Sequence record: KJ190158
Source of the DNA: Escherichia phage FFH2
Strand: one strand, 5' to 3'
Length of the DNA: 64,000 nucleotides
A program made the position numbers and the translations under genes. Below the pieces are notes generated by a model, which was not told where the DNA came from, did no database searches, and was given only the letters and a program-made list of their open reading frames with translations. Within the stretch, counting starts at the first letter, position 1. The number at the start of each line of letters is the position of its first letter. This document shows, piece by piece, positions 1 to 64,000 of this stretch.

Positions 1-479
1 CTGCTGAGCGTATTGACTGGATCTGCAAACAGGTCAGATATTATATCCACACGCATCACGTTGACACCGTGGTTATGGAAGGGCTTTCCTTTGGATCACG
101 CGGGGATGCCACACGTGAACTGGCTGGGTTGTTTTACGGTCTTGAAATTATGCTTTGGGATGCCTTAGCTGATTGTGAAAATGACGGCCTGTTTAAGGTC
201 CACACAGTGACACCAACAACTGCCAAAAAGTTTGCTCGTAGTCATCTTCCTGAAGAACTTGCTTTTGAGGAGAAGAAAAAGCTTGACAAAAAGACAGGTA
301 AAGAGCATACTGTGAAGAAACCTGTTACAATGGATAAAAAGTTGATGGTTAAGGCCTGCGAAGTATCTGAACCTGGGTTCCTAGACGGGATCAATTTGGT
401 ACAAGGTAAGGCCGATCTCGCAGATGCTTATTGGATAGGCAGGGCTCATCTGGAGGGATTATCGCAAAGCGTAAAATAA
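1..479 (+). CDS. RuvC-like Holliday junction resolvase (5' partial; reading frame is open back to window start)
   Basis: Frame continues without a stop to position 1. C-terminal GKADLADAYWIGRAHL resembles the RuvC DAADALAIA..H motif, and an upstream VVMEG..SFG matches an acidic catalytic segment. Confidence 0.5.
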   Translation, partial: AERIDWICKQVRYYIHTHHVDTVVMEGLSFGSRGDATRELAGLFYGLEIMLWDALADCENDGLFKVHTVTPTTAKKFARSHLPEELAFEEKKKLDKKTGKEHTVKKPVTMDKKLMVKACEVSEPGFLDGINLVQGKADLADAYWIGRAHLEGLSQSVK

Positions 480-1036
480 GAAAGAAAGCTGTCAAAGCCC
501 CAGTTCATAACGGGTGGTTAAAAGATTCTAAGGACATAGCCAACTTTCGAAAAGAATTGTCAGAGGAGCAGGATGGTCTTGATCCGATCTTGTGCGAGCC
601 ACTTCGTAAGCCTTGTTTAGATCATGATCATCTGACTGGTCGTTGCAGGGGTGTTTTGTCTCAATGCACTAATACCTTTGAGGGGTATGTGCTTAAATAC
701 TGGATGAAATACTGTAACGAGTATACAGATTGCAGTTTATCAGAGGCGTTGCGCCGGATGGCTGACTATTTGGAGAAAGACTACAGCGACTTCCCGCTCC
801 ACAAAAACTACAGAGATGATATGACAAAGTTCTTGAGGAGATGCTCTAAAGCTACGATTATTGCACGAGCAGAATCAGATCTCAATCTTGTCATTGATCC
901 GGAGTGCACCAAGCATGAGGCTATTGAGTTCTACATGCAAGAGTTTATAAAGAAAACTGAGGAGAGAGATTTCTATGGGGATGAAAAAGGTATTCAATCC
1001 TTGCGACTCGGTCCTGATCAGGATGAAATACCGTAA
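431..1036 (+). CDS. Endonuclease VII-like (T4 gp49 family) junction-resolving nuclease; start codon uncertain (TTG at 431 or later)
   Basis: CLDHDHLTGRCRGVLSQCTNTFEG closely parallels T4 endo VII HLDHDHELNG..GLLCNLCNAAEG (zinc/His-Me finger). The 5' end overlaps the preceding ORF. Confidence 0.55.
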   Translation: MDRQGSSGGIIAKRKIRKKAVKAPVHNGWLKDSKDIANFRKELSEEQDGLDPILCEPLRKPCLDHDHLTGRCRGVLSQCTNTFEGYVLKYWMKYCNEYTDCSLSEALRRMADYLEKDYSDFPLHKNYRDDMTKFLRRCSKATIIARAESDLNLVIDPECTKHEAIEFYMQEFIKKTEERDFYGDEKGIQSLRLGPDQDEIP

Positions 1037-1196
1037 CTGGAAAGGTGTTGTTGCAGATCGCTGCGTTACTGAGCCTAATTTATGGTTTGGCTCTACAGAG
1101 TATCATAAAGAAGAGCAGTGGTTGATGCGTGCCTTCGATGTAGACAAGGGCGAATATCGTGACTTCGCTTTAAAAGACATTCTTCAGTTTTACTAA
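975..1196 (+). CDS. hypothetical protein (73 aa)
   Basis: ORF sits in the gap between neighbouring + strand genes; no recognisable motif. Confidence 0.3.
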   Translation: MGMKKVFNPCDSVLIRMKYRNWKGVVADRCVTEPNLWFGSTEYHKEEQWLMRAFDVDKGEYRDFALKDILQFY

Positions 1197-1208
1197 GGAA
1201 TCTTAACG

Positions 1209-2192
1209 ATGATGACAAAGTTAACTCTTGAGCAAATTTTAACACTAAAGCAACAGGGATACACTAATAGACAAATTGCTCGTGAATTTTTAGGCCGTGA
1301 GTCACGTGAGAGCTGGATCCGACTGCAGCTTAAACGTGCACAAGAGAATATGTCAGAGATTGTAGGAGAAGCAACGGAGCGCTTCCTTGAAGAGCACAAA
1401 GGTGCTAAAGTTTGGGTGTATGATACAGAGACATCTCCAACAAACGGCTGGTTCTTTGGGCACTATAAGACCAACATTCAAACCTGCGGTATTGAAATTA
1501 TGCCATATATGCTAACTTTCGCAGGTAAGTGGTTAGACAGTCCTAGTGTGGTTGACTGCGCTCTTCCTGATTATAAAATGTGGAGCGAAGATATTCACAA
1601 TGATCTTGAATTGATTCAGGACTTGTGGTATTATCTTGATAAATGCGATGTAGCAGTAGCCCACAATTCAGGTTTTGACTGTGGGTGGGCCAACCAACGA
1701 TTTGCATTTCACGGGTTGCCTCCAACAAGCTCCTACAAAGAGGTTGACACCCTTAAAATGATCAAGAAGGCATTCCGTTTGAATGCAAACACTTTAGAGT
1801 ATGCATGCAAATACTTCCAACTGGCCCGACAGAAACTGATTGACCACACATTTGAAATGTGGATCAAGTGTGTCCATGGCGATCTTGAGGCATTTAAACA
1901 GATGCGGGAGTATAATGTTGGTGATATCCTGTCTCTGGAAGGCTTGTATTTGCTGGCTCGCCCGTTTGCTAAGCAGCACCCAAACATGTCATTGTACTAC
2001 CAGGACGAGGAGCCAAAGGTTCGTTGCCCACGCTGTGGTGGAGAACACCTTCACGAGGAAGAAGCTTTGGCGTATACTCAGCTGAGTGCATTTAAAACAT
2101 ACCGCTGCGAAGGTTGTGGATCTGTTGTTCGTGATCGTAACAACATCCGTACCAGAGAAGAGATGAAAAACACCCTGATTCAGATAATCTAA
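1209..2192 (+). CDS. DEDDh-type 3'-5' exonuclease (DnaQ-like) with C-terminal CxxC..CxxC zinc ribbon
   Basis: YDTETSP (Exo I D.E) and VAHNSGFDCGW (Exo III H..fD) motifs. C-terminus has CPRCGG...CEGCG. Confidence 0.55.
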   Translation: MMTKLTLEQILTLKQQGYTNRQIAREFLGRESRESWIRLQLKRAQENMSEIVGEATERFLEEHKGAKVWVYDTETSPTNGWFFGHYKTNIQTCGIEIMPYMLTFAGKWLDSPSVVDCALPDYKMWSEDIHNDLELIQDLWYYLDKCDVAVAHNSGFDCGWANQRFAFHGLPPTSSYKEVDTLKMIKKAFRLNANTLEYACKYFQLARQKLIDHTFEMWIKCVHGDLEAFKQMREYNVGDILSLEGLYLLARPFAKQHPNMSLYYQDEEPKVRCPRCGGEHLHEEEALAYTQLSAFKTYRCEGCGSVVRDRNNIRTREEMKNTLIQII

Positions 2193-2200
2193 CAAGTAGA

Positions 2201-2228
2201 GGGAGGCTTGCGCCTCCCTTTTCCTTTT
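2201..2228 (+). terminator. rho-independent terminator after the exonuclease gene
   Basis: Hairpin gggaggcttgcgcctccc followed by ttttcctttt. Confidence 0.6.
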
Positions 2229-2237
2229 GGAGGCACT

Positions 2238-3056
2238 TTGAGCAAGAAAGAGTCTAACGACAAATACTACACAAACCCTGAGTATGCAGAATATCTTGTT
2301 GGTAGAGTAAAAGACAAGTATGGGAATTGTGCATACGTTGAGCCTTCTGCTGGAAGGGGTTCTTTTTCAAAACTATTTTCAGAGATACTGTCGTACGATC
2401 TAGTACCAGATCCTGAATTTGAAGGACCAACACCGTGCATTCAGGCAAACTTCTTGGAGGTGCATCCCAAGGCAGATGTCTTCATAGGTAACCCACCATT
2501 TGGCAAGAATTCATCTTTAGCTTGCAAATTCTTTAACCATTGTGCATCGTTGCTAGATCTTGGCGGGGCTATAGCCTTCATCTTGCCACGGACATTTGAA
2601 AAAATATTTTTTGCAAACAAACTGGACATGTCTATGCACCTTGTCTACAGCGAAAGGTGCCCTAAGAACTCGTTTTTACTTAATGGCAAACCTTATGACG
2701 TGCCATGTGTTTTCCAAATTTGGGAGAAAAAGGCGTGCAATAGGGATCCTGTAGAGATTGGAGAGAATAGGTTATTTTCTTTTAGCACACCAGATGACTA
2801 CGACTTCTGTGTAAGACGTGTTGGGTATAATGCTGGAAAAGTATTGGGTGATGATGACCCAAAATCTAAAGAATCTACATATTTCATAAAATCTTTAGTT
2901 GACGGTGTTGACAGAGTGTTTGCTGAATGCTATTCTTCTTTTCAAGAAGAAGCAGGTAAGACTGCTGGAATGAAGAGTATAGGCAAGAAAGAACTACAAT
3001 ACATTTTGGAGACCCGGTATGATCAAAAGTATAGACTTGACCAAAGAACTTACTGA
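2238..3056 (+). CDS. N6-adenine DNA methyltransferase (NPPF motif); probable TTG start at 2238 (six-frame ORF 2208 runs through the terminator)
   Basis: FIGNPPFGKNSS is catalytic motif IV of amino-MTases. GGAGG RBS at 2229-2233 lies 5 nt upstream of an in-frame TTG. There is no in-frame ATG near the 5' end. Confidence 0.6.
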   Translation: MSKKESNDKYYTNPEYAEYLVGRVKDKYGNCAYVEPSAGRGSFSKLFSEILSYDLVPDPEFEGPTPCIQANFLEVHPKADVFIGNPPFGKNSSLACKFFNHCASLLDLGGAIAFILPRTFEKIFFANKLDMSMHLVYSERCPKNSFLLNGKPYDVPCVFQIWEKKACNRDPVEIGENRLFSFSTPDDYDFCVRRVGYNAGKVLGDDDPKSKESTYFIKSLVDGVDRVFAECYSSFQEEAGKTAGMKSIGKKELQYILETRYDQKYRLDQRTY

Positions 3057-3477
3057 TGCAAAAGCTTTTGGTGAGACAGCAGTACAAAGGGGGCAGGCGA
3101 TGGGACTGGCACTACCTTTCGTCTTAAAAGAGCACTTTACAGATTTTCAACTTATCAAGGGTGATAAGGGAATGCTTATCCTGGAGCATAAGTTGAGTAA
3201 GAAACGCTATAAAGTTGTTTTTAATTCTAAAGCTCCAACAAAACTGGGATTCAGAACTTACAATCTTAACCCATCCTACACTAAGGGTGTTGGAAGGGTA
3301 GAACAACAGCATTTCAGTGCCAGAGCTTCTTTAGCCCCTTTGATGCTAAATTTCTCAGGGGTGGCTTTAGGATACCTTGATAAGAAAAGAGTTCTTCATG
3401 TCCGTTTCACAGACTTTGTAACGCTCTTAGCTAACAACGAGGTTGATGAAAAGGGACGTGTAAAAACAAACTTCTAA
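3019..3477 (+). CDS. hypothetical protein (start possibly ATG 3100 with AAAGGGGG RBS)
   Basis: ORF of 152 aa. Alternative in-frame ATG at 3100 is preceded by a strong RBS. Confidence 0.4.
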   Translation: MIKSIDLTKELTDAKAFGETAVQRGQAMGLALPFVLKEHFTDFQLIKGDKGMLILEHKLSKKRYKVVFNSKAPTKLGFRTYNLNPSYTKGVGRVEQQHFSARASLAPLMLNFSGVALGYLDKKRVLHVRFTDFVTLLANNEVDEKGRVKTNF

Positions 3478-3504
3478 TAACGCATAGTATGATTGGAGAC
3501 CGAA

Positions 3505-3696
3505 ATGACACTAAAGTTAACAATTCCAGACAGCTTTTCAGAAAACTTTATCCCAGAAATGATGAGTAAGATGCGATCATTGCTTGATCAGATTGAGGAG
3601 GCTGTTTGGGAAGACGATGCTGTAGTGGCTAACGAGCTGGTAGATAAGTGTAAAAGTATTATTGATGCAGTTGAAGAATACCACGGAGGTTTTTGA
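3505..3696 (+). CDS. hypothetical small acidic protein
   Basis: ATG with ggagaccgaa RBS; stop is 4-nt coupled to the next gene. Confidence 0.35.
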   Translation: MTLKLTIPDSFSENFIPEMMSKMRSLLDQIEEAVWEDDAVVANELVDKCKSIIDAVEEYHGGF

Positions 3697-4310
3697 TGGA
3701 TATTATTGTTCTTAACGCCCCACCCAGCAGTGGTAAGGATCACATTGCAGATCTCTTGTTGGAAGCTATTCCTAACTCACACCACCGCGAGGTTAAGGAG
3801 ATGCTCTTTAGTGTGGCAATTAAGGCAGCTGGTGTAACTCCTCAACTCTGGAATGCACTTTATGACCGCCACTACAAAGAAGAGCCTTGCCCTTTCTTAA
3901 TGATAGACGGCAAGCATGTTTCTCCGCGAGAATGGATGATCCATTGTAGTGAAAATCTGATTAAACCTATCTTTGGTGAAGATGCTTTCGGTAAAGCCGC
4001 AGTCGCATCTTTGAAGAAAGATTTCCCTAAAGGTAAAGGGGTTGTTGTTTACTCCGATGGTGGATTCAAAGAGGAGCTGGCATGCCTTAGCGAGTACGCA
4101 TACAGCACAGGTGGAGATCTGTTGTTGTTCCGTATTCACCGTGTCGGATATGACTGGGGAAATGATTCCAGAACCTATCTAAGTCTGGAAAAGAACGGAA
4201 TAAAAGGAATTGAGTTTGATGTTGTAAACCCTGAAGGTGCACCTTGGGAATGTGCATCGGAGATTGTGTGCAAGTATATTGATGCTAAAGAGGCCCAAGA
4301 AGAATGTTAA
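3693..4310 (+). CDS. deoxynucleoside monophosphate kinase
   Basis: N-terminal P-loop IIVLNAPPSSGKD and the size are typical of phage dNMP kinases (T4 gp1/T5 type). Confidence 0.55.
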   Translation: MMDIIVLNAPPSSGKDHIADLLLEAIPNSHHREVKEMLFSVAIKAAGVTPQLWNALYDRHYKEEPCPFLMIDGKHVSPREWMIHCSENLIKPIFGEDAFGKAAVASLKKDFPKGKGVVVYSDGGFKEELACLSEYAYSTGGDLLLFRIHRVGYDWGNDSRTYLSLEKNGIKGIEFDVVNPEGAPWECASEIVCKYIDAKEAQEEC

Positions 4311-4897
4311 TCGGAATTGATGTAGATTTGACACTGGTAGATTCAGGAACAGCATGGTGGGAGTGGTTGGAGCGTTTGTATGGTCCAGCCAGTAAGACAG
4401 TCGCTAAACCTTCTAATGGACTGATGTATTACGATCTGTCAAAGTATTGGCCTGATCGCCCCAAAGAAAACATCATAGGGCCTTTTGATTTCTGGAGTGA
4501 CCCATTCCTCTACGACTTTCTTAAGCCTGAAGAGGGGGCTATTGAGGTTATGAAAGATTTGGTGGCTCGTGGTCACAAGCTTGCATTTATCTCGGTATGC
4601 AAGAAAGGTCACCTTGCATCTAAATCAAGGTTCTTAAAGCGTTGGACCAGTGATTTTATGGATCTGGACGATCACACCCAGGGTCACGGCTTCTACGCCA
4701 CACATTTCAAAGGAAATGTGGCTGTAGATGTTATAATTGACGACAGGCATGAATACCTTAACCAATTCGCTTCACGACCTGAAGTTATTAAAATCCTAAA
4801 AGATACGCCTTATGAGCAATTCGAGGAGTTAAAGGTCAGTGTTGACTATACCGCTAATAGTTGGTATAAAATAGGAAAGTTTTTAGAAGGTATTTGA
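4304..4897 (+). CDS. HAD-superfamily 5'-(deoxy)nucleotidase-like hydrolase
   Basis: N-terminal IGIDVDLTLVDSG carries HAD motif I (DxDxT). Neighbours are nucleotide-metabolism genes. Confidence 0.5.
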   Translation: MLIGIDVDLTLVDSGTAWWEWLERLYGPASKTVAKPSNGLMYYDLSKYWPDRPKENIIGPFDFWSDPFLYDFLKPEEGAIEVMKDLVARGHKLAFISVCKKGHLASKSRFLKRWTSDFMDLDDHTQGHGFYATHFKGNVAVDVIIDDRHEYLNQFASRPEVIKILKDTPYEQFEELKVSVDYTANSWYKIGKFLEGI

Positions 4898-4898
4898 A

Positions 4899-5099
4899 AT
4901 GGGCAGATGTTCTAAAGGTGGCGATCCTGTAGTCAGATACGGTGACTGGCTGGAGGTATATGATCTGGGGGGTAAGCTAGTGTATGCCTCCAGGATCACC
5001 CAAGATATGTGCTCTGATATGTTTAACAGATACCTTGCATTTAAGGCCAATATAAACCCAGACGAAATTTCCAAAATTAAAACAAGGAGAGCTAAATAA
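4899..5099 (+). CDS. hypothetical protein (66 aa)
   Basis: ORF coupled to neighbours (stop overlaps next start). Confidence 0.35.
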   Translation: MGRCSKGGDPVVRYGDWLEVYDLGGKLVYASRITQDMCSDMFNRYLAFKANINPDEISKIKTRRAK

Positions 5100-6082
5100 T
5101 GCTAAAACTGTGCACTGCAAAGATCATTGCTGACAGCATTTCCGAGAAAGGTAAGCGTATCACCACTTTTGAACTAGAGTATCCTCGAATTATTCACTCA
5201 GAGCTTATGACGCACCGAGTATTCAGCCGAAACGCCATGTCTTCCCGTGCAGTGCCTGTCGGCAAGATGCTGCAGCAGATTGTGGAGAATCCGGCAATGC
5301 CAGTTCGCTTCGGTGTAAATAAGCGAGGGATGGAAGATGGTGGGGAACACGATCAAAAGATCCGTGTAGAGTACACTGACATGGAGCTAACCCCTGAAGA
5401 GTTTTGGAAAGAAGCTGCAAAAAACGCCGCTTGGCATGCAGAGAAGTTCGCCCTTGCTGGTTACCATAAACAAGTATGTAACCGCTTAGTGGAGCCGTTT
5501 CAGCGCATGAAAACAGTTGTAACAAGCACAGAGTGGAATAATTTTTTCCATCTCCGTTGCTGGCACGATGCGGATCCTACGATTCAGATGTTGGCTAATT
5601 GTATGTGGGAAGCTCTTGTGAATAGCACTCCTGAAATCCTTAAACCAGGTCAATGGCACACTCCATATGTAGAGCACGTTTATTTGGACGGAGAGTTTAA
5701 CTACGCTGTACGTGACACAGAAGGAAAGCTCTGCATTCTTGATACTAAAGAAGCTCTGTCTATTAGTGCTAGTTGCTGTGCACAAGTATCTTATCGAAAT
5801 ATTGACAGCACGTTTGAAAAGGCAGACAGTGTGGCTAAAAAATTGATTGGTGGGGATCGTATTCATGCAAGCCCTTACGAACACCAGGCAACACCTATGG
5901 ATCATGATAACGCAATGGAACGTTTAAACTACTACCTATCTTCATGTGAAATCACACAAGACATTAGTACTTGGCAGGAAGGTGTAACCCATCAAGACCG
6001 TGATGGTAAATTCTGGTCTGCCAACTTTTGTGGGTGGGTTCAGCACAGACAACTGCTTAATAACCACTTCGTGAAAGGTTAA
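5099..6082 (+). CDS. thyX: flavin-dependent thymidylate synthase ThyX
   Basis: ThyX signature RHRVFSRNAMSSRAVP (RHRxxxxxxxSxR) plus family-wide similarity. Confidence 0.85.
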   Translation: MLKLCTAKIIADSISEKGKRITTFELEYPRIIHSELMTHRVFSRNAMSSRAVPVGKMLQQIVENPAMPVRFGVNKRGMEDGGEHDQKIRVEYTDMELTPEEFWKEAAKNAAWHAEKFALAGYHKQVCNRLVEPFQRMKTVVTSTEWNNFFHLRCWHDADPTIQMLANCMWEALVNSTPEILKPGQWHTPYVEHVYLDGEFNYAVRDTEGKLCILDTKEALSISASCCAQVSYRNIDSTFEKADSVAKKLIGGDRIHASPYEHQATPMDHDNAMERLNYYLSSCEITQDISTWQEGVTHQDRDGKFWSANFCGWVQHRQLLNNHFVKG

Positions 6083-6083
6083 T

Positions 6084-6110
6084 CCTATCACAGCGATAGG
6101 TAACTTTTGT
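6084..6110 (+). terminator. terminator-like hairpin after thyX
   Basis: cctatcacagcgatagg followed by taacttttgtg. Confidence 0.45.
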
Positions 6111-6111
6111 G

Positions 6112-6140
6112 TTGACTAATAGTATCAGATAATCTATAAT
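6112..6140 (+). promoter_or_regulatory. sigma70 promoter (TTGACT-17-TATAAT) followed by 5' stem-loop ggctcac..gtgagcc (6144-6164)
   Basis: Near-consensus -35/-10 with 17-bp spacer. A perfect 7-bp stem lies immediately downstream. Confidence 0.6.
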
Positions 6141-6141
6141 A

Positions 6142-6642
6142 ATGGCTCACTTTGTTGGTGAGCCAGAAATGGAGACAGATATGAGTAATGTTATGATTCC
6201 TAAAAAGACATTTATTTCAGTTACTTTAGATTTCCTAGCTACCGTCCCTGGGTTTAACGTTCGCACACGAAACGGTCTCCGAGCTGCACTCTTCGCCGTA
6301 GGGTTTGATTTAAAAAATATTGATGTTCTTCGTGGAAAAAACGTTAGATGCAAAAATAAGCCAACCCATTATCGAAAGGCAGATGTATTTGCTGGTGTCA
6401 TGCGTGCAGACTTTAGATACCCACAAATGTATAACGGTGTAGATATTTTAGATGTAGATAAAGCACCTGGTGAGGCAATGCTTGTTCAAGATCTTCCGTA
6501 TGATATCCCTGTAGAGGATCGTGTTAATGTAAGAAAGTATACAAAACAATCTGAAAAGGCTGAAGATATTCATATTGTTGATGAACCTTTCAATTTTGAA
6601 GATCTGCATCGCCTAGAAAAATTATTCGGTATTGAAAGCTAA
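6142..6642 (+). CDS. hypothetical protein (true start probably ATG ~6181 downstream of the promoter/hairpin)
   Basis: Long ORF. The first ATG abuts the -10 element, so an internal start with ggagacagat RBS is likelier. Confidence 0.4.
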   Translation: MAHFVGEPEMETDMSNVMIPKKTFISVTLDFLATVPGFNVRTRNGLRAALFAVGFDLKNIDVLRGKNVRCKNKPTHYRKADVFAGVMRADFRYPQMYNGVDILDVDKAPGEAMLVQDLPYDIPVEDRVNVRKYTKQSEKAEDIHIVDEPFNFEDLHRLEKLFGIES

Positions 6643-6652
6643 GGTGGTGAAG

Positions 6653-6883
6653 ATGAGTCATAACTCCAAGTGGAAGGATCTTGGTTTTGCAAGTCGGGCA
6701 GAATATGTTGGCTGGCTTTGGTTCAACGGCCTGACAAACGATATTAAAATGTATGATGATGTTTATTATGACGAGTATACAGGTAAAATTATAAATATCT
6801 CTGTAGAAGAGGATACCTTTGTCCAGCAAGATACTGATACCTGCCTTGATAAATACGTTAATGAAGCGGAGGAAGCAAATTGA
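6653..6883 (+). CDS. hypothetical protein (~76 aa)
   Basis: ATG with aggtggtgaag RBS. Stop overlaps the nrdA start. Confidence 0.35.
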   Translation: MSHNSKWKDLGFASRAEYVGWLWFNGLTNDIKMYDDVYYDEYTGKIINISVEEDTFVQQDTDTCLDKYVNEAEEAN

Positions 6884-9195
6884 TCACCAAGGTAATTAAA
6901 AGCAACGGATGTGAAGTGGCATTCGATCCAGAACGTTTAAATAAGGCAGCTATTTTCGGTGACGACGGTAACGGCAATTGGTCACACATTGCACTGGATG
7001 CATACAAACGACTGTATGATGGATGTACAACCAAAGAAGTTAACCAAGCTATCATAGACTCCTGTGTTAGCCGTAAAGACGAAGCACATTCCCGTATGGC
7101 TGGTCGTGTTCTTATTGGTCAGATTTATAAAGAGGCTTTTGGAGGGTTTACAAAGATCCCTTCCTTACCATCATTCTACAATACCATGGTTGAGAAAGGG
7201 TATTGGGAGGATATGGGCTATAGCTTTACCGAGCTAAACACTTTAGACGCTGTTATTGACCACAGTAAAGATCTCGGTTATGGCTATGCAGTCCTTAAAC
7301 AGTTTCGCGACAAATACGGGATCAAGGATACTCTTAAAGACACCTTGTTTGAATCTCCCCAGATGATGTTTATGGGGATAGCAATGGCTGTCATGAAGAA
7401 TATGCCGAAAGAACGTCGTATCAACGATGTTGTAAAATTATACACTTATCTGTCCGACTTAAAGATCAATGCCCCGACACCGTACTTAAACGGGCTGCGC
7501 ACAGGTAAGACAGGGTATGCATCTTGTTGTGTAATAAAAGCTGATGATACAGCAAAATCTATTGGTGTGGCACGTGAAGTTGCGTACACAATGACGGTTA
7601 ACCAAGCAGGTATCGGCTACTATTTATCATCAAGATCTGCAGGCGATGGTGTTCGTGGTAACACTATTAAACACATGGGTAAGATTCCATATTATCGAGG
7701 TATTGATGCTGGGGTTAAGGAGAACAGACAACAATCACGTGGCGGTTCTGCAACAGTATCATTCCTTGCACTAGACCCGCAGATTGATGAGCTAATCCGT
7801 TTGAGAAACCCTATGACTGTTGCTTCAAAAAGAATCAACACCATGGACTACTCTATAGGTATTAATAGGTCGTTTATCAACCGTGTGGCTAAGAATTTAG
7901 ATTGGATGCTTGTTTCTTATAAGCACGCGCCTCAACTGCATGAAGGTATCTTCACCATGTCTATGGAGGAGTTTGATGCAGAGGTTGATCGTATCGCTAA
8001 AGATGACAGTATTCCTAAAACATGGATCCGAGCTAGAGATCTTGCTGTTGAACTGCTCACGCAGCGTATTGAGGTTGGAAGGCTGTTCGTATACTGGACA
8101 GACGAGATGAATAGACATACACCTTTTAAAGATGTGATCTATTCAAGTAACCTGTGTGCAGAAATAGCCCTCCCGACAAAAGGCTATTCAGATATGCGTA
8201 ATATCTTCAAGCACGATGTTGATGATGGCGAAGTTGCATTGTGCTTCCTGTCATCACTTGTAGCTGGAAGGGTTACCCCAGAGGAGTATGAGGATGTTGC
8301 ATATTACACGGTGCTTATGATTGACAATGTTATGGAAATCATGACATATCCGTATGAAAATATGGAGAGCACTGTTAAAAAACGCAGATCCATCGGAGTT
8401 GGCCTTACCAATGTTGCACATTTTATTGCCAGCCACAAGGTTACTTACGGATCTCCTGAAAGTAAACAGCTTGTTCACGATCTTGCAGAACTTCACAGCT
8501 ACAGCTTGCATAAGGCAAGTTTACGGTTGGCAAAAGAGCGTGGTGTCTGCGAGTGGATGCATAAAACAAAATATCCAGAAGGTTGGTTACCAATCGACAC
8601 CTATAACAAAGAGGTCGATAGCGTGGTGAAAGATCCTTCTCTTAAACAGGATTGGGAAGGGTTACGTAAAGAAATCATTGAAAATGGTGGGCTACGTAAT
8701 AGCGTTCTTGAAGCATATATGCCTAATGAAAGCTCTTCGCTGGCAACAAACACCACTAATGGGGTTTATCCTGTCCGTGAGCACATTATCTTTAAAAAAT
8801 CGCCACAAGGGCAGGTGCTGTTTATCGTTCCTGACTATGATGAGTTGAAAGAGTATTACACCTCGGCTTGGGACGTTGATACTAACGACATGATCGATAT
8901 GTATGCTGTGATTCAAAAATTCACAGGTCAGGCAATCAGCGCGGATTTATACATAGACTACACCAAGTTGAAAGATGGTAAAATTTCAATGAAGGAGCAG
9001 CTAGGGTATCTTATCCGTGCCACTAAATTCGGGATGAAGACATGGTATTATTTAAACTCCAGGGTTGGTGCTGGTGACTCCTTGGCAGAGGAACTTCATG
9101 CCAAGAAACAGGCTGAAGATGAAACCAGAAAGAACTATCCTTTGATTGCAGATAGTTCAGTTGAAGATCCGTATTGCGAAAGTTGTGCACTATAA
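6880..9195 (+). CDS. nrdA: class Ia ribonucleotide reductase large subunit (TTG start)
   Basis: N-terminal ATP-cone (VIKSNGCEVAFDPERL), active-site region NLCAEIALP, C-terminal YCESCAL tail; 771 aa. Confidence 0.9.
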   Translation: MITKVIKSNGCEVAFDPERLNKAAIFGDDGNGNWSHIALDAYKRLYDGCTTKEVNQAIIDSCVSRKDEAHSRMAGRVLIGQIYKEAFGGFTKIPSLPSFYNTMVEKGYWEDMGYSFTELNTLDAVIDHSKDLGYGYAVLKQFRDKYGIKDTLKDTLFESPQMMFMGIAMAVMKNMPKERRINDVVKLYTYLSDLKINAPTPYLNGLRTGKTGYASCCVIKADDTAKSIGVAREVAYTMTVNQAGIGYYLSSRSAGDGVRGNTIKHMGKIPYYRGIDAGVKENRQQSRGGSATVSFLALDPQIDELIRLRNPMTVASKRINTMDYSIGINRSFINRVAKNLDWMLVSYKHAPQLHEGIFTMSMEEFDAEVDRIAKDDSIPKTWIRARDLAVELLTQRIEVGRLFVYWTDEMNRHTPFKDVIYSSNLCAEIALPTKGYSDMRNIFKHDVDDGEVALCFLSSLVAGRVTPEEYEDVAYYTVLMIDNVMEIMTYPYENMESTVKKRRSIGVGLTNVAHFIASHKVTYGSPESKQLVHDLAELHSYSLHKASLRLAKERGVCEWMHKTKYPEGWLPIDTYNKEVDSVVKDPSLKQDWEGLRKEIIENGGLRNSVLEAYMPNESSSLATNTTNGVYPVREHIIFKKSPQGQVLFIVPDYDELKEYYTSAWDVDTNDMIDMYAVIQKFTGQAISADLYIDYTKLKDGKISMKEQLGYLIRATKFGMKTWYYLNSRVGAGDSLAEELHAKKQAEDETRKNYPLIADSSVEDPYCESCAL

Positions 9196-9202
9196 TTTTA
9201 AA

Positions 9203-9224
9203 GGGGCTTCGGCCCCATTTTAGA
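9203..9224 (+). terminator. terminator-like hairpin between nrdA and nrdB
   Basis: ggggcttcggcccc followed by attttag. Confidence 0.45.
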
Positions 9225-9234
9225 GGTTAGAATA

Positions 9235-10323
9235 ATGGCTGTATTTAATGCTGAGAACACCGCTCATAAAACTGGTGACTATCCGCTGTTTCTAGGACAG
9301 CAAATGGGTATGTACGACTCTATCAACAAAAAATATCCACAACTGTTTGAACTATACAAAAAACAAAAAGAACAAGACTGGGCAGAGGATGAAGTGGATT
9401 TGTCGCAATCTATTTCAGATTTTGTAACATGCTCCAAGTCAACTTATGATGTGATGGTGCAGACCTTGATGTGGCAATGGGAGGCTGATAGCGTTGCGGC
9501 AAGATCGATCATCTGCCTCTTTTCACCATTCATCACTAATAGTGAGCTTTTCACTCTATTGATGAAACAGTCAGAGATTGAAGTTCTTCACGCACTAACT
9601 TACTCAGAGATTGTTAGACAATGCCTCCCCAATGCCCGTGAGATTATAGAAGAGATTCAGGAAAACCAAAACGTTCTGAGCAGATCTGGCGTTATTGTCA
9701 AATACATGCAAGAGCTTGAGGTTATTGGTGCAAAATACCGACTGGATCCTTCTAGTGTTAAAGAAGATATTGTGCGGAAATGCATTCTTAGAGCGCTTTT
9801 TGCACTTTTAGCCCTGGAAAGTATTGAGTTTATTGCAAGTTTTGCATGCACTTTCGCAGTAGCTGAACAGGGTATTTTTGTTCAGGTGGCGCAGCTTGTT
9901 CAAAAAATCATGCTTGACGAAATGCTACACTCGAAAGGTGATTTTGCCATCATTGATATCCTGCTTAATGATCCGGCATGGGAGAAAAGCTTCCTTGAGA
10001 TAAAAGGGGAGTTAAAAGAGATTCTTGATGAAGTACGAACCAAAGAGTACGGTTGGAGTGACTATATTTTCAGCGAAGGAAGAGCGATTATAGGTCTTAA
10101 CTCACCGTTGCTTAAAGAATGGGTTGACTATAACTGCTCACCAATTTATGATTACTATGGCATCGACAAAGACTTTGTGCCGCCAACAAAGGACCCTCTA
10201 CCGTTTATGCAGGTGTGGATGAAACCTTCATTGCAACAGACGGCGAACCAAGAAATGTCGAACACTGACTACCGCGTCAACACAACTGTTAACGACGCTG
10301 AAGAAGAAATTTGGGAGTTTTAA
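9235..10323 (+). CDS. nrdB: class Ia ribonucleotide reductase small subunit
   Basis: Ferritin-like di-iron helices (E..H pairs), C-terminal EEIWEF-type tail; 362 aa next to nrdA. Confidence 0.9.
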   Translation: MAVFNAENTAHKTGDYPLFLGQQMGMYDSINKKYPQLFELYKKQKEQDWAEDEVDLSQSISDFVTCSKSTYDVMVQTLMWQWEADSVAARSIICLFSPFITNSELFTLLMKQSEIEVLHALTYSEIVRQCLPNAREIIEEIQENQNVLSRSGVIVKYMQELEVIGAKYRLDPSSVKEDIVRKCILRALFALLALESIEFIASFACTFAVAEQGIFVQVAQLVQKIMLDEMLHSKGDFAIIDILLNDPAWEKSFLEIKGELKEILDEVRTKEYGWSDYIFSEGRAIIGLNSPLLKEWVDYNCSPIYDYYGIDKDFVPPTKDPLPFMQVWMKPSLQQTANQEMSNTDYRVNTTVNDAEEEIWEF

Positions 10324-10326
10324 TAT

Positions 10327-10605
10327 ATGAGCTGTGAAAAATCTTTTTTCTTTATTATTTACGGTAAAGATAACTGCCCACATTGTGTAAGAGCAAAAGA
10401 ATTTGCAGTCAGTAAGGGTCTGCCTTTTGTATATAAGACACTTGGCGAGGGTTACACAAAAGAAGAGCTTATTGAGAAGTGCAGTCCAATCGTACCCAGA
10501 ACGTTGCCGCAGATCTTCTTAGAAAGTAATCTTGAAAGTGTCCATATAGGCGGTGCCGACGATTTCATCTCTTTTGTTAAAAATGGTTTTGGAGAGAAAA
10601 AGTGA
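10327..10605 (+). CDS. glutaredoxin/NrdH-like redoxin
   Basis: CPHC active-site motif in a ~90-aa protein immediately after nrdAB. Confidence 0.7.
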   Translation: MSCEKSFFFIIYGKDNCPHCVRAKEFAVSKGLPFVYKTLGEGYTKEELIEKCSPIVPRTLPQIFLESNLESVHIGGADDFISFVKNGFGEKK

Positions 10606-11462
10606 AAGTTGTAAAACGGGACGGTAGAGAAGAGTTCTATAACGGAATTAAGGTGATCAAGGCGGCAGAGTCCGCCTTACTTGAGTCTGGACATACTGAA
10701 GAAGAAGCTTACCGGATCGCCTGCGCGGTTAATGAAGTTGTTGCTAACAATCTACCAACCGACCAGTGCACGATCTCTGTAAAAAATATCCATATCCTTG
10801 TTGAAGACGCTCTTATGGATATGGGTTTAAAATGTGCAGCCAGAGAATACATCCAGTATAGGCAGACAAGAGATAATAACAGAGAGGCAGGTGGAAAACT
10901 GCTTGCAGATATTAGTGGCTTCTTGGATCGCACTTGTGATGAATTTACAAAAGAAAACGCAAATAAGCCTACCAATCATGTACACACTCATCGTGACCTG
11001 CTTGCAGGCATCCTTAGCAAACACCTTGCATCAACACAGATCCTGACAGACCGTGTCTCAGAAGAGCACAATAAAGGCTTCATCCATGTGCATGATCTTG
11101 ACTACTTGATCAGTCCGTTAACAAACTGTTGTTTGGTAAATTATCCAGATATGTTGGAAAACGGATTCAACATTGGTAACGCCCATGTCAGTAAGCCGAA
11201 GTCAATAGGGGTTGCAACAACAATCCTTAGCCAAATCTCTAGTGCAGTAGCTAGTGCTCAATATGGAGGTCAGACTATGAGCCATATTGATCATTATCTG
11301 GCACAGTATGCTGAAGCGACCTATGAGAAGAACCTTAAATTTTGCCAGGAACATTGGTTGCCAGATGCTGAGACTGTTGCAATGCAAATGACAGATAAAG
11401 ACGTATTTGACAGCATGCAGACTTTGCTCTATCAAATCAATACGTTAACCTCTGTCAACGGT
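10602..11462 (+). CDS. nrdD: anaerobic ribonucleotide reductase NrdD, exon 1
   Basis: N-terminal ATP-cone MKVVKRDGREEFYNGIKV. The frame ends ..TSVNG and is interrupted by an intron. Confidence 0.8.
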
Positions 11463-12260
11463 TAACAAACTGGCCGTTGTAAAACTCTCCTAACCTCATA
11501 AGAGGGGTCGGTAAATCCGGCTAACGGGGAACGCTAAGGCGAAAGCTATGCCAATCCCGTGACTAGTTCTTACAGGAGTTGGAACGGTTGTAACGACTAA
11601 CGAAAGGCAGAGATGCTTGACAAACATTTCTGAACCAAGTAGTGTAGAGGTTAGTTGAAATACTAACTTCGAAATGGAGAGGCTCTATGAAAAAGATCAT
11701 TCTTAATGGTGAAGAATCAAACTATGTGATTGATGAGGTTGGAAACGTATACGGAAAACGTGGAATGCTACACCCAATATTGTGGGGAGGTTATGGAAAA
11801 GGTAACAAGCATGTTAAACGCCGTTATATGTACTCTTTCAACCACAAAGGTAAAAAGATTCGAATCCAAACCTCAAGGATTGTTGCCTTGTATTGTTTGC
11901 CAGATGTCCCAGAAGACCCTGAAAACTGGGAAGTGAATCATAAAGACGGCAATACATTGAATGATCATCCGTCTAACCTAGAGTGGGTTTTGCCGGAAGA
12001 TAATAAGAGACATGCTTTCCGAACAGGGCTTTGCCCAGGCAAGTGCTATAGGAAAGTGCAGGCATACAAAGGGAAAACCTTGGTGGGTGAATATCCTTCA
12101 CTCTATGCCTGTGCAAAAGCCTTAAATTTGAACGTAGGTAACGTTCATAGGGCTATCGAAGGAAATGCCGAAGGTAAGCATCTCACAATAAAGGGTTATT
12201 ATCTTATTGAAGTAGAGTAAGAGATAGTCTGGCCCTGTGGAAACACAGGGGAGGAGACAG
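11463..12260 (+). mobile_element. group I intron interrupting nrdD, carrying an HNH homing-endonuclease ORF (boundaries approximate)
   Basis: Exon 1 ends on U (ggt). Exon 2 resumes in frame at cag act cca (QTPF) after a G. The ~800-nt insert holds a free-standing HNH ORF. This parallels the T4 nrdD intron. Confidence 0.6.
11687..12220 (+). CDS. HNH homing endonuclease (intron-encoded)
   Basis: WEVNHKDGNTLNDHPSNLEWV HNH motif. Paralogous to the ORF at 51736-52242. Confidence 0.7.
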   Translation: MKKIILNGEESNYVIDEVGNVYGKRGMLHPILWGGYGKGNKHVKRRYMYSFNHKGKKIRIQTSRIVALYCLPDVPEDPENWEVNHKDGNTLNDHPSNLEWVLPEDNKRHAFRTGLCPGKCYRKVQAYKGKTLVGEYPSLYACAKALNLNVGNVHRAIEGNAEGKHLTIKGYYLIEVE

Positions 12261-13523
12261 CAGACTCCATTCATCACATTAAGTTTAGGACTGGATACCT
12301 CGGTCTTTGGTAGAATGATTACCAAAAATTACTTGAAAGTCCACAAAATGGGTCTTGGTGAAGAACGTATCACACCTGTGTTCCCTAAAGTGCTGTTCTT
12401 CCTAGAAGAGGGTGTCAACATGAACCCTGGAGATCCTAACTATGATTTGAAAAGATTGGCTCTGGAATGCTCTGCAGAGCGGATTTATCCTGACTTTGTT
12501 TCTGTTCCACTAAATCGTAAAGTGACAGGCTCGACAGATGGTAAAGTAACGAGCATGGGTTGCCGGAGTTTTCTTAGCAAATACAATGACTTGGAAACAG
12601 GCGAGGAGAAATACCTTGGCAGATTTAACTTAGGCGTTGTTAGCCTTAACCTGCCAATGATTGCGGCAAAAGCTAAAACGGAAGGTGTTGATTTCTTTGC
12701 AGTTCTTGACGAATACTTGGATCTTGCATACGAGGCTCACCTTGTAAGGGTTAACCGTCTAAAAGGAACAAAGGCAGGGCAGAACCCTATCATGTGGTGT
12801 GAAGGCGCTCTTGCTCGCCTGGATCCTGAAGAGAGTATTGATAAACTCTTCTATGACGGGTACGCTTCCATCAGTATTGGGTATATTGGTGTGTATGAAA
12901 CCTGTCAGATTTTGGGCAGAGAGGGTGACAAGGCTTTAGCTCTTGGAATCCTTCAGCACATGAAAGATGCTTGTGAGCGATATAAGAAGGAAAGTGGACT
13001 AGCATTTAGCTTGTACGGCACCCCTTCTGAGAGTTTATGCTATAAAGCTGCAACCTGTCTGGATCGTGAATATCCAGAAGTGTTGAAGCACGAGCATGAA
13101 TACCTCACCAACAGTTTCCATCAGCCAGTATGGATCAATAGTTCACCTTTTGATAAGTGGAAGTATGAAGAAGGTTTTGCTATGATCTCTTCTGGTGGCA
13201 ACATTGGATATATAGAGACACCTAACCTGAAAAACAACCTGGATGCTTTAGAGGCTCTTGTTGACTTCGGGTATAAACACATTATGTATTTTGGTATTAA
13301 CCAACCTGTGGATAAATGTCTCAAGTGTGGTTTCTCTGGTGAGTTCAGTGCAACAGCTAAAGGCTTTGTATGCCCAGAGTGTGGAAACCATGAAGAGGGA
13401 ACGATCAGTGTAATTCGACGTGTGTCCGGATACCTTTCCAGTCCTAACTCCCGTCCTTACAATAAAGGTAAGCAAGCGGAAGTTATCGAGCGAGTTAAGC
13501 ACTATGGAAGTTGTAGTTGCTGA
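12261..13523 (+). CDS. nrdD: anaerobic ribonucleotide reductase NrdD, exon 2
   Basis: Has the glycyl-radical motif RVSGYLS and a C-terminal CxxC..CxxC zinc ribbon (CLKCG..CPECG). Confidence 0.8.
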   Translation, partial: QTPFITLSLGLDTSVFGRMITKNYLKVHKMGLGEERITPVFPKVLFFLEEGVNMNPGDPNYDLKRLALECSAERIYPDFVSVPLNRKVTGSTDGKVTSMGCRSFLSKYNDLETGEEKYLGRFNLGVVSLNLPMIAAKAKTEGVDFFAVLDEYLDLAYEAHLVRVNRLKGTKAGQNPIMWCEGALARLDPEESIDKLFYDGYASISIGYIGVYETCQILGREGDKALALGILQHMKDACERYKKESGLAFSLYGTPSESLCYKAATCLDREYPEVLKHEHEYLTNSFHQPVWINSSPFDKWKYEEGFAMISSGGNIGYIETPNLKNNLDALEALVDFGYKHIMYFGINQPVDKCLKCGFSGEFSATAKGFVCPECGNHEEGTISVIRRVSGYLSSPNSRPYNKGKQAEVIERVKHYGSCSC

Positions 13524-13526
13524 TAC

Positions 13527-13556
13527 TTGACAAAAGCTACAAGGATGTGGCATATT
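13527..13556 (+). promoter_or_regulatory. sigma70-like promoter (TTGACA-18-CATATT)
   Basis: Consensus -35 with an acceptable -10, upstream of a small zinc-ribbon ORF and nrdG. Confidence 0.45.
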
Positions 13557-13586
13557 ATTGACACACAGTGAGCTAGGAGGTACAGT

Positions 13587-13703
13587 ATGTCTACAGGTAT
13601 TTATAAAATTTGCAAGTGTGGTTGTCGTTGCAATCTTCGTTGGTGCAAGGCACTGGACGATTTTATTTGGCATTGCCCTAAATGTGATGCGGAGTATCTA
13701 TGA
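13587..13703 (+). CDS. small zinc-ribbon protein (38 aa, CxC..C....CPKC)
   Basis: GGAGG RBS. ATGA overlap with the nrdG start. Below the ORF-track size cutoff. Confidence 0.35.
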   Translation: MSTGIYKICKCGCRCNLRWCKALDDFIWHCPKCDAEYL

Positions 13704-14173
13704 ACATTGCCGGATACACAGAAATATCTTACACCGAAGGACCAGGTATTAGAACTGCCTTATGGGTATCTGGGTGCCCACACGCTTGCCCTGGTTGCTT
13801 TAATCAGGCATTTTGGTCAAAAGATAAGGGGAGAGAGTTTACTGAAGAAGATTTGCAAAAAATCTTGTCAGATTTAGATAACCCGTCTGTGTGCGGTATC
13901 TCTCTGCTGGGTGGAGAACCATTAGCATACTATAATGAGCCAGATATTATTAGCCTGATGGAGAAAATTAAGGAAAAATTTGGTGACAAGAAAACTATTC
14001 TTGTATATACTGGGTTCACATTTGACCATATCTCTAGTGATGTTCTTAAACTGGCTGATATCATCATTGACGGTAAGTATGTAAAAGATTTACCAACCAA
14101 GAAACCGTTCCGAGGTAGCGATAACCAAAGAATGTTTAAAAAAGTAGCAGGCGGTTGGGTTCAGGTAGACTAG
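13700..14173 (+). CDS. nrdG: anaerobic RNR activating enzyme (radical SAM)
   Basis: CPHACPGC 4Fe-4S cluster motif; size and position after nrdD. Confidence 0.85.
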   Translation: MNIAGYTEISYTEGPGIRTALWVSGCPHACPGCFNQAFWSKDKGREFTEEDLQKILSDLDNPSVCGISLLGGEPLAYYNEPDIISLMEKIKEKFGDKKTILVYTGFTFDHISSDVLKLADIIIDGKYVKDLPTKKPFRGSDNQRMFKKVAGGWVQVD

Positions 14174-14176
14174 TTG

Positions 14177-14206
14177 TTGACAAAGCTTTGTTTAGATAGG
14201 TATAAT
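14177..14206 (+). promoter_or_regulatory. sigma70 promoter (TTGACA-18-TATAAT)
   Basis: Consensus hexamers directly downstream of the nrdG stop. Confidence 0.6.
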
Positions 14207-14237
14207 TATCGTAAAATGAAAGAAGAGGGGGTGCCAA

Positions 14238-14351
14238 ATGGCTAAAAAAGCCTTGAAGAAGGCGTACAAAAAAGAGATTGCGCTTGAGCTTAAGAAAAAA
14301 CACAAGCGTGAAAAGAAATATCATGAGGATGAAGAGGGGGTGCAACAGTGA
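14238..14351 (+). CDS. small lysine-rich protein (37 aa)
   Basis: agaagaggggg RBS. MAKKALKKAYKKEIALELKKKHKREKKYHEDEEGVQQ. The GTGA overlap couples it to the next ORF. Confidence 0.3.
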   Translation: MAKKALKKAYKKEIALELKKKHKREKKYHEDEEGVQQ

Positions 14352-14698
14352 CACAAGAACGTATCGATTTGGCTAATAAGTTTGTAGATCTCATTTTGCC
14401 ACGGTTAGTTACTCAACATGCAGATGCTATTTCTACTAATCTTGATGGCTTACGTCTAATGCTGAATCGCACAGATGACCCTCGTATTCGGGCTGATTTA
14501 GAAGCCTCTGCCAACAAACTGGAAAAGTTCTTGCAAGTGGACACGCAAGAAGCCTTGCACAAGATCATGGTGGAAGGTTTCTCTAAAGAATTTACCGTTA
14601 AAGAGCTTAAGGAGCTGATCCACCAAGAAGAGATGAATATCCGAGTTCAGGCTGTTGCAAGCAGCATGGAAGCGGCTATTGAAAAACTGTTGCAGTAA
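14348..14698 (+). CDS. hypothetical protein (116 aa, GTG start)
   Basis: ORF coupled to the upstream small gene. Confidence 0.4.
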   Translation: MTQERIDLANKFVDLILPRLVTQHADAISTNLDGLRLMLNRTDDPRIRADLEASANKLEKFLQVDTQEALHKIMVEGFSKEFTVKELKELIHQEEMNIRVQAVASSMEAAIEKLLQ

Positions 14699-14736
14699 AA
14701 GTACTTGGCACATCTCAATCTGAAAGGAGTCCCAAC

Positions 14737-15525
14737 ATGGGTCGAGCTAAAGAAACAAAACGCATGCGTGATGAAGCTAGAGAGGCTCGCAAATCTGATC
14801 GCCTGCGTAAGGCTGCTGAGAAATTTGCTGACGAAAGAGAGCACACTGCTCCAGCTCTCCGACCAATGAATAAGAAGCAGCAAAAGTATCTTGATTATCT
14901 AGGGTCACGTAAGATTATTATTGTAAACGGTGTGTTTGGATCCGGTAAGACGTTCATGGCATCTGCATATGCAGGTGATCTTCTGCGTAAGAACGAGATT
15001 GATAAGATCATTGTTGCACGTCCTTACGTTCAGACAGGAAAGACTTCAGGATTTAAACCTGGAAATGCAATGCAGAAACTGTGGCCCTATCTTCGAAGCA
15101 TGATGGACACGATTTGTCGTCGTGTTGGCAAAGGTGCTTTTGCCGCAATGCTGGGAGACGGTCAGAACAGCCGTATCGAGATTTGTGAGGTTGAAAGCAT
15201 TCGTGGTCGTAGTTTCGATGAGCGATGCTTTGTCCTGATTGACGAGGCACAGCAAACTAACCCTGAAGAAATGTTGTCAATTATCACAAGGATCTCTGAT
15301 CAGGCCACCCTTGTAATTATGGGCGATAATAGCCAACGTGACATCCCTGGTAAATCTGGCCTTGCATGGGTGACGGATTTCTTTACTCGTCATCCAGATC
15401 CTGAGGTTGGAATGATCAGCTTTGATAGTCCAGACGATGTTGTTCGTTCCGGGTTGGGTCGTCAGATTGCACTCAATCTTATTGAGGATCGTGCAAATCA
15501 TATTTGGACCCCTGTTTCCGAGTAA
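14737..15525 (+). CDS. phoH: PhoH-like ATPase
   Basis: Walker A GVFGSGKTFMA and overall PhoH family architecture. Confidence 0.85.
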   Translation: MGRAKETKRMRDEAREARKSDRLRKAAEKFADEREHTAPALRPMNKKQQKYLDYLGSRKIIIVNGVFGSGKTFMASAYAGDLLRKNEIDKIIVARPYVQTGKTSGFKPGNAMQKLWPYLRSMMDTICRRVGKGAFAAMLGDGQNSRIEICEVESIRGRSFDERCFVLIDEAQQTNPEEMLSIITRISDQATLVIMGDNSQRDIPGKSGLAWVTDFFTRHPDPEVGMISFDSPDDVVRSGLGRQIALNLIEDRANHIWTPVSE

Positions 15526-15569
15526 TACAGAAGGGTGGTTATTCCACCCTTAGATATCTAAAACAGCTG

Positions 15570-15598
15570 TTGACAAACAGGTAAGATTTAGATATTAT
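15570..15598 (+). promoter_or_regulatory. sigma70 promoter (TTGACA-17-TATTAT)
   Basis: Preceded by hairpin aagggtgg..ccaccctt (15531-15552), a possible terminator. Confidence 0.55.
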
Positions 15599-15628
15599 TA
15601 CCGGACAAGACAAGGAGAAGGAGATAGT

Positions 15629-15940
15629 ATGGCTACAATACAAGAGAGGCTGAATAAAATATACTGCCTGTTTGTCTATAACGGCGAGACAATTTTGGCA
15701 TATAAAGGATCCAAGAATGTATGGATCAAGGACAGTGGTGGTAATATAATCAACTTAGCGTTGCTACGTGAGCGCCGACACAGATTCTTTATCGAGTCTC
15801 GGATTATTGAAAGCAACACCTGCTACAGAACAGGCGATAAAGTGATTGTTGACAATGATACGTGGTATGTGGTAGACTGGCAATCATTGAGCTGTGATGC
15901 TTCTGACAATCGTAAGTATTCCCTAGTGATTGCTAAATAA
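15629..15940 (+). CDS. hypothetical protein (103 aa)
   Basis: ORF with ggagaaggagat RBS downstream of the promoter. Confidence 0.45.
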   Translation: MATIQERLNKIYCLFVYNGETILAYKGSKNVWIKDSGGNIINLALLRERRHRFFIESRIIESNTCYRTGDKVIVDNDTWYVVDWQSLSCDASDNRKYSLVIAK

Positions 15941-16000
15941 AGGTAAATGTGAATCAGGTTTAAATAAATAGCTTTCAACTTCCAATATTAAGGATTTCTC

Positions 16001-17050
16001 ATGAATTTAACACCTCGCAGCACCATGGTACACGGCATGAAAGAAAAACAGAACGGTTTCGAACCTATGAGTAATAAAATGTTTGGTATGCCGGGTGGTA
16101 TTATGGAAACATACAGCTACCCAACACCTGTTGTTGACCACGTTCTTTATATCGACGATTTGGAAGACTTACAAGATCATATGTCTCGTCTGCAGACGAT
16201 CCGTATGGCTCAGCCGGAAGAAAGCATTCGGGTGATCATCAATAGCCCTGGGGGTTGCGTGCACATTGCAATGGCTTATCTGCAGGCATTCCGCGAGTCT
16301 CAGGCAAGCGTTGTTGCACATGCCGAAGGGATGTGTTGCTCTGCTGGAACAATCTTATGGCTTGGTTGCAAAGAACGTACTGTGGCTCCGGACACAGAAT
16401 TTATGTTCCACTACTATCAAGGTGGCACTTATGGTAACGGTGTGAACATGAATACTCAGGTCAGCTACTGGAAAAAACGTTTTGAACGCCTGATCGAAAA
16501 ATACTACGGTGGGGTGCTGACAGAAGATGAGATCGCATCCATCACAGCTGGTGGCGAAGTGTGGTTGGACGGAGAAGAGCTGGCAGCACGCACTGGAGCT
16601 ATTATTCTGGATGAAGGCAACATACAACGCATCCAGAACGGACAAAAACCGAAAAAGCTTCTGGCAAAAGGTGATGAGGAAGGCGTGTTAGGTGAAGCAG
16701 GTCTTCCGGAGATTCACCAGTGCACATCTTTAGATGAGTTAGTTCATGCTGTTGAATCTGCAAAAGCGGGCGGTTCGAAAGGTGATGTTCACACCGTGTT
16801 CCTGAACCTGCAGATGGAAAGTGGCGAGACCGTCAGAATTGCCCTGGGTGAAATTACTTCAGAAGATCTGCAGAGATTCTCTGTCGTTGAACTTCAGGAT
16901 ATTCTGTCTCAATTGAAGACTACTCTGAACGGCGGTGAAGAGGTTAAGGTGAAAGATAAGACTCGCAAGCGTCTGGTGGATAATATTATTAAAACAGCAA
17001 AAGAGCTCAATGAAAAAATCCTGGGTGCAGGAATTGTCGAAGAAGTTTAA
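16001..17050 (+). CDS. ClpP-like (S14 family) serine peptidase
   Basis: INSPGG motif and surrounding ClpP-fold similarity, with an acidic/lysine-rich C-terminal extension. Confidence 0.55.
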   Translation: MNLTPRSTMVHGMKEKQNGFEPMSNKMFGMPGGIMETYSYPTPVVDHVLYIDDLEDLQDHMSRLQTIRMAQPEESIRVIINSPGGCVHIAMAYLQAFRESQASVVAHAEGMCCSAGTILWLGCKERTVAPDTEFMFHYYQGGTYGNGVNMNTQVSYWKKRFERLIEKYYGGVLTEDEIASITAGGEVWLDGEELAARTGAIILDEGNIQRIQNGQKPKKLLAKGDEEGVLGEAGLPEIHQCTSLDELVHAVESAKAGGSKGDVHTVFLNLQMESGETVRIALGEITSEDLQRFSVVELQDILSQLKTTLNGGEEVKVKDKTRKRLVDNIIKTAKELNEKILGAGIVEEV

Positions 17051-17062
17051 ACATTAATTCTA

Positions 17063-17086
17063 AAGCCCTCTTCGGAGGGCTTTTAT
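17063..17086 (+). terminator. rho-independent terminator
   Basis: aagccctcttcggagggctt followed by ttat. Confidence 0.6.
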
Positions 17087-17101
17087 GATCTGGAGATTTG
17101 C

Positions 17102-17635
17102 ATGACTTGTGCTAGAAAACCTGATGAACAACGTAACGCCTACGATGAGTATGTGACACCGGAGTGGTGTGCAGAAGGGCTGTATGACCTTATTCCGTTC
17201 CCAGAAGACTGGACCTACTTAGAGCCTTGCAGGAATAGTGCCTCAGGTGTGTTCTACTCCCGTATGCCGTTAGGATCTGCATGGGGAGAAATCCAAGAAG
17301 GTGTTGACTATCTGAATACAGAATACAACCATGTTGACTGTATTATCACCAACCCACCATACAGCTTGGCTCGTGAGTTTGTAGACAAGGCGTTGAAAGA
17401 TGCTGACGTAGTTATTATGCTTTTACGTCTTAATTTTCTGGAAAGCAAAGCCAGATTTGAATGGTGGCTTGATAATGCACCTACCACTGTGATCACAATA
17501 TCTAAGCGTCCATCATTTCAATCAAATGGTAGAACTGACGGGCAAGCATATGCATATTTTGTATGGGACAAGAAAAACCGTCTAGACTTGCCGCCATTTA
17601 TGTGGTTGGCACCACCAGAGGCAGATTTGAAATGA
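17102..17635 (+). CDS. N6-adenine DNA methyltransferase (NPPY motif)
   Basis: CIITNPPYSLAREF catalytic motif IV; small Dam/T4-Dam-like size. Confidence 0.7.
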   Translation: MTCARKPDEQRNAYDEYVTPEWCAEGLYDLIPFPEDWTYLEPCRNSASGVFYSRMPLGSAWGEIQEGVDYLNTEYNHVDCIITNPPYSLAREFVDKALKDADVVIMLLRLNFLESKARFEWWLDNAPTTVITISKRPSFQSNGRTDGQAYAYFVWDKKNRLDLPPFMWLAPPEADLK

Positions 17636-17916
17636 AAATGAGTGCTAAGGACAAGTTGCACCAGTTAGCGCTAAAACGTCCTGTAACGCTCCCTGACGAG
17701 CTTAACTCCATTTATGATGCGATTGTAGGGGAGATACAAAATAAAGCGTTAGCAGGCTTTCTGGGATGCGGATTTTCGATAAATCTACCCTCGCATCTCT
17801 CAGATTACTTCCCGCACATTGTTGGGGATTTGAGGGCAGGAGGTCTGCAGGTGGATGTTGTTGGCATCTCTCCGGAGAAAAATAACACAGTTGCCTACTT
17901 GACAGTGACCTGGTAG
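17632..17916 (+). CDS. hypothetical protein (start ATG 17632 overlapping MTase stop)
   Basis: ORF; ATGA overlap. Confidence 0.4.
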   Translation: MKMSAKDKLHQLALKRPVTLPDELNSIYDAIVGEIQNKALAGFLGCGFSINLPSHLSDYFPHIVGDLRAGGLQVDVVGISPEKNNTVAYLTVTW

Positions 17917-17951
17917 TAGTGTATTTTGTTTTCAACAAGAGGGGGTCATTT

Positions 17952-18191
17952 ATGTACAAGTCATTCTCAATCTACTCAAGACAGGCGAAACACTACACAG
18001 AGATCCTGATCACTCAGAAAAAGTCTGTAGAAGGTGAGTGGGAGTATCACCATAAAATGTTGCGTCCAGATTGGGTTTTTGATAGACTTATTGCTATGAT
18101 CCCTCTTGGAGAAGTATACCCTCTGACAGGTCATAGGGATGCTTGGGATTTAATTGATTACATAGATTCATTTAAGGAGCCCAGTGTATGA
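17952..18191 (+). CDS. hypothetical protein
   Basis: ATG with agagggggtc RBS. Confidence 0.4.
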   Translation: MYKSFSIYSRQAKHYTEILITQKKSVEGEWEYHHKMLRPDWVFDRLIAMIPLGEVYPLTGHRDAWDLIDYIDSFKEPSV

Positions 18192-18586
18192 AGATTGAGA
18201 TCACTAAAGAAGGTAAGAAAGTGTCTGGAGACTATGCAACAGTAATTCGAGATTTAATGTTTGAAACCACCAAGTTCGGCACATCTAAAGTTGGTCAAAC
18301 TGTTAGTGTGCAAGGCAATATCACCACAGGGGAGAAGATAATCATCGTGATCAAAGGACAAGATCCTGTGGAAGGAACAGTGGGCCGAGGAGGCTACCTG
18401 TGCATTTCTGAAGAACCGCGCATGCTGGTTGCTGATAACTCCACAGGTAAAAAGCGGGTATGTAACACGGACGAGGTGATGATTATCTATCCAGTCAATC
18501 CAGATGATCCGGCAACATGGATTGTGGGAAATGAAATCTTCTCTTTAGAAGAGTTATCCTTTCCAGCTCCGCGCTCTGTTCAGTAA
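18188..18586 (+). CDS. hypothetical protein (132 aa)
   Basis: ORF; coupled to upstream gene. Confidence 0.45.
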   Translation: MKIEITKEGKKVSGDYATVIRDLMFETTKFGTSKVGQTVSVQGNITTGEKIIIVIKGQDPVEGTVGRGGYLCISEEPRMLVADNSTGKKRVCNTDEVMIIYPVNPDDPATWIVGNEIFSLEELSFPAPRSVQ

Positions 18587-18625
18587 TAATTTATCTTACC
18601 AGGGACGGTAGAAGTAGGAGGTAGC

Positions 18626-18859
18626 ATGAAAGTTAAATTTCTTACAGATTTAGGGTACCCTTCCTTGGTTGACTGCATTGGTAAAATTGTGGAAGCAAAA
18701 CGGCTATCTGCAAACGATAATGTTGTCATGGTTAAGGGAAAAGATTTATTAGCTGCAGGTGCAGAGTCTGGCAGGATCTCTCCTGACTATACATATTACT
18801 TATCTTTAAGTAATCTACCAGAACGAGGCGGCAAAGGCCTTGAAGTTGTGGAGGAGTGA
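18626..18859 (+). CDS. small acidic protein, MKVK-family paralog 1
   Basis: N-terminal MKVKFL... and C-terminal LEVVEE match the family spanning 22286-26674. Confidence 0.5.
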   Translation: MKVKFLTDLGYPSLVDCIGKIVEAKRLSANDNVVMVKGKDLLAAGAESGRISPDYTYYLSLSNLPERGGKGLEVVEE

Positions 18860-19401
18860 CAGGTATGCTTCTGATTAACTGGGAAGACCTCTATGGGGAC
18901 AAAGACCCTGTTGCGTTTGTTGATCGTAGATGGAGATACACTGAAGAACAACTGGCTGCAAAAAATTTAACTGCGAAACGCAGAAAGATCATCCAGTGCA
19001 AGTACAAATACGCACAATTTGCTGCAAAAGTGTCTCCACAAATCGAGAGTTTTGTACTTAAATTGTATGACGAATACCTCAAGTTCAAATTGGATTTTGT
19101 ACAGGTGTACCGTGCACAGGTACGCCCAGATACCAACATATGTAGATGGAAGGTTGTTTGTGACGGTAAAGATTTGCCGCTCAGCTTGACAATTGAGTGG
19201 CGTTATGGGTATCATGAGTGTGGTCTGTATGATACTTGGGATGTCATTGTAGATCCTGCTAAGTACCTGAACACAGAGGAGCTGGAATATATCAATAAGG
19301 TTATTCTCGATATGTTTTTCAGATACACCCGTGAAAACTCTGAGAAAGAACGGGATGATTTTCTTGACACCATCAGCAACCATCTGCAGTATACAATTTA
19401 A
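18856..19401 (+). CDS. hypothetical protein (181 aa)
   Basis: ORF. Confidence 0.45.
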   Translation: MTGMLLINWEDLYGDKDPVAFVDRRWRYTEEQLAAKNLTAKRRKIIQCKYKYAQFAAKVSPQIESFVLKLYDEYLKFKLDFVQVYRAQVRPDTNICRWKVVCDGKDLPLSLTIEWRYGYHECGLYDTWDVIVDPAKYLNTEELEYINKVILDMFFRYTRENSEKERDDFLDTISNHLQYTI

Positions 19402-19419
19402 CCTACAAAGGGAGGGCTA

Positions 19420-19644
19420 ATGAGTATAAATGTTGTGCTAATAGGCTACCTGGTAATAGCCGTTATAACAGCGGTATTCTTGACAGGTATATGCATCGTG
19501 TCTAGACGAAAGGTGAAGTTTGATGATTTTATCACCATCATCACTGCTGCACCTTTTTGGCCTATTGTTATCTTCATCGTAATAATGTGCCTAGTTGATT
19601 ACTACAAGAATATTCGTAAGGAGAAAAAGGAGAGTAGGGATTGA
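19420..19644 (+). CDS. small membrane protein (2 predicted TM helices)
   Basis: Hydrophobic segments IGYLVIAVITAVFL and WPIVIFIVIMCLV. Confidence 0.45.
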   Translation: MSINVVLIGYLVIAVITAVFLTGICIVSRRKVKFDDFITIITAAPFWPIVIFIVIMCLVDYYKNIRKEKKESRD

Positions 19645-19875
19645 GACCGCACCTAAAACTGTTTATACTGTTCTTAAAGAGATTGCGTTCTACGCAGATC
19701 TTAGCCAGGCACCTTTATGGGAAAAGAGCATGTATTTAAAATGGTGCGTTAATTTAGGGAGACCTTCCAGTGTTTCAAGCCATGTTTATTGAGATGCTAT
19801 CTGGGGTATTGTTACTGGTAGCCATCTTAGGTGGTGCAGTTCTGATGTATAACTATCTTGAAAAAGGAGACAGCA

Positions 19876-20061
19876 ATGGCAAAAAATAAATCTTTAGAGC
19901 AGGCTGAAAACCTTCTCCACGAGCTGGTAAAGGAGTGGAAAGTTGAATACTCAGATTTTAATGCACGAGAGGGTGAAGATTATTGGCCTACGGAGCGCTC
20001 AGAGGGCGAATGGTATCAAGATTTTATAGAGTGGTTATATCAGACGTGCGATGAGGGGTGA
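19876..20061 (+). CDS. hypothetical acidic protein (start ATG 19876)
   Basis: aaaggagacagca RBS. A 35-aa hydrophobic peptide ORF (19783-19890) overlaps upstream. Confidence 0.4.
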   Translation: MAKNKSLEQAENLLHELVKEWKVEYSDFNAREGEDYWPTERSEGEWYQDFIEWLYQTCDEG

Positions 20062-20519
20062 CGATGTTTGTTAAATATGTAAAAACGTGCCTCAACAGTC
20101 TTGGCAGAGAGCATTGGTACACCTTACTTGAAAAAGGAGAAATTTTAACAAAATCTGGAAAGATAACTTTGATACCCTTGGACGATAAAGACCCGTCACT
20201 CCTTGTCATAGATGATTACGTTACAGGTGTGTCGTACGAGGTCTCTGTGGAGAGGTTAATACGCAGAGCTGGCGGCCCTTGTGATCAAAGAGAGTATGTT
20301 TTCGATTCCGTTACAGAGAGGGATCATCCGTCTTTAATGTTCAGGATGGTAATCAGGGATATGAGGTCATCTATAGATAGGATCGTAAAGGACATTAAGG
20401 AACCTTTTAGGGTAAAAGTTAAGAAGTTTTTTGATTCTAAGATTAACATACTTGCTGTTGTGCTAGGCGTAATTCAACTTCTGTTAATTTTGCACTATTT
20501 TGAACTGTTGTTTAAGTAG
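20058..20519 (+). CDS. hypothetical protein with C-terminal TM helix
   Basis: ORF; C-terminal ILAVVLGVIQLLLIL. Confidence 0.45.
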   Translation: MTMFVKYVKTCLNSLGREHWYTLLEKGEILTKSGKITLIPLDDKDPSLLVIDDYVTGVSYEVSVERLIRRAGGPCDQREYVFDSVTERDHPSLMFRMVIRDMRSSIDRIVKDIKEPFRVKVKKFFDSKINILAVVLGVIQLLLILHYFELLFK

Positions 20520-20579
20520 TGTGCAACAAGGCACAAAGGATGTGCCATAATTAAACAAATTAAGAAAGAGGTAGAGAGA

Positions 20580-20927
20580 ATGTCAAAGATTAAATCGATA
20601 TTAATGTGGGTAGCTGTTGTGGCTTTTGTAGGATACTGGACTTGGGAAACTGAATTAAAAGATATCGGATATACCAGTCTTGAGAGCAAGGCATGCATTG
20701 GCATAACCGATGCATTCAGGCAAAATGCTATGGATCACGAATGTGTCGATGCAGATATAGATGAGAAACTGTCTAAGGACAAGGATTTTTACCATGGTCA
20801 TGCCTTGCTTGATAGTGGTGACACTGTAGAATTCTGGTCGTGGTTCCGTGAAGATGGAACAATAAAGACAGCAGTAAAGATTTCCAACAAAGAGTTAATG
20901 CTGTTGCAGCAGAAGGAGGTGCAATGA
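20580..20927 (+). CDS. hypothetical protein with N-terminal TM/signal anchor
   Basis: N-terminal ILMWVAVVAFVGYW. Confidence 0.45.
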   Translation: MSKIKSILMWVAVVAFVGYWTWETELKDIGYTSLESKACIGITDAFRQNAMDHECVDADIDEKLSKDKDFYHGHALLDSGDTVEFWSWFREDGTIKTAVKISNKELMLLQQKEVQ

Positions 20928-21211
20928 TTTGGATATCCTACACTGATGGCACCATGCTGTATACTGCAGGTACTAGGTATGAAGTTCAGGAGGACGATAA
21001 AAAATTTATCGTAAAAACATTTGACAAGGACGACAACCTTTTGTTAGAATTGACTTACAAGGTTGGGGAGGTATCTAGCATCCAATTGGATTGCGGTCAT
21101 AAAGATAACCCGCTCAAGAAACCTGGGGTAGGTAAAGCTTCAGAAGAACGCCTGTCTCGTATTGCAGAAAGCGTTTCTGCACAAAAATCTAAGAAGAGGA
21201 TTAGAAAATGA
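20924..21211 (+). CDS. hypothetical protein
   Basis: ORF coupled. Confidence 0.4.
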   Translation: MIWISYTDGTMLYTAGTRYEVQEDDKKFIVKTFDKDDNLLLELTYKVGEVSSIQLDCGHKDNPLKKPGVGKASEERLSRIAESVSAQKSKKRIRK

Positions 21212-21408
21212 GTGACAAAATTCTTAAATTTAATACCTACTATGAGAATGATTTGAACGATCTGTATTATATAGTGCGTAGCGAAAACCCAAATGTAGTA
21301 CTGTTTTGCCGAGAACCTTTCAAAAAAGAGGAGATTGAATCTACCATGGATGTGGATCAGATTTCACACCTGCTGCTCCTTGGATCATTAAAAGAGGCAG
21401 TATTCTAA
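21208..21408 (+). CDS. hypothetical protein
   Basis: ORF coupled. Confidence 0.4.
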   Translation: MSDKILKFNTYYENDLNDLYYIVRSENPNVVLFCREPFKKEEIESTMDVDQISHLLLLGSLKEAVF

Positions 21409-21427
21409 ACCAGGATGGAGGGTTTTT

Positions 21428-21613
21428 ATGAAGCACTATTGTCTGTCTGGTAGAATGGGTGCAGATTGTGATTGGGTTTTCTTAAAACTTGTCAGCATTC
21501 GAGAGTCCATTTCAGAGGAAGAGCAAGAAAGTGAGCTAATGTCCTGGATCAACCATTACGGTAACACTTTTCGGCATGTTAAGGTAGAAGAGTTGCCAAG
21601 TGAGGCTGATTGA
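21428..21613 (+). CDS. hypothetical protein
   Basis: ORF. Confidence 0.35.
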   Translation: MKHYCLSGRMGADCDWVFLKLVSIRESISEEEQESELMSWINHYGNTFRHVKVEELPSEAD

Positions 21614-21708
21614 CTATGATTGCATCAATATTAACGTTTATGGGTGGCGTGGCATTCGGATTCATTGTTTGCCTGTTTATAGTGATTATGTCTATGCGAG
21701 GCTGAATT

Positions 21709-22005
21709 ATGAAACTTTTTGAGTGGTTTAAAAAGTTTAAATATAAAGCTGTAGCCATCGTGCCGTGGTCCATTCAGTGGGTTGATGAAGGTGGTCTACC
21801 AATACCTGGTGACAAAGATACTGGGTACTGGATTATGATGGAGAACGGGTTTGGAAAGCGAAAGTATACGTGCACAAACTCTACTCGATCTGCGCTTAAT
21901 AGAGTGCCTGGTTACAAACTTATGGTTGTGTGGAAAATGTCAGGCGTGCCTCCAGCTAATGCTCAATTTCTTACTGACAATCCGACCACGGTAGAGGAAG
22001 ATTGA
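21709..22005 (+). CDS. hypothetical protein
   Basis: ORF. A 29-aa hydrophobic peptide ORF (21616-21705) precedes it. Confidence 0.4.
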   Translation: MKLFEWFKKFKYKAVAIVPWSIQWVDEGGLPIPGDKDTGYWIMMENGFGKRKYTCTNSTRSALNRVPGYKLMVVWKMSGVPPANAQFLTDNPTTVEED

Positions 22006-22289
22006 TAATGAAAAAGATTAACAGTGGTGAAGTTGAGTTTAAACTTGTCGGGAAAGGCACTTACTGGGAAGTTCGTCAAAAGGTATATTTGTTCGGTCTT
22101 ATTCCCTATTGGTCTAAATTCTACTGGGGAGCTAACGAGTGGGGAAGATACGCCACCAAATCAATGGCACTTATTGGTATAGCAGAGTACATTGCAGCCA
22201 GAGATAGGGTTGGAGACACTTATTACTATACTGCGGACGATATTCGTAACAGTGTTTACGTCCCACAACCACCTGATGGAGACCGTTGA
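22002..22289 (+). CDS. hypothetical protein
   Basis: ORF coupled. Confidence 0.4.
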   Translation: MIMKKINSGEVEFKLVGKGTYWEVRQKVYLFGLIPYWSKFYWGANEWGRYATKSMALIGIAEYIAARDRVGDTYYYTADDIRNSVYVPQPPDGDR

Positions 22290-22513
22290 TGAAAGTTAAA
22301 GTTTTAGATTCAAGCTTCTATATTGGTCAGGAGCCTTTAGTAGGAAAAGTGTTTACTGCTGTCCCTAACGAAGATTACCCTGACCTTTTAAAAATAAAAG
22401 GAGCAGATCTTATTGCCGCTGGTGCATCTCAGGAATGCTTTGACAGTCAGTGGACCTACAACTTTGCCCTAGGTGAGGATGTAGAGGTAGTGGAGGACGA
22501 TCATGAAGGTTAA
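22286..22513 (+). CDS. small acidic protein, MKVK-family paralog 2
   Basis: MKVKVLDSSFYIGQ... LIAAGA ... VEVVEDD. Confidence 0.5.
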   Translation: MMKVKVLDSSFYIGQEPLVGKVFTAVPNEDYPDLLKIKGADLIAAGASQECFDSQWTYNFALGEDVEVVEDDHEG

Positions 22514-22757
22514 AATTCTTGATTCTAACGTCTACTTGGGACAATCCTTCCTGAATGGAAAGGTCGTTCCTGCGGTATACTTTGAAGGGTTGCCGTGGGA
22601 TGATCCTGTGCGGCAACATCACAGTTATGTAGGCCACAACGTGGTGTTTATCTTGGGATCAGACCTGATCACCGCTGGTGCACCTGAATATTATTTCGGG
22701 GAAGAGTCCTACTATGCCTTTGGGGTAGGGTCAGATGCAGATATTGTAGAGCTGTGA
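22503..22757 (+). CDS. small acidic protein, MKVK-family paralog 3
   Basis: MKVKILDSNVYLGQ... LITAGA ... DIVEL; similar to 22286. Confidence 0.5.
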   Translation: MKVKILDSNVYLGQSFLNGKVVPAVYFEGLPWDDPVRQHHSYVGHNVVFILGSDLITAGAPEYYFGEESYYAFGVGSDADIVEL

Positions 22758-22769
22758 TGGGTAACCGTT

Positions 22770-23168
22770 GTGAAAAATAAACTGTTTAAAGTTACAATGA
22801 AAATTCGCGGGGCTTGGAGCGTAAAGCAAGGGCGTATTCCAGAATTTGAGAAAGACTTCTACGTAGTCTCCACCTCGGAGGAGGCTGCATGCTGGCAGGC
22901 TGGCTATGCCTATGCAAGAACCTGGTACGAAGGGTACCAGACTGGGGGCTATGACGGAGAAATTATCAGCAAGGGTGTAGAAGAAATTAATGTGTTGACA
23001 AGTGAAAAAGTTTTTGTTATAGTGCATCCAGATTCCAGAGTGAAGCATTACTGGAATGCCAGAACAAAAACTTGGACACCGTTTGCAGATTCTGCTACGC
23101 CACTTTTAAACCAGAAAGCTCTTGACTCTGCCCCAAGTTATGGGGTTGTTGAAGAAAAGCTAAACTGA
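22770..23168 (+). CDS. hypothetical protein; paralog of 24975-25370
   Basis: Shared VIVHPDSRVKHYWNARTKTWTP / VMRHPHSNIAYYWDVLNNEWTP block. Confidence 0.45.
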   Translation: MKNKLFKVTMKIRGAWSVKQGRIPEFEKDFYVVSTSEEAACWQAGYAYARTWYEGYQTGGYDGEIISKGVEEINVLTSEKVFVIVHPDSRVKHYWNARTKTWTPFADSATPLLNQKALDSAPSYGVVEEKLN

Positions 23169-23185
23169 AACAGTGAGGTGTCACC

Positions 23186-23476
23186 ATGATGGATTTAATT
23201 CTAAATATTGATAACGCAGGAGAGTTTAAAGACGATGGTGTAACAAGCATGGACAAACCCTGCTCTGCTAAGGTTGACTCAAAATGGACCTACAAGTTTG
23301 ACGGAGAGATCTTCGCAAATGATGAGAAGGTTGTAGATGCTGCAGCCATTTTAAACGCTCTAGGGTACGACCCTGTGAATTCTTTGATCAAGGATCCTGT
23401 TGAGTTTGCAGAGTATGTTCGAAAAATGGCAGATCTTGCTGTGGATATTTTAAAAACTATCGACAACAAGCTGTAA
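23186..23476 (+). CDS. hypothetical protein
   Basis: ORF with gaggtgtcacc RBS. Confidence 0.4.
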   Translation: MMDLILNIDNAGEFKDDGVTSMDKPCSAKVDSKWTYKFDGEIFANDEKVVDAAAILNALGYDPVNSLIKDPVEFAEYVRKMADLAVDILKTIDNKL

Positions 23477-23482
23477 AAACTG

Positions 23483-23511
23483 TTGACACAACGCTTCAGA
23501 TTTAGTATCAT
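23483..23511 (+). promoter_or_regulatory. sigma70 promoter (TTGACA-17-TATCAT) followed by stem-loop 23520-23540
   Basis: Consensus -35. Hairpin aagagggtttggttccctctt lies between the promoter and the HPF gene. Confidence 0.55.
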
Positions 23512-23558
23512 TGTTTTCAAAGAGGGTTTGGTTCCCTCTTCTTTAAAAGGAACACGTT

Positions 23559-23876
23559 ATGCAAATTGAAATCACTGGCAACGTAGAAATCACTGAAGGT
23601 ATGGTGTCTTTCATTTCCCACAAAATGTCTAAGCTGGAGCGTTTGCACCCCTCTGCCAACTATGCACGTGTGAGTGTAAAAGTTGAAAATGATCACCAGG
23701 AAGTTATGGCGCTCATTTTTGACAATTCTGGAAAAGAAGTTATTGCCAGGGCTAAAGGTAGTGATGCTTACGAGGCAACTGACCGTATGGTAGATGTTGC
23801 AGCACGTCAGCTGGCTAAATGCGGTGGAAAGAAAGGTAAGGGGAAAGGCAAAGTAAAGATTGACTTTGGAGAATGA
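23559..23876 (+). CDS. hpf: ribosome hibernation promoting factor / RaiA (YfiA) homolog
   Basis: MQIEITGNVEITEGM...KLERLHP...VKVE...GKEVIARAKGSDAYEATDRMVDVAARQLAK aligns with the bacterial HPF/RaiA signature (MQLNITG..EIT..L.., A.G.D.Y.AID...DKL.RQL.K). Confidence 0.75.
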   Translation: MQIEITGNVEITEGMVSFISHKMSKLERLHPSANYARVSVKVENDHQEVMALIFDNSGKEVIARAKGSDAYEATDRMVDVAARQLAKCGGKKGKGKGKVKIDFGE

Positions 23877-24013
23877 GGTGCTACAATGGGCGTGATTAAG
23901 AAACTAGTCCCAAATGTAGAGATTGCATGCTTTGAAATTATGTTTGCAATCGCAGTTGTAGTTAATGTGTTAGGTTACGGCTATTAATATCAAATAATTG
24001 AGGAGACCTCTAA

Positions 24014-24283
24014 ATGAAAATTAAATTATTCAAAACTGAGCTGGCAGACAAAAACTGTGGACTGGTTGAAGGCATGATTGTCGAAGCACGACCAGTTGAC
24101 TATATGAAGGTGGTTCGTGATGCCCTGGGTGAAGGTTTTGATCTGATGGAGCCAGCTCTGCGAGAAGATGTTATCGAGATGGCTAAAAAGCACACACCTG
24201 AAGGAATGGTGGTGTTTGTTGCACCAGGTAACGGAGAAGAGTTGATTGTAACTCCGGATGTGTATGAGATTGTAGAGGAATAA
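24014..24283 (+). CDS. small acidic protein, MKxK-family paralog 4
   Basis: MKIKLF... C-terminal YEIVEE. Confidence 0.45.
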   Translation: MKIKLFKTELADKNCGLVEGMIVEARPVDYMKVVRDALGEGFDLMEPALREDVIEMAKKHTPEGMVVFVAPGNGEELIVTPDVYEIVEE

Positions 24284-24374
24284 TCCTGCTTGGATTAGCA
24301 TACTTCCTCGACAAGGAAGGTTTGTAATTATTTGTGGGAAAGGAATCCCAATCTCTTACCATAGGTGATACTAT

Positions 24375-24638
24375 ATGATTGTTTATTTTAAAACTTCAGG
24401 TGGATACCCTGATTCTCAAAGCTTGATCGGAAAAACGTGCACAGCATACTCACCTCTTGATGAGGAGGTAGGCGATATTCTACGAAATATGTATCGGATT
24501 GATCCCCAAGAAGCCTTTGATCAAAACCTTGTATTTGTCAAGGGCTCAGACATGAAGTCTTTGGGAGCATTCCCTGAAGCAGATGATGATGCCGTTTATT
24601 CGTTCATGACCCCTTTTGAAGCTATGGTTGTCGGGTGA
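24375..24638 (+). CDS. small acidic protein, family paralog 5
   Basis: YFKTSGGYPDSQSLIGK...; acidic; family-like. Confidence 0.4.
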   Translation: MIVYFKTSGGYPDSQSLIGKTCTAYSPLDEEVGDILRNMYRIDPQEAFDQNLVFVKGSDMKSLGAFPEADDDAVYSFMTPFEAMVVG

Positions 24639-24642
24639 TAAT

Positions 24643-24975
24643 ATGAAAGTACGCTTTATTGGTGAAACAATTCCTGTGCATCTCCGGTCGCCTGAAGATT
24701 CTGCAGATCTTGCATCTCAGAAGGCGAGAGGTTATGATAAGAAAGTAATCTCAACCGATGTAGAACTTGAGGCTACTAGTCTACCTGACCCTGCTGCATT
24801 CTTTAATCATTATGGATACTATTTCAGCAATCTGATGAATATCGGTGAGCTTGTGTTTATTAGTGGTGGAGAAATTGTTAGCAAGCTTGGCGGCGATCCG
24901 GATGTCTTTCATGAAACCTGTCCTTTTGCATTTGTGGTAGGTTCAGATGTGGAAGTTATTGAGGAGGTGCGGTAA
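24643..24975 (+). CDS. small acidic protein, family paralog 6 (start MKVRFIG)
   Basis: C-terminal VEVIEEVR. ATG 24643 preferred over 24616. Confidence 0.45.
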   Translation: MKVRFIGETIPVHLRSPEDSADLASQKARGYDKKVISTDVELEATSLPDPAAFFNHYGYYFSNLMNIGELVFISGGEIVSKLGGDPDVFHETCPFAFVVGSDVEVIEEVR

Positions 24976-25370
24976 TGGTAAGCCTATACCGTGTTGAGTA
25001 TAGCTCAGATACTGTGTACAACGTAAGAAGCAAAGATCGCAGCGACAGAGTGCAAGAAATGTATGTTCTTGCCGACAGTCCGTTATCTGCAGCGTTCAAG
25101 GCAGGGGCTCTTGCATCTCGTTGGAAATTTGAAGGCGGATCTTTCTATGAAGAAACCCTTGAAGATTCTGTTGTTATTTCTTCTGTAGAGGTTTCAGATG
25201 ACTACGAAGGGAAAAAGTTCGTAATGCGGCACCCACACAGCAACATTGCGTACTACTGGGATGTTCTGAACAACGAGTGGACCCCAGATCTTCAGAAGGC
25301 TACTGTGCTAACACCGTTTTTGGCAGATAAGTTCCCACCAGAAGGTAATTTATCCGCACTGTTTCAGTAA
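24975..25370 (+). CDS. hypothetical protein; paralog of 22770-23168
   Basis: Shared HP.S...YW.....WTP block. Confidence 0.45.
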   Translation: MVSLYRVEYSSDTVYNVRSKDRSDRVQEMYVLADSPLSAAFKAGALASRWKFEGGSFYEETLEDSVVISSVEVSDDYEGKKFVMRHPHSNIAYYWDVLNNEWTPDLQKATVLTPFLADKFPPEGNLSALFQ

Positions 25371-25387
25371 TTTTCTTGCACACAGGT

Positions 25388-25416
25388 GTTGACAACACCA
25401 ACCCTGTGTGAAATAA
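25388..25416 (+). promoter_or_regulatory. sigma70 promoter (TTGACA-17-AATAAT)
   Basis: Consensus -35 embedded in the imperfect palindrome cacaggtg..ccctgtgtg. Confidence 0.45.
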
Positions 25417-25446
25417 TACCTTCATCTTAACAAGACGGGAGACTGA

Positions 25447-25707
25447 TTGATGAAGATTAAACTGAAAAACCTTGAAATGGCAGAGATTCAGGATGGTGTT
25501 GATTTCCGCTCTAAAGATGGTGACATCTTAGAGGTAAATCTTCCAACCTACGAGCTGATTAAAGGTTTTGGCAACGTTCAGGAAGAGGATATTCCAGAAA
25601 TTCTTATGATGTTGATTCTTGACGGAACTGTGTTTGTAGGTGAAGGTGAGAACGCTATTGCAATCCCAGGCCATTTTTATGAAGTAGTTGACGAAGAGGT
25701 GCTGTAA
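25447..25707 (+). CDS. small acidic protein, family paralog 7
   Basis: MMKIKLKNLE... C-terminal EVVDEEVL. Confidence 0.45.
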   Translation: MMKIKLKNLEMAEIQDGVDFRSKDGDILEVNLPTYELIKGFGNVQEEDIPEILMMLILDGTVFVGEGENAIAIPGHFYEVVDEEVL

Positions 25708-26058
25708 ATGAAAGTAGAAATTACCGGTTTTGATGTGAATGTGGTTCCGGAAGATATTTTAGCTAAACTTCCAGAAGGTTTTGGTAACGGCGTTGTGGTG
25801 GATGCTGTTCCTCCTACCAAAGACATTCTGCTGCAGTATGGTGTAGCAGAGGAAGATGTCGATAAAGTTCTTACAATGATGGCAATCGATCGTGTTGTCG
25901 TTGTTAAAGGTCTCGATAATTTTGAGAGTGATCCACTGATTATTCGTGGAGATGACTACAAAATCATCGATAATGAAGGCCAAGAGTTCTATGAGCCTTG
26001 TGCAGAAGATATTCTTAACTTATTACTGGAAGCAGGCACCGAAGAGGAGGACGAATAA
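25708..26058 (+). CDS. small acidic protein, family paralog 8
   Basis: MKVEITGFDV...; highly acidic C-terminus. Confidence 0.45.
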   Translation: MKVEITGFDVNVVPEDILAKLPEGFGNGVVVDAVPPTKDILLQYGVAEEDVDKVLTMMAIDRVVVVKGLDNFESDPLIIRGDDYKIIDNEGQEFYEPCAEDILNLLLEAGTEEEDE

Positions 26059-26387
26059 TGAAGATTGACCCGTTACTGAAGGCTCGTGCAGAAAAAGCGT
26101 ACACCATTAAGTTGACCAACTTGGTTCCTACTTGTCATCCGGATGTAGGTTGGCCCGAAGGTTTGGTGGAGGGAACTGTAACAGCTGCATACCTTCCTAA
26201 CATCAAATACCTCATGGAAATCTTGGAGCTGGATGAGGAAACGGCAGAAGAGTTCCAGTTGGACATGAAACAAAGTGGGACTCTGGTTATTCACGGGTGG
26301 TATAATACTAAAGATGCAGAAGACCCTCTGGTAACTTCTAATCTGGCATATGAAATCTTAGGGCCTTTGAACCTGGAGGAAGACTAA
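26058..26387 (+). CDS. small acidic protein, family paralog 9
   Basis: MKIDPLLK...LNLEED. Confidence 0.4.
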   Translation: MKIDPLLKARAEKAYTIKLTNLVPTCHPDVGWPEGLVEGTVTAAYLPNIKYLMEILELDEETAEEFQLDMKQSGTLVIHGWYNTKDAEDPLVTSNLAYEILGPLNLEED

Positions 26388-26674
26388 TGAAAGATCTGGT
26401 TAAGATTAAGATTAAAGATACCAATGGAGAACTCAGTCATTTTGGAATTAATGATGGTGACGAGCTGATCGCACACCTGCCTACCAAGGAGGTTGTAAGC
26501 AAAGCAGTTGCCGGAGAAGAAGCTGCAATGCAGGCTGCAGGTGTGGATGAAAACTATGTAGCTATGTGCATGTGCCGAGATCAGGTTGTTCTGTATAAAG
26601 CGTATCGACCAAACGGAGCCACGGAGTGGCTTGTATTCCGACCCGAAGGATATGAAATCTTAGAGGCACTATGA
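26387..26674 (+). CDS. small acidic protein, family paralog 10
   Basis: MKDLVKIKIKD...EILEAL. Confidence 0.4.
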   Translation: MKDLVKIKIKDTNGELSHFGINDGDELIAHLPTKEVVSKAVAGEEAAMQAAGVDENYVAMCMCRDQVVLYKAYRPNGATEWLVFRPEGYEILEAL

Positions 26675-26763
26675 TAAATCTTGCCAAGGTTGCAACGGCA
26701 CTGTTAATTATTTGCTGGTCAGTAACCTTAACACTGTGTCTTGTATTTCAGTGAGGTGCTTGT

Positions 26764-27027
26764 ATGAACATCCTGATGTGGGTTATAGCAGTGGCGTTTG
26801 TTGCATGTTTTTGCTGCTGGGTTGCGGTGAGGATTTCTGTAGCTACCCTTCGGAAGTTGGGGTTCTCAGAATGGGATATTAATATCCTTTCTTTTCGCAA
26901 TGAAACAATCTCAGCCGCCCTGCTTTGTAAGAAATTTAAGTGGGAACCTTGTGAGGTCATGAGCTATCTAAGAACAGGCGATATCCCTGAAAGATTTAAA
27001 AAAGTTCTTGACGGCAAGGATAAATGA
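26764..27027 (+). CDS. small membrane protein
   Basis: N-terminal ILMWVIAVAFVACFCCWVAV. Confidence 0.4.
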   Translation: MNILMWVIAVAFVACFCCWVAVRISVATLRKLGFSEWDINILSFRNETISAALLCKKFKWEPCEVMSYLRTGDIPERFKKVLDGKDK

Positions 27028-27182
27028 CAGTATAGTGACTAACAAGAGGTGAGGGGTGACTGATTTTACTGAAGCTTTAATGATGGCCTTGTCTGTTTTA
27101 GCGCTATCGGTGTGTTTTGGGGCGTTATTCACATCTCTGGTTAAAGTTTTACATACAGTATTATTACCCAAGGAGCGCAGTA

Positions 27183-27434
27183 ATGACGAAGATTGACTTG
27201 AATGCTGGTGATCATGTTGTTGTCAAATGCATTGGAGATTATCTTGGATTCACAATCGGCAATACTTACGAGGCGGTAGTGGCGAAGGTTTATCATGATA
27301 AAGTCCTCAGTCTTGTATTTGACTGTGATGATGACGGAGATGACCGTTACGTCTGTGAGGTGCTGGCTCGTGACGATAGTGAAGACCAGAAATTCCTGGT
27401 TATTGAACTGAACGGTATTTTTGTAGAACGTTAA
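27183..27434 (+). CDS. hypothetical acidic protein (start ATG 27183)
   Basis: aaggagcgcag RBS. A ~38-aa hydrophobic peptide ORF overlaps upstream. Confidence 0.4.
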   Translation: MTKIDLNAGDHVVVKCIGDYLGFTIGNTYEAVVAKVYHDKVLSLVFDCDDDGDDRYVCEVLARDDSEDQKFLVIELNGIFVER

Positions 27435-27462
27435 TTTAAAACAACATAAGGAGACTCTTACT

Positions 27463-27768
27463 ATGGCTAAATCTAAAGTTGAACTGTTCACCTCTCTTCC
27501 TTCTGACACTGCAGAGCGTGATCGCCTTCGCAAAACAATCGAAGAACTGGTGGAACTCCAACTTCAGATTAAAGATCTGAAAGATGCCATTAAGGATATC
27601 ATTCTCGTTGAGAAGCAGGATCACCTGTATTCTCCTAAATTCATCAAATCTCTGGTTGCTACCGAGTTTGATATTCGCTATGAGGCTGAAAAACGTCGAG
27701 CTAAAATCGAAGAAGAGGTTGAGCACATGTCCGAGGCAGACATTCTGTTCAAACGCTCTGTAGAATAA
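27463..27768 (+). CDS. hypothetical coiled-coil protein
   Basis: aaggagactctt RBS; heptad-rich sequence. Confidence 0.45.
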   Translation: MAKSKVELFTSLPSDTAERDRLRKTIEELVELQLQIKDLKDAIKDIILVEKQDHLYSPKFIKSLVATEFDIRYEAEKRRAKIEEEVEHMSEADILFKRSVE

Positions 27769-27773
27769 TGACA

Positions 27774-27803
27774 AAGAGGGGGGCTTGGGCCCCTCTTTTT
27801 ACT
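27774..27803 (+). terminator. rho-independent terminator
   Basis: aagaggggggcttgggcccctctttttact. Confidence 0.65.
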
Positions 27804-27823
27804 ATCTATGGAGGAGATTTAAG

Positions 27824-28156
27824 ATGGGTATACCGATCACTGTAAAAGAATTGAATGAACGTGATGCAGGTGGTCTATGGCCTGCACGAAAAATACGCTG
27901 CATCCGTATGAAAGAGAACCTTGAGCATCTTGAGCAACAGAAACGGATTGAGGTTGGCGATATTTTCGAAGTATTTTATTCTGATCGCCGTAACTGGGAA
28001 ACCATTCAACCTTCCGGTTTTGTTCTTGCTAAGCTTGACACTGGAGAAGTGATTGTTCCTGGGTTGGATATTGTCTTCGAAATTATACAGGAGTGGGATC
28101 CGGACAAGATTAGATACGAAGAGCTATTCGGTGAAGGTATTATCAAACCTGTGTGA
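27824..28156 (+). CDS. hypothetical protein
   Basis: ATG with tggaggagat RBS. Confidence 0.45.
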   Translation: MGIPITVKELNERDAGGLWPARKIRCIRMKENLEHLEQQKRIEVGDIFEVFYSDRRNWETIQPSGFVLAKLDTGEVIVPGLDIVFEIIQEWDPDKIRYEELFGEGIIKPV

Positions 28157-28164
28157 GGTGGATT

Positions 28165-28464
28165 ATGTCTACAAAGGCGGCTAAATACTCCTATATGCCA
28201 TCAACCTCTGCAGAGGTAGACTTTAGTTTCGATGTGTTTCCACTGTTTGAGGTGGTTCTGGCATACCCAACAATACTATCTACTCCTGAATCACTTGTGC
28301 CTGTTAAGTTGCAGAACGCTATGCATTACATGCACTACAACAACAAATGTAGGCACAGATGGTGTCAGGACGAGGAAAAAGATTTGGATAGTTTGAGAGA
28401 TTTTGACAGTCACCTTTTGACACCTTTCAGCTACTCCAACCTTGATAAGCCCTCGTGGGTATAG
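28165..28464 (+). CDS. hypothetical protein
   Basis: ATG with gaggtggatt RBS. Confidence 0.4.
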   Translation: MSTKAAKYSYMPSTSAEVDFSFDVFPLFEVVLAYPTILSTPESLVPVKLQNAMHYMHYNNKCRHRWCQDEEKDLDSLRDFDSHLLTPFSYSNLDKPSWV

Positions 28465-28488
28465 CAAAATATCAAATTTAAGACACCT

Positions 28489-28516
28489 AGGACGCTCTGT
28501 GGCGTCCTTTTCTTTA
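28489..28516 (+). terminator. rho-independent terminator
   Basis: aggacgctctgtggcgtcct followed by tttctttat. Confidence 0.65.
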
Positions 28517-28824
28517 TCTGGTGCACGATTGCATACCTTGGGTAGTTAATCTCATTACAGAGCGTTTAAGAGCTCCCTACAAACAACTCCATATTTCGAG
28601 CGTAGCGAGAACGCACGTCCGTTTTGACCCAAATCACCATACGCTCGGATTTTAACCAAACCCTCGCGGCGTTTCTGTGGACACATTACCGATCCAGTGA
28701 TAGTATCCACACATAGTTTGTAGAATATGGAGTACACAATGAGAACATTGTCCGAAGTTTTAGTGGTGATCCTGATGATCATTACGTCCATAGCGGCTGT
28801 TGCCGGAATACTCACGGGTGGAAC

Positions 28825-29037
28825 ATGATCAACACACATGCATCTGAAGAGACATCCGAAGGAGTTACCATCTGTCCCTTGGCTGAGCCAGTGAAAGAGG
28901 AAAACTTCGATTCTGAAGATTATCCATCTCCGTCCCAGGTAGATCCTGAGGCTGATGACCTAACGTGGGAAGACATCGTAGATATCTGGTTCTCTATTAT
29001 GCCTGAGCACGAAGAGTTCAGGGGTGGTAGACTATGA
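28825..29037 (+). CDS. hypothetical acidic protein
   Basis: ORF. Preceded by a 29-aa hydrophobic peptide ORF (28738-28827) and a TGGACA-17-TAGTAT promoter-like site (28677-28705). Confidence 0.4.
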   Translation: MINTHASEETSEGVTICPLAEPVKEENFDSEDYPSPSQVDPEADDLTWEDIVDIWFSIMPEHEEFRGGRL

Positions 29038-29156
29038 AGCACCGAGCCCACACAGGTTCCTCATACTAAAGCATGGCCTGAAGAGGCAAACGTGCATAAT
29101 TCCTGCGCATTTGGACGTATAATCCTGTTCACACTCTCATTTCCAGAGGAGATTTT

Positions 29157-29372
29157 ATGAAGATAGAAATATTTGGTGGAGCTGACAACACTCGTGGCCT
29201 GATTTACCTTGAATTTGATGAATCATACCTGCCAGAGGTGTTAAATATAGACTCTGTTGCTGAGGCTTTGGGAGTAAACCCTAAAGAACTCCACTCTTGT
29301 GCTGAGATCGATGGTTGGGAAGAGACCATGAACATTGATTTCAGTGAAGTAGAGGATGAACCGCTGGACTGA
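29157..29372 (+). CDS. small acidic protein (MKIEIFGG..., family-like)
   Basis: gaggagatttt RBS. Last + strand gene before the ORF-free region. Confidence 0.4.
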   Translation: MKIEIFGGADNTRGLIYLEFDESYLPEVLNIDSVAEALGVNPKELHSCAEIDGWEETMNIDFSEVEDEPLD

Positions 29373-30823
29373 CACACAATTAGCTGCCCGGCTAAAGTGC
29401 TGGAAGCACCTATAACACATCTTTCAACTAAATTTCCTACCACCACAATCACTTACCTCCCACACATGACTGTTTGCTTGTTTAGTGAGCAGTCATGCCT
29501 TGACATTCTTGCCTATCCTGATAAAATTAAGTTCTTCTCTTTTCTTTTACCGAGTAATTCGGGTTTTCTGTTCTCTTCGGTTTGAAGGGGTATAGAGATA
29601 CACCTGAGTGAACAGGGTGAACAACCGAACATTTGGCTATGGCATTAGCATGGCGAAGCGGACGGGTGACGAAAGAGGGGCCGGAGGACACCAGTCACTG
29701 CCATATGATATATGGGTGATAACCTGAAGAGTCTGAATAAGTGTTTAAGTACCAGTCAGAGGAAAAGGTGAATGGTAGCCGAAGGGGGAGGGGGGTTTCT
29801 TGTATCTTTAATTTGTATATTATGTATACACTTGTAAACCAATCTCATCTGAATTTGTTTACCACACAAAGTGGATAGGGACAAATATTACCTATTAAAC
29901 TTGAATTATTTATAGAAATACCACAACACCACTTAAGTCTTTGATTTTACACACAAATCCTACAGATATTCACCCTCCATATTTAACATACCTGTAACAT
30001 ATTCCATACCCTACCTGACCGATCAATTCACCCAACTACATCCCCATATTTTCCCTGTCTGTACTACCCCTGCCCCGCCGGGAGTCCCGTCATATCTGGC
30101 TTTCCAGCAAATATCACACCCACAAATATCATTGCCTGAAGAGGGTTTCATCCCATAATACATGCCTTACCTGAAGAGCGCTTCATACACCACGTAAATT
30201 TTTTAATTGACCCCCTCCCCGCCGCCGGAGAGGTTGGCTTTTCCCACACAGACCTGAAGAGTCAGCCAGAAATATCTGAACAGGTCCAGCTATGCCACGA
30301 TTTTGTGCTTGTCCTACAGGAGTGCCTCCCTGTCAGGAGCCGGTAGCGACTGGAGTGCTGCCAGGCGGACGAAATGGGAATCATTCTCATTCTTATAACA
30401 ATTCTCAAATATCGAGGCAGTGAGGCAAATTAATAGGTGAGGCCGTTCACACAATGGCACAACATTTGCAACCTATCTTGTGGGAGTGAATGAGAATACC
30501 TATCATTGTGAGAATAGTTATCATTACGGGCAATTTAACATAATACCCATTATGCGCACCACTGGCGATCCATACAGGGATTGATAACATGGGTTACTGT
30601 TTACACACATAACAATTATATTTCTTACTATTTGTGTGGGATATAGTTAGCAGCCGATAGATTAGATATTGACCTGTAGACTTCCAACCGTCCAGACGTC
30701 TAAACGCCCACACAACAAGGGTTATACATACACAACTGAATGTAAACAGGGCCGCAAAAATGCTACCATACAAGCTTGTAAATTTTTCATGCAGCACTTG
30801 ACAAAGAGGAGGAAAACTTGTCT

Positions 30824-30894
30824 GACACTTTAGACACAATAGTGACATAATATGACATAATGGTGACACTGAACATAATTGACATGCCTGACTG
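30824..30894. repeat. helically phased array of TGACA pentamers (about 8 copies at ~10-11 bp spacing)
   Basis: TGACA/AGACA at 30824, 30833, 30844, 30854, 30865, 30881, 30890 (plus 30800) in an ORF-free region. Confidence 0.6.
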
Positions 30895-30928
30895 TTTACA
30901 TAGCTAACTATTCATACAGAAATGATAA

Positions 30929-31161
30929 GCCATGCCATTCGTTTGCATGATAATAATTAACTTGTTTACAATAGATGACATAATATAAAAGCAGGGCAAC
31001 TATTAGAAGATCTATAGTTGCCTTGCTTGTTATGTCATGATTAACTAAATACAAGGCAACTATGATCTGATTAATAGTTTGCAGACAAACTATCACGGGG
31101 GTGATGGTTACTGCTTTTATATTATGTCGCGACTCCGTCGCGCCATGCCATTCGTTTGCAT
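30929..31161. repeat. nested repeat structure: 20-bp direct repeats flanking 18-bp inverted repeats that enclose caactat inverted iterons
   Basis: gccatgccattcgtttgcat occurs at 30929-48 and 31142-61; gacataatataaaagcag at 30977-94 pairs with ctgcttttatattatgtc at 31111-28; ggcaactat..atagttgcc at 30995-31022. Confidence 0.6.
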
Positions 31162-31774
31162 AGTTGCCTTATTGTTACAGATAAAATAATTGTATTGTTA
31201 ATTATTTCTTATCTTTCTCTTAGTCATCTAATGATTCCAGTCAGTATAGTAATGTACAGTAAACATTAGACGACTAAAGATTTCTCTGTTTATTATAACT
31301 TACCGTGACAATTTCAGGCTGTTTACGAAAAATGTTGACACCTGGGCCGATTTATGTTATGCAGTTTACACGAATAATTATTTTATGCAGGTATTGACTA
31401 TTCCGTTATTCTATGGTTGGAATAAATACTTAGCAGACTATAGAATGGTGAGCGTACGTAAATTCTGAGATCTGGCGGCTATAGTTATACTCGATTTTTC
31501 ACGTAGAACACGCTTTTGTTAGTGTGTAAGTGTATGACTTATAAAGATTTTTAGTTGTTGACAAGATATTGAAGATGTGCATCAGGTTAAATTTTGTGCA
31601 ATAGCGGCATTACGTGCAATTTTGAGAGAGAAAACGGGTAAAAATGGCCTTGCTATCACACAATGAAAAATTATGCAATAGTTATTTTACATGTATGTTT
31701 GTACAGTGTGTGGGATTGATGGCTAGTCAATTATTCCACTTGCCAGGCTGGGCCGTTTGTGGTAGGAGAAATAC

Positions 31775-31808
31775 AGACAAAAAGAAAGGGGCCTTTTAAA
31801 GCCCCTGA
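31775..31808 (-). terminator. rho-independent terminator ending the leftward early cluster
   Basis: On the - strand: aggggctttaaaaggcccct followed by ttctttttgtc. Confidence 0.65.
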
Positions 31809-31824
31809 TAGTTTAGTTAAGAAA

Positions 31825-32244
31825 TTATAATGATTCGTATATTTCATAGATTCGATTTGCCAGGTCGTTACGGTAGCGGAATTTTTCCTCACGTTTGATC
31901 ATCAGATCTTTAAAGCCATATTCTTTAAGCACTTCATTAACTTTATGGCGGCATACCTTCATATTATCCTGTGCGTCACCAATAAACCTGTTGCTATGGT
32001 GCATGGCTTTAATTTCTTCTTCCAGGACCAGAGCAACTATGCGGACCGGATCAAGCTGATAGGCGGTAACATCCATGCGGCATTGTAAACGACTTTTTAC
32101 GTCTGCCACCGGATATACTGCAACCTCTTCCCCGTCAACATTGACAATAATTAGTTTACCATCGATTTCGAATCCTTTCGCCGCCGGACCGTGACAAAAA
32201 GCGTTATCAAAGCTATATGCCGGATTATTAGATTTAATGTTCAT
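31825..32244 (-). CDS. hypothetical protein (139 aa)
   Basis: ORF; own promoter at 32294-32322 (TTGACA-17-TATATT, - strand). Confidence 0.5.
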   Translation of the reverse strand: MNIKSNNPAYSFDNAFCHGPAAKGFEIDGKLIIVNVDGEEVAVYPVADVKSRLQCRMDVTAYQLDPVRIVALVLEEEIKAMHHSNRFIGDAQDNMKVCRHKVNEVLKEYGFKDLMIKREEKFRYRNDLANRIYEIYESL

Positions 32245-32293
32245 GGTGTTTTTACCTCTTAGTTAATTTTCTTACAACTTCCCTTCAAAAAAG

Positions 32294-32322
32294 AATATAG
32301 CAAAACTGCCGATCCTTGTCAA
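32294..32322 (-). promoter_or_regulatory. sigma70 promoter (TTGACA-17-TATATT)
   Basis: The -35 lies inside the palindrome atccttgtcaaccaaggat. Confidence 0.55.
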
Positions 32323-32390
32323 CCAAGGATAGCATAATTTTTATGTGATCAAGGGGCTTTATTGCCCCCCTGATCGTGCAACTTGTTGTA

Positions 32391-32654
32391 TTATTTGTTG
32401 CTCATCCAGTTTTCCCAAGCTGCCTGATAATCTGCCTCACTGCGGCGGATCTCTTCTTGTTCTTCAAGCCGGATCTCTTCTTCCAGGTACCCCAGGATAT
32501 CGGCTTTTTTGGTCTGGCGTAACATCCAATCATCTTTTTTACGAGTAAAGATCTTATAAGCTTTCTCGCAAACCTCTTTTTTGCTACCTTTTTGGACTTC
32601 AAGAACACGATAAGCCATATATTGAACTAGTTTGAGCTGGTCAAGACGTTTCAT
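32391..32654 (-). CDS. hypothetical basic protein (87 aa)
   Basis: ORF; upstream hairpin gggccttttggccc. Confidence 0.45.
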   Translation of the reverse strand: MKRLDQLKLVQYMAYRVLEVQKGSKKEVCEKAYKIFTRKKDDWMLRQTKKADILGYLEEEIRLEEQEEIRRSEADYQAAWENWMSNK

Positions 32655-32714
32655 AGTGTTTTCCTCTTTGTGCGGTTCTGATTAGTGGGCCTTTTGGCCC
32701 GTGTCATTATCTTA

Positions 32715-32987
32715 TTACTTATGGCGGCAGAATTCAAGCGTTTTTAATTGATAATCTTCCTCAGCCTGGAGTACTACCGCCTCGATCATTTCGTTGGCAT
32801 TGTTAAAGCCATAACCTTTAGCGAACTCATCCGCGCCACCTTCGTGATCATGTTCTGCGTTCATCGCTTCCACAAAATGGAATTCCAAATTGTTGAGGTA
32901 GGGGCTTGATGTTCCGTCCTCTTTTTCGATGAGATCCCAGATAGCATTAAAACGTGATTCGACTTCTTGATTAATCCAGCTTGACAT
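32715..32987 (-). CDS. hypothetical acidic protein (90 aa)
   Basis: ORF; promoter TTGACA-17-TAACAT at 33042-33070 and 5' hairpin gggcacttttgccc. Confidence 0.45.
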   Translation of the reverse strand: MSSWINQEVESRFNAIWDLIEKEDGTSSPYLNNLEFHFVEAMNAEHDHEGGADEFAKGYGFNNANEMIEAVVLQAEEDYQLKTLEFCRHK

Positions 32988-33198
32988 AATGTTTTCCTCT
33001 CTTCTGGTTGTTGTGTGGGCACTTTTGCCCCTTCAAGATAAATGTTACCCCACCCCCTGGCAGATGTCAACGGTTTTTATAGTTCTTATATGACAGGCAG
33101 GCCCGGTGATTGTCTCCCCCCGTCGCCAGGTGCCTGCCGTTGAATAAGTATAACAAAAAACAGGACCATTGCAAGCCCTGTTTTCTAGTCAATAAGGA

Positions 33199-33390
33199 TT
33201 ATATTTTTTCGCCTATGTAGTCCGGTCGGTTTTTCTCTGTCATGCGCTTTAGCAATTCTTGCATGTTACTTATGGCTTGTAGTGTATCCCCTTCCAGGCT
33301 TGAATCAACATAATCAGGATCGTCTATGACCTTTCTATGATTATGATAACGCAGTACCGCTAATACCTTTCTAACTTGTTCGATATTCAT
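33199..33390 (-). CDS. hypothetical protein (63 aa)
   Basis: ORF. Confidence 0.35.
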   Translation of the reverse strand: MNIEQVRKVLAVLRYHNHRKVIDDPDYVDSSLEGDTLQAISNMQELLKRMTEKNRPDYIGEKI

Positions 33391-33539
33391 TTTTACCGCT
33401 CTTTAAAACAAGGTGCCAACCGTTTCCAATAGATCACTGACTACCAGGACAATACTGATCAGCACATACCTAACCATAAGGGGAAAGAGCGCCAGCGATC
33501 CCGCCACAATCCCCAAGGTGATGATTATCTTTCTCATGG

Positions 33540-33824
33540 TTAACGGTTTACGTAAGCTTTACCGTTTACGGTGATGGGCAGATCTTCCAGGTCTGGATCT
33601 TCCTTAAGGTCGCGAGCAAGCTCACCGCACCGGATACCCTCGAATCCGTAGTACTCTGTCGTGCCGTCCTGGAAAGTTTTAGCGGCAAGGCATAAGCGAT
33701 AAGTAACCCCGATTTGATTGACGGCATGAATATCCGTTAGATTAACCTCTTTTGCCAGCTCTTTAGCCATTACAGGCGCATTAAGTCCAACAACCAGGGC
33801 AACCACTGCGATCATCTTTTTCAT
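33540..33824 (-). CDS. small secreted/periplasmic protein (signal peptide)
   Basis: N-terminal MKKMIAVVALVVGLNAPVMA|KE signal-peptide pattern. A 44-aa hydrophobic peptide ORF (33408-33536) follows. Confidence 0.45.
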   Translation of the reverse strand: MKKMIAVVALVVGLNAPVMAKELAKEVNLTDIHAVNQIGVTYRLCLAAKTFQDGTTEYYGFEGIRCGELARDLKEDPDLEDLPITVNGKAYVNR

Positions 33825-33915
33825 TGTGTCTATCCTCTTTCTGCTACGTTTAAGGCGGCGGTAACCGCCTGTTTATGCTTTGTTGGTTAATTTTCGGGTA
33901 TCGGTATAAATTAAA

Positions 33916-34131
33916 CTATGCTGTACGCTCAACTATAACAACGGTTTGGGGGATCTCCCCTTCCACCACTAGTAAGGCCTTTTTCTGCGTGATAGATATC
34001 TTTACCCGTTGCAGCGTGGCGGTGAAGTCTTTCATTTCGTCACGTGGTGTTTTAGTGCAATGCCAGATTTCAGGCTTGCCGATCTGTAAGTTGCGTAAAA
34101 ATTCTGTTTTTCCTGTTTTGTTAGTGATCAT
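33916..34131 (-). CDS. hypothetical protein (71 aa)
   Basis: ORF. A 34-aa hydrophobic peptide ORF (34144-34245) lies upstream. Confidence 0.35.
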   Translation of the reverse strand: MITNKTGKTEFLRNLQIGKPEIWHCTKTPRDEMKDFTATLQRVKISITQKKALLVVEGEIPQTVVIVERTA

Positions 34132-34322
34132 TTGTCAACCTCACCCGATACCGTTGGAAGACAAGATCACATTAGCCATGGTTGCAATCAGGCCAATACC
34201 TAAGGCAATAACCAGGATCACAGCATCAATTAATTTTTGTTTCATGGTGTTTATTCTCTTCTGTTAGTAACCTTATTCATGGGGCCGTAGCAGCGGCCCC
34301 AGGGTAAGGCGGCTATATGCTT

Positions 34323-34568
34323 TTAGTGTTTCATTCCAACCATCGCGGCACGGATCGCCGTAGTGCTGTACTTGAAGCCGTCCGGGGTCTTATCTTGTCC
34401 GGTTAGCTCCAGAAAAAGCATCATATCCCGCGCCGCATCATTACGATTAGCATTGGCGTTAATAAAGCCTTGGGCCAACCGGTACAATGACTCATCGTTA
34501 TTAATCCAAAGGCTTACATTCCAATGAGTTTTGTTTTTGTAACCGTTATAACCTTTATTGCTTTTCAT
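34323..34568 (-). CDS. hypothetical protein (81 aa)
   Basis: ORF. Confidence 0.4.
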   Translation of the reverse strand: MKSNKGYNGYKNKTHWNVSLWINNDESLYRLAQGFINANANRNDAARDMMLFLELTGQDKTPDGFKYSTTAIRAAMVGMKH

Positions 34569-34914
34569 GGTGTTTACCTCTTCTTTGTTCCAGGTGGCGG
34601 ATCATTCTACCACCTTATGTATTATGCTTTGTTAGATGGTTGTTTGTTGTCAAACTATTTTAACGATAATCATCATATGCTTTATTGACCTGGCGAATAT
34701 AACATTCAAAAGCTAGATCAATAGATTTATATTCACGGATATATTCACCGTAGGAAACCACATACATTTCTATAGCTTCCTCATATGCGAGTAGAATAGA
34801 ATCTAAGCCTACGATCTCAGTCTTTGCAATAATAGCCATGATTTTTATCCTCTTTGTGGTTGGTGGGGCTTGTTGCCCCCTTTGATTTATATATTACAGT
34901 CTTATATGGTCATG

Positions 34915-35148
34915 TCAACTATTTTCAAAAAATTTTTCTGCTGTGATATTCTTCCCGGTAGGGTTCGCTACTTTCAAAATTTTATCATGCACTGGACGCC
35001 CAAAAGAATAAGCGCCGTACACAGTAAACCAATAATCGCCGTCAGGTTGTACTATTACCGCCGCATATGGTACGCCTTTTTCGTTTTTGCTGACAAAATA
35101 GATCACATTGCCATTAATAGCCTCAGCGCGTTTAATTTGTTCCATCAT
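34915..35148 (-). CDS. hypothetical protein (77 aa)
   Basis: ORF; upstream hairpin ggggcttgttgcccc. Confidence 0.4.
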   Translation of the reverse strand: MMEQIKRAEAINGNVIYFVSKNEKGVPYAAVIVQPDGDYWFTVYGAYSFGRPVHDKILKVANPTGKNITAEKFFENS

Positions 35149-35202
35149 GATGATTTACCTCTCTTTATTTTCATAATTGGGGCCTTTTCGGCCCCGCCAG
35201 GT

Positions 35203-35487
35203 TTATTTATTGATAGCGTGCAGTGGGAAAGGTACGCCAGGTTGATAAATAACCTTTACAACCTCATCAGGACAAAAGAAGTTGCAGAACTCACCGCAAT
35301 ATGCCTCATCCTCTTTCAACTCTTCATCAACATACTCAAAAAAGTAGTCGATGCTTGGATAATCCTGGCCGGGATTATAGTCAACCATCGTTAATAATAA
35401 CTCTTGATCATTCCGTAGGATGTGCATACCCGCTTTTAAGTATTTTGCTTCCATTTCTACTACATCGCCAGCGGTAACAATAGCCAT
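35203..35487 (-). CDS. hypothetical acidic protein (94 aa)
   Basis: ORF; promoter TTGCAT..caatatggaTAATAA and 5' hairpin gggggaggccccc upstream. Confidence 0.45.
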   Translation of the reverse strand: MAIVTAGDVVEMEAKYLKAGMHILRNDQELLLTMVDYNPGQDYPSIDYFFEYVDEELKEDEAYCGEFCNFFCPDEVVKVIYQPGVPFPLHAINK

Positions 35488-35689
35488 GATTTTAACTCCT
35501 ATCTATCTGGTCAACGATTGGGGGCCTCCCCCTCGACAACTCTTATTATCCATATTGTCGGGAATGATGCAAGTACTTCTTTAAAAATTTTTTAAGCGCC
35601 CCGTATGCCGTTGTAACGCCAAAATAATAAAGGCCATGCGGTTGCATGGCCTTTATGTGATTATATTGCTGCAGGCCCTGCTAGGGGCC

Positions 35690-36040
35690 TTATTTTGCAT
35701 TCTTGCCTGTATTGCCGCCACGGTACCAGCGTCTGCGGTGAAAATGGTAATAATCACCCTCGGCATTAAACATCAGATGATTTTCAATAACCAGCTTACG
35801 AAGGTAGGCCGGATCTTGTTCCATTCTTGCCAGATTCCAGCGGCTGTTACGTAAGCGTATAAATTCCATATTCAGGCCGTTGATTGCAGTATGGATGTCA
35901 AAGTAACCACCTTTGAGACGTTCACGCATGGCGTTAAGCTCAACACAATATACAGATTTCTCACAAATCAAGGTATTAGCTATGGCGCGGACCTGGGCAA
36001 GGGGGTTAAGCTCATTAAGGTAATATAGTTTTATTTTCAT
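35690..36040 (-). CDS. hypothetical protein with basic C-terminus (116 aa)
   Basis: ORF. Confidence 0.45.
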   Translation of the reverse strand: MKIKLYYLNELNPLAQVRAIANTLICEKSVYCVELNAMRERLKGGYFDIHTAINGLNMEFIRLRNSRWNLARMEQDPAYLRKLVIENHLMFNAEGDYYHFHRRRWYRGGNTGKNAK

Positions 36041-36057
36041 AAAATCACCTGCTGAAA

Positions 36058-36366
36058 TTAGTTTGAGAAAACATCGTTCACAATAGCGATCACAATGCCG
36101 CCCACCTTGTCACGGTCAACAACGCACAAATCACCATAGATCATGCGGTAGTCTGGATGATCTTTCACAGAATAGTCAATAAGTGTTTTCTTGTCGTCCA
36201 GCTTCGTAACTTCCATTCTCATAACGATATGAGAATCATCAAAGGCATTATTCCGAAAAGTCATAGCCTGACCGCCAGGGCACCCGGTGATCTCCACTTC
36301 CACACCATCTACGATCTGACCATCAAAGAAATAAAGATTATTAGCCTGGATAAACATGTCTATCAC
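36058..36366 (-). CDS. hypothetical protein (102 aa)
   Basis: ORF; conserved 45-bp element copy 1 immediately upstream. Confidence 0.45.
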   Translation of the reverse strand: MIDMFIQANNLYFFDGQIVDGVEVEITGCPGGQAMTFRNNAFDDSHIVMRMEVTKLDDKKTLIDYSVKDHPDYRMIYGDLCVVDRDKVGGIVIAIVNDVFSN

Positions 36367-36403
36367 TCCTTGTTAACTGCGTGGTCTTTTAACAGGGTTT
36401 AAA

Positions 36404-36448
36404 TTTACTTTATTGATGGCCCTGAAGTCAAGGCCATCTAAAAATAAA
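36404..36448 (-). repeat. conserved 45-bp intergenic element, copy 1 (hairpin GATGGCC..GGCCATC with TTGACT in loop, then CAATAAAGTAAA)
   Basis: Near-identical copies at 40146-40190 and 40764-40810. On the - strand it reads as -35 TTGAC(T/G) plus 18 bp plus TAAA(C/T)T. Confidence 0.6.
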
Positions 36449-36450
36449 TT

Positions 36451-36651
36451 TTACAGGCCTACAATCTCTTTGATTCGTTTAACCGCCGCCTCAGCGCCTT
36501 GGGGGTAAAAATTATGGTAACCAATCACGCGAGTGATACTAATCGCCGTTTGATGATCTTCATAGTCGCCCTTGAAGATTTCTTGACCGTCAATCAGCAC
36601 GGCAATTTTTTCTTCTTTTTTGAAGTTAATAACGCGGATATTGTTGCTCAT
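36451..36651 (-). CDS. hypothetical protein (66 aa)
   Basis: ORF; promoter and ggggaaacatcccc hairpin upstream. Confidence 0.4.
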   Translation of the reverse strand: MSNNIRVINFKKEEKIAVLIDGQEIFKGDYEDHQTAISITRVIGYHNFYPQGAEAAVKRIKEIVGL

Positions 36652-37129
36652 TTTTGTTTCTCCTTTCTGGTTTTTGTGTTGGTGGGGATGTTTCCCCGTT
36701 GATTGTTATTATCCATATTGCGGACCAGATTGCAACACCCTGGAAGAAAAATTTTTTGAAAAAGTTAAGCCCCCATGATCGGGGGCGTTATCAGTTACTT
36801 ATAGCAATAAAGTACATTCCTACCCCTAACAATATTTCAAGGGCGATGATCTCAAGCCATACCATAACACGGCGCACCTTATCAGCGCATGGCTTATCCT
36901 TGGTTGTCATCGTCTCCCCCTTCCCTCCTGTTAGTAGTGACGTGGTTTACAATGGCCCCCAGGAGTCCTATCACCACGCACACCACAAGAAAAATTATCT
37001 CCGCTGTTGTTCGATCCATTGTTATAAAATTCCTCAAGATCAGGCCTGAAAATAAAGCGTTCGTTATTGAATCCGTCACGCCAGGCGGCTGGCTTCAAAT
37101 CTTCACTAAAGGGATTAATTAACGTGACG

Positions 37130-37503
37130 TTATTTAAACGGCTGGTCCACATATTTTCTATTCCTCTCAAATAGGCGATCCGCCTCAGTTAAACATATCT
37201 CATGGGCTTGGTCTCTGGTTTTAGCCTCATCAAAAACCTGTTGTGCCAGGCTGCAGCGTAGGGAGACTGGAAGATCACTATAATAGGCGTTGACAAACGT
37301 TTGTGCGTCATACAGGTCGGAAAACACTTTACCCTTTCTATTATCGCCCTTGTCAACAATTGCAAGGATAACCAATACAATAGTTGCAACCACTCCCAGG
37401 AAAATAGATATAACAAACCATAGAAAAGCGGATCTACCTATCTTGCCAGCGATCCAGGCGTTGAACAAGGCAACTACTACAGCCAAAATAATAAATTCCA
37501 TTC
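37130..37503 (-). CDS. membrane protein (2-3 TM helices; start ATG 37503)
   Basis: gaggtacatag RBS; hydrophobic stretches. Confidence 0.45.
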
Positions 37504-37565
37504 TATGTACCTCTTTTGCAGTTCTGTTTAACAATAAGGCGGCAAATATGCCGCCTGTTACCTGA

Positions 37566-37946
37566 TTAAAAATTATCGCCGTAAATCTTTCCGCTTTCTG
37601 CCCACACCACCACGCGGGGCATGTTATCCCATACATCTTGTTTCAGATTTAACGCGTGCAATTCTTCGGTGGTGCTCATACCAGGCACGGGCTGATTGTA
37701 TACTGCAAAACGACCACCTGCATAATCATAGGCCAGGGTTAAATCACACTGAATCATCTTTTTGATCATGGCGTTGAGCATAGCGTTAGCCGCATACTGG
37801 TCACGTTTTAAAGGCAACTCTTTGATTAGTTTGCGATAGTTTTCAATGTGATCGCACACTGTTTCACGTGGAAGATCTTTCATATCCTCGCGAAAGGTAA
37901 CCAGGTTAAACATAACGGTGTCAATAGCTTTAGTAGTGTTTTTCAT
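37566..37946 (-). CDS. hypothetical protein (126 aa)
   Basis: ORF; promoter TTGCAA-17-TATATT (37999-38027) and 5' hairpin ggggcaaacgtcttgcccc (37971-37990). Confidence 0.5.
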   Translation of the reverse strand: MKNTTKAIDTVMFNLVTFREDMKDLPRETVCDHIENYRKLIKELPLKRDQYAANAMLNAMIKKMIQCDLTLAYDYAGGRFAVYNQPVPGMSTTEELHALNLKQDVWDNMPRVVVWAESGKIYGDNF

Positions 37947-37998
37947 AATGTTTTCCTCTTTGTTTTGTGTGGGGCAAACGTCTTGCCCCCTTGAGTTT

Positions 37999-38027
37999 TA
38001 ATATAGCAGGTTTTTAGATTATTGCAA
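37999..38027 (-). promoter_or_regulatory. sigma70 promoter (TTGCAA-17-TATATT)
   Basis: Hexamers with 17-bp spacer upstream of a 5' stem-loop and the gene at 37946. Confidence 0.5.
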
Positions 38028-38035
38028 CACTTTAT

Positions 38036-38659
38036 TTATGAAAAACTCATCTCTCCATATTCATCTACATCAAACCGCCAATCATTGGCCTCAATAAGGC
38101 CGATCAGGTTTTCGGTAGTGAACTGCTCTAGATAGGCCTCCTCCAGGTCTACGTAAACCTTGCGGGATAGCTCCCGTACCGTCTCGGTGATCAGCTCTTC
38201 CAGGTCTTCCACTTTGTTTTCTTGTTTGGCGGTCAGATCTAGCCAGGTGGTATCAATGTATCCGCTTACAGTGTTTTCATGGCTGTAATGGCTGTACTTG
38301 TCGCGTTCAATACTGGCTGATAACTCGCCATCGTGCATTGTGCCGAACAAGTGACGAATTGATCGGAACTTGGTCAGGGCCTTTACTTTACGCAAGAATT
38401 TTTCTAAATCCACGTTTTCAGCACTGATTGACGCGCCGTCACCCTGGCACCAAAAGCCGGACCAATGTACATCGGTATCTTCAAGGCCGTACTCTGGAAA
38501 AACTTGTTCTTTATAATATTCAATTACACTTTCTGCGAAAAAATCCTCTCCGCTGTGTTCTTCTCTTTCGCGGACCATTTCAATAGCTTTTTCTTTTTGT
38601 TCGTCGGTCAGCACGTCGAAAGATAAATTGCAACCTGTGGTAATGTTAACGGTGGTCAT
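38036..38659 (-). CDS. hypothetical highly acidic protein (207 aa)
   Basis: ORF; promoter TTGACA-16-TATAAT at 38717-38744 and 5' hairpin ggcgggaagttttcccgcc (38688-38706). About 25% D+E. Confidence 0.5.
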   Translation of the reverse strand: MTTVNITTGCNLSFDVLTDEQKEKAIEMVREREEHSGEDFFAESVIEYYKEQVFPEYGLEDTDVHWSGFWCQGDGASISAENVDLEKFLRKVKALTKFRSIRHLFGTMHDGELSASIERDKYSHYSHENTVSGYIDTTWLDLTAKQENKVEDLEELITETVRELSRKVYVDLEEAYLEQFTTENLIGLIEANDWRFDVDEYGEMSFS

Positions 38660-38716
38660 GATATTTTCTCCTGTTTTCTTTGTTAGTGGCGGGAAGTTTT
38701 CCCGCCTGTGTGTTTA

Positions 38717-38744
38717 ATTATACTTATTGAGATTTACTTGTCAA
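38717..38744 (-). promoter_or_regulatory. sigma70 promoter (TTGACA-16-TATAAT)
   Basis: Consensus hexamers on the - strand. Confidence 0.6.
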
Positions 38745-38994
38745 CACTATTTTTTAAATTATTGTGGCGCAAAATGTTTAAAATCTCTTCAACGTCATCA
38801 ACACGGCGGCAATTTTTAAACGCTACCAATTGCCCCATGATTTTAATCACTGGGCGGCCTTGCCAGTGCCCCTGGAGAAAGCGCGCCTTGACTTTATCGG
38901 TGGGACTATCACGCCACCAAATGGCCTTGTTATTGCAGTAGTAAAAATTATTCAGGACAATATCAACTTTATCAAAATTTTTTAATTTACGCAT
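38734..38994 (-). CDS. hypothetical basic protein (86 aa)
   Basis: ORF. Confidence 0.4.
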   Translation of the reverse strand: MRKLKNFDKVDIVLNNFYYCNNKAIWWRDSPTDKVKARFLQGHWQGRPVIKIMGQLVAFKNCRRVDDVEEILNILRHNNLKNSVDK

Positions 38995-39239
38995 AGTGTT
39001 TACTCCTTCCTTCTTGCTTTGATGTGGTTAGTATATCCGGACTATTCCAAGGTGTCAAGCTTTAAATAAAATCACTGTCAATGATATTTTTAACACCATA
39101 AAACGGCCCTAGGCGATGTTTTCAGGTTAATAAAGGGGATTGCATAGGTAGGGGCTTTTGTGGCGTTTGTGGGGCCAACCAGGGGCGCTATTCGTAGGAT
39201 AGAAATAAAAAGCCCCGCACAATGGCGGGGCGTTGGTTG

Positions 39240-39437
39240 CTATTTGTCTTTGTGGCGGTATCGTTCCGCCTGTCGTTCACGTTCCAAAAGCAGGCCCGGT
39301 AATTTGCGATCATAGTGATTTCTCCAGATCTTCCCGAACCTTTTCGGTTTATTCAGTTTATTGTTACGCTGGCGGCGTTCCGGCAGCTCTTCGGAATCGT
39401 GGGGGCGCTTTACAATTTTTTCGAAATTAATTTTCAT
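39240..39437 (-). CDS. hypothetical very basic protein (~65 aa, start MKINFEK)
   Basis: aaagggggcg RBS; R/K-rich. Confidence 0.4.
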   Translation of the reverse strand: MKINFEKIVKRPHDSEELPERRQRNNKLNKPKRFGKIWRNHYDRKLPGLLLERERQAERYRHKDK

Positions 39438-39798
39438 AAACGCCCCCTTTACTGATCTCAATATTTGCCTGAATCGCCCGGATACGACGTTTTATAGTCT
39501 CCTGATCCTTGCAATCATATCCCCAAAAGTCTACGATTTTTGCGCCGCCAGCCTTTAAGCGGTATAATGTTTCTTGCATCTTGTAAGCTGGGATCGGTCT
39601 CGGTGTTACCTGGTCCCCTTTCCCATCCTTGTACTTGATAATGTAGTCTTCGTTGTCGTTGAATACCCAAAATGGGTATTCTGTAAGCGCGTTGCTCTCT
39701 TTTTCGTTTTTGGATTGGATCTTGTTTACAATTAAAGCCGTAGCAATAGCGCCAATAATAAAACTTGCCCCGCTGATCATGTTACTTTCTCCTTTCAT
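39427..39798 (-). CDS. hypothetical protein with N-terminal TM helix (123 aa)
   Basis: ISGASFIIGAIATALIV hydrophobic segment. Confidence 0.45.
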   Translation of the reverse strand: MKGESNMISGASFIIGAIATALIVNKIQSKNEKESNALTEYPFWVFNDNEDYIIKYKDGKGDQVTPRPIPAYKMQETLYRLKAGGAKIVDFWGYDCKDQETIKRRIRAIQANIEISKGGVYEN

Positions 39799-39856
39799 TG
39801 TGCTGATAAACTATCTTTATAGATGGCCCTGCCACCAGGACCACCGAAAAAACAGT

Positions 39857-40102
39857 TTATTTGACGATACCGACAAAACAGATCCCGCCTTCCCCTATAT
39901 AGGCAATATCGGTAATTTTATAATTTGTCAAGATCCGCGTGTTCAGATCATTAATAAAATCGGTCATCGCGTTGGTGTAGTTGTCTTCCGTGTCTAAGGC
40001 ATAATCCCAGGTGTAAACCTTTTTACGTCCGAAGCCTTTTACCATGATACGGGCGCTTTTGGTGTTGGTAGGGGCATAATATTTGGTAATTAGTGCGGCC
40101 AT
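39857..40102 (-). CDS. hypothetical protein (81 aa)
   Basis: ORF; conserved 45-bp element copy 2 (40146-40190) upstream. Confidence 0.45.
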   Translation of the reverse strand: MAALITKYYAPTNTKSARIMVKGFGRKKVYTWDYALDTEDNYTNAMTDFINDLNTRILTNYKITDIAYIGEGGICFVGIVK

Positions 40103-40191
40103 TGTTTTAACTCCTCTATATTAGTTCAGTGTTAACAGTGTAAAGTTTACTTTATTGATGGCCCTGGAGTCAAGGCCATCTAAAAATAAAT

Positions 40192-40533
40192 TTACTCGTT
40201 TTCTTCCAGTTCTGCAAGCTCTTCTTTCACTTCTTCAAGCTCTGTCTGTAATTCTTGGTATTCTTCATCGTCCTCAATATCCAGGCTGTCGATGTAGTCG
40301 CTAAATCCGCAGCGGTAAGCGATAGGATCTAGCTCCTTGAGGATACGCGACGGAAGAAAAGAAATGTTTCCGATCATAATTTCGCCGTAGATCTCGTCTA
40401 ACCATTCATCATAGTTTTCGTCGTACTTGTCCTCGTCGATTTCAAAGTTATCGATCTTATTCTCAAGGTCTGCGATCTGTTTTTTCAGCGCGGCGATCTG
40501 CATGGCTTTTTCTGCGGCGGTCATAGTAGTCAT
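40192..40533 (-). CDS. highly acidic coiled-coil protein (113 aa); possible DNA mimic
   Basis: About 30% D/E (ELEEVKEELAELEENE, DEDKYDENYDEW). Size and charge resemble Ocr-type anti-restriction proteins. Promoter TTGACA-16-TATACT and 5' hairpin gggaaaacttccc upstream. Confidence 0.45.
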   Translation of the reverse strand: MTTMTAAEKAMQIAALKKQIADLENKIDNFEIDEDKYDENYDEWLDEIYGEIMIGNISFLPSRILKELDPIAYRCGFSDYIDSLDIEDDEEYQELQTELEEVKEELAELEENE

Positions 40534-40810
40534 GGTGTTTTCTCCTTTTGTGTGTTCTGGGAAGTTTTCCCGTTTATGTGTTTAGTATACTGATCTAAGT
40601 TAGCTTGTCAATTAAAAGTTTAAGAAAAATTTTGCGATACCGTTGGCGCTACCCATCAACATTTGCGCCAGGATGTAACCAATGATGCAAACGATAATAG
40701 TTACCTTTGTGTGCTGGCGTGTAGTACTCATCTTCAAGCCTCCTTTTAGCTTAACTGGGATTAGTTTACTTTATTGATGGCCCTGGCGTCAAGACCATCT
40801 AAAAATAAAC

Positions 40811-41206
40811 TTAGTAAGTTTTCAGTACTTTCCCGTCCAATCTGTCAAGCTGGATCTCGATAGCTGCAGAAAACCTATTATAAACCACATCGCCCATGGA
40901 GTCCAGCCAATCTATGACGTTATACACCTGCTCTTTATTCTTGCAAGTCCGGATCCGTTTCATTACGTAAGACGGATCAATATTAGTGCTCTCGTTGTTG
41001 TGGTCATGCGCCTGGCCTGCTGCATTAGTTATAGATTTTACAACCACCTGAAAGGGCTTTAAGGTGCCTTTTGCGTTCATCTCACGCGCTTTTGCGGCGC
41101 GGTTGTTATATGTTACACAACGGCGGCAAATGTTGACCAAATGCATATCAATAATTTTTTCATCGTTTGCCAGTTCGTTCATGATGCGGCGTACGTTCTT
41201 ATTCAT
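40811..41206 (-). CDS. hypothetical protein (131 aa)
   Basis: ORF; promoter TTGACA-16-TAAACT and hairpin ggcgggaatgtttcccgcc upstream. A 35-aa hydrophobic peptide ORF (40624-40731) lies downstream. Confidence 0.45.
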   Translation of the reverse strand: MNKNVRRIMNELANDEKIIDMHLVNICRRCVTYNNRAAKAREMNAKGTLKPFQVVVKSITNAAGQAHDHNNESTNIDPSYVMKRIRTCKNKEQVYNVIDWLDSMGDVVYNRFSAAIEIQLDRLDGKVLKTY

Positions 41207-41292
41207 GATCTTTTTCCTTTGTGTTGGCGGGAAACATTCCCGCCTTTTGTGCCCAGTTTACTTTAATTTTGCAGCGTGTCAATAATTTTTTT

Positions 41293-41691
41293 TTATTCGT
41301 GGGCGCATGTCACAATGTGCTTTTTATACCCCAGGTGGGCAGCAAGTGCTGACAAAAACTCATCTTCATAGATCCAGCCGTTGGCAGTGATCCCCATAGC
41401 ATTTAACGCGCTTTCAAGTGCTGCATTGGCCTTATCATAACCGTGACCGCTCGCCTTGCCACCAGTATAACCGTACTTGTTGTTCTTGCTGTCGTGCATC
41501 CAAAAGACGCAATAATGAGTGTTACCGCTGGAGGCGGCATAGTACCGGATCTCCGCTACTTCGTGCAAATTATTATCATCGTCCAGGCCAACCAGATTAT
41601 AAGCCTTGTAAAATCCACGATCACGGCGGCAGTTCTTGACATCAGAAAAAGAGAAGTCGGCATTGTCAAAATTAAAGGTTGTGGTTTTCAT
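41293..41691 (-). CDS. hypothetical protein (132 aa)
   Basis: ORF. Confidence 0.45.
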   Translation of the reverse strand: MKTTTFNFDNADFSFSDVKNCRRDRGFYKAYNLVGLDDDNNLHEVAEIRYYAASSGNTHYCVFWMHDSKNNKYGYTGGKASGHGYDKANAALESALNAMGITANGWIYEDEFLSALAAHLGYKKHIVTCAHE

Positions 41692-41755
41692 GATTTTATC
41701 CTCTTAGTGTCTTTTGTGATTTCAGTATATTTTGTGTCGGGGCGTATGTCAATAC

Positions 41756-41953
41756 TTATTTTTTATTAAACCAGTGATTGATCTGACCTTTTGTCAGGGC
41801 GCAACGATTAAGTTGGTGCCGGGTATAGCTCTGACCGCGACGGAATTTATAAAGGCCTTGCCCGTTGTTGATGGTTACGTCCACCTGGCAAACCATTTGA
41901 TCGGTGACCACCTGGCGAGCGTTGCGACGTACTTTGATTCCGTAGGCGTTCAT
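41756..41953 (-). CDS. hypothetical basic protein (65 aa)
   Basis: ORF. A ~58-aa ORF (42041-42217) lies upstream. Confidence 0.35.
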   Translation of the reverse strand: MNAYGIKVRRNARQVVTDQMVCQVDVTINNGQGLYKFRRGQSYTRHQLNRCALTKGQINHWFNKK

Positions 41954-42374
41954 GATTTTTTATCCTCTCTGTTAATTAGTGTGGTGTTGTTCACCTTGCG
42001 AGGATAAGAATAACAAGAACTGTCCGAGCTGTCAACTATTAGTTAAAATTATTTTTTGGGCGGAATTCTCCAGCCGCCGCCCCTGCCAGGTTAACCATCA
42101 TTTTTTCGTACTCTTCTTTATATTCCAACGCTCCCGCTATAGCCTTTTCAACCAGGGCGATAGCCTCAGCGTCATTAATAGCTACATTTTCCAGGGGGAT
42201 CATATTACCTTTCATTTTTGTACCTCCTCTTCAATTGTTACCTATCCTATAGCATAGGCCCACCAGGTTTACAAGCCTTCATTCTCTCCTACCTGGTCAG
42301 TTAGGTCCTGCCAGGCTGGCCCCACTAGGTTGCAGCGGTTAGTGCATCAGGTTAGAAAAATTTTTTGAAAAGTG

Positions 42375-42403
42375 TTGACAGCGGCCCCGCCAGGTGGCAC
42401 AAT
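42375..42403 (+). promoter_or_regulatory. promoter-like site (TTGACA-17-CACAAT), module copy B
   Basis: Consensus -35 with a weak -10. Followed by structured element B (42421-42456) and Fur-box-like palindrome 42475-42496. Confidence 0.35.
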
Positions 42404-42518
42404 ATACCTATCGAAAGGACGGCAGGCACCGGTGACGGGGGAGACAACCACCGGGGATGGGCGCTGCATAAAATGAGAACGGTTATCATTATCATTTAAA
42501 AATTTATGCAAAAAATCC

Positions 42519-42546
42519 TTGCTTTCTTTGTCCTGTGTGATACTAT
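42519..42546 (+). promoter_or_regulatory. promoter-like site (TTGCTT-16-TACTAT), module copy C
   Basis: Followed by element C (42571-42595) and Fur-box-like palindrome gagaATGATTATCATTc (42611-42627). Confidence 0.4.
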
Positions 42547-42739
42547 AATAACAAGCCGGGGCAACAGGGGCCGGGAGACAATCACCGGGCCTGCCCGTTA
42601 TTCTGCAAACGAGAATGATTATCATTCAAAATTCTAAATGAGAACTCCTCGCATTTAATAAATTTAATTAGCACGCTAATTACACTCCGTAACAATTTAC
42701 TATAAAATAGTATCCACTAAAATATTCCCATATAGAAAT

Positions 42740-43200
42740 TTTAAAAATCCATTTCTGAAAACGAAAAATCGATTTCGTCCCTAAAAATTTCAGGCCTAGA
42801 TCCGGAACGATTTCCAGAAAATCCGATTCAGAAAACGAAAAACAGATCGAGTACTGAGAAATTTATCGAGAAAAATTTTCAGAAAATCCAAGCCCTGAAA
42901 TGAAAAGTAGATCGAGTACCTGGAAAGCTGCACCGCAACTTCAAGATAGTGGTTAGATTGTTACCATAGAAGGTCAAGGGTAAGTGGAGGAAGTTCTAGT
43001 AGAGGGAGGTTAGCATGTGTGGGAAATCTATAATGGTGGCCTGGAATATAGTGCAAACGATAGGATGAGTTATTCAGCTTGTCGCGCCTACTCTGAAAAA
43101 TCCATTTTAGTTTTCGATCCATTTTCTGATTTTCTAAGAATTTTAAAATATCCGGCCCGGTGAAATATCAAAAGGAGGAAATCCATTTTAGAAATCCCCC
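42740..43200. repeat. iteron-like direct repeats (gaaaacgaaaaa; agatcgagtac; aaatccatttt)
   Basis: gaaaacgaaaaa at 42757 and 42832; agatcgagtac at 42844 and 42909; aaatccatttt three times. ORF-free. Confidence 0.5.
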
Positions 43201-43231
43201 TTATACTTGATATGCCAGGAATTTTCAAGTA

Positions 43232-43561
43232 TCAGCTGTCTTTGTTTTTAGGTTTGTACATGCGCAGAGGTATGGTCTTTGTAACATTCCATTTCCTCAA
43301 CCCTTCCCAGCTCCAGTTGTGGGCGTGATACCCGGTTATGCATGCACTGCTGGCGTGATCATAAGCATAAGAGAACGCTATGTGCACCAGGTGGGGCCAG
43401 TCCTTCCACGGCTGTGGACCGTAAGCCTTTCTCCAACACCGACACAAACTAATTGTCTCAAGAATAGGGAGAATAACAATTCCATATACCACCACCAGAA
43501 TGGTCAGTGCAATGATTGTCAGGAACACATACCCTGCAGTTGAAATGATGATCTCTGTCAT
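43232..43561 (-). CDS. membrane protein (2 N-terminal TM helices)
   Basis: IIISTAGYVFLTIIALTILVVVYGIVILPIL. Confidence 0.45.
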   Translation of the reverse strand: MTEIIISTAGYVFLTIIALTILVVVYGIVILPILETISLCRCWRKAYGPQPWKDWPHLVHIAFSYAYDHASSACITGYHAHNWSWEGLRKWNVTKTIPLRMYKPKNKDS

Positions 43562-43761
43562 TTGTCGTCCCCTTTCTTACGAATATAGATGTGAGAGCCT
43601 GCCTGTATATAAATTTCTCGACCATCCTCTGCAAAGATATGAAATACACGATCACCTTCGTACTCGATACGAGATATCTTCATAATGGTCTTTCCACCTG
43701 GGATACGGATCTCGTCCCCCACAGCGATGTTCCATGCAGATTTAAGCTTAAACATCTGCAC
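43558..43761 (-). CDS. hypothetical protein (67 aa)
   Basis: ORF coupled. Confidence 0.4.
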   Translation of the reverse strand: MQMFKLKSAWNIAVGDEIRIPGGKTIMKISRIEYEGDRVFHIFAEDGREIYIQAGSHIYIRKKGDDK

Positions 43762-43993
43762 CCTCCTTTGGGAACTTGAACTCTGGCATAGCCATATACG
43801 CTACAACAGGGTTGTGATCAAAGTAGAACTGACCGTTAATTATCCCGGTTTTGTCCACATAGTTACCAGATCCTGCAAGAACAACCTCGCAAGCTCCGAA
43901 ATCCACATTGCCATTCTCATCTGCCATGGCTACAATATACTTTCCTAGAGGCATGTTTTTAACGCCGTCTACAAATGTCCACCCTTTGTTCAT
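43748..43993 (-). CDS. hypothetical protein (81 aa)
   Basis: ORF. Confidence 0.4.
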   Translation of the reverse strand: MNKGWTFVDGVKNMPLGKYIVAMADENGNVDFGACEVVLAGSGNYVDKTGIINGQFYFDHNPVVAYMAMPEFKFPKEGADV

Positions 43994-44014
43994 AACTTTA
44001 TCTCCTGGACTTTC

Positions 44015-44347
44015 TTAAGGTAACCAGTAAACAATTTCGCCTTTCAGTTCCATGTCGTTACCGACATAGATTTTCCAGCCATCCATTTTAGCCACTGCAG
44101 GAGTGAAGTCCGAAGAACCACTAACCTCTTTCCAAGTCCCGTAGTCAGGTTGCCAGATATAGAATCCACCTTCCTTGTCCCATGCTCCATATACCACATC
44201 GAGCAGGTTGCCCATTGCAACAATAGTAGGCCGTGGGAACAATGCATCTACAGATGCGCCACAATATCTAGTATCTTTTAAATTGCACTCCCAAAAGATG
44301 TCTGCCAGTGTGGCGGCGATAGCTTTACGTCTTTCTAATGTTACCAT
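44015..44347 (-). CDS. hypothetical protein (110 aa)
   Basis: ORF. Confidence 0.4.
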   Translation of the reverse strand: MVTLERRKAIAATLADIFWECNLKDTRYCGASVDALFPRPTIVAMGNLLDVVYGAWDKEGGFYIWQPDYGTWKEVSGSSDFTPAVAKMDGWKIYVGNDMELKGEIVYWLP

Positions 44348-44354
44348 ATCATAC

Positions 44355-44546
44355 TCACTTGTTGTTGATAAGTTCTAAAACTTTCTGTCTTACTTTGTCA
44401 AGGTCTGTGGATTCAAAAACTGTACGATATCCCCAACTTTGCCCATAGGAGTGACTGCAATCCCCGTAGCACCATTGCTCAATTTGATAGTATTCAAGGA
44501 ACGGGTGCTGTCTAACTATGATACCATCCCGGTTAAAAATTACCAT
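44355..44546 (-). CDS. hypothetical protein (63 aa)
   Basis: ORF. Confidence 0.35.
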   Translation of the reverse strand: MVIFNRDGIIVRQHPFLEYYQIEQWCYGDCSHSYGQSWGYRTVFESTDLDKVRQKVLELINNK

Positions 44547-44609
44547 AATACATCACTCTCTGTTAGTTTATGCATATATTATACACTGCAGTTTTCAGAT
44601 GTCAATCTT

Positions 44610-44861
44610 TTACAGGTTACTCCAGTATAATCGGCATTTACATTTTGGGCAATAAGGTTCTTTTATGTAATAACCATCAGTCTTTGGAACACTTTTTGGT
44701 GCAGTTTTAAGATTGTACCTGGTAAAACATCGGAAGCAGGTTACCTCTCCCACCTGTTGATCGTTGATCCACTCACCAGAGTAAAGCTCTTTCTTGTTTC
44801 TCATAATTCTCTCCCAAATCCTCTGCAATCTTATACCAAAATCTCCAGCCAGAAAGCACAC
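44610..44861 (-). CDS. hypothetical zinc-ribbon protein (83 aa)
   Basis: C..C ... CPKCKC motifs. Confidence 0.4.
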   Translation of the reverse strand: MCFLAGDFGIRLQRIWERIMRNKKELYSGEWINDQQVGEVTCFRCFTRYNLKTAPKSVPKTDGYYIKEPYCPKCKCRLYWSNL

Positions 44862-45054
44862 GGGAACACTTTGAGGATTGAATCTTTACTTGGCTCGGAA
44901 GTTCTTTTTCCGTATGGTAGGTAGAAATACCCTCCTGCAGACTCTAACACAGCCCCTTCGGTTGTATCTATCACAGCCAGAATTAAGATTTTAGTCTCCA
45001 TAGTGCTCCCTCTCTCAATCGTTGTGGTGACTATACCATCTCAAAAACCAGCTG

Positions 45055-45594
45055 TCAACACTTTTTGTACTCCACCACGATAATATCCATATCAAAAGTG
45101 GCAAGGTTAATAACGTCCTCTACGTGCTCCCACTTCAAACCGCCTATGCCGCACCCGATCTTAGGGATGTAGAATGGTAAAGTCGATCCACTGAATACCT
45201 CATTGACTAGCTCAAAGCCTTTCAGGATTGAGAAATATTCAGCATTAGGTCCTGGGTAGAACTGAGTATACAGATTGATTCCGTAGACAATACCTCTCGG
45301 AGATAAGTGCTCCCATCGGGAGAACGCACCCAGTTTACTTAGGCAACCATGTCTGGTCTCTTTGTCAGCTGCCAATGCTTGAGGGAACTCACGGGCAATC
45401 TGTTTTGCTATCCCCTTGCCCATTGTGTGGAAGCAGTTACAACCGTGGATCAGGTGACCAGCACCACTCTTAAAAAGGGAGATTAAATCTCCCTCTACAG
45501 TATCAATAATCACGGTATGCCAGCTCCTCTTCCACAATTTCAAAAAACTCATCCCAACCTTGTGGCATATTTGAGTTACCGAAGTGGCTTTCAT
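45055..45594 (-). CDS. macro-domain protein (ADP-ribose binding/hydrolase-like)
   Basis: HLIHGCNCFHTMGKGIAKQI matches the macro-domain core (NAAN..GGGV.GAI-like). A second G-rich loop IGCGIGGL follows. Confidence 0.6.
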   Translation of the reverse strand: MKATSVTQICHKVGMSFLKLWKRSWHTVIIDTVEGDLISLFKSGAGHLIHGCNCFHTMGKGIAKQIAREFPQALAADKETRHGCLSKLGAFSRWEHLSPRGIVYGINLYTQFYPGPNAEYFSILKGFELVNEVFSGSTLPFYIPKIGCGIGGLKWEHVEDVINLATFDMDIIVVEYKKC

Positions 45595-45928
45595 AGTAAA
45601 GGTTCTTACCGCTAGGAAGGTAGAAATCTGTTACCTCATAAAATCCACAATCGTCGCACTCACCTTCTTCAAACTTGGCCTTAACCTTAATACCGAGGAA
45701 GGTGAAAAGTTTATGGACATCTTCAGTTTCGAACTCCCAGGGAATGTTGTTTTCCGCATCGGTGTAGAACTGGATCAGCAGACCATTGTCCAGTTTACCA
45801 AAATACTCTGTGAAGTAACTTCCTTCCCAGAAATCTTTATGACAAATAATATCCATGCGTTTGCCCATAATAATGGTGTGAGCGTTTTGGGCATCGTCAC
45901 GAATCAGTTTTGGCATTTCATAGATCAT
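45503..45928 (-). CDS. hypothetical protein (141 aa)
   Basis: ORF overlapping the macro-domain gene start. Confidence 0.4.
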   Translation of the reverse strand: MIYEMPKLIRDDAQNAHTIIMGKRMDIICHKDFWEGSYFTEYFGKLDNGLLIQFYTDAENNIPWEFETEDVHKLFTFLGIKVKAKFEEGECDDCGFYEVTDFYLPSGKNLYYESHFGNSNMPQGWDEFFEIVEEELAYRDY

Positions 45929-45996
45929 CTTAGTTCTCCGGGTTCAACAGGTGGTGGCGCTACAGGAAGATCATAAAACATAGCTATCACAGTCTC

Positions 45997-46194
45997 TTAC
46001 ACAGGAATTGCTTCAAACAGGCCGTTATCTATACCGTCCTTCAGATAGAGATTATATTCTATGTCGGTATCTGTGTAAAGGGCAGCATCCAGCATTCTAT
46101 CTGTGAGTCCATCCATTGGGTGGAGAAACCACCACCCACGCCAGTCAAAGTAACAGCCTGGTGCATCTTCTCTTACACGGATTCGATAAATCAT
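45997..46194 (-). CDS. hypothetical protein (65 aa)
   Basis: ORF. Confidence 0.35.
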   Translation of the reverse strand: MIYRIRVREDAPGCYFDWRGWWFLHPMDGLTDRMLDAALYTDTDIEYNLYLKDGIDNGLFEAIPV

Positions 46195-46290
46195 GGGCAG
46201 TGGCCTCCTGTTAGTTATACATCCCAGTTTTCTTCGTTCATCACGTCCTCCCGTTCTATGAAGTTATAATTGCACACCTTTCAACCTGTG

Positions 46291-46707
46291 TCAACAGAAA
46301 ACTTCAACAAATTCTTCCACAGTTTTAATGTCGTGGGAAAAAGGTTTACGGCTATAACGGGCAATAGCACTATCAACCACCGCCCGGTACTCTAAATCTT
46401 CAGAGTATTTCATGAAGCATTGTAGCGTCTCTGGACAGATAGCTAAATAGCTCCACCACCCCTCTTCAGATTGGTAGTCGAATCCCATACTCTCCAACCA
46501 TGAAGCGTACACACCTGCACCCTCTAGCCAGTGGGTATTTTCATCAAGAAATTTATTCACCGACATGTGTGCTTCCAGGCACTCGTCAAGCTCTTTTCCG
46601 TTAACCAGCCATGCACTGACTGTGGCGCATCCGAGGTCTACAGATTGAGTTGACAGGTTGTATTGGTCATAGTTCTCAGGTTTAACAATGATATCTTCTA
46701 ATGTCAT
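46291..46707 (-). CDS. hypothetical acidic protein (138 aa)
   Basis: ORF. Confidence 0.4.
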   Translation of the reverse strand: MTLEDIIVKPENYDQYNLSTQSVDLGCATVSAWLVNGKELDECLEAHMSVNKFLDENTHWLEGAGVYASWLESMGFDYQSEEGWWSYLAICPETLQCFMKYSEDLEYRAVVDSAIARYSRKPFSHDIKTVEEFVEVFC

Positions 46708-46769
46708 TTTTCAGATCTCCTTATACAAAAATGCCCCACCCTTTCGGGCAGGGCTATGTTAACTAGATG

Positions 46770-47996
46770 TTAAAACGGTATGTCATCATCAAAGGCGTAC
46801 TGTGCTGGATTCTGATCCATCGGGTCATCTTCCTCATCATTTACAGGAGGAGCGTCTACAGTGTTTTGCTGTGGAGCTGCTTCCTGTTTGGCAGCCTGAG
46901 GTTCTTGATGGTCAGTTGACCCAGCACCGTTCTTGATCCAATCGTACAACGGCTCAGCCAGATTAGTCAAGACATCTTTTGCTTCTGCAGTAATTGCCAC
47001 TGCAAAATCATCAACTTTCGTTTTCTTGTCAATACGGCGACAAGCGTTCAACACCGCATTACCGACACTGGCACCTACTTCATCTTCAGTTCGGTTGGTG
47101 GCTTGAGCATACTCTTTCTTAAGCTCAATGGTGACTACGTGCAGTGTTTTAGCCACTCCCAGTGGGTCGTCTACCTTAAACCCGCGATCCAGGATGATCT
47201 GCAACGCATTGATGCTATGCCCCGTTTCCACACCGATAGGGTCGTAAGAGGATTTACGCTTGCCACCAGATCCTTGAGTGCCGTTCTCTGCCTTAGGGGG
47301 ATAGGCCTTGAAACCACTGATAATGTTTCCGGTGTCTTTGTCAACAATGGCTGCAACACGACCACCTACCACCAGGTCTTTAAGCTGCTCATCAGTTACA
47401 ACCATAGCACCTTCGCCAATCTTGTGGTCATTAACAGTAACCACGTTGCCAACAATCTGAGTCACATCACCATAGATGCGTAAAACGTCCTGATTGGCAT
47501 TCTGCTGAGGTTTCTGCTTCTGGCCTTGTGATTGTGCACCTTGTTGCTGTTTTTGCTGCTGAGTCGCTGCTGGAGCCTCTCCTGCACCCAGCTTAACCAT
47601 CTTAGCCAGTGAGCCCTTGTAATAGGTCTTACCGTTATGCTCGTTTGCCTTCAAAGGGATATTTACGATCCATCCTGGCGTTACGGTTTCCCACTTGTCA
47701 TCAATCTTAACAGAGACAGAGTCTTGATGACCTGGTTTAAGCAGCTTATCACCCATGCTGATCCAGACTTCTTCACCACCTTGAAGCAGGTTATCAGAGG
47801 AATCCAGTTCAGAAATCAGTAAAGAGATGGTGTGGCTGGATTCAATTTTCTTACCTTGCCACACAGTGGTTTTAATACCTGTTGTAGGATCAGCACCTTT
47901 AATAGGCTTGATGCTAACACGTTTAATCATGCCGTGAGCTAGTAAAACAGTTTCACGCGGATTCATTGGGTTAGCGAATTGTTGAATAACGCTCAT
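46770..47996 (-). CDS. ssb: single-stranded DNA-binding protein with host-SSB-like acidic C-terminal tail
   Basis: Gln-rich linker, then C-terminus ...FDDDIPF (identical to the E. coli SSB C-terminal DDDIPF tip). Sits in the replication module. Confidence 0.6.
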   Translation of the reverse strand: MSVIQQFANPMNPRETVLLAHGMIKRVSIKPIKGADPTTGIKTTVWQGKKIESSHTISLLISELDSSDNLLQGGEEVWISMGDKLLKPGHQDSVSVKIDDKWETVTPGWIVNIPLKANEHNGKTYYKGSLAKMVKLGAGEAPAATQQQKQQQGAQSQGQKQKPQQNANQDVLRIYGDVTQIVGNVVTVNDHKIGEGAMVVTDEQLKDLVVGGRVAAIVDKDTGNIISGFKAYPPKAENGTQGSGGKRKSSYDPIGVETGHSINALQIILDRGFKVDDPLGVAKTLHVVTIELKKEYAQATNRTEDEVGASVGNAVLNACRRIDKKTKVDDFAVAITAEAKDVLTNLAEPLYDWIKNGAGSTDHQEPQAAKQEAAPQQNTVDAPPVNDEEDDPMDQNPAQYAFDDDIPF

Positions 47997-48361
47997 TATT
48001 TGTCTCCTTGTTCTTCGTTAGTGCTTGCCGTGTGTGCGAACCCTGCTTGAATTAATTTGTCCTGAACTTGAGCCAACAGGCCCATTGCAAAACTTGTGGT
48101 CCCAGAGAGGGCCATCAGCATATCCCGTTGTTGAGCTACCCAACCTAAGGCATAGTCCAAACGACGATATTTTTCTTCTTCACGCAGAGCCTGAAATAAT
48201 TGTTCAGCCTCCGGTTGTTGTGTGAGCTCCTGAAGTCTTCCCATGAAAGAAGAAAGCACTAGCAAAAGAGACACTTGATCTTTACTTAACCCTAAGAAAA
48301 ATTCTTGAGGTTGTTCTTGCTCGTTCATCGCAACCGACTCTTGATCGTTCATTTGTTCCAT
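47996..48361 (-). CDS. hypothetical protein (121 aa)
   Basis: ORF coupled to ssb. Confidence 0.4.
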   Translation of the reverse strand: MEQMNDQESVAMNEQEQPQEFFLGLSKDQVSLLLVLSSFMGRLQELTQQPEAEQLFQALREEEKYRRLDYALGWVAQQRDMLMALSGTTSFAMGLLAQVQDKLIQAGFAHTASTNEEQGDK

Positions 48362-48444
48362 TATGGAATCTCCGATTTTATTTGAACAACATAGAAGGAG
48401 ACACTATTTTAGCATCCCCTTCTGTAAATTACAATAGGTATTTG

Positions 48445-48690
48445 TTAGCCAATCACTTCGAAAGTTCCCCAATTCCCGTCCAGCAGGCAGGTGATCGGAT
48501 CCCCATCGTCGTCAAAGATTTCAAAGTTTTCAGCATCCAGGATGTGGCCCTCGAACACAATACTTTCGTCGCCACCACCAGAGATAACAGCGTATTCCTT
48601 ACCTTGAGTCAAGTTTTGACACCCTTTGCCACCAAAACCTACTTCAACACAACGTACTTTCTGTCCTGCGCGAGCAACTACTTCAGTCAT
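48445..48690 (-). CDS. hypothetical protein (81 aa)
   Basis: ORF. Confidence 0.4.
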   Translation of the reverse strand: MTEVVARAGQKVRCVEVGFGGKGCQNLTQGKEYAVISGGGDESIVFEGHILDAENFEIFDDDGDPITCLLDGNWGTFEVIG

Positions 48691-48707
48691 CTTAAGGTCT
48701 CCTGATA

Positions 48708-49028
48708 TTAATCGTCAAGTTCAAAATAGATTTTAACAGCTTCATCGAAGATTGGAATCCCGATGTTGTTGATAAGCTGCCAAACTACCATATCTTTACC
48801 TGGATCTGGGAGAATGTCAACCTTTCTCCATGCGCTGTATACCCAGTTCGGACCGCCTTCTGCACTAACTGGCAGATTTTCACCAGCCTCCTGTAGATAC
48901 TTATACAGCAAAAGATATTCTGGATACTCCAGAACACTGTCCTCTGTAGTATATAGCAGTTCACGGTATACTTTTAAGAACCCTGCTGGGGTGATGTTTT
49001 CAGTCTTCATTTGCTGCTTCTCCTGCAT
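48708..49028 (-). CDS. hypothetical protein (106 aa)
   Basis: ORF. Confidence 0.4.
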   Translation of the reverse strand: MQEKQQMKTENITPAGFLKVYRELLYTTEDSVLEYPEYLLLYKYLQEAGENLPVSAEGGPNWVYSAWRKVDILPDPGKDMVVWQLINNIGIPIFDEAVKIYFELDD

Positions 49029-49389
49029 TCATCAGATCTGCCATAGCGTCACCCACGAAGAGAACAACCACATCGTTTACCGCGTCAGCATCATCTTTGT
49101 TGACGTTGCTGAATTTAGGACACACAGCAATAATCATATAGACACCGTTACCCACCTGAACTGTCCGTGTGGTGCACATCATGGCGGTATTTGTGCCTTC
49201 TTTGAAGGCGAAGCCTTGAAGACGCTCCTCTAGAGTGTTACCGGTAGACTTCAGAAGCGCCAGCTCGTCCAAGGCATAGATGATATCTCCGGAAGTTAGT
49301 GTTGCCTTGCCATCAGACACCATAATCACTCCATCAGCACCGTCAAGCTTAGAGGCTTCAAAGATATCAATATCCCAAATATTTTTCAT
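49000..49389 (-). CDS. hypothetical protein (129 aa)
   Basis: ORF. Confidence 0.4.
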   Translation of the reverse strand: MKNIWDIDIFEASKLDGADGVIMVSDGKATLTSGDIIYALDELALLKSTGNTLEERLQGFAFKEGTNTAMMCTTRTVQVGNGVYMIIAVCPKFSNVNKDDADAVNDVVVLFVGDAMADLMNAGEAANED

Positions 49390-49721
49390 TACGCTTCCTC
49401 GTCGTCTAAGTAATCATCAAGAGAGGTGAAGATTTCACCGAAGTATTCTAAGATTTCTAGCTCACGTGTGGTGCAGCAAACATAATCGCCTTGGTCGTCC
49501 TTAATAGTGGCCTCTTTACCCAGAATATCTACTTCAAGTTCATCGTTCAACAGGACGGCCCCTGTGTAAACTTTGTCAGCTGTGCAGTCCCGAAAAGCAG
49601 AGTCCTTCTCCAGATAGTCTGGCTTAACCTTGGCTTTAATTCGTTGGTATTGTTTGGTCATTGTTGTGGTCCCCTTTCGTTTTGATAGGACCATTGTATT
49701 AGGTCCTATCGCTGTTGTCAA
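49389..49721 (-). CDS. hypothetical protein; paralog of 49725-49979
   Basis: Shared KPDYLEKDSAFRDCTADKVYTG / KPECVANDRAFKDCTVGAIYEA block. Confidence 0.45.
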   Translation of the reverse strand: MTTAIGPNTMVLSKRKGTTTMTKQYQRIKAKVKPDYLEKDSAFRDCTADKVYTGAVLLNDELEVDILGKEATIKDDQGDYVCCTTRELEILEYFGEIFTSLDDYLDDEEA

Positions 49722-49724
49722 GTA

Positions 49725-49979
49725 TTAATGTTCAGGTTTTACAAAAACGACTTCATTAACAGTGCACCAGACAGAGTCTCCTTCATCATCTTTAAAGGTA
49801 AGGCACTGTGCTGAGTTTTCCAGCTCATCGATCTCTTCTTGTGATAAAGGGGCCCCTTCTTCCAGAAGGGCTTTTACCAGAGGGTTCTCACAAAACTCTG
49901 CTTCATAAATTGCACCGACTGTGCAATCTTTAAAAGCTCGGTCATTTGCAACGCATTCTGGCTTCAAAGTAATTTTCAT
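49725..49979 (-). CDS. hypothetical protein; paralog of 49389-49721
   Basis: See paralog. Confidence 0.45.
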   Translation of the reverse strand: MKITLKPECVANDRAFKDCTVGAIYEAEFCENPLVKALLEEGAPLSQEEIDELENSAQCLTFKDDEGDSVWCTVNEVVFVKPEH

Positions 49980-50055
49980 CTTGGCAGTCTCCTTAGTTAT
50001 TTAAAAATCACCGATCTGTTTGTGTGAAGCATCTTATATCTAATCTTACTTCTTG

Positions 50056-50454
50056 TCAATGGCTATTTTCAATCAGCCACACAGGGTCGAGGTAAATTTG
50101 TTGGCGTGTTGCCCAATGACAAACTTCATTGTACATCTGAATCTCTTTGTCCGTCAGTTCACGAATAGGCTCATCTATACCCTCATTTTTGTGGTAATCC
50201 CAGTCGGCATCGATTTCCCACAGCCATGACTTGTTGTCACCACGCTTACGCACACAGAAGTCACCGGGACGGCCTGCCAATGCATTTAAGAACTCGTTCT
50301 CCGCTCGCTCTTGGAGAATACTAAGGAGCAAAACGTTAGAACATGACCGTAGAATATGCTTCAGCTCACAATCATCAATCTCAACTTCAATACGTTGTTT
50401 GACTGTGTGGGTACCTTTTACTAACATCCTACCTCCTCTAAACGAACTCTGCAA
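50056..50454 (-). CDS. hypothetical protein (132 aa)
   Basis: ORF. Confidence 0.4.
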   Translation of the reverse strand: MQSSFRGGRMLVKGTHTVKQRIEVEIDDCELKHILRSCSNVLLLSILQERAENEFLNALAGRPGDFCVRKRGDNKSWLWEIDADWDYHKNEGIDEPIRELTDKEIQMYNEVCHWATRQQIYLDPVWLIENSH

Positions 50455-50632
50455 GGGTTGTGTTGTTCACTGCACCGCAGTAAATGGAGTATCCCAGCCC
50501 ATTAGAGTGCAGAAACCACGGCGTTCCGAAATTATCTTTCACGTAGACATCGCCGTTGCTTGTAAAGGGCCAATATTCTTCGCCAAGGGTAAAATACCTA
50601 CTCATACCTTCAGCAAGATACTTTACTTTCAT
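50438..50632 (-). CDS. small protein, KD..G..W(F/Y)L family member 1
   Basis: YVKDNFGTPWFLHSNGLGY. Confidence 0.4.
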   Translation of the reverse strand: MKVKYLAEGMSRYFTLGEEYWPFTSNGDVYVKDNFGTPWFLHSNGLGYSIYCGAVNNTTLAEFV

Positions 50633-50856
50633 AGGTCCTCTTCTACAGCTACAAACTTGGCAAGCAGGGTGGTTCCGTAGATATGATACTCACCGTTTGC
50701 CAGATGGGAGATAAACCAGGCAATCCCTTCCTCGTCTTTAATCATCTTGTTTGCACGATTTTTATCGTAATAAACCTCGTAGGTCTTTCCTTCTTTAAAG
50801 AATGACAGGTCTGTCATCTTTTCTTCTACAAAAGTAGCTTTAACCAAAGTTGTCAT
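50629..50856 (-). CDS. small protein, family member 2
   Basis: MIKDEEGIAWFISHLANGEY. Confidence 0.4.
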   Translation of the reverse strand: MTTLVKATFVEEKMTDLSFFKEGKTYEVYYDKNRANKMIKDEEGIAWFISHLANGEYHIYGTTLLAKFVAVEEDL

Positions 50857-51227
50857 TGATCGGTCTCCTTCTTGTTAAGTCTGAATACTGCAATAATAAC
50901 ATTCCCAAGGTGCAGTGTCAAATCATTTCCAAGATACCACAACATTCCACGGTCATCTTTGATGAAAGGGTAACAATCTGGTGCCTTCCAGACATTGTAC
51001 ACTTTCCCAACCTGAAAGAAATCAGGCCCTGTTGGGATTTTGGTACCAGGCCACACTTGAGATACCTGAACACACTCCACCTGCATAATAACAGGGATAG
51101 TCATAGATGTAAATGTTTTTGTTGGTTCTACTACCATAAAAGTCTCCTCTTTGCTCAACAACACTTCCATGTGTTGATAGTTTACATTAGTGACAATCAC
51201 CCCAATTACGACCACACAAGTATTCAC
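50853..51227 (-). CDS. small protein, family member 3
   Basis: FIKDDRGMLWYLGNDLTLH. Confidence 0.4.
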   Translation of the reverse strand: MNTCVVVIGVIVTNVNYQHMEVLLSKEETFMVVEPTKTFTSMTIPVIMQVECVQVSQVWPGTKIPTGPDFFQVGKVYNVWKAPDCYPFIKDDRGMLWYLGNDLTLHLGNVIIAVFRLNKKETDQ

Positions 51228-51543
51228 CTGTGATCTGGAACGGGACTCCCATCATTTTAGAAGCTTGCCAGAAGCAATGTACCACCATTTCGCCCACAGG
51301 ACTCCAGATAAGTTCAAGCTTTCCGTCATCGTTCAAGATAGGATCGTACACCGTGTTTCCGTCTCTGTCAACCACTTCGTTTCCGTCCTCATCCTTGCGT
51401 GCCTTTTTGTACTTATGACCGTCGAACACATGAAGTTTGGCCTCCTGCTCTGCCTTAAATGCTTCCAGTTCTTCGATTGTGTCGAAGGTGTACACAGTCT
51501 TATACTTCGGTGTGTCAGGGACTTGAAGCTGATATTCATCCAT
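51187..51543 (-). CDS. hypothetical protein (118 aa)
   Basis: ORF. Confidence 0.4.
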   Translation of the reverse strand: MDEYQLQVPDTPKYKTVYTFDTIEELEAFKAEQEAKLHVFDGHKYKKARKDEDGNEVVDRDGNTVYDPILNDDGKLELIWSPVGEMVVHCFWQASKMMGVPFQITGEYLCGRNWGDCH

Positions 51544-51735
51544 CTGTTCAGGTAGGTCGTTAAGCTACCCCGCACCATTACGTGCATAGCCATACAGTTT
51601 CCTGTATGGATCGGACTACCTCACTGCCTTGGTAACAAGGCACCTCCCATTTCGACCGCACTTGCTGGCCTACTCTACTCGCTTCTTCACACCAACCTAT
51701 GTTGGAGCTATGCTTTCGATAGTCTCTGAACGTTA

Positions 51736-52242
51736 CTACCAGGTGTAGTTTTTAGAGATATGTTTCCACTGTCTTCTTTGCTTTATAGCCCTGACGGTCT
51801 CATAAGGATATCCAAGATCCCTAATCTCGCATTGTCGTAGACCACTCTGCAACAGTTCGCAAATCTCTATTACCTCATCTTCTGTCAGCACAGCGTTAGC
51901 ATTATACTCACCAACTGGCCTTACTCTGAGGTCATTATCATAGGCGTGCTTGATATTTCCACCAGGGGTGGTCCATTCTAGGTTCCAGTATGCATTGTTG
52001 TACTTATTCCCATCCTTATGGTTCACCCATGTGAGTCTTTCAGGATCTGGGTTTGATACAAAGCATTCAGCAACCAGGTGGTGGACACCTTTTGTGCACT
52101 GCTTCCCCTCGATTAGCATGGTTACGCAAAGGTAACCTCTACCATTATCAAAACAAAACATTGTTGTATGATCACGTTTCGATAAAGGTATTGTTCCATC
52201 ATCAAACACGGTATACCCGTGATAATCAGCTGTTCTAGCCAT
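51736..52242 (-). CDS. HNH homing endonuclease (free-standing)
   Basis: WVNHKDGNKYNNAYWNLEW HNH motif. Paralogous to the nrdD intron HEG. Lies immediately downstream of the DNA polymerase gene. Confidence 0.65.
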   Translation of the reverse strand: MARTADYHGYTVFDDGTIPLSKRDHTTMFCFDNGRGYLCVTMLIEGKQCTKGVHHLVAECFVSNPDPERLTWVNHKDGNKYNNAYWNLEWTTPGGNIKHAYDNDLRVRPVGEYNANAVLTEDEVIEICELLQSGLRQCEIRDLGYPYETVRAIKQRRQWKHISKNYTW

Positions 52243-52377
52243 TTTAACTACACCCCTTTAGTCTTCGCTGCGGATTAGCATATTGAGCTTTTACCATACT
52301 CAGGTGTAAAAGTCAACTTAGCTTCCCCGTCAATTAAAGAGGTTATTCGACATAGATTACTCTATGAAGCCACAATG

Positions 52378-54807
52378 TTATTTATGGTAATAAATAATAC
52401 GACGAACACCTTCATCGTACCACCCACGCTTCACCATTTGGTGGTGCATGAGTATCCCAACTAAGTCACACAACGATGCACCACCATTTTGTTGGTATGC
52501 ATTAAGTAAAGAGTGTTTAGATCGGGTCCAGATGGCATGACCATCAAAAGAGTAGATAAACTTCTTACCCGTTGCTTCCCAGAATTTCTCCAGATCCTCT
52601 TTACGGCCCTTAAGACCAGGGTTGGCATCCCAAAGCGCATCGATTACCCTTTGTCCCAACTCTGGAGAGATGTCCAGCATATCTGCAACTTTATCTTTTT
52701 GTGCCCCGTACATAACCCCATACGTGATAGGTTTACCGTCGTTACGGGACACCTCTCTGCCTGCTACTTTTGTATATGCCTCAGCATTGTTTTGGTGTGC
52801 GTCTCCGTTACTTACAACATCATAATACAAGCCGTTGTCGAACTCAAAGGCACCCCAAGCCCCGATAAGCTGCTCTAAGTTGGACCCGTCAATACCGATC
52901 TCAAAGTATCCAGGAGGAACACCCCACAGACTACGCATCTCTTTACCCATAACCACTTTAGGAGATGGTTTAGGCATGTTTGCACAAATACTGTGTTTCT
53001 GTCTGGAAGTGTTTGTTAATCCAGAGCTTTTAGCAGGAAGCTTATGGTCAATCTTCAAACGTGGGTGATTAAGAAGACCAGTGTCAACCTTATCCTCCTT
53101 GATTGGATCAAGTACCGATCTGCGGTTTCGCAATGATAACCATAAGACGATATCTTTAGCCATCTCTCCGTTCAATTTTTCAAGATTCGGACACAGGTGT
53201 CCAAACGTATCTTTCAGTTGCGGAGAAGTAATAAGTGCCCTAGCTTTTCTACGTATTTTCCCGAATACTTCCTTTTTAATCCTTTCGGAGTTAGGAAAGC
53301 TTCGGAACTTGTGCACTGTTGTCTGAAACTTAGCATCAGTTTTGTTCCAGAAGTTGATAATTAGGTCACAATACTCTGACTCTAAAAGCTCGTCCATGTA
53401 TGCATATACTCGTGCATCAACATCTGCATCAGGTAGAGCTTTCTTCTTGCTGTCTTTAGTTACATCCTTAGTTCTCCACATTGTCGGAAGCCAACCAGCA
53501 CTGATCAGGTATCGCTTAATGTCGTCCTGATTGCTGATTTTCATAGGTATCTTGCAGTCAGGCATTCGCTTCTGCTGCAGATCGCTTATTGCCTGATCCA
53601 TCAGCTCTTTAGGCAAAGGTTGTGGTGTGGAGGTGCCCTTAATATAGCCTCTCAAGAAATCAGCCATCTTATCGTGGTCTTTGCAGCCCATCTCTTCACA
53701 CCATTTTATCCCCATTTTACTGACATCTCCTGTGGAGGTAAATGCTCGCTTAGGTGGGGCTTTGAACTCTAAAGCGCTCATGTCTACAGGATAGCCAAGC
53801 TTATCTTTTAACCATTTCCAACCATTATTGGAGATTGTCCCATCTTGGTTAAACGGCTTTTCAGGGAACTTGGGCCGCTGAGACATTGACAGCTCTTTTA
53901 AAGGTAGTTGTGGTTCAACACGATCAGCTATTTCTTTCATCCACGCATCGCAACGGTCACGTAAAGCAATAGCCCCGTCTATGTCGAAATACACACCCTG
54001 ACGGGCCTGCAGCTCCATCAGGAAGTGCTGCAGCATGCCTCGACGTAGTGCGTTCTTCCAGGTGATCTTCTTGAACCCTTTCGGCTTCTCTTTGGCTGGA
54101 TCGTACATAAAGTTCTGCATGTCAGATTTGCCGTAGAATACACCTTTTGATTCCGCTACCAGCTCTTTCCAGAGCAGCTCCTGGATGATAACGTCCTCGA
54201 ATACACGATCCACATACTTCCACAACGGAAGATCGCGCCAGTCATCAATTTGAACTTTCTGGTTACCAAGGGCGTAGCCCCATGCCATAAGGCCGTGAGG
54301 ACCAACAGGCTGCATTTTCTTAGTAACCGGGTTGAATACAGAGTCCGGACAACCTTTTGGTAAAGGGCGATCAGGCCACAAGATTCGGCTCATCGCCAAC
54401 GTATCAAACAGGTTAACCTGGTGGTCGTTGATAGTCCCCATACATTTAGGATCACGGAACATATCAAAATGAATACCGGATAATCTCTCCATCAGCATAA
54501 AGTCATAACTGTAGCAGTTATGGCAGTTCAAAGCTGTTGGTGACCAGTCGGAATTGCCTGTAAGCCAACCCTCCAACTCCGAAAAATCTGCTATGCGAAC
54601 TTCAAAATCCTTATAAAGAGTTTTCTTTGCCAGAATAAAGTTCTTAGCCTTCTCTATATCCTCCTCGGAGTAGTGTGTGCGGTCATTTAGAGGAAGGAAC
54701 AGCATAAAACGGTTCTTATTCAGCTCTTTAAACAGGCCGCAATGATAATAAAGATCTGGGTCTTCCAAAAGCCCTGAGGCCTCCAGATCGAAGCACCAAT
54801 TACTCAT
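52378..54807 (-). CDS. family A DNA polymerase, T7 gp5-like
   Basis: Exo I FDLEASGL; HCGLF, AWGYALG, AGWLPT, GIDGSNLEQL...FEFDNG (motif A) and KPITYGVMYGAQ (motif B) parallel T7 gp5 blocks; 809 aa. Confidence 0.85.
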   Translation of the reverse strand: MSNWCFDLEASGLLEDPDLYYHCGLFKELNKNRFMLFLPLNDRTHYSEEDIEKAKNFILAKKTLYKDFEVRIADFSELEGWLTGNSDWSPTALNCHNCYSYDFMLMERLSGIHFDMFRDPKCMGTINDHQVNLFDTLAMSRILWPDRPLPKGCPDSVFNPVTKKMQPVGPHGLMAWGYALGNQKVQIDDWRDLPLWKYVDRVFEDVIIQELLWKELVAESKGVFYGKSDMQNFMYDPAKEKPKGFKKITWKNALRRGMLQHFLMELQARQGVYFDIDGAIALRDRCDAWMKEIADRVEPQLPLKELSMSQRPKFPEKPFNQDGTISNNGWKWLKDKLGYPVDMSALEFKAPPKRAFTSTGDVSKMGIKWCEEMGCKDHDKMADFLRGYIKGTSTPQPLPKELMDQAISDLQQKRMPDCKIPMKISNQDDIKRYLISAGWLPTMWRTKDVTKDSKKKALPDADVDARVYAYMDELLESEYCDLIINFWNKTDAKFQTTVHKFRSFPNSERIKKEVFGKIRRKARALITSPQLKDTFGHLCPNLEKLNGEMAKDIVLWLSLRNRRSVLDPIKEDKVDTGLLNHPRLKIDHKLPAKSSGLTNTSRQKHSICANMPKPSPKVVMGKEMRSLWGVPPGYFEIGIDGSNLEQLIGAWGAFEFDNGLYYDVVSNGDAHQNNAEAYTKVAGREVSRNDGKPITYGVMYGAQKDKVADMLDISPELGQRVIDALWDANPGLKGRKEDLEKFWEATGKKFIYSFDGHAIWTRSKHSLLNAYQQNGGASLCDLVGILMHHQMVKRGWYDEGVRRIIYYHK

Positions 54808-55538
54808 ACTGTCTCCTCCTGTGTCTTCTCAGCATTCTTTCTTGCAGCTATTGCATCGTCCCTGTTCTTGAAATACCCAAGGCATTTCCTTTTACCATCT
54901 ACATGAATTCTGGCTACCCATCTTTCATGGGTTTTATCCCAATTCACCCCTGAGCAACCGCTGGTGTTATTATACTGCACGGCTCTTCCACTCTTGTGCG
55001 AAAAACCATTATCTTCGAAGAACTTTCTTGCCCACTCTGCCTCTTCAAAAGTTCTGTACTGGCCTAGCCAGACCCTTTCACCTACAGAGTCTGTGCCTTG
55101 AGCTACCCATGCCCCTCTTTCTTCAGAATAGTGCACCCCGACCCTGCCAGATTTGTTGTTGCTACGAGGTATCTTGCAACTTTTCTTTTTGTTATCTGTA
55201 GGTTCGAGTAGTTGCAAATTATGAATACTGTTGTCAGCCACACCACCTGTTTCCCTTATCTCCTTGATGTGGTCAACCTCATACCCTTCCGGTACAGGAC
55301 CGTTAAACATTTCCCAGATTATAACGTGGGCACCTTTAGTGCAATGCTTTCCTAGACTAACCACAGGCCTGCCATCAGCATCTTGCCCCTTGTCAGCTCT
55401 GGAGCCTGCTGAAGTTTTAACATATCCTACACCGCTGCCTGCCAGAATGTCTATCTTCCAAAAAAGATTTTGACCGTCATACTCCAATATTTCTGACCAC
55501 AAGTGATTAGCTACACAGTGATCTCTGAACTCGTTCAT
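54804..55538 (-). CDS. HNH homing endonuclease with AP2-like DNA-binding repeats
   Basis: EVDHIKEIRETGG HNH core plus two RVGVHY../GVNWDKTHERWVARIHV AP2-type repeats. Inserted between the polymerase and primase-helicase genes. Confidence 0.65.
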   Translation of the reverse strand: MNEFRDHCVANHLWSEILEYDGQNLFWKIDILAGSGVGYVKTSAGSRADKGQDADGRPVVSLGKHCTKGAHVIIWEMFNGPVPEGYEVDHIKEIRETGGVADNSIHNLQLLEPTDNKKKSCKIPRSNNKSGRVGVHYSEERGAWVAQGTDSVGERVWLGQYRTFEEAEWARKFFEDNGFSHKSGRAVQYNNTSGCSGVNWDKTHERWVARIHVDGKRKCLGYFKNRDDAIAARKNAEKTQEETV

Positions 55539-55596
55539 AAAGTGTTCTCCTTAAAGGGGAGGCGGTTGTACTACCCCTCCCACTCTTTGTTAAACA

Positions 55597-57675
55597 TTAA
55601 AAAGGTGTTTCATCATCCTCAAAACCAGGGACCGGATCAGAGGATGGATCATCGTATTGGAGGTCTTCCTGCGTGTCAATAGGCTTGACAGTGGGTGTTA
55701 CAACCTTATCAGCCACAACCTTGCCCATAGGTGTTTCTACAACTGCATGCTCTTGATCCTCAAACATAGCCTGAGGTCTCCAAACAACCTCCCCACCTTC
55801 TCCGTCTGTAAACATTTGCATTTCTTTGTCCCAGTACCAATTACTGGCATCATGGAACTTACCTGTGTGCGGGTCCATAACTAAAGTGTCAGCAATACCT
55901 AAAGTTTTTGCTGGACGGTTCTTAAGACCTACCAGACGGACACGTCCACGAGAACGATCCACCATTTCTTCGGCCTCGACACCTATGACTACCCAACTCA
56001 ACTGTTCAAGCCCAGCCGATCCTCGCAAATTCTCTTTTCGCACAGGATACCAGAAAGGTAACGGGTTACCATCTTTGTCCTTAGGAGGCACAATCTCTGT
56101 ACGTTTGAGGTGAGCGATCACCAAGATAAACACGTTAAACTGCTTACAAAACGCAGCCAGTTGGGTCATAGCCATGTCCAGTTCTTTTCGCTCATCCTTA
56201 ACATTAAGCCCTGAAATTACCATGGACAGGTGATCCAGCACAATATAACGACAATAGTACAGGCAAACCATTTGCTTAAGCTTGGTAATCAACTCGTCCA
56301 CCGGAATAGACCCGAAATGTTTGAACACTTTGATTTTTCCAGCTTTTGCCCATGATTGGTGAATCTCTGCGTGTTCTTGATCAGTTAAAAACTGGCTAGG
56401 ATCTTCAACAAACTCTTTAACATCAAACCCTAACTGGTTTGCATACAAGGAGTTAATTGCTTCCTCTGGATCCTCCTCAAGATGGATCATGCATAGACGA
56501 TCATCCTCTTCATAGTCATCGGCCTTCGGGCATGTCGGGTCCATTAAGTATCTTGCAATACAGTGTTCCAGTTTTTTAGCCACGGTTGTTTTACCGCCGC
56601 CTGATGGACCTGTAAGCATTACGAGTGTCCCTTTGTGCAAGCCTTTTAGCATTTTTTGCAGTTTTGGGAACTCTGCACTGATATCTACCCCGTTGGAAGT
56701 CTTTTTCCGCAAAGACTCGATAGAGAAGTCTTCTAAATCCGACACAGCATCAGGCACATATTTAACAGGGTGCCGGAACATGTTGACAATATCTTCCAGC
56801 TTTTTAGCCTTCAGCATGTCTCGGATATCTTTTACACCGTCAGGGTCATTTACTTCACCAGGGTATTCTACGTGGTAAACGTTATCAGCCATCAAAAATG
56901 CTGCGATATTGTGCGTGGCCTCAACACCTTTAATGACGTGTTTTTGCTTCTCTACCTCGTTAGCTGCATCGTTATCCATTGCCAGCACAACTGTTCCATA
57001 GCTACGGATAAACTTCTCATTGTTTGCAAAAGTATCTACTGCGTTTGCACATCCACAGTTAATTCCAACAAAAGGCAGGCAGGGTTTTCCTGCCAGATCA
57101 CCACCGTTGATAACTGCGTCGATCCCGTCCTGGACCTCTTTAGCCCACTGCTTCACCTTTGCCGGGGCTTTAGCGTTGGTGAGAATCCCTTTTACTTGTA
57201 TCTGATATGCAGCCTGCCATGCTGCAATAACATCACCTTCTCCCTCACAAACGTTAATCTGCTTACGGTTGTTGGAAGATGCACACAGCTTTTGACCAAA
57301 CATCTGGGAGTTGGCCTTTACGATGCCAACAACGGAGAAATGGCCCCTTTGCTCTTTAGGAATAGTCCAGTCACGCTTTTTGAAACCAGACAGATTTCCG
57401 TAGCGGTCGTAATATGGGAAATATGTTGCAGTGACTGTCACACCGTCTTCTTGGGACAATGCTGATCGCACACCAAAATATTGTGCAGCCATCAGACCGA
57501 TATTTTGTTGTGGGACAGGGACAATTTTAGTATTTTCTAAAACAGTCTCTACAGTTTCAACTTCTTTTTCATCACGATAGTCTCGTTTCACACTTCCCCC
57601 ACTTTTATACTTAGTTGCTTTCGGGTTTGGCTCACCGAAACGGTTGTATGCAGATGCCATAAATTTACTTCCCAT
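55597..57675 (-). CDS. primase-helicase (T7 gp4-like: TOPRIM primase + DnaB-family helicase)
   Basis: TOPRIM NVCEGEGDVIAA / AMDNDAAN; Walker A LTGPSGGGKTT; acidic C-terminus ending ...EDDETPF. Confidence 0.8.
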   Translation of the reverse strand: MGSKFMASAYNRFGEPNPKATKYKSGGSVKRDYRDEKEVETVETVLENTKIVPVPQQNIGLMAAQYFGVRSALSQEDGVTVTATYFPYYDRYGNLSGFKKRDWTIPKEQRGHFSVVGIVKANSQMFGQKLCASSNNRKQINVCEGEGDVIAAWQAAYQIQVKGILTNAKAPAKVKQWAKEVQDGIDAVINGGDLAGKPCLPFVGINCGCANAVDTFANNEKFIRSYGTVVLAMDNDAANEVEKQKHVIKGVEATHNIAAFLMADNVYHVEYPGEVNDPDGVKDIRDMLKAKKLEDIVNMFRHPVKYVPDAVSDLEDFSIESLRKKTSNGVDISAEFPKLQKMLKGLHKGTLVMLTGPSGGGKTTVAKKLEHCIARYLMDPTCPKADDYEEDDRLCMIHLEEDPEEAINSLYANQLGFDVKEFVEDPSQFLTDQEHAEIHQSWAKAGKIKVFKHFGSIPVDELITKLKQMVCLYYCRYIVLDHLSMVISGLNVKDERKELDMAMTQLAAFCKQFNVFILVIAHLKRTEIVPPKDKDGNPLPFWYPVRKENLRGSAGLEQLSWVVIGVEAEEMVDRSRGRVRLVGLKNRPAKTLGIADTLVMDPHTGKFHDASNWYWDKEMQMFTDGEGGEVVWRPQAMFEDQEHAVVETPMGKVVADKVVTPTVKPIDTQEDLQYDDPSSDPVPGFEDDETPF

Positions 57676-58459
57676 TAATTCTGCTCCTTACTACAGGCTC
57701 GTTTGCTAAGAATACGGCTTTTGCCCAGCCACGTGGTGTGAGGCTTCGGATCATCTTCGTTCTTGCACTCTTTCCACCCAGCTTGGCGTGTTGCATGGAA
57801 TACCCGCTAACCGCGTCAACTATTTGCGGGACAGGTTTTGTGGCCGGGATTATAAATCCATTACCTATCCAGCCGCAAGTTATTTTTGGATAGGCATCAC
57901 GTGGAGCTATAAATTCAGGAAACCAGGGGTTTACATCATCCTCCGGTAAATACCCGCCATAGTCAGAAGGGTGAAAACGGTAATCAGGTTTGCGCCACAG
58001 TGTGGACATAACACCCACAGGATTCTCTACATGCCACGGGCAATCGTAAATCTCTCCCAACTCTTCTGCAACCCGAGCATCCTTTACAGCATTAATCTGG
58101 ATCAGCGGGTCCTTAGCCAGCTTCTTCTTAAAGTGTGCAGCACCTGACACCGCTAAGTGGGTGCACGGAGGAAATGCAAGAACAAAGTCCGGAGCGGGGT
58201 ACATGCAGAAAGTTTCCTGAGGGAACCATGGATCAATCCAATAATCTACATAGTGAATATTTGGATGATCGGTGATCACCTCTGCATAACTGCCGTGGTC
58301 AGCACCTTCTGCATTAAAGCACAGGCACAGGTACCCAGCTTTTGCCCAGTCAATAACTGCACCACCAGACCCGTCAAATAGGCTCCACACAACACCTTTG
58401 TGGTAGTGTTCTTTGTAGATGAATTTCAATTTGCTGTCTCCTAATGCAAAAAGCCCCAC
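57665..58459 (-). CDS. C5-cytosine DNA methyltransferase-like protein
   Basis: LFDGSGG (motif I-like F.G.GG), FPPCTHLAVSG (motif IV PC) and HVENPVG (motif VI ENV) in canonical order. Confidence 0.5.
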   Translation of the reverse strand: MGLFALGDSKLKFIYKEHYHKGVVWSLFDGSGGAVIDWAKAGYLCLCFNAEGADHGSYAEVITDHPNIHYVDYWIDPWFPQETFCMYPAPDFVLAFPPCTHLAVSGAAHFKKKLAKDPLIQINAVKDARVAEELGEIYDCPWHVENPVGVMSTLWRKPDYRFHPSDYGGYLPEDDVNPWFPEFIAPRDAYPKITCGWIGNGFIIPATKPVPQIVDAVSGYSMQHAKLGGKSARTKMIRSLTPRGWAKAVFLANEPVVRSRINGK

Positions 58460-58480
58460 CCTTTCGGGCAGGGCCTAATG

Positions 58481-58963
58481 TTAAACCCGGATACCTATTG
58501 TATACTCGGTGGATACCAATGTCAAATCTAAATTTAAAATTTCTTGCATCTCATAGTATGCGTCCAGGGTGAGATACATTTCCCCATCCTTTTCTACATA
58601 TTTGTCCAAGTGCTTGAGGCATTTCGGATAACTATCAAGTGCAGCTTTCAGGCACTCAAACTCTGTGCTGTTGATGAACCCTTCCATCTTGGCTACCCGT
58701 TCTGGGGTAACGATAGCACTGTAGTGAGATTTAGCTTCCTGAATGCAATGCGTCCAAGCATCAACCTTCTCTTCGAAAAGCCCGAAGAACTTCTTTTTGG
58801 TGAGCTTCAGATTCTTCAAGTGCTTAAGCACTCGGTTGCCGATTACAGCCACATCACGAAACTTAAGGATCACCTTGTCGATATCCTCGCGGCCTATTTT
58901 CACAAAGCAGGCTTCGCACATTTCAGGGGCTGCGTAACCTACTTTCCACATAAAATCTGACAT
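58481..58963 (-). CDS. hypothetical protein (160 aa)
   Basis: ORF. Confidence 0.4.
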   Translation of the reverse strand: MSDFMWKVGYAAPEMCEACFVKIGREDIDKVILKFRDVAVIGNRVLKHLKNLKLTKKKFFGLFEEKVDAWTHCIQEAKSHYSAIVTPERVAKMEGFINSTEFECLKAALDSYPKCLKHLDKYVEKDGEMYLTLDAYYEMQEILNLDLTLVSTEYTIGIRV

Positions 58964-58975
58964 ACCGCCTTCTCC

Positions 58976-59371
58976 TTATTCCTTAAAAGCTATGATATCA
59001 TAGGAACTTGCAGATGATTCTGGTGAAGAATGACTCCAGTCCAGGTCATCAGAATAGTCAGCGTACTGTGCGCCACTACGCAGTTTGTATTTTACCCACT
59101 TACCTGGTGCAGGGTTTTCACCACCTTCCCATACTTCCCAGCCTTCTGGCAGGCCGTCCTGAGCGTAGTCATCCACCTCACTAATGATCTTAGGGTTTGG
59201 CACCAAGATCCCCGCAGGCTCTTCCTTCCGGATAAGTGTCCACACAGCGTAGGTGTCTGAGCAGGCGCATGATAGTAAAGTATATCCACTATTCAGAACT
59301 TCTGCAAGCTCTTTTTCAGCATCTTCCAATTTGGTTAAGTGGTATTGGATAATCTTCACACCTGTAATCAT
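58976..59371 (-). CDS. hypothetical protein (131 aa)
   Basis: ORF. Confidence 0.4.
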   Translation of the reverse strand: MITGVKIIQYHLTKLEDAEKELAEVLNSGYTLLSCACSDTYAVWTLIRKEEPAGILVPNPKIISEVDDYAQDGLPEGWEVWEGGENPAPGKWVKYKLRSGAQYADYSDDLDWSHSSPESSASSYDIIAFKE

Positions 59372-59676
59372 CAGAAACCTCCCACTTCTTCAGCAAATGC
59401 AGCTGCTGTCGTCGCTGCATCCAGATATGACTCTAGTTCACGGGCTGCACGTTTGTAAATTGAGTGGCGCATATCGTTTGGCAGTTGGTGGAAGTCCACC
59501 TCTTCACCGTTGTGGTAAACATGCACATCAGTGATTTGTCTAAATCCATAATAGTCAACATCAGAATCACGGCACTCTGGGTCTGGCAACTGGACAACTG
59601 CCTGAGCTTCCACAGTGAACATATCGTCAAGTTCGAAATCGATTTCAAAAGTGTATGGTTTATAACGTTTCATCAT
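59371..59676 (-). CDS. hypothetical protein (101 aa)
   Basis: ORF coupled. Confidence 0.4.
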   Translation of the reverse strand: MMKRYKPYTFEIDFELDDMFTVEAQAVVQLPDPECRDSDVDYYGFRQITDVHVYHNGEEVDFHQLPNDMRHSIYKRAARELESYLDAATTAAAFAEEVGGF

Positions 59677-59689
59677 TTGATTGTACTCT

Positions 59690-61015
59690 TTATTGATCAG
59701 ACTTATCTTTCGTAATTAAGGTCGGAGTAAGTTTGTAATAGCGGAAGCCACCACCACCTTGCCAGTTTACAGACTTAGAAATACCCCCTTGATCTTCACC
59801 ATCGATCACTTTTTCCAAGCGCGGAATAATATGGGTATGACAATGATCACCTAGCTCGATTGAGATCCAACGTCTTTTCATCTTGTGAGCTACAGCAGCA
59901 GTAGTTCCCGAACCACCGAATGAATCCAATACCAAATCGCCTTCTAGCGTACACATTTCGAAAATCCGCTTCAAAAGAGCTTCTGGTTTTTTCCCATTTT
60001 TGAAACTAACGCCGCCTTCATTTGCTATTCCATTCCAACTAATGTCTGTCCAAACATCAGTTATTAGTTCTGCAGGTTGCATCTCACCGTCAATTTCCAA
60101 AAGTCTATTGGAGTAAAAGACCATTTGCCTACCATTTGCGATATAAAATCCTTCAACATCCTCATTTGGATGTACATAAACCTTATTCCTATCTCTCTTT
60201 GACTTCTCGATAGTTTCTTTTCTCTTTATTTTAGCTCCACCACCAATTGCAACAGATTGAAATACACGTTCTGCATTATCAATTGCGAATTGTGCTAATT
60301 CATCATCGAATGTATCAGGCAGTTTTTTCTTGGCTTCTTTTGCATCTTTATAGCCATTGGCCTTTGCAAACGCATCGGCAATACCGCACCACGTCCAATT
60401 TTTATAATGGTCGTCCGGGTTTAATAAGTATTTGTTATACCCTGTATCATACCCTTTAGGTATATAGATTTTGTTAAGCGGTTTCTGGGTGCGATCTTTT
60501 GCATATACAAGCAAAAAGTTTGCTGTGGAGAAAACTGTAGCTCCTGTTGCCTTAAATCCTGAAGGGGAGTTTGTGGTCATCGATATGGTATTTAACTGAT
60601 TTGCACGACCAAAAATCTCGTCCATCAAAACTTTTAAATACGCCATTTCGCAATCATCTAAGTGAACGAATATTACCCCATCATCACTTAGAAGATTACG
60701 AATTATTTCTAACCTATCCCTCATTAAGCCCAGCCAAATGGAATGCTCCAGGCTATCATCGTAGTGCTCAAAAGCCCTTCCGGTATTGAATGGTGGGTCG
60801 ATGTAAACACACTTCACTTTGCCTGTATACTCTTGCTCTAGCGCCTTCAATGCTAATAAGTTATCTCCAAAAATCAGTTTATTATCAAAAATATCGTTTT
60901 CGGTCACTTTCTGGCTGCGGTAAGACTTGCTCGAATCTTCTAACAAAATGTGCGGCTCTAGCTTTTTGCGCTCGTTTTTACCTATCCAGGTAAGTTCTAA
61001 TTTAGTTTTGCTCAT
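59690..61015 (-). CDS. beta-class amino DNA methyltransferase (N6-adenine or N4-cytosine)
   Basis: DPPFNTG (motif IV) precedes FGGSGTT (motif I), the circular permutation typical of beta-class MTases. Confidence 0.7.
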   Translation of the reverse strand: MSKTKLELTWIGKNERKKLEPHILLEDSSKSYRSQKVTENDIFDNKLIFGDNLLALKALEQEYTGKVKCVYIDPPFNTGRAFEHYDDSLEHSIWLGLMRDRLEIIRNLLSDDGVIFVHLDDCEMAYLKVLMDEIFGRANQLNTISMTTNSPSGFKATGATVFSTANFLLVYAKDRTQKPLNKIYIPKGYDTGYNKYLLNPDDHYKNWTWCGIADAFAKANGYKDAKEAKKKLPDTFDDELAQFAIDNAERVFQSVAIGGGAKIKRKETIEKSKRDRNKVYVHPNEDVEGFYIANGRQMVFYSNRLLEIDGEMQPAELITDVWTDISWNGIANEGGVSFKNGKKPEALLKRIFEMCTLEGDLVLDSFGGSGTTAAVAHKMKRRWISIELGDHCHTHIIPRLEKVIDGEDQGGISKSVNWQGGGGFRYYKLTPTLITKDKSDQ

Positions 61016-61076
61016 CGTTTGGTGCTCTCCTTAGTTTTTGTGGGGAGGAGTGCCTCCCCTTTATACTCACATCTTA

Positions 61077-61418
61077 CTACTCAAGGTCTTCAGAGTCAAG
61101 CTCAAAAAGAATCAAACTGTGCATGCCTGCAGAGAGATCAACACACCCTGCAACAATAAGGGTCTGATAGTAAGGTTCAGCACCCTCAATGTCTTCGTTA
61201 AAATCTACAACAAGATAGTCACCTTTGTTAAAGGTGTATTTGTCCGATGTAAACGCAAAACCTGCCCAGTCCCCGACTGCAGGATCTTTATCAGTCACCT
61301 TTGTTAGCAGCAGGTCTTTTTCACGAGATCTTTTAGTAAAATCGTGAATCACAACATCCTTCTCTTCAGGAGTTGGATTGCCACACACGTAGTTAACTAT
61401 ATTTCTCCACAAACTCAT
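61077..61418 (-). CDS. hypothetical protein (113 aa)
   Basis: ORF coupled to the helicase gene. Confidence 0.4.
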   Translation of the reverse strand: MSLWRNIVNYVCGNPTPEEKDVVIHDFTKRSREKDLLLTKVTDKDPAVGDWAGFAFTSDKYTFNKGDYLVVDFNEDIEGAEPYYQTLIVAGCVDLSAGMHSLILFELDSEDLE

Positions 61419-62785
61419 ACGTCCCCCTCTTCTGCTCTGGTTTCAAAATCTTTCCTGACAATTTTGTCTAAGTCAGGGAATGTTGTATTGTAAAACTCTA
61501 CGACTCGCGGGTCAACAATAATGTCAACTTCTCTTAGTGGACGCAACAAGTTTATTCCTTGTATTGTCTTAACTCTACTCAAAGCGACATACGTCATCCC
61601 AGGAGAGAAAGCTCCGTTCTTTCCAAGGTCTAGGTTGTAACAATCTAGCGTAAGTCCTTGACTTTTATGAGATGTTACGGCGTACCCAGATTTCAGAGGA
61701 AGTTGCTTGTATGACCCAATCACTACCCTCTCTATAAACTTCTCCATCTTCCTTTCTGCAATGTTGTATCTTTGAGAGGGCTTATACTCGTTATTCTCCC
61801 ACAACCTCTGCTCTATGTCAACCTGTGTTCCATCTTCAAGCTCTACCACCACCGCCTTGTTCTTAAATTTAACAATTGTGGCACGTGTTCCGTTAACATA
61901 ATAAGGTACTTTGTGCGTCGGGTCAACATCGTTGGCGGTTATCATAACTTTCATGCCAATTTTCAACTTCATCTCCTGCTCAACTGGCAGGGTGGAGGGA
62001 AACTTACCCTTCATTTCACCAGTGTATACCTTCTCTGGGGCGTTGATGGCATCATAGAACCTTCTGTTTACTTCCTCTGCTTGTTTGTTGGTGGCGCAAA
62101 TTGTGAGAGCATCTGTTGGTACACCACCTTTGTAACAGCGAGCATTAAGTTCTGCTACAACCTCTTTTATGCGACGACCCTCACGAACACAGTTGAGCAT
62201 TGTGGCAAATCGAATAGACTCCTGTCGGAACTGATCTATTAGGGCTATGTTGTGGAGGTCAAGCTCTTTCCAAGATTCGGTGTAGCAACACAGGTCCGTA
62301 TGGTAGAAGTTGAAGTAGGCTTCCTTCTCCATAGAAGAGACAACAGGAGGTGCCTGGTAAAAATCGCCAAACAATATGACCTGTATGCCTCCGAAAGGTT
62401 TGTCATTTTTTCGAAGGAAGCGGAGTTTCCTATCCATCTCTATAAACTTATCAGCACGGATCATAGAGATTTCATCGATAATTAGGATGGTAAATGCCTT
62501 GCTTTTCAAAGGCTTTGCTGTTTTTGCCCTTATTGCGGTCCAGTCCGACTCCATGCTCACACCTGCTGCAAGATCGAATGTTCGGTGTGCTGTTGCTCCA
62601 TTAACGTTTAAAGCGGCTACCCCTGTCGGGGCAACCGTTATGCAAGAGTCTCCATACATTGACTGGATCATGTTGATGAGATACGTCTTCCCACAACCTG
62701 CAGGTCCTGAAACGAAGACATTCTCACCGCTCATGATTGCAATGAGGGCAGCATCTGTGCCTACGTCATACTGCCCTTTTTCCAT
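61415..62785 (-). CDS. SF1B helicase, Dda/RecD-like
   Basis: Walker A SGPAGCGKTY, Walker B ILIIDEISM, and a C-terminal TSHKSQG..ALSRV motif typical of Dda/Pif1/RecD helicases. Confidence 0.75.
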   Translation of the reverse strand: MEKGQYDVGTDAALIAIMSGENVFVSGPAGCGKTYLINMIQSMYGDSCITVAPTGVAALNVNGATAHRTFDLAAGVSMESDWTAIRAKTAKPLKSKAFTILIIDEISMIRADKFIEMDRKLRFLRKNDKPFGGIQVILFGDFYQAPPVVSSMEKEAYFNFYHTDLCCYTESWKELDLHNIALIDQFRQESIRFATMLNCVREGRRIKEVVAELNARCYKGGVPTDALTICATNKQAEEVNRRFYDAINAPEKVYTGEMKGKFPSTLPVEQEMKLKIGMKVMITANDVDPTHKVPYYVNGTRATIVKFKNKAVVVELEDGTQVDIEQRLWENNEYKPSQRYNIAERKMEKFIERVVIGSYKQLPLKSGYAVTSHKSQGLTLDCYNLDLGKNGAFSPGMTYVALSRVKTIQGINLLRPLREVDIIVDPRVVEFYNTTFPDLDKIVRKDFETRAEEGDV

Positions 62786-63990
62786 TACGCCTCCTCGTAG
62801 ATAATGTCGATGATGTTACCATCACGGTCAACTACGTATTCAATCGGATCGCCATCTTTGCGTGATTCCGGTGCTGCTACGATTTCGTAGCGGCATGCAC
62901 GGCACTTAGCACTGTTGTGTTGGTATGGCACACTAACCACATCCGCAGGGTCAACCATAACCATCATTACAGTGCCATAGCCCGCTGCATACTCTTTGCT
63001 GGCGCAGTGCAGGCCATAAGAACACGCAGCTTCCGGATCATCTTCTACAAAGTTACGAGGCATGGACACAAAAGCACCCTGGTATTGTGGAACTTTACCG
63101 CTGTGCCAATCCACCCACCTGCTCCCGTTAAACTGAACCCCCTTATAGCAAATGATTCGACCATCTTCTGCAACCTGGATGTCATTAGCCTGCATGAAAT
63201 CGTAGAGCATGTTCACAGATTTTGCAGACGGGTTGCGTAGCAGACGGACAAGGAATTTAACATATCGGTCGTCCAGTGTTCCATCTACATAATCTTCCTC
63301 AATTTTCTTTGCAATGGTGGATCGCATCTCTACACCGTAGTAGTAGAGCTTACCATCTTTCATGATCAGGTTGTCTGCAAGTGTGGTGAACTCATTCTTG
63401 CGTTCCAGCCAGACAAGGATTTCACCAATTGCCTCGTCATATTCCTGAACAGAGATATGATCGAAGACTTTCTGGTAAACTTCCTCACTTTCGCTGCGGC
63501 GAATTTCAAAAATGCCTTCGTTGCAGGTGATCTGGAGGAGTTCCCCGCAAATAACTACCAAAGGCTCGATGCTTCGAGTCTGTTGCTGAGACACACTGCT
63601 CACCACCTCCAGCACCGGATCTTTGACTTCTACTAAAGGTTCTTCTGACTTGATTGCCACTCCAGTGAACCCCACACCGTGAACAACACACAGTGGGTAT
63701 ACCACACCCCAACGTTTAACGGAACCTTCCCCTAAGTCTAAGATCATGGCGTACTTACCGTTATCTTCCAGCCCATATCGAAATAAACGGGCCTCTTCAC
63801 GGGTTTCAAAATCCTCACGGGTGTAGCAGACGCTGTCACGGTCAGGATCGAACAGCTCTGGGGCACCTACTGCCAGTGTCCAGGTTGTGTCACCTTTCTC
63901 AATGGCACATGTGAAACCCTTCTTCTCAAGTTCTGCACGGCGGTCGCGTGCTTCTTTACGAGTTTTGAAATGTTCGTAGATGAAAATCAT
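62785..63990 (-). CDS. hypothetical protein (401 aa) in replication module
   Basis: Long ORF coupled to the helicase; no motif recognised by eye. Confidence 0.4.
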   Translation of the reverse strand: MIFIYEHFKTRKEARDRRAELEKKGFTCAIEKGDTTWTLAVGAPELFDPDRDSVCYTREDFETREEARLFRYGLEDNGKYAMILDLGEGSVKRWGVVYPLCVVHGVGFTGVAIKSEEPLVEVKDPVLEVVSSVSQQQTRSIEPLVVICGELLQITCNEGIFEIRRSESEEVYQKVFDHISVQEYDEAIGEILVWLERKNEFTTLADNLIMKDGKLYYYGVEMRSTIAKKIEEDYVDGTLDDRYVKFLVRLLRNPSAKSVNMLYDFMQANDIQVAEDGRIICYKGVQFNGSRWVDWHSGKVPQYQGAFVSMPRNFVEDDPEAACSYGLHCASKEYAAGYGTVMMVMVDPADVVSVPYQHNSAKCRACRYEIVAAPESRKDGDPIEYVVDRDGNIIDIIYEEA

Positions 63991-64000
63991 CTTGGTCTCC

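Follow-up and report, generated by a model that had tools for sequence, protein, structure and literature searches.

The window (the whole 64-kb stretch of DNA that was analysed, from Escherichia phage FFH2, KJ190158) is part of a Vequintavirus (rV5-like) genome, carries its genes on the minus strand and is 94–96.5% identical to rV5-like Vequintavirus genomes. A covariance-model search of the window finds exactly four copies of an intergenic element, all within 4.4 kb (36.4–40.8 kb):

Copy 1: 36397..36454, minus strand; full hairpin, covariance-model score 79.5 bits; between upstream gene 36451–36651 and downstream gene 36058–36357; upper stem and loop 36415–36438; 3' side of internal loop, AAU, 36412–36414; putative −35 TTGACT 36426–36431; putative −10 TAAATT 36402–36407.
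Copy 2: 40139..40196, minus strand; 74.7 bits; between gene 40192–40533 (rV5 ORF192 homologue) and gene 39857–40102 (ORF191 homologue); upper stem and loop 40157–40180; internal-loop AAU 40154–40156; putative −35 TTGACT 40168–40173; putative −10 TAAACT 40144–40149.
Copy 3: 40758..40815, minus strand; 74.8 bits; between gene 40811–41206 and a 39-aa gene, 40612–40731; upper stem and loop 40776–40799; internal-loop AAU 40773–40775; putative −35 TTGACG 40787–40792; putative −10 TAAACT 40763–40768.
Copy 4, diverged: 39804..39861, minus strand; 74.5 bits; repeat family D1; between gene 39857–40102 and gene 39427–39780.

The first-pass annotation had described three copies of a 45-bp unit, each lying between a stop codon and the next gene. 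The three 45-mers are indeed present, at 36404–36448, 40146–40190 and 40765–40809, with 0–2 substitutions relative to the consensus, the third having been placed in an interval one base too wide on each side (40764–40810); the repeated unit itself is ~58–63 nt long, and the fourth copy, at 39804–39861 and 62% identical, had been missed. The placement between genes holds: copies 1–3 follow the stop codon of their upstream gene on the minus strand (36451–36651, 40192–40533 and 40811–41206) by 1–3 nt and end 33–46 nt before the next start codon. The core, GATGGCC-N10-GGCCATC, has four matches at ≤2 mismatches vs. 0.14 expected from shuffles. The suggested search of related phage genomes yielded ~116 records with three blast-detectable copies each. 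Rfam covariance models, applied to positions 35500–42000, gave no match at E≤1 covering the element, and all eight proteins that flank the copies fall in PHROGs of unknown function.

The minus-strand RNA of each copy can form a 23-bp interrupted hairpin, in which a 10-bp GC upper stem, including a U·G pair and capped by a tetraloop, is joined through a 2x3 internal loop to a 10–13-bp AU lower stem that begins at the stop codon of the upstream gene. What had been read as a 7-bp stem is, on this strand, a stem of 10 bp with a 4-nt loop that continues into the lower stem. The 10-bp upper stem, 2x3 internal loop and 10–13-bp lower stem are present in all intact copies, including copy 4, in which the upper stem is GGUGGUCCUG/CAGGGCCAUC with two G·U pairs, the loop is GNNG/GUAA, the internal loop is UAU (39819–39821) and the lower stem is 13 bp; in copy 3 of this window a C>U change in the upper stem creates an extra G·U pair. 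Predicted folding energies are ~−24 kcal/mol for copy 1 (z = −6.0) and −28.8 kcal/mol for copy 4. Among 21 copies folded, 20 give −21 to −31 kcal/mol on the gene strand, the sole exception being a copy in phage Gotham with a 5-nt deletion, and the gene strand always folds 4–14 kcal/mol better than the opposite strand.

Pairing was quantified for 20 distinct copies from 10 genomes. Paired cells account for 93% of the total, vs. ≤56% when the partner strand is slid. The upper helix is 100% paired, with four of its pairs varying through G·U alone; in the lower helix five pairs are altered on both sides, and such compensatory changes also occur in the lower stem of copy 4. In total, 58 cells at nine pair positions are G·U, vs. 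two A·C cells. The sequences all come from one genus at >90% identity and copies may homogenise by gene conversion, and therefore the pair counts are not independent events; counted as events, the changes number roughly 10 G·U vs. 2 A·C. Because G·U so exceeds A·C, and because compensatory changes are present, selection acts on RNA rather than on a DNA palindrome. We conclude that this pattern of variation shows the hairpin to be selected at the RNA level.

The same pattern bears on the earlier proposal of a regulator-binding DNA site, according to which a dimeric phage or host protein would bind GATGGCC-N10-GGCCATC over the −35 and switch the promoters on or off. The 7-bp arms are perfect in most copy 1–3 sequences and overlap the putative −35 and spacer, in line with an operator. 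However, variation is strand-asymmetric: stem pairing is kept on the transcribed strand only, and one-sided stem changes are tolerated only where they leave a G·U pair in the transcript, while breaking the symmetry of the DNA (58 G·U vs. 2 A·C cells). Copy 4 is conserved despite two one-arm changes of the G·U type, the half-sites lack two-fold symmetric conservation in the duplex, and an operator leaves the covariation of the AU-rich lower stem unexplained. The half-site centres are 17 bp apart, an unusual distance that also counts against a dimeric site. We regard an operator as very improbable.

The architecture of the hairpin resembles the RNase III processing signals of phage T7. Sites R0.3, R0.5, R1, R1.1 and R1.3 lie, like the element, between cistrons of an early polycistronic region that host polymerase transcribes. 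All five T7 early sites that were folded have a 9–13-bp GC upper stem with a small loop, and four of the five have a 3-nt 3' internal loop (UAU or AAU) followed by an AU lower stem. This plan, found in R0.3, R0.5, R1 and R1.1 as folded, is also that of the element, which has a ~10-bp GC-rich upper stem, a small loop, an AU lower stem and about two helical turns in all, with the internal loop 10–11 bp below the hairpin loop; copies 1–3 share the AAU internal loop of R1, and copy 4 shares the UAU of R0.3, R0.5 and R1.1. In R1.1, the distal box consists of U:A and then U:G beside the closing pair, a 10–11-bp helix separates tetraloop and cleavage site, and G:C is absent from proximal-box position 2 (Pertzev and Nicholson, 2006, PMC1540722). 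Copies 1–3 match these rules in part, with U9:A16 and U8·G17 in the distal box, beside the loop as in R1.1, and A2:U23 at proximal position 2. Proximal positions 1 and 3 are not optimal: they are U:A and G:C, the preferred pairs being G:C and A:U. Copy 4 has C:G instead of the distal-box U·G, and the element has no sequence homology to the T7 signals. The T7 gaps that contain processing signals also contain promoters (E. coli B and C; phi1.1A/B, phi1.3), but these lie beside the hairpin, whereas in the element the putative promoter is superimposed on it. A search of the literature found no transcript data for rV5-like phages. From the architecture, we infer that RNase III-type processing and 3'-end stabilisation is the most likely role of the hairpin.

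Comparison with other phages identifies two gene modules bounded by copies of the element, and a segment that is also present in a different phage lineage:

40191..40763, minus strand: module between copies 3 and 2, comprising the ORF192 homologue, the 39-aa gene and a strong promoter that has its −35 at 40611 and a hairpin in its 5'UTR.
39857..40102, minus strand: ORF191 homologue, the module between copies 2 and 4.
40146..40612, minus strand: segment found at 95.9% identity in KKE7M, a phi92-like phage (Justusliebigvirus).

Phages ime and phiWec189 and IMG/VR contig L015 lack the first module; each has a single hybrid copy, whose left flank is that of copy 3 and whose right flank is that of copy 2. 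The ORF191 homologue is absent from phage 241Ecol014PP, which has a hybrid of the left part of copy 2 and the right part of copy 4, with its junction in ...CAATAAAG|ATAATTT. The segment in KKE7M begins at the promoter −35, takes in the 5'UTR hairpin and ORF192, and ends in the hairpin element, within its −10 hexamer; the junctions of the cassette lie in promoter sequences. The ORF192 cassette has moved naturally into KKE7M, placing the TAAATT of the element exactly in the −10 slot of a predicted resident promoter. Several indels distinguish relatives in this region, and some do not involve the element. We conclude that, by comparison of the genomes, the copies are shown to serve as crossover points for deletion and insertion of modules and for their transfer to other phage lineages.

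The first-pass annotation mentioned neither the long RNA hairpin nor the role of the copies as recombination junctions. That the copies clearly recombine, and that there are only four, all within 4.4 kb, would also be expected of a dispersed repeat that is merely selfish or neutral, left over from local duplications, and whose sole effect is to provide homology for recombination. Such a repeat, however, would not keep its pairing through wobble and compensatory changes, nor would its fold be preserved across all genomes in a copy with 62% identity, and we give this explanation the least credence of all.

On the minus strand, copies 1–3 read TTGAC(T/G)-N18-TAAA(C/T)T, just as first reported. 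The hexamers match at 9/12 positions and the 18-bp spacer is non-optimal, a level common by chance (38 sites at 9/12 found vs. 21 expected in 10 kb). The hairpin overlaps −35, spacer and −10, and, because the conserved promoter bases are, with few exceptions, stem bases too, structural and promoter constraints are confounded. Two features of the copies favour a promoter. TTGA is invariant, and TTGAC is present in 12 of the 13 distinct copy 1–3 sequences (TTGATA in the other), while the two loop bases that follow TTGAC vary freely. The U of the wobble pair is the first T of TTGAC, and copy 4, which has no −35, has C:G where copies 1–3 keep U·G; the wobble is thus the price of keeping that T.

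Three further comparisons bear on the predicted promoter. First, the predicted promoter of gene 40811–41206 is TTGACA-N16-TAAACT, with ATTAAAG ahead of TAAACT; what it has in common with the element is therefore TAAAGTAAACT rather than the whole of CAATAAAG. The −10 context AATAAAGTAAACT likewise occurs in hairpin-less promoters, those of UAB_1 and gene 40811–41206. Second, in KKE7M the TAAATT of the element aligns base for base, just ahead of ATATTCATTAAGGCGG, with the −10 hexamer TAAACT of muut, a relative that lacks the cassette and in which a single promoter is seen. Third, two copies are annotated as PhagePromoter predictions in the GenBank record of Gotham. In copy 4 all that is left of the hexamers is a degenerate CTGGTG and GATA(G/A)T, and Gotham copy 3 also lacks a working promoter arrangement; the promoter would therefore be dispensable at some sites. 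We conclude that a promoter in copies 1–3 is supported, on comparative grounds.

Alternatively, the element could be an RNA hairpin only, an intercistronic processing or stability element recognised by RNase III or another factor, with TTGAC and TAAAYT as by-products of stem and loop and with downstream genes expressed by read-through alone. The chance-level hexamer match, the location of almost all putative promoter bases in stems and the retention of the hairpin without TTGAC in copy 4 agree with this explanation, as does the presence of a strong upstream promoter reading in the same direction as each downstream gene. It does not account for the conservation of the two unpaired loop bases that complete TTGAC next to two that vary freely, for the quite different loop of copy 4, for a U·G wobble kept in TTGAC-bearing copies only, or for the replacement of a resident −10 by the hexamer of the element in exact register in KKE7M. 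We consider a hairpin devoid of promoter activity unlikely, though the likeliest of the alternatives.

A hairpin, a promoter and a crossover point are combined in the PeSL (promoter-early stem-loop) cassettes, known from the T4-like phages RB49/phi1, T4/PST and KVP40/nt-1 (Arbiol et al., 2010, PMC2839356; Comeau et al., 2014, PMC4122927). A PeSL consists of an upstream stop codon in an AT-rich tract, σ70 −35 and −10 elements, a stem-loop, and then a Shine-Dalgarno sequence and start codon; the stem-loop contains G-T pairs and may overlap the −35, and PeSLs sit among ORFans, with crossovers inside the element (PMC2839356; PMC4122927). The element has the same order of parts: an A/T-rich tract with the stop codon in the lower stem, σ70-type hexamers at promoter spacing in copies 1–3 (9/12, with the predicted −10 in the register given by the KKE7M/muut comparison) though not in copy 4, a stem-loop with G·U(T) pairs and, 33–46 nt downstream, the RBS and ATG of a small ORFan. 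As with PeSLs, it is repeated, in four copies, among small ORFans of a variable, hyperplastic early region, some copies are 'degraded', and crossovers inside it (the hybrid copies in ime, phiWec189, L015 and 241Ecol014PP and the transfer to KKE7M) delete, insert and swap ORFs. It differs in belonging to the Vequintavirinae rather than to T4-like phages, with no sequence similarity; in copy number, four here vs. dozens per genome, far fewer than in RB49; in having one 23-bp two-part hairpin that encloses the whole putative promoter, where the PeSL stem is a short polyG/polyC; and in promoter strength, weak here and near-consensus in PeSLs. Terminator activity and mini-circles have been shown for PeSLs, whose features also include a promoter active in reporter assays; the hairpin described here has no terminator features. 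The best reading is that the element is a Vequintavirus functional counterpart of PeSL cassettes in a non-T4 phage.

PeSL stem-loops were interpreted as a terminator coupled to a promoter, and a combined terminator/promoter cassette had also been suggested for the element. Comparison favours the promoter half of that suggestion; a canonical terminator is not seen. The 3' flank of the hairpin, AAUAAAGUAAA (minus strand) or UAAAAAUAAA (plus strand), is A-rich rather than U-rich. On both strands the U-rich tract stands 5' of the hairpin, the reverse of the order required for intrinsic termination. A terminator scan lists genuine terminators nearby, at 39231, 37556 and 36786, and does not list the element. 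Because no U-tract directly follows the GC-rich hairpin on either strand, and given its absence from the scan, an intrinsic (Rho-independent) terminator is ruled out.

A non-canonical terminator or attenuator would instead stop or lower read-through, with the embedded promoter restarting transcription. The hairpin is stable (−22 to −29 kcal/mol), PeSL stem-loops placed before lacZ cut expression as strongly as rrnB T1 (PMC2839356), and promoter-coupled terminators, in which stem-loop DNA between tandem genes doubles as the −35 of the next promoter, as in the element, are reported to be common in bacteria (Fletcher et al., 2026, bioRxiv preprint, 10.64898/2026.08.19.745784). However, the lacZ assay cannot tell termination from RNA processing, and the element, in contrast to promoter-coupled terminators, has AATAAAG between upper stem and −10 and no U-tract. 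Together with the flanks and the scan, this makes a non-canonical terminator improbable.

We consider it probable that the element is a PeSL-like composite intercistronic cassette of ~60 nt that combines an RNA hairpin, a promoter and a recombination substrate, in an early region of an rV5-like phage that is rich in ORFans. According to this proposal, read-through transcripts from strong upstream host-type promoters would fold into the hairpin at the stop codon, and the hairpin would act as an RNase III-type processing and 3'-end-stabilising signal, as between T7 early genes. In copies 1–3, the same DNA would hold a modest σ70 promoter, with the A/T-rich 5' arm of the lower stem in the position of an UP-like tract, TTGAC(N) spanning the loop and the uppermost part of the upper stem, and TAAA(C/T)T 18 bp further on, within the 3' arm of the lower stem. 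Such a promoter, which has comparative support, would restart transcription of the next small gene. Copy 4 has retained the hairpin and lost the −35. As dispersed homologous sequences, the copies are where crossovers delete or insert gene modules or carry them to other lineages.

More tentatively, the element may be a dual-coded 60-nt module, an RNase III signal on the read-through mRNA and a σ70 promoter on the DNA, that insulates each small early gene as its own transcript and is portable enough to take genes from one phage subfamily to another, here from Vequintavirinae to Stephanstirmvirinae. If true, a dual-coded module would extend PeSL-type modular shuffling beyond T4-like phages and would raise the possibility that the 'terminators' of PeSLs are, as a rule, processing sites.

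The 45-mer that the first-pass annotation had placed in intergenic gaps is present in triplicate in the window (36404-36448, 40146-40190 and 40765-40809; 0-2 substitutions each), and every copy lies with a stop codon on one side and the ribosome-binding site (RBS) of the next gene on the other. The core inverted repeat has four matches in the window versus 0.14 expected by chance; a repeat finder and a covariance model built in this analysis identify a fourth copy, 62% identical, and no copies beyond these four in the 64 kb. RNAfold predicts that each copy of the element, which spans about 60 nt, forms a single long hairpin.

Copies of the element and parts of its hairpin (RNAfold)
36397-36454, minus strand: copy 1
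40139-40196, minus strand: copy 2
40758-40815, minus strand: copy 3
39804-39861, minus strand: copy 4
Lower stem, gene strand: 10-13 bp, AU-rich, starting at the stop codon
Internal loop, gene strand: 2 nt in the 5' arm and 3 nt in the 3' arm
Upper stem, gene strand: 10 bp, GC-rich, one U·G pair included
Terminal loop, gene strand: 4 nt

The element lies in a part of the genome (34-44 kb of the window) in which every gene is on the minus strand and the products are small proteins; all eight proteins flanking its copies belong to PHROGs families of unknown function. Sigma-70 promoters close to the consensus, together with a small number of intrinsic terminators, are scattered between the small genes of the early region, and these were already predicted in the rV5 genome paper, which has no promoter and no terminator entry at the positions of the element (PMC3606486, Table S4). 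The 5.4 kb around the element show 94-96.5% identity with more than 100 genomes of Vequintavirus (rV5-like) E. coli myoviruses, and blast finds three copies per genome across about 116 Vequintavirus records and, outside the genus, only one copy, in the phi92-like phage KKE7M. Pattern scans of IMG/VR and metagenomes gave single hits that are nearly all chance matches to a degenerate pattern; covariance-model filtering leaves a few rV5-like contigs (L011, L015 and L016 from IMG/VR; L039, L044, L053, L078 and L099 from metagenomes), among which there is no new lineage and no new context. The element matches no Rfam family, a weak hit to Clostridium-PBP (E=0.03) being far under the gathering score, located elsewhere and taken as chance. 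Searches by tblastn with the ORF192 homologue (gene 40192-40533) return distant homologues in unrelated phages and are uninformative on the hairpin. Separately, some 17-22 GenBank records (MG0656xx) named 'Campylobacter phage', with Campylobacter jejuni as host, are 94-100% identical to rV5-like or phi92-like E. coli phages, which suggests, from sequence identity, mislabelled hosts or coliphage contamination.

Read along the gene strand, one copy consists of the stop codon, UUUAUUUUUA, GAUGGCCUUG, ACUC, CAGGGCCAUC, AAU and AAAGUAAA(C/U)U. Folding energies lie between -21 and -31 kcal/mol (z-scores relative to shuffled sequences, -4.7 to -6.5), and the complementary strand folds 4-14 kcal/mol more weakly in all copies, because G·U pairs turn into A·C mismatches there. 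An MFE scan of the window in sliding 70-nt segments, with 392 segments below -19 kcal/mol, mostly intragenic, was not discriminating and was dropped. In phage Gotham (MT682716), a 5-nt deletion in copy 3 takes out the upper stem's 3' arm, which destroys the hairpin, and leaves a promoter spacer of only 13. The copy is intact in a related metagenomic contig, L078, and the deletion is a mutation private to Gotham or else an error of sequencing.

Pairing was counted in an alignment of 20 distinct copies from 10 genomes. The fraction of paired cells is 93%, versus 38-56% with the 3' partner slid by 1-3 columns, the cells not being independent because the genomes are closely related and copies are able to homogenise. 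The upper helix is 100% paired, with four of its ten pairs variable, each time via G·U, and in the lower helix both partners have changed at five pairs; one version of copy 4, for instance, has C:G where the other has U:A. G·U cells number 58, spread over nine pair positions, and A·C cells 2, corresponding to roughly ten versus two independent events. This asymmetry is not expected of a DNA palindrome or of a plus-strand RNA, and we therefore assign the hairpin to the minus-strand transcript; as a plus-strand RNA, a reading we rejected, the element has a weaker fold and its wobbles become mismatches. The same strand asymmetry of stem variation speaks against the first-pass suggestion of a regulator-binding site, taken as a DNA operator. 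A hairpin of minus-strand single-stranded DNA, such as a priming signal, may also be considered, being compatible with the tolerance of G·T, but nothing else supports it. We conclude from the pattern of variation that the hairpin is a selected RNA structure.

The first-pass annotation had alternatively proposed a combined terminator and promoter, and the two parts fare differently. An intrinsic terminator is ruled out by the absence of the defining U-tract: on both strands the stem is preceded by a U-rich tract and followed by an A-rich one, and a terminator scan does not list the element, though it lists the real terminators at 39231, 37556 and 36786. The promoter part, by comparison, has comparative support. 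The TTGAC(T/G)-18 bp-TAAA(C/T)T arrangement is found and agrees with sigma-70 at 9 of 12 positions, a match that alone is no better than chance (38 such sites versus 21 expected in 10 kb); the putative promoter is supported by three comparative observations, the third being the KKE7M case described below. Throughout copies 1-3, the unpaired loop A and C that complete TTGAC are conserved (one copy has TTGATA), the following two loop bases take all values, and the loop of copy 4 is unrelated (GNNG or GUAA). In 13 of 13 distinct copy 1-3 sequences, the U of the U·G wobble is the first T of TTGAC, and copy 4, which lacks the -35 hexamer, has C:G at that position; the wobble looks like the price of retaining the hexamer. 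Two copies are annotated as PhagePromoter predictions in the Gotham record. The promoter context said to recur at gene 40811-41206 does so as a close variant of AATAAAGTAAACT, not as an identical sequence, and AATAAAGTAAACT itself forms the -10 region of hairpin-less UAB_1 promoters. Upstream of the -35, the A/T tract AAATTTATTTT lies where an UP element would be expected, and is a candidate for one. The literature searched yielded no transcriptome or transcript-end mapping for rV5-like phages.

Phage KKE7M (Justusliebigvirus, another subfamily) contains window positions 40612-40146 at 95.9% identity: the strong promoter with the hairpin in its 5'UTR, then ORF192, and the element. In muut, a relative of KKE7M that lacks the cassette, there is one promoter, TTGACAAGATAACTAAAATCAG-TAAACT-ATATTCATTAAGGCGG..., and the left crossover in KKE7M falls within the spacer of this muut-type resident promoter and the right crossover within AGTAAA(C/T)T. 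The TAAATT of the element therefore takes the place of the resident -10 hexamer and is exactly in register with the 5'UTR that follows. KKE7M is a clean natural case of cassette transfer from one phage subfamily to another, and both junctions lie within promoter sequence.

Phages ime and phiWec189 and the IMG/VR contig L015 lack window positions 40191-40763 (the 39-aa gene 40612-40731, the strong promoter and ORF192) and carry a single hybrid copy, with its left flank from copy 3 and its right flank from copy 2. Phage 241Ecol014PP lacks the ORF191 homologue (39857-40102) and has a copy 2/copy 4 hybrid. Counting the KKE7M transfer as well, there are three independent events whose junctions fall in the cassette; by genome comparison, copies of the element are demonstrated recombination junctions. 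The element is not involved in other indels of the region. The 116-aa gene at 35690-36040 (also in isim, ime and phiWec189; absent from rV5, Gotham and L015) was rejected as an element-bounded indel, its junctions not being at the hairpin, and an apparent replacement downstream of copy 3 in metagenomic contig L039 is merely a diverged orthologue (82% identity).

For comparison, we folded five T7 early-region RNase III sites, at positions that we take to be those of Dunn and Studier; the marks land in internal loops of the folds. Like the element, the T7 sites have a GC-rich upper stem (9-13 bp in T7), a small loop and an AU-rich lower stem. Their internal loop has 3 nt on the 3' side in four of five sites (UAU in R0.3, R0.5 and R1.1; AAU with 5' UA in R1), and that of the element is UA/AAU in copies 1-3 and UAU in copy 4. 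RNase III substrates are about two helical turns long, internal loops limit cleavage to one strand and leave a protective 3' hairpin, the distal box has U:A and then U:G, and G:C at position 2 of the proximal box prevents binding (Pertzev and Nicholson, PMC1540722). Aligned from the loop, copies 1-3 have the distal-box U:A and U·G and an A:U at proximal position 2; their pairs at proximal positions 1 and 3 are not the preferred ones, and the distal-box U·G is missing from copy 4. By this analogy, an RNase III processing site is a possibility that we advance tentatively, and we consider it highly probable that the hairpin is, more broadly, an RNA processing or stability element acting on read-through transcripts. 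Within T7 itself (NC_001604; hairpin regions 1419-1498, 3093-3172, 5830-5909 and 6389-6468), every early RNase III hairpin has a promoter in the same intergenic gap (E. coli B and C; T7 phi1.1A/B, phi1.3), so the combination of a processing hairpin with a promoter is an old one.

Among known systems, the element comes closest to the promoter-early stem-loop (PeSL) cassette of T4-like phages, in which the stop codon of the preceding gene, lying within an A/T-rich tract, is followed by sigma-70 hexamers, a stem-loop, with G-T pairs noted, that may overlap the -35, and then SD and ATG (PMC2839356). PeSLs sit among ORFans of hyperplastic regions, and crossovers occur inside them (PMC2839356; PMC4122927). 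The element has all the sequence-level features of the PeSL definition, but differs in phage lineage, in having no sequence similarity to PeSLs, in its few copies and weak promoter, and in a long, two-part hairpin without terminator features. Promoter-coupled terminators, with -35 hexamers inside terminator stem-loops (2026 preprint, 10.64898/2026.08.19.745784), require a T-tract, whereas the element has none. The literature searched contains no report of such cassettes in rV5-like phages. We conclude, on sequence grounds, that the element is a PeSL-like cassette, with an RNase III-like hairpin enclosing a putative promoter as a testable twist. Several early ORFs of rV5 (DQ832317; ORFs 205, 206, 209 and 210) carry annotations of similarity to hypothetical proteins from RB49; PeSLs were first found in this T4-like phage, and the similarity hints at gene exchange between the variable regions of both lineages.

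A second class of intergenic cassette in the same region combines a near-consensus sigma-70 promoter, about 10 nt, a short GC 5'UTR hairpin of the type GGCGGGAA..UUCCCGCC and an RBS; the design is also found in the phi92-like phages muut, UAB_1 and KKE7M, and may serve to stabilise 5' ends and represent another family of PeSL-like cassettes.

Second-class cassettes
41282, 40611, 38744, 34918, 33070 and 61099, minus strand: -35 hexamers
41226-41244, 40558-40572 and 38688-38706, minus strand: hairpins (examples)

Elsewhere, 42726-42926, a stretch lacking long ORFs, has three degenerate direct repeats (about 62-74 nt, 61-73% identical), one possibility being an origin or iterons, and the terminator-type hairpins GCCCCACCCTTTCGGGCAGGGC at 46728-46754 and 58448-58474, 96% identical and 11.7 kb apart, are t213 and t232 of the rV5 paper (PMC3606486).

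The cassette accounts for a repeat that is conserved but unannotated in about 120 Vequintavirus genomes, among them several phage-therapy or biocontrol candidates, and RNA-level selection together with a T7-like architecture offers an alternative to interpreting such stem-loops as 'terminators', one that is concrete and can be tested. If the reading as a PeSL-like cassette is true, promoter and stem-loop cassettes would not be confined to T4-like phages, and would provide a general means for large lytic phages to arrange and swap accessory early genes, of which many probably function in host takeover or anti-defence.

Follow-up and report, generated by a model that had tools for sequence, protein, structure and literature searches.

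T7 Ocr (gp0.3; Pfam PF08684) inhibits type I restriction-modification (R-M) systems and BREX by DNA mimicry: in the homodimer, carboxylates on the surface coincide with the phosphates of ~24 bp of bent DNA. Genes of host takeover and anti-defence classically lie at the leftmost, early end of T7-like phage genomes. The plasmid anti-restriction proteins ArdA and ArdB-KlcA are also acidic and early-acting, with ArdA working by mimicry. Another T7 protein, gp5.9 (PF25708), is an acidic coiled-coil DNA mimic of RecBCD (PMC9836394) that blocks both RecBCD and MukBEF, and so it serves as proof that acidic coiled coils can mimic DNA (PMC9836394; PMC7617805). PARIS is set off by DNA mimics such as Ocr, and retron Ec48 by RecBCD inhibitors such as gp5.9. 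DNA mimics are structurally diverse, and the established ones include small acidic helical proteins of unrelated fold (PMC9836394); a missing Ocr fold therefore does not exclude mimicry.

Here we examine a 113-amino-acid (aa) protein encoded by Escherichia phage FFH2, within a 64,000-nucleotide stretch of sequence record KJ190158 (the window) that is part of a Vequintavirus genome (rV5-like E. coli myophage). A preliminary description of this gene had proposed an Ocr-sized, extremely acidic coiled-coil protein that might serve as a DNA-mimic anti-restriction factor. The gene and its expression signals are as follows.

40192-40533, minus strand: protein-coding gene, 113 aa plus stop (ORF list, orthologs, PHROG 9294, dN/dS)
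40542-40546, minus strand: Shine-Dalgarno sequence AGGAG, 8 nt 5' of the ATG (read from the sequence)
40584-40611, minus strand: sigma-70-type promoter, TTGACA-16 nt-TATACT, 11/12 consensus (promoter scan)

The protein is the ortholog of rV5 gp187 (ORF192) and of Bas59_0104 (96% identical), and more than 100 Vequintavirus records hold orthologs at 93-98% identity, annotated 'hypothetical' throughout. The 3 kb surrounding the gene is 94-95% identical to PMBT16, rV5 and ~110 further records, and, far from being a variable accessory, the gene is kept by essentially every vequintavirus. Because dN/dS against the orthologs is 0.07-0.17, indicating purifying selection, the open reading frame (ORF) is a real gene under selection. 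Its promoter coincides with P192, a sigma-70 promoter annotated in the rV5 record, and is also predicted at the equivalent location in phage Gotham; exact copies of TTGACA-N16/17-TATACT number three in the window, against 0.03 expected by chance. The gene lies within a long leftward series of small genes, each preceded by a sigma-70-type promoter of its own, among the earliest genes and apart from the structural and replication modules. Host RNA polymerase very probably expresses it at the start of infection, an early timing to which promoters and gene order would point. The strong promoter of the preliminary description is thus borne out by a near-consensus element, and its 'early island' agrees with the promoter, the gene order and the left-end position of relatives, from which early expression itself would follow.

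Several features of the surrounding sequence are recorded here in their own right. The three exact promoter copies (39030-39058, 40584-40611 and 41724-41752, all on the minus strand) fall within 2.7 kb, each 5' of one small leftward gene, and so the block appears to consist of individually promoted mini-operons. Between ~28000 and 31000, coding strand and GC skew switch: genes run rightward to ~29.4 kb and leftward from ~30 kb, and cumulative GC skew reaches its maximum at 28-30 kb. Scans of the whole 64 kb for tRNA genes and Rfam families returned no matches. Seventeen 'Campylobacter jejuni' phage records (within MG065635-MG065690; C7, C9, A112b, D1 and others) are ~94-95% identical to this region and have the same genome size; probably their hosts are mislabelled, or else contaminated preparations were sequenced.

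The protein contains 35 Asp and Glu residues (31%) against 9 Lys and Arg, for a net charge of -26, and includes the acidic runs DEDKYDENYDEW (aa 33-44) and ELEEVKEELAELEENE (aa 98-113), in agreement with the ~30% Asp/Glu and acidic runs described before. Its pI, predicted to be below 4, is 3.59 as against 3.64 for T7 Ocr in one calculation with EMBOSS pKa values (the Biopython value of 4.05 is that program's lower bound). With this charge and pI it shows the small size and very low pI of the DNA-mimic class. Among ~125 crude ORFs in the window it ranks first by Asp/Glu fraction and has the second-lowest pI, and its acidity exceeds chance. Two ORFs that had been called similarly acidic, 38036-38659 (22% Asp/Glu, pI 4.15) and 32715-32987 (21%, pI 4.11), are indeed acidic but clearly less so.

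Other small ORFs of the window come closer. The plus-strand ORF 25708-26058 (116 aa, net -21, pI 3.62) equals the 113-aa protein in acidity, and so do three further small plus-strand ORFs: 29157-29372 (71 aa, pI 3.52), 28825-29037 (70 aa, pI 3.63) and 25450-25707 (85 aa, pI 3.83). All four fall in PHROGs of unknown function and have no Pfam match; none was listed in the preliminary description, and they are equally valid 'Ocr-like by composition' candidates. Acidic composition is common among early phage proteins, and since at least four other ORFs in the window have a pI below 3.9, composition alone is weak evidence for mimicry.

Comparison with the named families places the protein elsewhere. 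The Pfam ocr profile gave no match at E<=0.1, in a search whose positive control, the Ocr of Proteus phage 309, scored 1e-43; BLASTP against T7 Ocr produced no alignment at E<=100; hhalign returned 0.2% probability, with the same outcome for the phage-309 Ocr; and a fold search did not recover the Ocr fold. Membership of the Ocr family was accordingly rejected, and no Ocr homolog was found within the 64-kb window. No match to ArdA (PF07275) or the Antirestriction families was seen at E<=0.1 in Pfam and NCBIfam. The gp5.9 comparison at first looked promising, with 16/32 identities between aa 80-111 and gp5.9 aa 19-46 (pairwise E 6e-5) and a Smith-Waterman score of 62 against 29+/-5 for shuffles, the best of 899 window ORFs. 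Profile-profile comparison of gp5.9 with the family of the protein, however, gave 22% probability in a different register (hhalign), and PF25708 did not match the 113-aa protein; homology was rejected on these two grounds, and we treat the resemblance as an analogy between acidic heptad helices. The protein lies outside the Ocr, ArdA and gp5.9 families; it belongs to a very large, unnamed and phage-restricted family of small, extremely acidic, probably early proteins.

Alignment of this family indicates that its conserved part is a ~50-aa head (aa ~34-84) and not the acidic coiled coil. The head is laid out as a helix, a beta-hairpin and two helices and carries the motif LKELDPIAYRCGFSDY, in its long form Y-D-E-x-L-D-E ... 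S-R-x-L-K-E-L-D-P-I-A-Y-R-C-G-F-S-D-Y; relatives down to 40-50% identity share Y-D-x-x-L-D-E ... G ... S-R-x-L-K-E-L-D-P-I-A-Y-R-C-G-F-S-D-Y. All the nearly invariant residues of the core motif Y..LDE...G...S..LKELDPIAYR.G..DY are present in the 113-aa protein, with column conservation of 99% at D69, 98% at P70, 99% at A72, 94% at Y73 and 94% at D79. The protein matches PHROG 9294 over its full length (2.9e-54), PHROGs 9396 and 37123 through its head (1e-10 and 4e-10), and the family core profile at 2.4e-30. That 61-position profile retrieved 3,807 clusters at E<=1e-3 and 1,651 at E<=1e-10 (50% identity clusters, 1.84 billion representatives), almost wholly from phages, as well as 2,305 proteins from a set of 5.8 billion, none of which has a precomputed Pfam domain or an informative name. 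Scans of the protein against Pfam, NCBIfam and PADLOC gave only sub-threshold matches (GvpG, HalX, SlyX, LmuB, SbcC-like), rejected as artefacts of composition or heptad pattern; the NCBI name 'gas vesicle protein GvpG, partial' is the same as one of these matches and so is taken as an artefact too. Literature searches on anti-defence in rV5 or Vequintavirus, on PAK_P3 gp86 and on the motif string turned up no member that has been characterised.

Extreme acidity is a trait of the whole family and not a local accident: across 182 representatives at less than 50% identity the median pI is 3.62 and the median Asp/Glu content 27%. Core-only members of 60-75 aa, consisting of the core and a short acidic tail, are common, and the N- and C-terminal heptad helices, absent from them, are a subfamily addition; among 156 non-redundant members the long N- and C-extensions go together (odds ratio 2.9, p=0.003). 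The label 'acidic coiled-coil protein' thus fits the heptad arms, which are optional in the family, and misses the compact head that is the conserved unit. Some members carry the head in tandem or within long multi-module proteins.

The family occurs in 195 phage records (Vequintavirus and relatives, Vibrio, Pseudomonas PAK_P3-like, Clavibacter and several Autographiviridae) and 90 IMG/VR stretches, spanning myo-, podo- and siphoviruses of many hosts; actinobacterial and marine phages carry it with the head residues near-invariant. By a strict pattern it was found at one locus among 185,579 bacterial species genomes, its only 'plasmid' match is a vequintavirus genome, and a plasmid search saw no leading-region context. 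The family is therefore essentially phage-only. The plasmid entry itself, CP057073.1 (PLSDB pRHB39-C03_2, 137,565 bp, circular), is filed as a non-mobilizable E. coli plasmid and has the gene order of the window around the gene; it is a vequintavirus genome co-assembled with a bacterial isolate, through a carrier state or contamination.

Three further observations concern unusual members. Metagenomic proteins P0072-P0076, P0079, P0083 and P0084 (211-837 aa) each contain two tandem acidic heads, with a repeated 'G-A-E-T-F-G-A'-like linker separating further modules, and most of those that reach the C-terminus finish in a hydrophobic segment. The linker resembles a protease processing site, so these may be polyproteins or virion-delivered multi-effector proteins. 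In P0129 (712 aa) the head is joined to DUF3849, the sole such fusion, and the other fusion partners (zinc-ribbon-like tails, coiled coils) are uninformative. In Pseudomonas phage PAK_P3, gene PAK_P30086 (2330-2728) has a product weakly related to the head (~40% identity over 42 aa, E 2e-3). An annotated antisense RNA overlaps this gene, whose surroundings are the early, promoter-rich part of the genome, and the published transcriptomics of PAK_P3 could reveal when such a member is expressed.

Within the 113-aa protein, three segments can be delimited.

40450-40518, minus strand: N-terminal amphipathic heptad helix, aa 6-28, net charge 0, four Lys (AlphaFold2, segment charges)
40282-40443, minus strand: conserved head domain, aa 31-84 (alignments, 61-position profile, AlphaFold2 core model)
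40195-40281, minus strand: acidic linker and C-terminal heptad helix, aa 85-113, net charge -15 (AlphaFold2, heptad core, charges)

AlphaFold2 (AF2), run with the family alignment, predicts a helix at 6-28, a helix at 34-49, a beta-hairpin at 52-59, helices at 61-68 and 70-83, and a helix at 90-111 (pLDDT 91, pTM 0.69). The head comprises the acidic helix a2 (34-49), the hairpin, a3 (61-68) and a4 (70-83), and its core sequence alone gives the same fold (pLDDT 87). Net charge is distributed as 0 in the N-terminal helix, -7 in a2, -4 in the linker at 84-89 and -10 in the C-terminal helix. The heptad character noted earlier is evident in two segments with strict 3-4-3-4-3 hydrophobic spacing, I13-L16-I20-L23-I27-F30 and Y92-L95-L99-V102-L106-L109. 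From the topology of the model, the equal 17-residue heptad spans and a Lys-rich N-helix facing an acidic C-helix, we infer that the terminal helices pair antiparallel into a stalk with the head at its tip, a pairing that would probably bury or neutralise some of the C-helix charge. Foldseek against viral models (BFVD) returned only uncharacterised relatives, no solved DNA mimic emerged as a structural neighbour in the fold search, and PDB sequence searches with the whole protein and the core profile gave nothing below E 0.2.

The most regular feature of the head is a stripe of acidic residues on a2. In 206 non-redundant cores, positions 34, 38/39, 42/43 and 46/47 are 53-93% Asp or Glu, recurring at i, i+4, i+8 and i+12, and the intervening positions 41, 44/45 and 48 are hydrophobic. 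By standard alpha-helix geometry, the carboxylates would stand ~6 A apart on one exposed face, a predicted spacing close to that of the phosphates of a DNA strand.

On this basis our preferred reading, to which we give a probability of about 0.35, is that the protein is a stoichiometric, nucleic-acid-mimicking inhibitor of a conserved host protein. The product would be a soluble, rod-like protein in which a compact ~50-aa head bearing the conserved carboxylate stripe sits atop an antiparallel two-helix stalk, formed by a neutral, Lys-containing N-terminal helix and a very acidic C-terminal one. It would act non-catalytically, as a stoichiometric decoy: by resembling the phosphate backbone, its acidic surface would fill the groove in which a host protein, conserved across bacterial phyla, binds nucleic acid. 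Specificity would come from the invariant head residues K66, E67, D69, Y73, R74, D79 and Y80, and the extra acidic arm of the vequintavirus forms would make a longer charged rod. Mimicry, and with it any target, is thus a reading of several lines of evidence. Counted in its favour are the purifying selection, the promoter and Shine-Dalgarno sequence, the confident fold, the family-wide acidity, the a2 stripe, the size and phage-only distribution of the family, its early left-end placement and, by analogy, the precedent of gp5.9. Counted against it are the lack of a named homolog among the 2,305 matches, of a solved DNA-mimic neighbour and of a conserved neighbour gene that would point to a pathway (at most 8 of 52 loci); moreover, much of the strong conservation concerns hydrophobic or aromatic residues and may only hold a tiny fold together.

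That same conservation, centred on the compact head and reaching beyond the charge pattern to the invariant Asp-Pro, Tyr, Arg and Cys/Val, could instead mean that the head docks on a host protein as a non-mimic, protein-protein effector of host takeover, with RNA polymerase or a sigma factor, a protease, or a division or metabolic protein as candidate partners and the acidity as an aid to solubility or incidental. The commonness of core-only 60-75 aa forms, the early placement, and the tandem and multi-module occurrence expected of a portable binding module would all suit such an effector. A family pI of ~3.6 and a periodic a2 stripe are, however, hard to call incidental, and searches of Pfam, PHROGs, PDB and BFVD found no similarity to known anti-sigma or RNA-polymerase-binding phage proteins; we regard this alternative as somewhat unlikely. 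A broader form of the mimic reading, itself doubtful, is that the acidic head is an unrecognised, widespread counter-defence or takeover module (at least 3,800 clusters) with a new DNA- or RNA-mimic fold, directed against a nucleic-acid-binding protein that hosts from proteobacteria to actinobacteria have in common. Such a module would be deployed as a stand-alone earliest gene, with coiled-coil arms or in tandem copies, and also as part of large multi-module proteins, which may enter the cell together with the DNA.

The genomic context of relatives bears on both the role and the target. The head-family gene of Autographiviridae is one of the first at the left end and follows sigma-70 promoters: it is gene 2 in Providencia PS3, with an annotated sigma-70 promoter 5' of it, and gene 4 in both Proteus phage 309 and Pseudomonas Lepni01. 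By this gene order, and by an Ocr or Ocr-like gene close by in two cases, the family belongs to the takeover and anti-defence neighbourhood. Across 52 non-redundant viral (IMG/VR) loci no neighbour gene recurs. This counts against a phage-internal role, in which the protein would serve the phage's own replication, transcription or assembly machinery as a coiled-coil adaptor, chaperone or scaffold, or would be an acidic partner that neutralises a basic phage protein. Its retention in essentially all vequintaviruses would fit such a role, as would the small basic ORFs that flank the gene, 39857-40102 (pI 8.95) and 40811-41206 (pI 9.7). Since unrelated myo-, podo- and siphoviruses share no common machinery, and the gene stands among the earliest, away from structural and replication modules, we consider a phage-internal function distinctly improbable.

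Some relatives also share their genomes with Ocr itself. Proteus phage 309 has a genuine Ocr 1.1 kb from its head-family gene, and in the IMG/VR contigs L053 and L054 a weak Ocr-like ORF lies immediately 5' of the family member. The paired genes are at 2464-2679 and 3796-4140 in phage 309 (L004) and at 404-637 and 844-1071 in L053, two unrelated podophage-like genomes in both of which the pair is in the earliest region. That phage 309 carries both genes indicates that the head family is not a substitute for Ocr, and co-residence with Ocr and Ocr-like genes suggests a role different from Ocr's. A more universally conserved target fits better, because the family reaches actinobacterial and marine phages with a near-invariant head. 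For the mimic reading, the decoy target is then probably not that of Ocr. What stands of the earlier match to T7 Ocr is size, charge and pI; the homology and fold searches and the co-residence with a true Ocr speak against it.

The most direct data on restriction come from the BASEL collection. All 12 BASEL vequintaviruses plate at an efficiency (EOP) of 0.22-0.90 on EcoKI and 0.5-2.0 on EcoCFT_I, with site counts in Bas53-59 of 9-15 for EcoKI and 4-6 for EcoCFT_I; lambda-vir, with 5 EcoKI sites, is reduced to an EOP of 3e-5, and P2vir, with 6 EcoCFT_I sites, to 9e-4 (PMC8594841). The same vequintaviruses plate at 2e-4 to 2e-3 on EcoRI and form essentially no plaques on EcoRV (PMC8594841). Over Bas48-62, vequintaviruses and phi92-like phages together, the EOP is 0.14-2.0 on both type I systems (PMC8594841, S1 Data, S5 Table). 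The BASEL authors ascribed type I escape to site rarity and held that these phages lack protection against R-M (PMC8594841). A type-I-specific escape of this kind would fit an Ocr-like factor.

The preliminary description had raised this as a possibility; spelled out, the protein would be an Ocr-like DNA mimic that binds an EcoKI-type HsdM2S1/R2 complex and blocks restriction of the incoming genome. Size, charge and pI equal to those of T7 Ocr, an early promoter, and escape in 12/12 BASEL vequintaviruses, with a 96% identical ortholog in Bas59, would all accord with it. The phi92-like phage Bas60, however, escapes EcoKI and EcoCFT_I equally well (EOP 0.42 and 0.91, with 12 and 9 sites; PMC8594841), and a six-frame hmmsearch of its 150 kb found no head-family member at E<=10. 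Type I escape therefore does not track the head family; the attempted correlation of phenotype with gene failed. Some 100 further uncharacterised early genes could account for the escape just as well, and the 113-aa gene is one candidate among many. With no Ocr family match by Pfam, BLASTP, hhalign or fold search, and with relatives that coexist with a true Ocr or an Ocr-like ORF, we judge this explanation highly unlikely.

The phenotype nonetheless has a wider bearing. Compared with lambda-vir or P2vir, vequintaviruses and phi92-like phages evade two type I R-M systems by 3-4 orders of magnitude, yet they have full sensitivity to type II systems and to at least one of type III; the 113-aa gene is, along with several other acidic early ORFs, a testable candidate for the cause of that escape. 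Such phages serve in phage therapy and biocontrol, and for this reason their anti-defence repertoire is of practical value. Should the head prove to mimic nucleic acid, it would rank with the most widespread inhibitor modules known in phages, and one without a solved structural relative. Given how conserved the head is, finding the target of one member would give a function to thousands of early phage genes now listed as 'hypothetical'. The size, conservation and placement of the family commend it for experiments; on the computational evidence it is a well-described candidate and not a proven new mechanism.

Set beside the described systems, the protein resembles T7 Ocr in length (113 vs 117 aa), in its near-equal net charge and pI, in being helical by prediction, in its host-type early promoter, and in the presence of its relatives in the same left-end region of T7-like phages; unlike the Ocr fold, its conserved unit is a 50-aa head with a beta-hairpin. 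Like ArdA it is acidic and, from its promoter and position, would be early, and unlike ArdA its family is absent from plasmids. With gp5.9 it shares a small, highly acidic heptad helix, but gp5.9 is a 52-aa parallel homodimeric coiled coil braced by an N-terminal beta-strand, and the present protein is predicted to form an intramolecular antiparallel hairpin that carries a head domain. Its closest affinity is with the unnamed 'LKELDPIAYRCGFSDY' family of PHROGs 9294, 9396 and 37123, of which it is a member, and to whose compact acidic head the vequintavirus subfamily adds N- and C-terminal heptad arms.

Follow-up and report, generated by a model that had tools for sequence, protein, structure and literature searches.

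The ~750-nt gap without genes in this rV5-like Vequintavirus, a strictly lytic phage of E. coli, holds a tandemly duplicated promoter plus leader, and each copy is followed by boxes with the sequence of Fur sites. In the window, that is, the whole stretch of 64,000 nucleotides that was analysed, the six best scores of a Fur matrix (20.0, 16.1, 15.4, 14.0, 13.9 and 13.5 bits) are those of the boxes of the two copies, named B and C, and of the boxes in the terminal repeat (Table 1). The boxes match Fur sites in sequence, are conserved among relatives and vary in the manner of protein sites on DNA. With moderate confidence, and judging from sequence, we consider them to be genuine Fur-family operators that would be bound by the Fe2+-Fur of the E. 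coli host, most likely dampening rightward transcription.

Table 1. Features of the gap, of unit A and of the terminal repeat, in window coordinates
Feature	Position	Strand	Remarks
Core copies, GGGAGACAANCACCGGG	42439-42455 (+); 42573-42589 (+); 33102-33118 (-)
Predicted early promoter P1	42354-42403	+	UP-like A/T-rich tract AGAAAAATTTTTTGAAAAGTG, then TTGACA-17-CACAAT with upstream TG
Unit B leader	42419-42468	+	arm GGCAGGC at 42421-42427; core GGGAGACAACCACCGGG at 42439-42455
B array of Fur-type boxes	42469-42499		three overlapping 19-mers in 6-bp phase; 12.25, 19.99 and 10.07 bits
Predicted promoter P2	42519-42549	+	TTGCTT at 42519-42524, 19-nt spacer, TATAAT at 42544-42549; read from the sequence
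Unit C leader	42553-42604	+	core GGGAGACAATCACCGGG at 42573-42589; arm GCCTGCC at 42590-42596
C Fur-type box	42605-42629		9-1-9 palindrome AACGAGAATGATTATCATT at 42608-42626; two 19-mers 6 bp apart, 16.1 and 15.4 bits
Degenerate second palindrome, AATGAGAACTCCTCGCATT	42637-42655		4 mismatches to the family consensus
AT-rich trough	42660-42725		conserved palindrome TAATTAGCacGCTAATTA at 42665-42682; weak promoter-like sites
Iteron-like direct repeats, three of ~62 nt	42726-42926		spaced 74 and 65 nt; GAAAACGAAAAAcAGATCGAGTAC
Unit A	33090-33174	-	promoter 33174-33147; leader with both arms and core, 33140-33090
Direct terminal repeat	30364-30822		by homology to the 459-bp repeat_region closing the record of phage Gotham
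Terminal-repeat Fur-type box 1, AATGGGAATCATTCTCATT	30370-30394 (19-mer 30373-30391)		two 19-mers, 13.9 and 13.5 bits
Terminal-repeat Fur-type boxes 2 and 3, in tandem	30489-30528		AATGAGAATACCTATCATT, 10.3 bits; TGAGAATAGTTATCATT, 14.0 bits

Promoters and leaders of the three units

The gap lies inside a block of minus-strand early genes. Its annotated neighbours are all on the minus strand, and no coding gene is found downstream on the plus strand. The 53-aa ORF at 42961-43122 matched no PHROG family, the gap of the window lacks the small plus-strand ORF seen in other genera, and a tRNA search found none. All ten neighbouring genes tested belong to PHROGs of unknown function and have no Pfam match, so that the context suggests no function. 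A TATCCAC at 42711-42717 resembles a DnaA box, but it was dropped as such because it is not conserved in relatives.

The core sequence occurs three times in the window, against 0.03 copies expected from shuffles. Its copies mark three units, A, B and C, each following a sigma-70-type promoter, whose homology is significant: the local alignment scores are 31 for A/B, 26 for B/C and 26 for A/C, whereas shuffles give means of 8.2-8.3 with standard deviations of 1.4-1.6 and largest values of 13-16. An initial annotation of this DNA had described B and C as homologous units following promoter-like sites. Their homology stands, with alignment scores far above shuffles, but that of C begins near 42550 and not at 42571, as proposed there. 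The third core copy with both flanking arms, placed by the same annotation at 33.1 kb, is confirmed as unit A, on the minus strand and upstream of the minus-strand gene 32715-32987. Here the core is framed by GGCAGGC...GCCTGCC; as also claimed, one arm is left in each of the other units, GGCAGGC in B and GCCTGCC in C. The view of the module as a tandem duplication of promoter and leader is supported. In the comparison with the relative L024, the B leader is similar to unit A over its 5′ half and to the B unit of relatives over its 3′ half. Unit A has no Fur box (no matrix score of at least 10 bits nearby), nor has the C unit of L024, and the leader can therefore work without one.

The promoter-like sites announced ahead of units B and C are both present. 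Specifically, P1 (42375-42403) shows 10 of 12 promoter matches in addition to the TG, with a predicted start near 42410; in the repeat-family analysis, its combination of UP tract and TTGACA recurs at 34913-34939 (-), 36745-36762 and 38739-38763 (-). P2, with a predicted start near 42551-42556 and an alternative extended -10 (TGtGATACT, 42536-42544), is missing from the promoter scan because the scan covered spacers of 16-18 nt. At its position a TTGnnn ... TATnnT promoter is also found in Seunavirus, Mydovirus, Phapecoctavirus and others. The promoter of unit A reads TTGCAA-16-TATACT. Minus-strand promoters over the boxes were looked for by eye in the window and in PVP-SE1, and none was convincing, the sole candidate having a 15-nt spacer.

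Fur-type boxes and their positions

The Fur matrix was built here from 13 Fur-regulated intergenic promoter regions of E. coli K-12; in leave-one-out scoring, their own sites reach 6.2-17.3 bits (mean 11.6). Three matches of at least 14 bits are found in the window, against 0.3 expected, and in 500 local shuffles of 42216-42960 neither the observed number nor the observed maximum was ever reached. By comparison, when the 13 training regions are set aside, 64 kb of K-12 DNA gave just two hits of at least 12 bits, one of which, at the 5′ end of uof and next to the training region upstream of fur, is presumably the known site of fur autoregulation. Because the scores far exceed those of shuffled AT-rich sequence, the boxes withstand the refutation by matrix score that the initial annotation had proposed.

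As judged by the 19-bp consensus GATAATGATAATCATTATC or the 7-1-7 inverted repeat TGATAATnATTATCA, both the B and the C boxes are of Fur type. The main B box, GAGAACGGTTATCATTATC (42475-42493), agrees with the Fur consensus at 16 of 19 positions and is identical at 16 of 19 bases to the best site ahead of K-12 fecI, whereas the C box, GAGAATGATTATCATTCAA (42611-42629), reaches 15 of 19 and GAATGATTATCATTC is a perfect 7-1-7 inverted repeat; the description of one 16/19 Fur-like palindrome and one perfect palindrome was correct on both counts. Moreover, hits overlap in 6-bp phase at 42469/42475/42481, 42605/42611 and 30370/30376, as they also do at K-12 Fur-regulated promoters, an arrangement taken to be consistent with the binding of several dimers. 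The consensus of the box family, AATGAGAATnATTCTCATT, differs from the Fur 7-1-7 motif by a single symmetric T-to-G change, with TGAGAAT where the classical E. coli consensus has TGATAAT. The G variant is also present in several K-12 sites, namely those of fecI, ryhB, fepB-entC, feoA and exbB. Within the 64 kb, boxes of this family (up to four mismatches) are confined to the gap and to the non-coding region at 30.4-30.5 kb. With -1.8 and 3.2 bits, the second palindrome of unit C is not recognised by the matrix as a Fur site and is probably a decayed box; relatives carry an intact second box at the equivalent position (KNP2; four boxes in Mt1B1_P17).

The three further boxes that had been noted at 30379-30527 do exist, but the supposed junction around them marks where the direct terminal repeat starts on the left. 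Record MT884009.2 begins at the same base as this repeat, and in the relative KPP-1 a terminal repeat of 514 bp was derived from read coverage and PhageTerm (PMC9862379). The three boxes (19-mers at 30373-30391, 30489-30507 and 30507-30525) all fall within the first 165 bp of the repeat. The first shares 14 consecutive identical bases with the K-12 ryhB site and lies 9 nt inside the left edge; its closeness to the end of the genome hints at a function outside transcription. A weak possible promoter over box 2, TTGTGG-17-TATCAT, was read by eye and does not appear in the list of the scan.

In the gap, no box overlaps the -35 or -10 element of P1 or P2, which would be the usual geometry of Fur repression. 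The B box, which precedes an A-tract, ends 19 nt ahead of the P2 -35; its centre is at about +75 relative to the start of P1 and at about -72 relative to that of P2. For the C box the centre is at about +62 relative to the P2 start, and the next promoter-like site is ~100 nt away. Since the boxes miss P1 and P2, the mode of regulation can only be inferred.

Conservation and the likely binder

The unit C leader is the part kept across genera, with matches of 59-83 nt and 77-88% identity in phages of Klebsiella, Salmonella, Serratia, Erwinia, Pectobacterium and Cronobacter. In particular, the spacing from core to box, CACCG-N29-GAGAAT, does not vary among 21 distinct units that represent at least five genera and include a paralogous Mydovirus unit. 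As for unit B, the box array is the only block over that stretch that is kept in all seven aligned Vequintavirus sequences. The number of boxes per unit varies from 1 to 4 between relatives while their position is kept, and in PVP-SE1 and KNP2 a box stops 16-18 nt before TTGACA/TTGACT. Matches of at least 12 bits are likewise in excess in the Klebsiella phage KPP-1 (9 against 1.2 expected) and in the Salmonella phage PVP-SE1 (8 against 0.9); all nine of the former and seven of the latter lie in the large non-coding/terminal-repeat region or in the C unit. The terminal-repeat region can be aligned only among Escherichia phages; in these relatives of other hosts, the position of the boxes is kept while the sequence changes.

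The same palindrome marks iron genes in bacteria, in agreement with the Fur-type operator proposed at the outset. The exact sequence occurs at more than 120 bacterial loci, ~80% of them outside long ORFs, and a tally of 150 proteins encoded beside it includes Plug/TonB-dependent receptors (11), iron-type solute-binding proteins (9), FUR (7), ZnuA (5), FeoA (4), FeoB (4), ECF sigma factors (4) and FTR1 (3). A repressor encoded by the phage itself, which the initial annotation had considered beside that of the host, is unlikely and was rejected: a tblastn search with E. coli Fur gave homologues in unrelated records alone (Listeria, Staphylococcus, Acinetobacter, others) and none among those of Vequintavirinae. 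As Vequintavirinae offer no Fur homologue, the host protein is the likely binder, and from these comparisons we infer that Fur would indeed occupy the boxes.

These observations would be explained by a mobile module that consists of a sigma-70 early promoter, a conserved G-rich 5′ leader of ~50 nt (GAGACAAnCACCG ... CTGCC) and, after it at constant spacing, a Fur box. In Vequintavirus, the module would be doubled as B and C in a non-coding control region, from which rightward non-coding transcription would enter the AT-rich stretch and the iterons, while the third copy, the box-less A, would head a leftward early operon. In iron-replete cells, Fur on the boxes would most likely dampen rightward transcription, although direction and mechanism are speculative. 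One possibility is that bound Fur occludes the UP element and the -35 of the next promoter, as the B box just ahead of P2 might do; another is that it acts as a roadblock about 60-75 nt past each start. At low iron either block would be lifted, and an early non-coding, possibly origin-activating, function would in this way be tied to the iron status of the host. Counted against host Fur are the lack of overlap with -35 and -10 elements, the absence of a box from unit A and from the C unit of L024, the G-for-T variant and a genome-wide host-gene screen with the V5-like phage LL12, whose text mentions neither fur nor iron.

The gap might instead be an origin module, in which the tandem promoters would send priming or activating transcripts into the AT-rich stretch and the iterons, and the Fur boxes would be accessory or architectural. 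This reading, possible if on the unlikely side, is compatible with operators for host Fur, and the G-rich leader would favour a stable RNA-DNA hybrid. Its appeal lies in the layout: two promoters of the same direction are followed by a trough of 24-29% GC (42600-42800) and then by three repeats, on a plus strand with no coding gene downstream and with the PHROG-less 53-aa ORF, and the order of promoter(s), box and iterons is retained in other genera. Direct repeats adjoining an AT-rich region, the arrangement expected of an iteron origin, are found here, and the repeats are a candidate replication-origin or protein-binding array into which the tandem promoters point. KNP2 and PVP-SE1 have similar repeats in 3-4 copies (cgatcgagaacc); the palindrome of the trough is kept in all Vequintavirus loci, including L009 and L024, and the scan places promoter-like sites with 9 of 12 matches at 42679-42723. 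Tandem promoters plus an AT-rich region form the primary origin of T7, and T4 oriF/oriG and ColE1 RNA II are transcription-activated origins. The gap recalls them by its tandem promoters running into an AT-rich stretch with repeats and by its G-rich leader. The likeness is one of sequence layout, and the gap differs from these origins in having sigma-70 host promoters and Fur boxes; to our knowledge, Fur boxes are part of none of them. The replication origin of rV5 has been reported as undetermined (PMC3606486). Against an origin here, unit A carries the same leader ahead of ordinary genes. In addition, the 'important' region of phage Bas54, in which no transposon insertions are tolerated, is the larger non-coding one of ~2 kb between opposed blocks and not the gap (bioRxiv 10.1101/2025.11.20.689424).

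A further reading, which we hold to be unlikely, is that the boxes act as a decoy or sponge, titrating host Fur instead of regulating phage genes. Each genome has six strong sites, or nine if both terminal repeats are counted, and as replication raised their number the phage would de-repress the iron-uptake regulon of the host and gain iron for phage-encoded ribonucleotide reductases, in what would amount to a natural Fur titration assay. The principle of Fur titration is established (FURTA), the boxes equal or exceed the best host sites in score and are grouped in non-coding DNA away from core promoters, and their number varies between units while their position is constant; relatives encode both aerobic and anaerobic ribonucleotide reductases, according to the PVP-SE1 annotation. 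A sponge, however, needs neither a site 9 nt from the genome end nor a fixed register, and the constant spacing to the core, together with the recurrent placement 16-19 nt before a -35, points to a local, position-dependent role.

It is quite improbable that the boxes serve an unrelated DNA-binding protein of the phage, an early repressor or switch, with the likeness to Fur sites due to mimicry or coincidence. Most neighbouring early genes lack an assigned function, one symmetric position that is T/A in the classical E. coli consensus is preferentially G/C in that of the phage, and the exact palindrome is frequent in intergenic DNA of many uncultured phages, beside small ORFan genes. Nevertheless, no candidate phage protein co-occurs with the boxes, which rank first with a matrix trained solely on E. 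coli sites, and the identical 19-mer is an operator beside iron genes and fur in many bacterial phyla. The motif is also kept in phages of several enterobacterial host genera, in line with a host protein that is itself conserved, as Fur highly is among enterobacteria.

RNA hairpins (terminators or processing sites) ending short leader RNAs, for which the boxes lie suitably inside the predicted P1 and P2 transcripts and the perfect copy could give an A-U-rich stem of 8-9 bp, or chance AT-rich palindromes, are exceedingly improbable, given that 76 symmetric positions in 37 distinct phage boxes deviate on one side and only 3 are compensatory, that no U-tract is present and a scan of 42000-43300 found no terminator-like site, and that shuffles never reproduce the observed scores of boxes conserved across genera. 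The non-compensatory deviations argue for protein sites on DNA, and at the variable position of the box the left half has only G or T and the right half only C or A, the same alternative as in the Fur consensus.

The earlier suggestion that the boxes control a leader or non-coding RNA gained no direct support: the boxes lie off P1 and P2, and neither a terminator nor an RNA family nor a supported fold that would define such an RNA was found. Covariance models of Rfam gave no match at gathering thresholds in the window and five related loci, and matches at chance level only with E-values up to 10; a known RNA family or riboswitch was rejected on this basis. A conserved fold of the leader gained no statistical support either. 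Specifically, RNAalifold returned zero consensus pairs, the z-scores of the minimum free energy range from -0.1 to -3.6 with about half weaker than -1, and in a hand-built model of two helices the covariation was no better than in shuffles, with the outer helix paired in 87.5% of cells (31-49% with slid partners) and the inner helix in only 48%. A small hairpin abutting GAGAC shows covariation by eye only and is not relied on.

Relation to known systems and meaning for the phage family

The phage boxes resemble E. coli Fur boxes such as those of fecI, ryhB and fepB-entC in their inverted-repeat motif, their overlap in 6-bp phase and their scores, which fall in or above the host range. Unlike these, they are carried by a virulent genome, away from core promoters and with no iron-related gene downstream, and they lie either at a constant spacing 3′ of a conserved leader or at the end of the genome. 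With RyhB the module shares the combination of a sigma-70 promoter, a short non-coding transcript (here predicted) and a Fur box; in RyhB, however, the box overlaps the promoter and the RNA has an intrinsic terminator, whereas the box described here lies at ~+62, with no terminator and no Rfam match. The putL and putR sites of HK022 are promoter-proximal, cis-acting leader RNAs, and they too are short elements in several copies, each just past an early promoter. Their sequence is dissimilar, and the conserved leader fold is without statistical support here.

Host Fur boxes on phage DNA are otherwise found in temperate phages, where they join the host iron regulon, as with stx1 on Shiga-toxin phages. 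Lambdoid prophages carry sitABCD with a Fur box (PMC6969025). These boxes serve cargo genes of the lysogen, whereas the boxes described here occupy core non-coding regions of a lytic family and are conserved across genera. In the searchable literature, Fur boxes on phage DNA appear only ahead of such temperate-phage cargo genes; nothing was found there on conserved Fur operators in virulent phages, nor any Vequintavirinae transcriptome bearing on them.

The best Fur-type sites of 64 kb occupy two large gene-free regions, and both placements are kept in Salmonella and Klebsiella phages. The boxes offer a concrete handle on these unexplained non-coding regions, and the presence of the top-scoring sites in the module and at the genome end suggests that the phage reads or manipulates the iron status of its host. 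Tentatively, Vequintavirinae, and possibly many uncultured phages with the exact palindrome between their genes, might use host Fur in their core early circuitry and at their genome termini, as an iron gate on an early non-coding or replication function or, through the replicating genome, as a sponge that turns on iron uptake by the host. If true, either would represent a previously undescribed class of regulatory coupling between phage and host. The rV5-like family is in use for therapy and biocontrol and, if Fur binds, the outcome of infection may hinge on the iron of gut or serum, which would be of practical relevance to phage therapy.

Fur-type palindromes and their probable binder

The palindromes belong to a family with the consensus AATGAGAATnATTCTCATT, which differs from the Fur 7-1-7 motif TGATAATnATTATCA by a single symmetric change of T to G; the corresponding boxes in other genera are perfect 9-1-9 palindromes, such as AATGAGAATGATTCTCATT in Salmonella phage PVP-SE1. 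In the window, boxes with at most four mismatches from the consensus occur only at 30373, 30489, 30507, 42472, 42608 and 42637. A palindromic 19-bp Fur matrix, seeded with the published consensus, was refined from 13 K-12 intergenic regions whose operons are known to be repressed by Fur (fepA-fes, fepD-entS, fepB-entC, fhuA, cirA, tonB, exbB, fecI, fiu, ryhB, fur, fhuE and feoA). Host sites, each left out of training, score 6.2-17.3 bits (mean 11.6), and 64 kb of K-12 sequence holds only two matches of at least 12 bits outside the training regions; one of them lies next to the fur-upstream region, where uof starts, and is presumably the known fur autoregulatory site. The six best scores in the 64-kb window are those of the B box (20.0 bits), of the C box (two scores, 16.1 and 15.4, from sites offset by 6 bp) and of the boxes at 30.4-30.5 kb (14.0, 13.9 and 13.5). 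Comparison with shuffled sequence, set in the initial annotation as a refutation test, favours the sites: three matches of at least 14 bits are observed against 0.3 in shuffles, and no local shuffle of the gap equalled the observed result. Away from the two large non-coding regions only one match exceeds 13 bits, GCAAACGATAATAGTTACC (13.4 bits), intergenic between two minus-strand early genes.

The exact palindrome AATGAGAATnATTCTCATT also occurs at over 120 loci of bacteria, against a chance expectation roughly estimated at ten; approximately 80% of these lie outside long ORFs, and the flanking genes are mainly those for TonB-dependent receptors, iron-type binding proteins, fur, feoAB, FTR1 and ECF sigma factors. 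Among 37 distinct phage boxes, 76 departures from symmetry affect one side only and 3 are compensatory, and at the single variable position only two bases are seen, that of the phage family and that of the Fur consensus. This behaviour argues that the palindromes are sites for a dimeric protein on DNA, and rules them out as RNA hairpins.

The reading of the palindromes as Fur-type operators is well supported at the level of sequence, where host-trained matrix, bacterial iron-gene context and half-site behaviour were three independent tests. Host Fur is the simplest binder, and it is likely to bind these boxes. A non-homologous phage protein is a possible binder; the Fur-like repressor of phage origin that had also been envisaged is unsupported, tblastn with E. 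coli Fur having returned no homologue in any Vequintavirinae record.

Repeated units, leader and surrounding locus

As first described, the core GGGAGACAANCACCGGG is present in three copies (0.03 expected), in B, C and, on the minus strand, A; the three units are homologous, their alignments scoring 26-31 where shuffled sequences give 8.2-8.3 +/- 1.4-1.6, and A keeps both flanking arms, B the 5′ arm and C the 3′ arm. In comparison with relatives, B resembles A in its 5′ half, and in its 3′ half it resembles unit B of L024, a relative that is more distant; the unit copies thus appear to exchange sequence. The sigma-70 promoter P1 is strong; it has an extended -10 and, upstream, an A/T-rich tract found again at other early promoters. 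The spacer of P2 is 19 nt long, and TTGCAA-16-TATACT precedes unit A. Because all three copies lie directly past a promoter, the element behaves as a 5′ leader, which may act as RNA or as DNA.

The invariant part of this leader is primary sequence, GAG(T)ACAAnCACCG followed by TGC..G..ATTC; it matches no Rfam family and RNAalifold gives no consensus structure. Single-sequence folds all form an outer stem around the core, about half being no more stable than shuffles. In a hand-specified model, 87.5% of cells pair in the outer helix, compared with 31-49% after sliding, with covariation not beyond shuffles, and the inner helix fails. The sequence GGCCCCRCYAGGTKGC occurs twice (0.05 expected), as the P1 spacer and 65 nt upstream, in a stretch where CCWGG motifs are frequent; in other genera the promoter spacers of the module are occupied by similar GC-rich dyads.

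Vequintavirus comprises the rV5-like myophages of E. coli, and positions 40000-46000 align at full length with its genomes (EdH4, JES2013, inoa and others) at 95% identity. The B/C module lies in a gap of about 750 nt without genes, whose annotated neighbours are all small, on the minus strand and of unknown function; the ORFs annotated within it in some relatives are short only, and one spans the promoters. About 17 GenBank records (MG0656xx, 'Campylobacter phage C7, C9, A142 ...') are 95-97% identical to E. coli Vequintavirus across the region, and their host labels (Campylobacter jejuni) look doubtful. A 63-nt repeat between minus-strand early genes contains a GC-rich hairpin, GATGGCCCTGGAGTCAAGGCCATC, with A/T tracts on both sides, and is probably a combined terminator and promoter.

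Features of the window and of related loci (L002, L003 and L004: Seunavirus, Phapecoctavirus and Mydovirus)
Feature	Position	Remark
Gene-free region	29373-31800	2.4 kb
Terminal repeat mapped from Gotham	30364-30822	459 bp
TGACATAAT cluster	30820-30990	promoter-like sites
63-nt repeat, four copies	36390-36452, 39797-39859, 40132-40194, 40751-40813	
Isolated Fur-matrix match	40687-40705	GCAAACGATAATAGTTACC
Gap with B/C module	42216-42960	
CCWGG-rich stretch	42250-42400	
GGCCCCRCYAGGTKGC copies	42318-42333, 42383-42398	
P1, ahead of B	42375-42403	
B array	42469-42499	
B box	42475-42493	
P2, ahead of C	42519-42549	
C box	42605-42629	
Conserved palindrome	42665-82	TAATTAGCacGCTAATTA
Iteron-like direct repeats, three	42726-42926	GAAAACGAAAAAcAGATCGAGTAC; ~62 nt each
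53-aa ORF	42961-43122	no PHROG family match
GTAAA-N5-GTAAA	L002 2435-2460, L003 2478-2503, L004 2413-2438	
~95-nt segment	L002 2290-2430, L003 2340-2475, L004 2275-2410	GCCACCCCACGGCG.AAAGGCGGGGCTAAC...GGTGGATCGCCGGTAG
cgatcgagaacc repeats	L004 2600-2860, L002 2610-2700	3-4 copies

Probable genome end and conservation in relatives

The 459-bp direct terminal repeat (repeat_region) annotated at the end of the phage Gotham record maps within the large gene-free region, and record MT884009.2 begins at window base 30364. The boxes first noted here include some of the best matrix matches. What had been called a junction is the probable genome end, judging by these two records; box 1 starts 9 nt inside the terminal repeat. 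Klebsiella phage KPP-1 has a 514-bp direct terminal repeat, backed by read coverage and PhageTerm (PMC9862379). In the window the physical genome end probably lies in the mapped repeat. Other papers call Vequintavirus genomes circularly permuted (PMC8407724), so that the packaging mode is disputed. In phage Bas54 a ~2-kb intergenic region between oppositely transcribed blocks is reported to be intolerant of transposon insertions (bioRxiv 10.1101/2025.11.20.689424); we take it to correspond to the 29.4-31.8 kb gap of the window, in which the terminal repeat lies. Directly past the right edge of the repeat, TGACATAAT motifs cluster and several promoter-like sites were called, including CTGACA-18-CATAAT and ATGACA-16-CATAAT.

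The C unit with its box is the only part of the B/C gap that still aligns in other genera (77-88% identity over 59-83 nt), namely in Seunavirus, Mydovirus, Phapecoctavirus and phages of Serratia, Erwinia, Pectobacterium and Cronobacter, always in unannotated DNA. The CACCG-N29-GAGAAT spacing is fixed in 21 distinct units, including a second, paralogous promoter-leader-Fur-box unit of Mydovirus (L278, i.e. KNP2, L279, L281 and L282). The latter lies on the strand opposite to the main unit and has the loop GGAGGAAAGCCACCGG instead of GGAGTACAAAACACCGG, with unchanged spacing to its box AATGAGAATTACTCTCAAC, which argues that the module is duplicated and moved as a whole. The E. coli matrix gives 9 matches of at least 12 bits in 43 kb of KPP-1 and 8 in 50 kb of PVP-SE1, against about one expected in each; all nine of the former and seven of the eight latter lie either in the C unit or in the large non-coding region, within or beside the terminal repeat. 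As window positions 30.2-30.7 kb align to Escherichia phages only, the conserved feature is box position, and the sequence itself turns over.

In Seunavirus, Phapecoctavirus and Mydovirus the C-unit promoter is preceded by the direct repeat GTAAA-N5-GTAAA, which we take to match the consensus for the envelope-stress regulator CpxR and which is a possible second host-regulator site; the window lacks it and has unit B in the equivalent place. Directly upstream of the C unit, the same genera share another non-coding segment of conserved sequence, about 95 nt long, with its own promoter and no Rfam match, preceded by a small plus-strand ORF (PVP-SE1 gp201, 60 aa); the window has neither segment nor ORF.

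Geometry, proposed mechanism and wider occurrence

The boxes overlap neither P1 nor P2. The B array is centred at about +75 from the P1 start and ends 19 nt before the P2 -35, with an A-tract after it; PVP-SE1 and KNP2 likewise have a box that stops 16-18 nt short of a TTGACA or TTGACT, an A-tract lying in between. The centre of the C box is at about +62 from the P2 start, and 3′ of this box lie a trough of 24-29% GC, the conserved palindrome and the iteron-like repeats, which together form a candidate replication origin. The rV5 genome paper only marks a 'non-coding' box, and the origin could not be located (PMC3606486). Downstream of the C box no plus-strand gene is annotated and a scan found no terminator-like site. 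In view of this arrangement, we favour a model in which Fur would act on rightward non-coding transcription, through hindrance at the next promoter (its UP element and -35), as a roadblock, or in both ways; the target region resembles a replication origin or some other protein-binding array. Both the direction of the Fur effect and the target region are what we infer from this layout. A live alternative is that the replicating phage genome titrates Fur; the very high scores of the sites agree with this and the fixed register of the boxes does not. A regulatory role of the boxes is plausible.

Fur boxes as such are already known. On temperate phages they are found ahead of cargo genes, for example sitABCD (PMC6969025). 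For virulent phages, a literature search turned up no description of conserved Fur operators in control regions or termini. The exact palindrome recurs in at least 120 IMG/VR viral contigs (L027-L143); among the matches listed, 119 of 128 sites (93%) lie outside long ORFs and the flanking genes are mostly small ORFans without iron-related domains. Some contigs carry two or three tandem palindromes, as in L096, with three copies 30 bp apart. The phenomenon may thus be widespread, and Fur-type boxes may be common in the intergenic DNA of uncultured phages.
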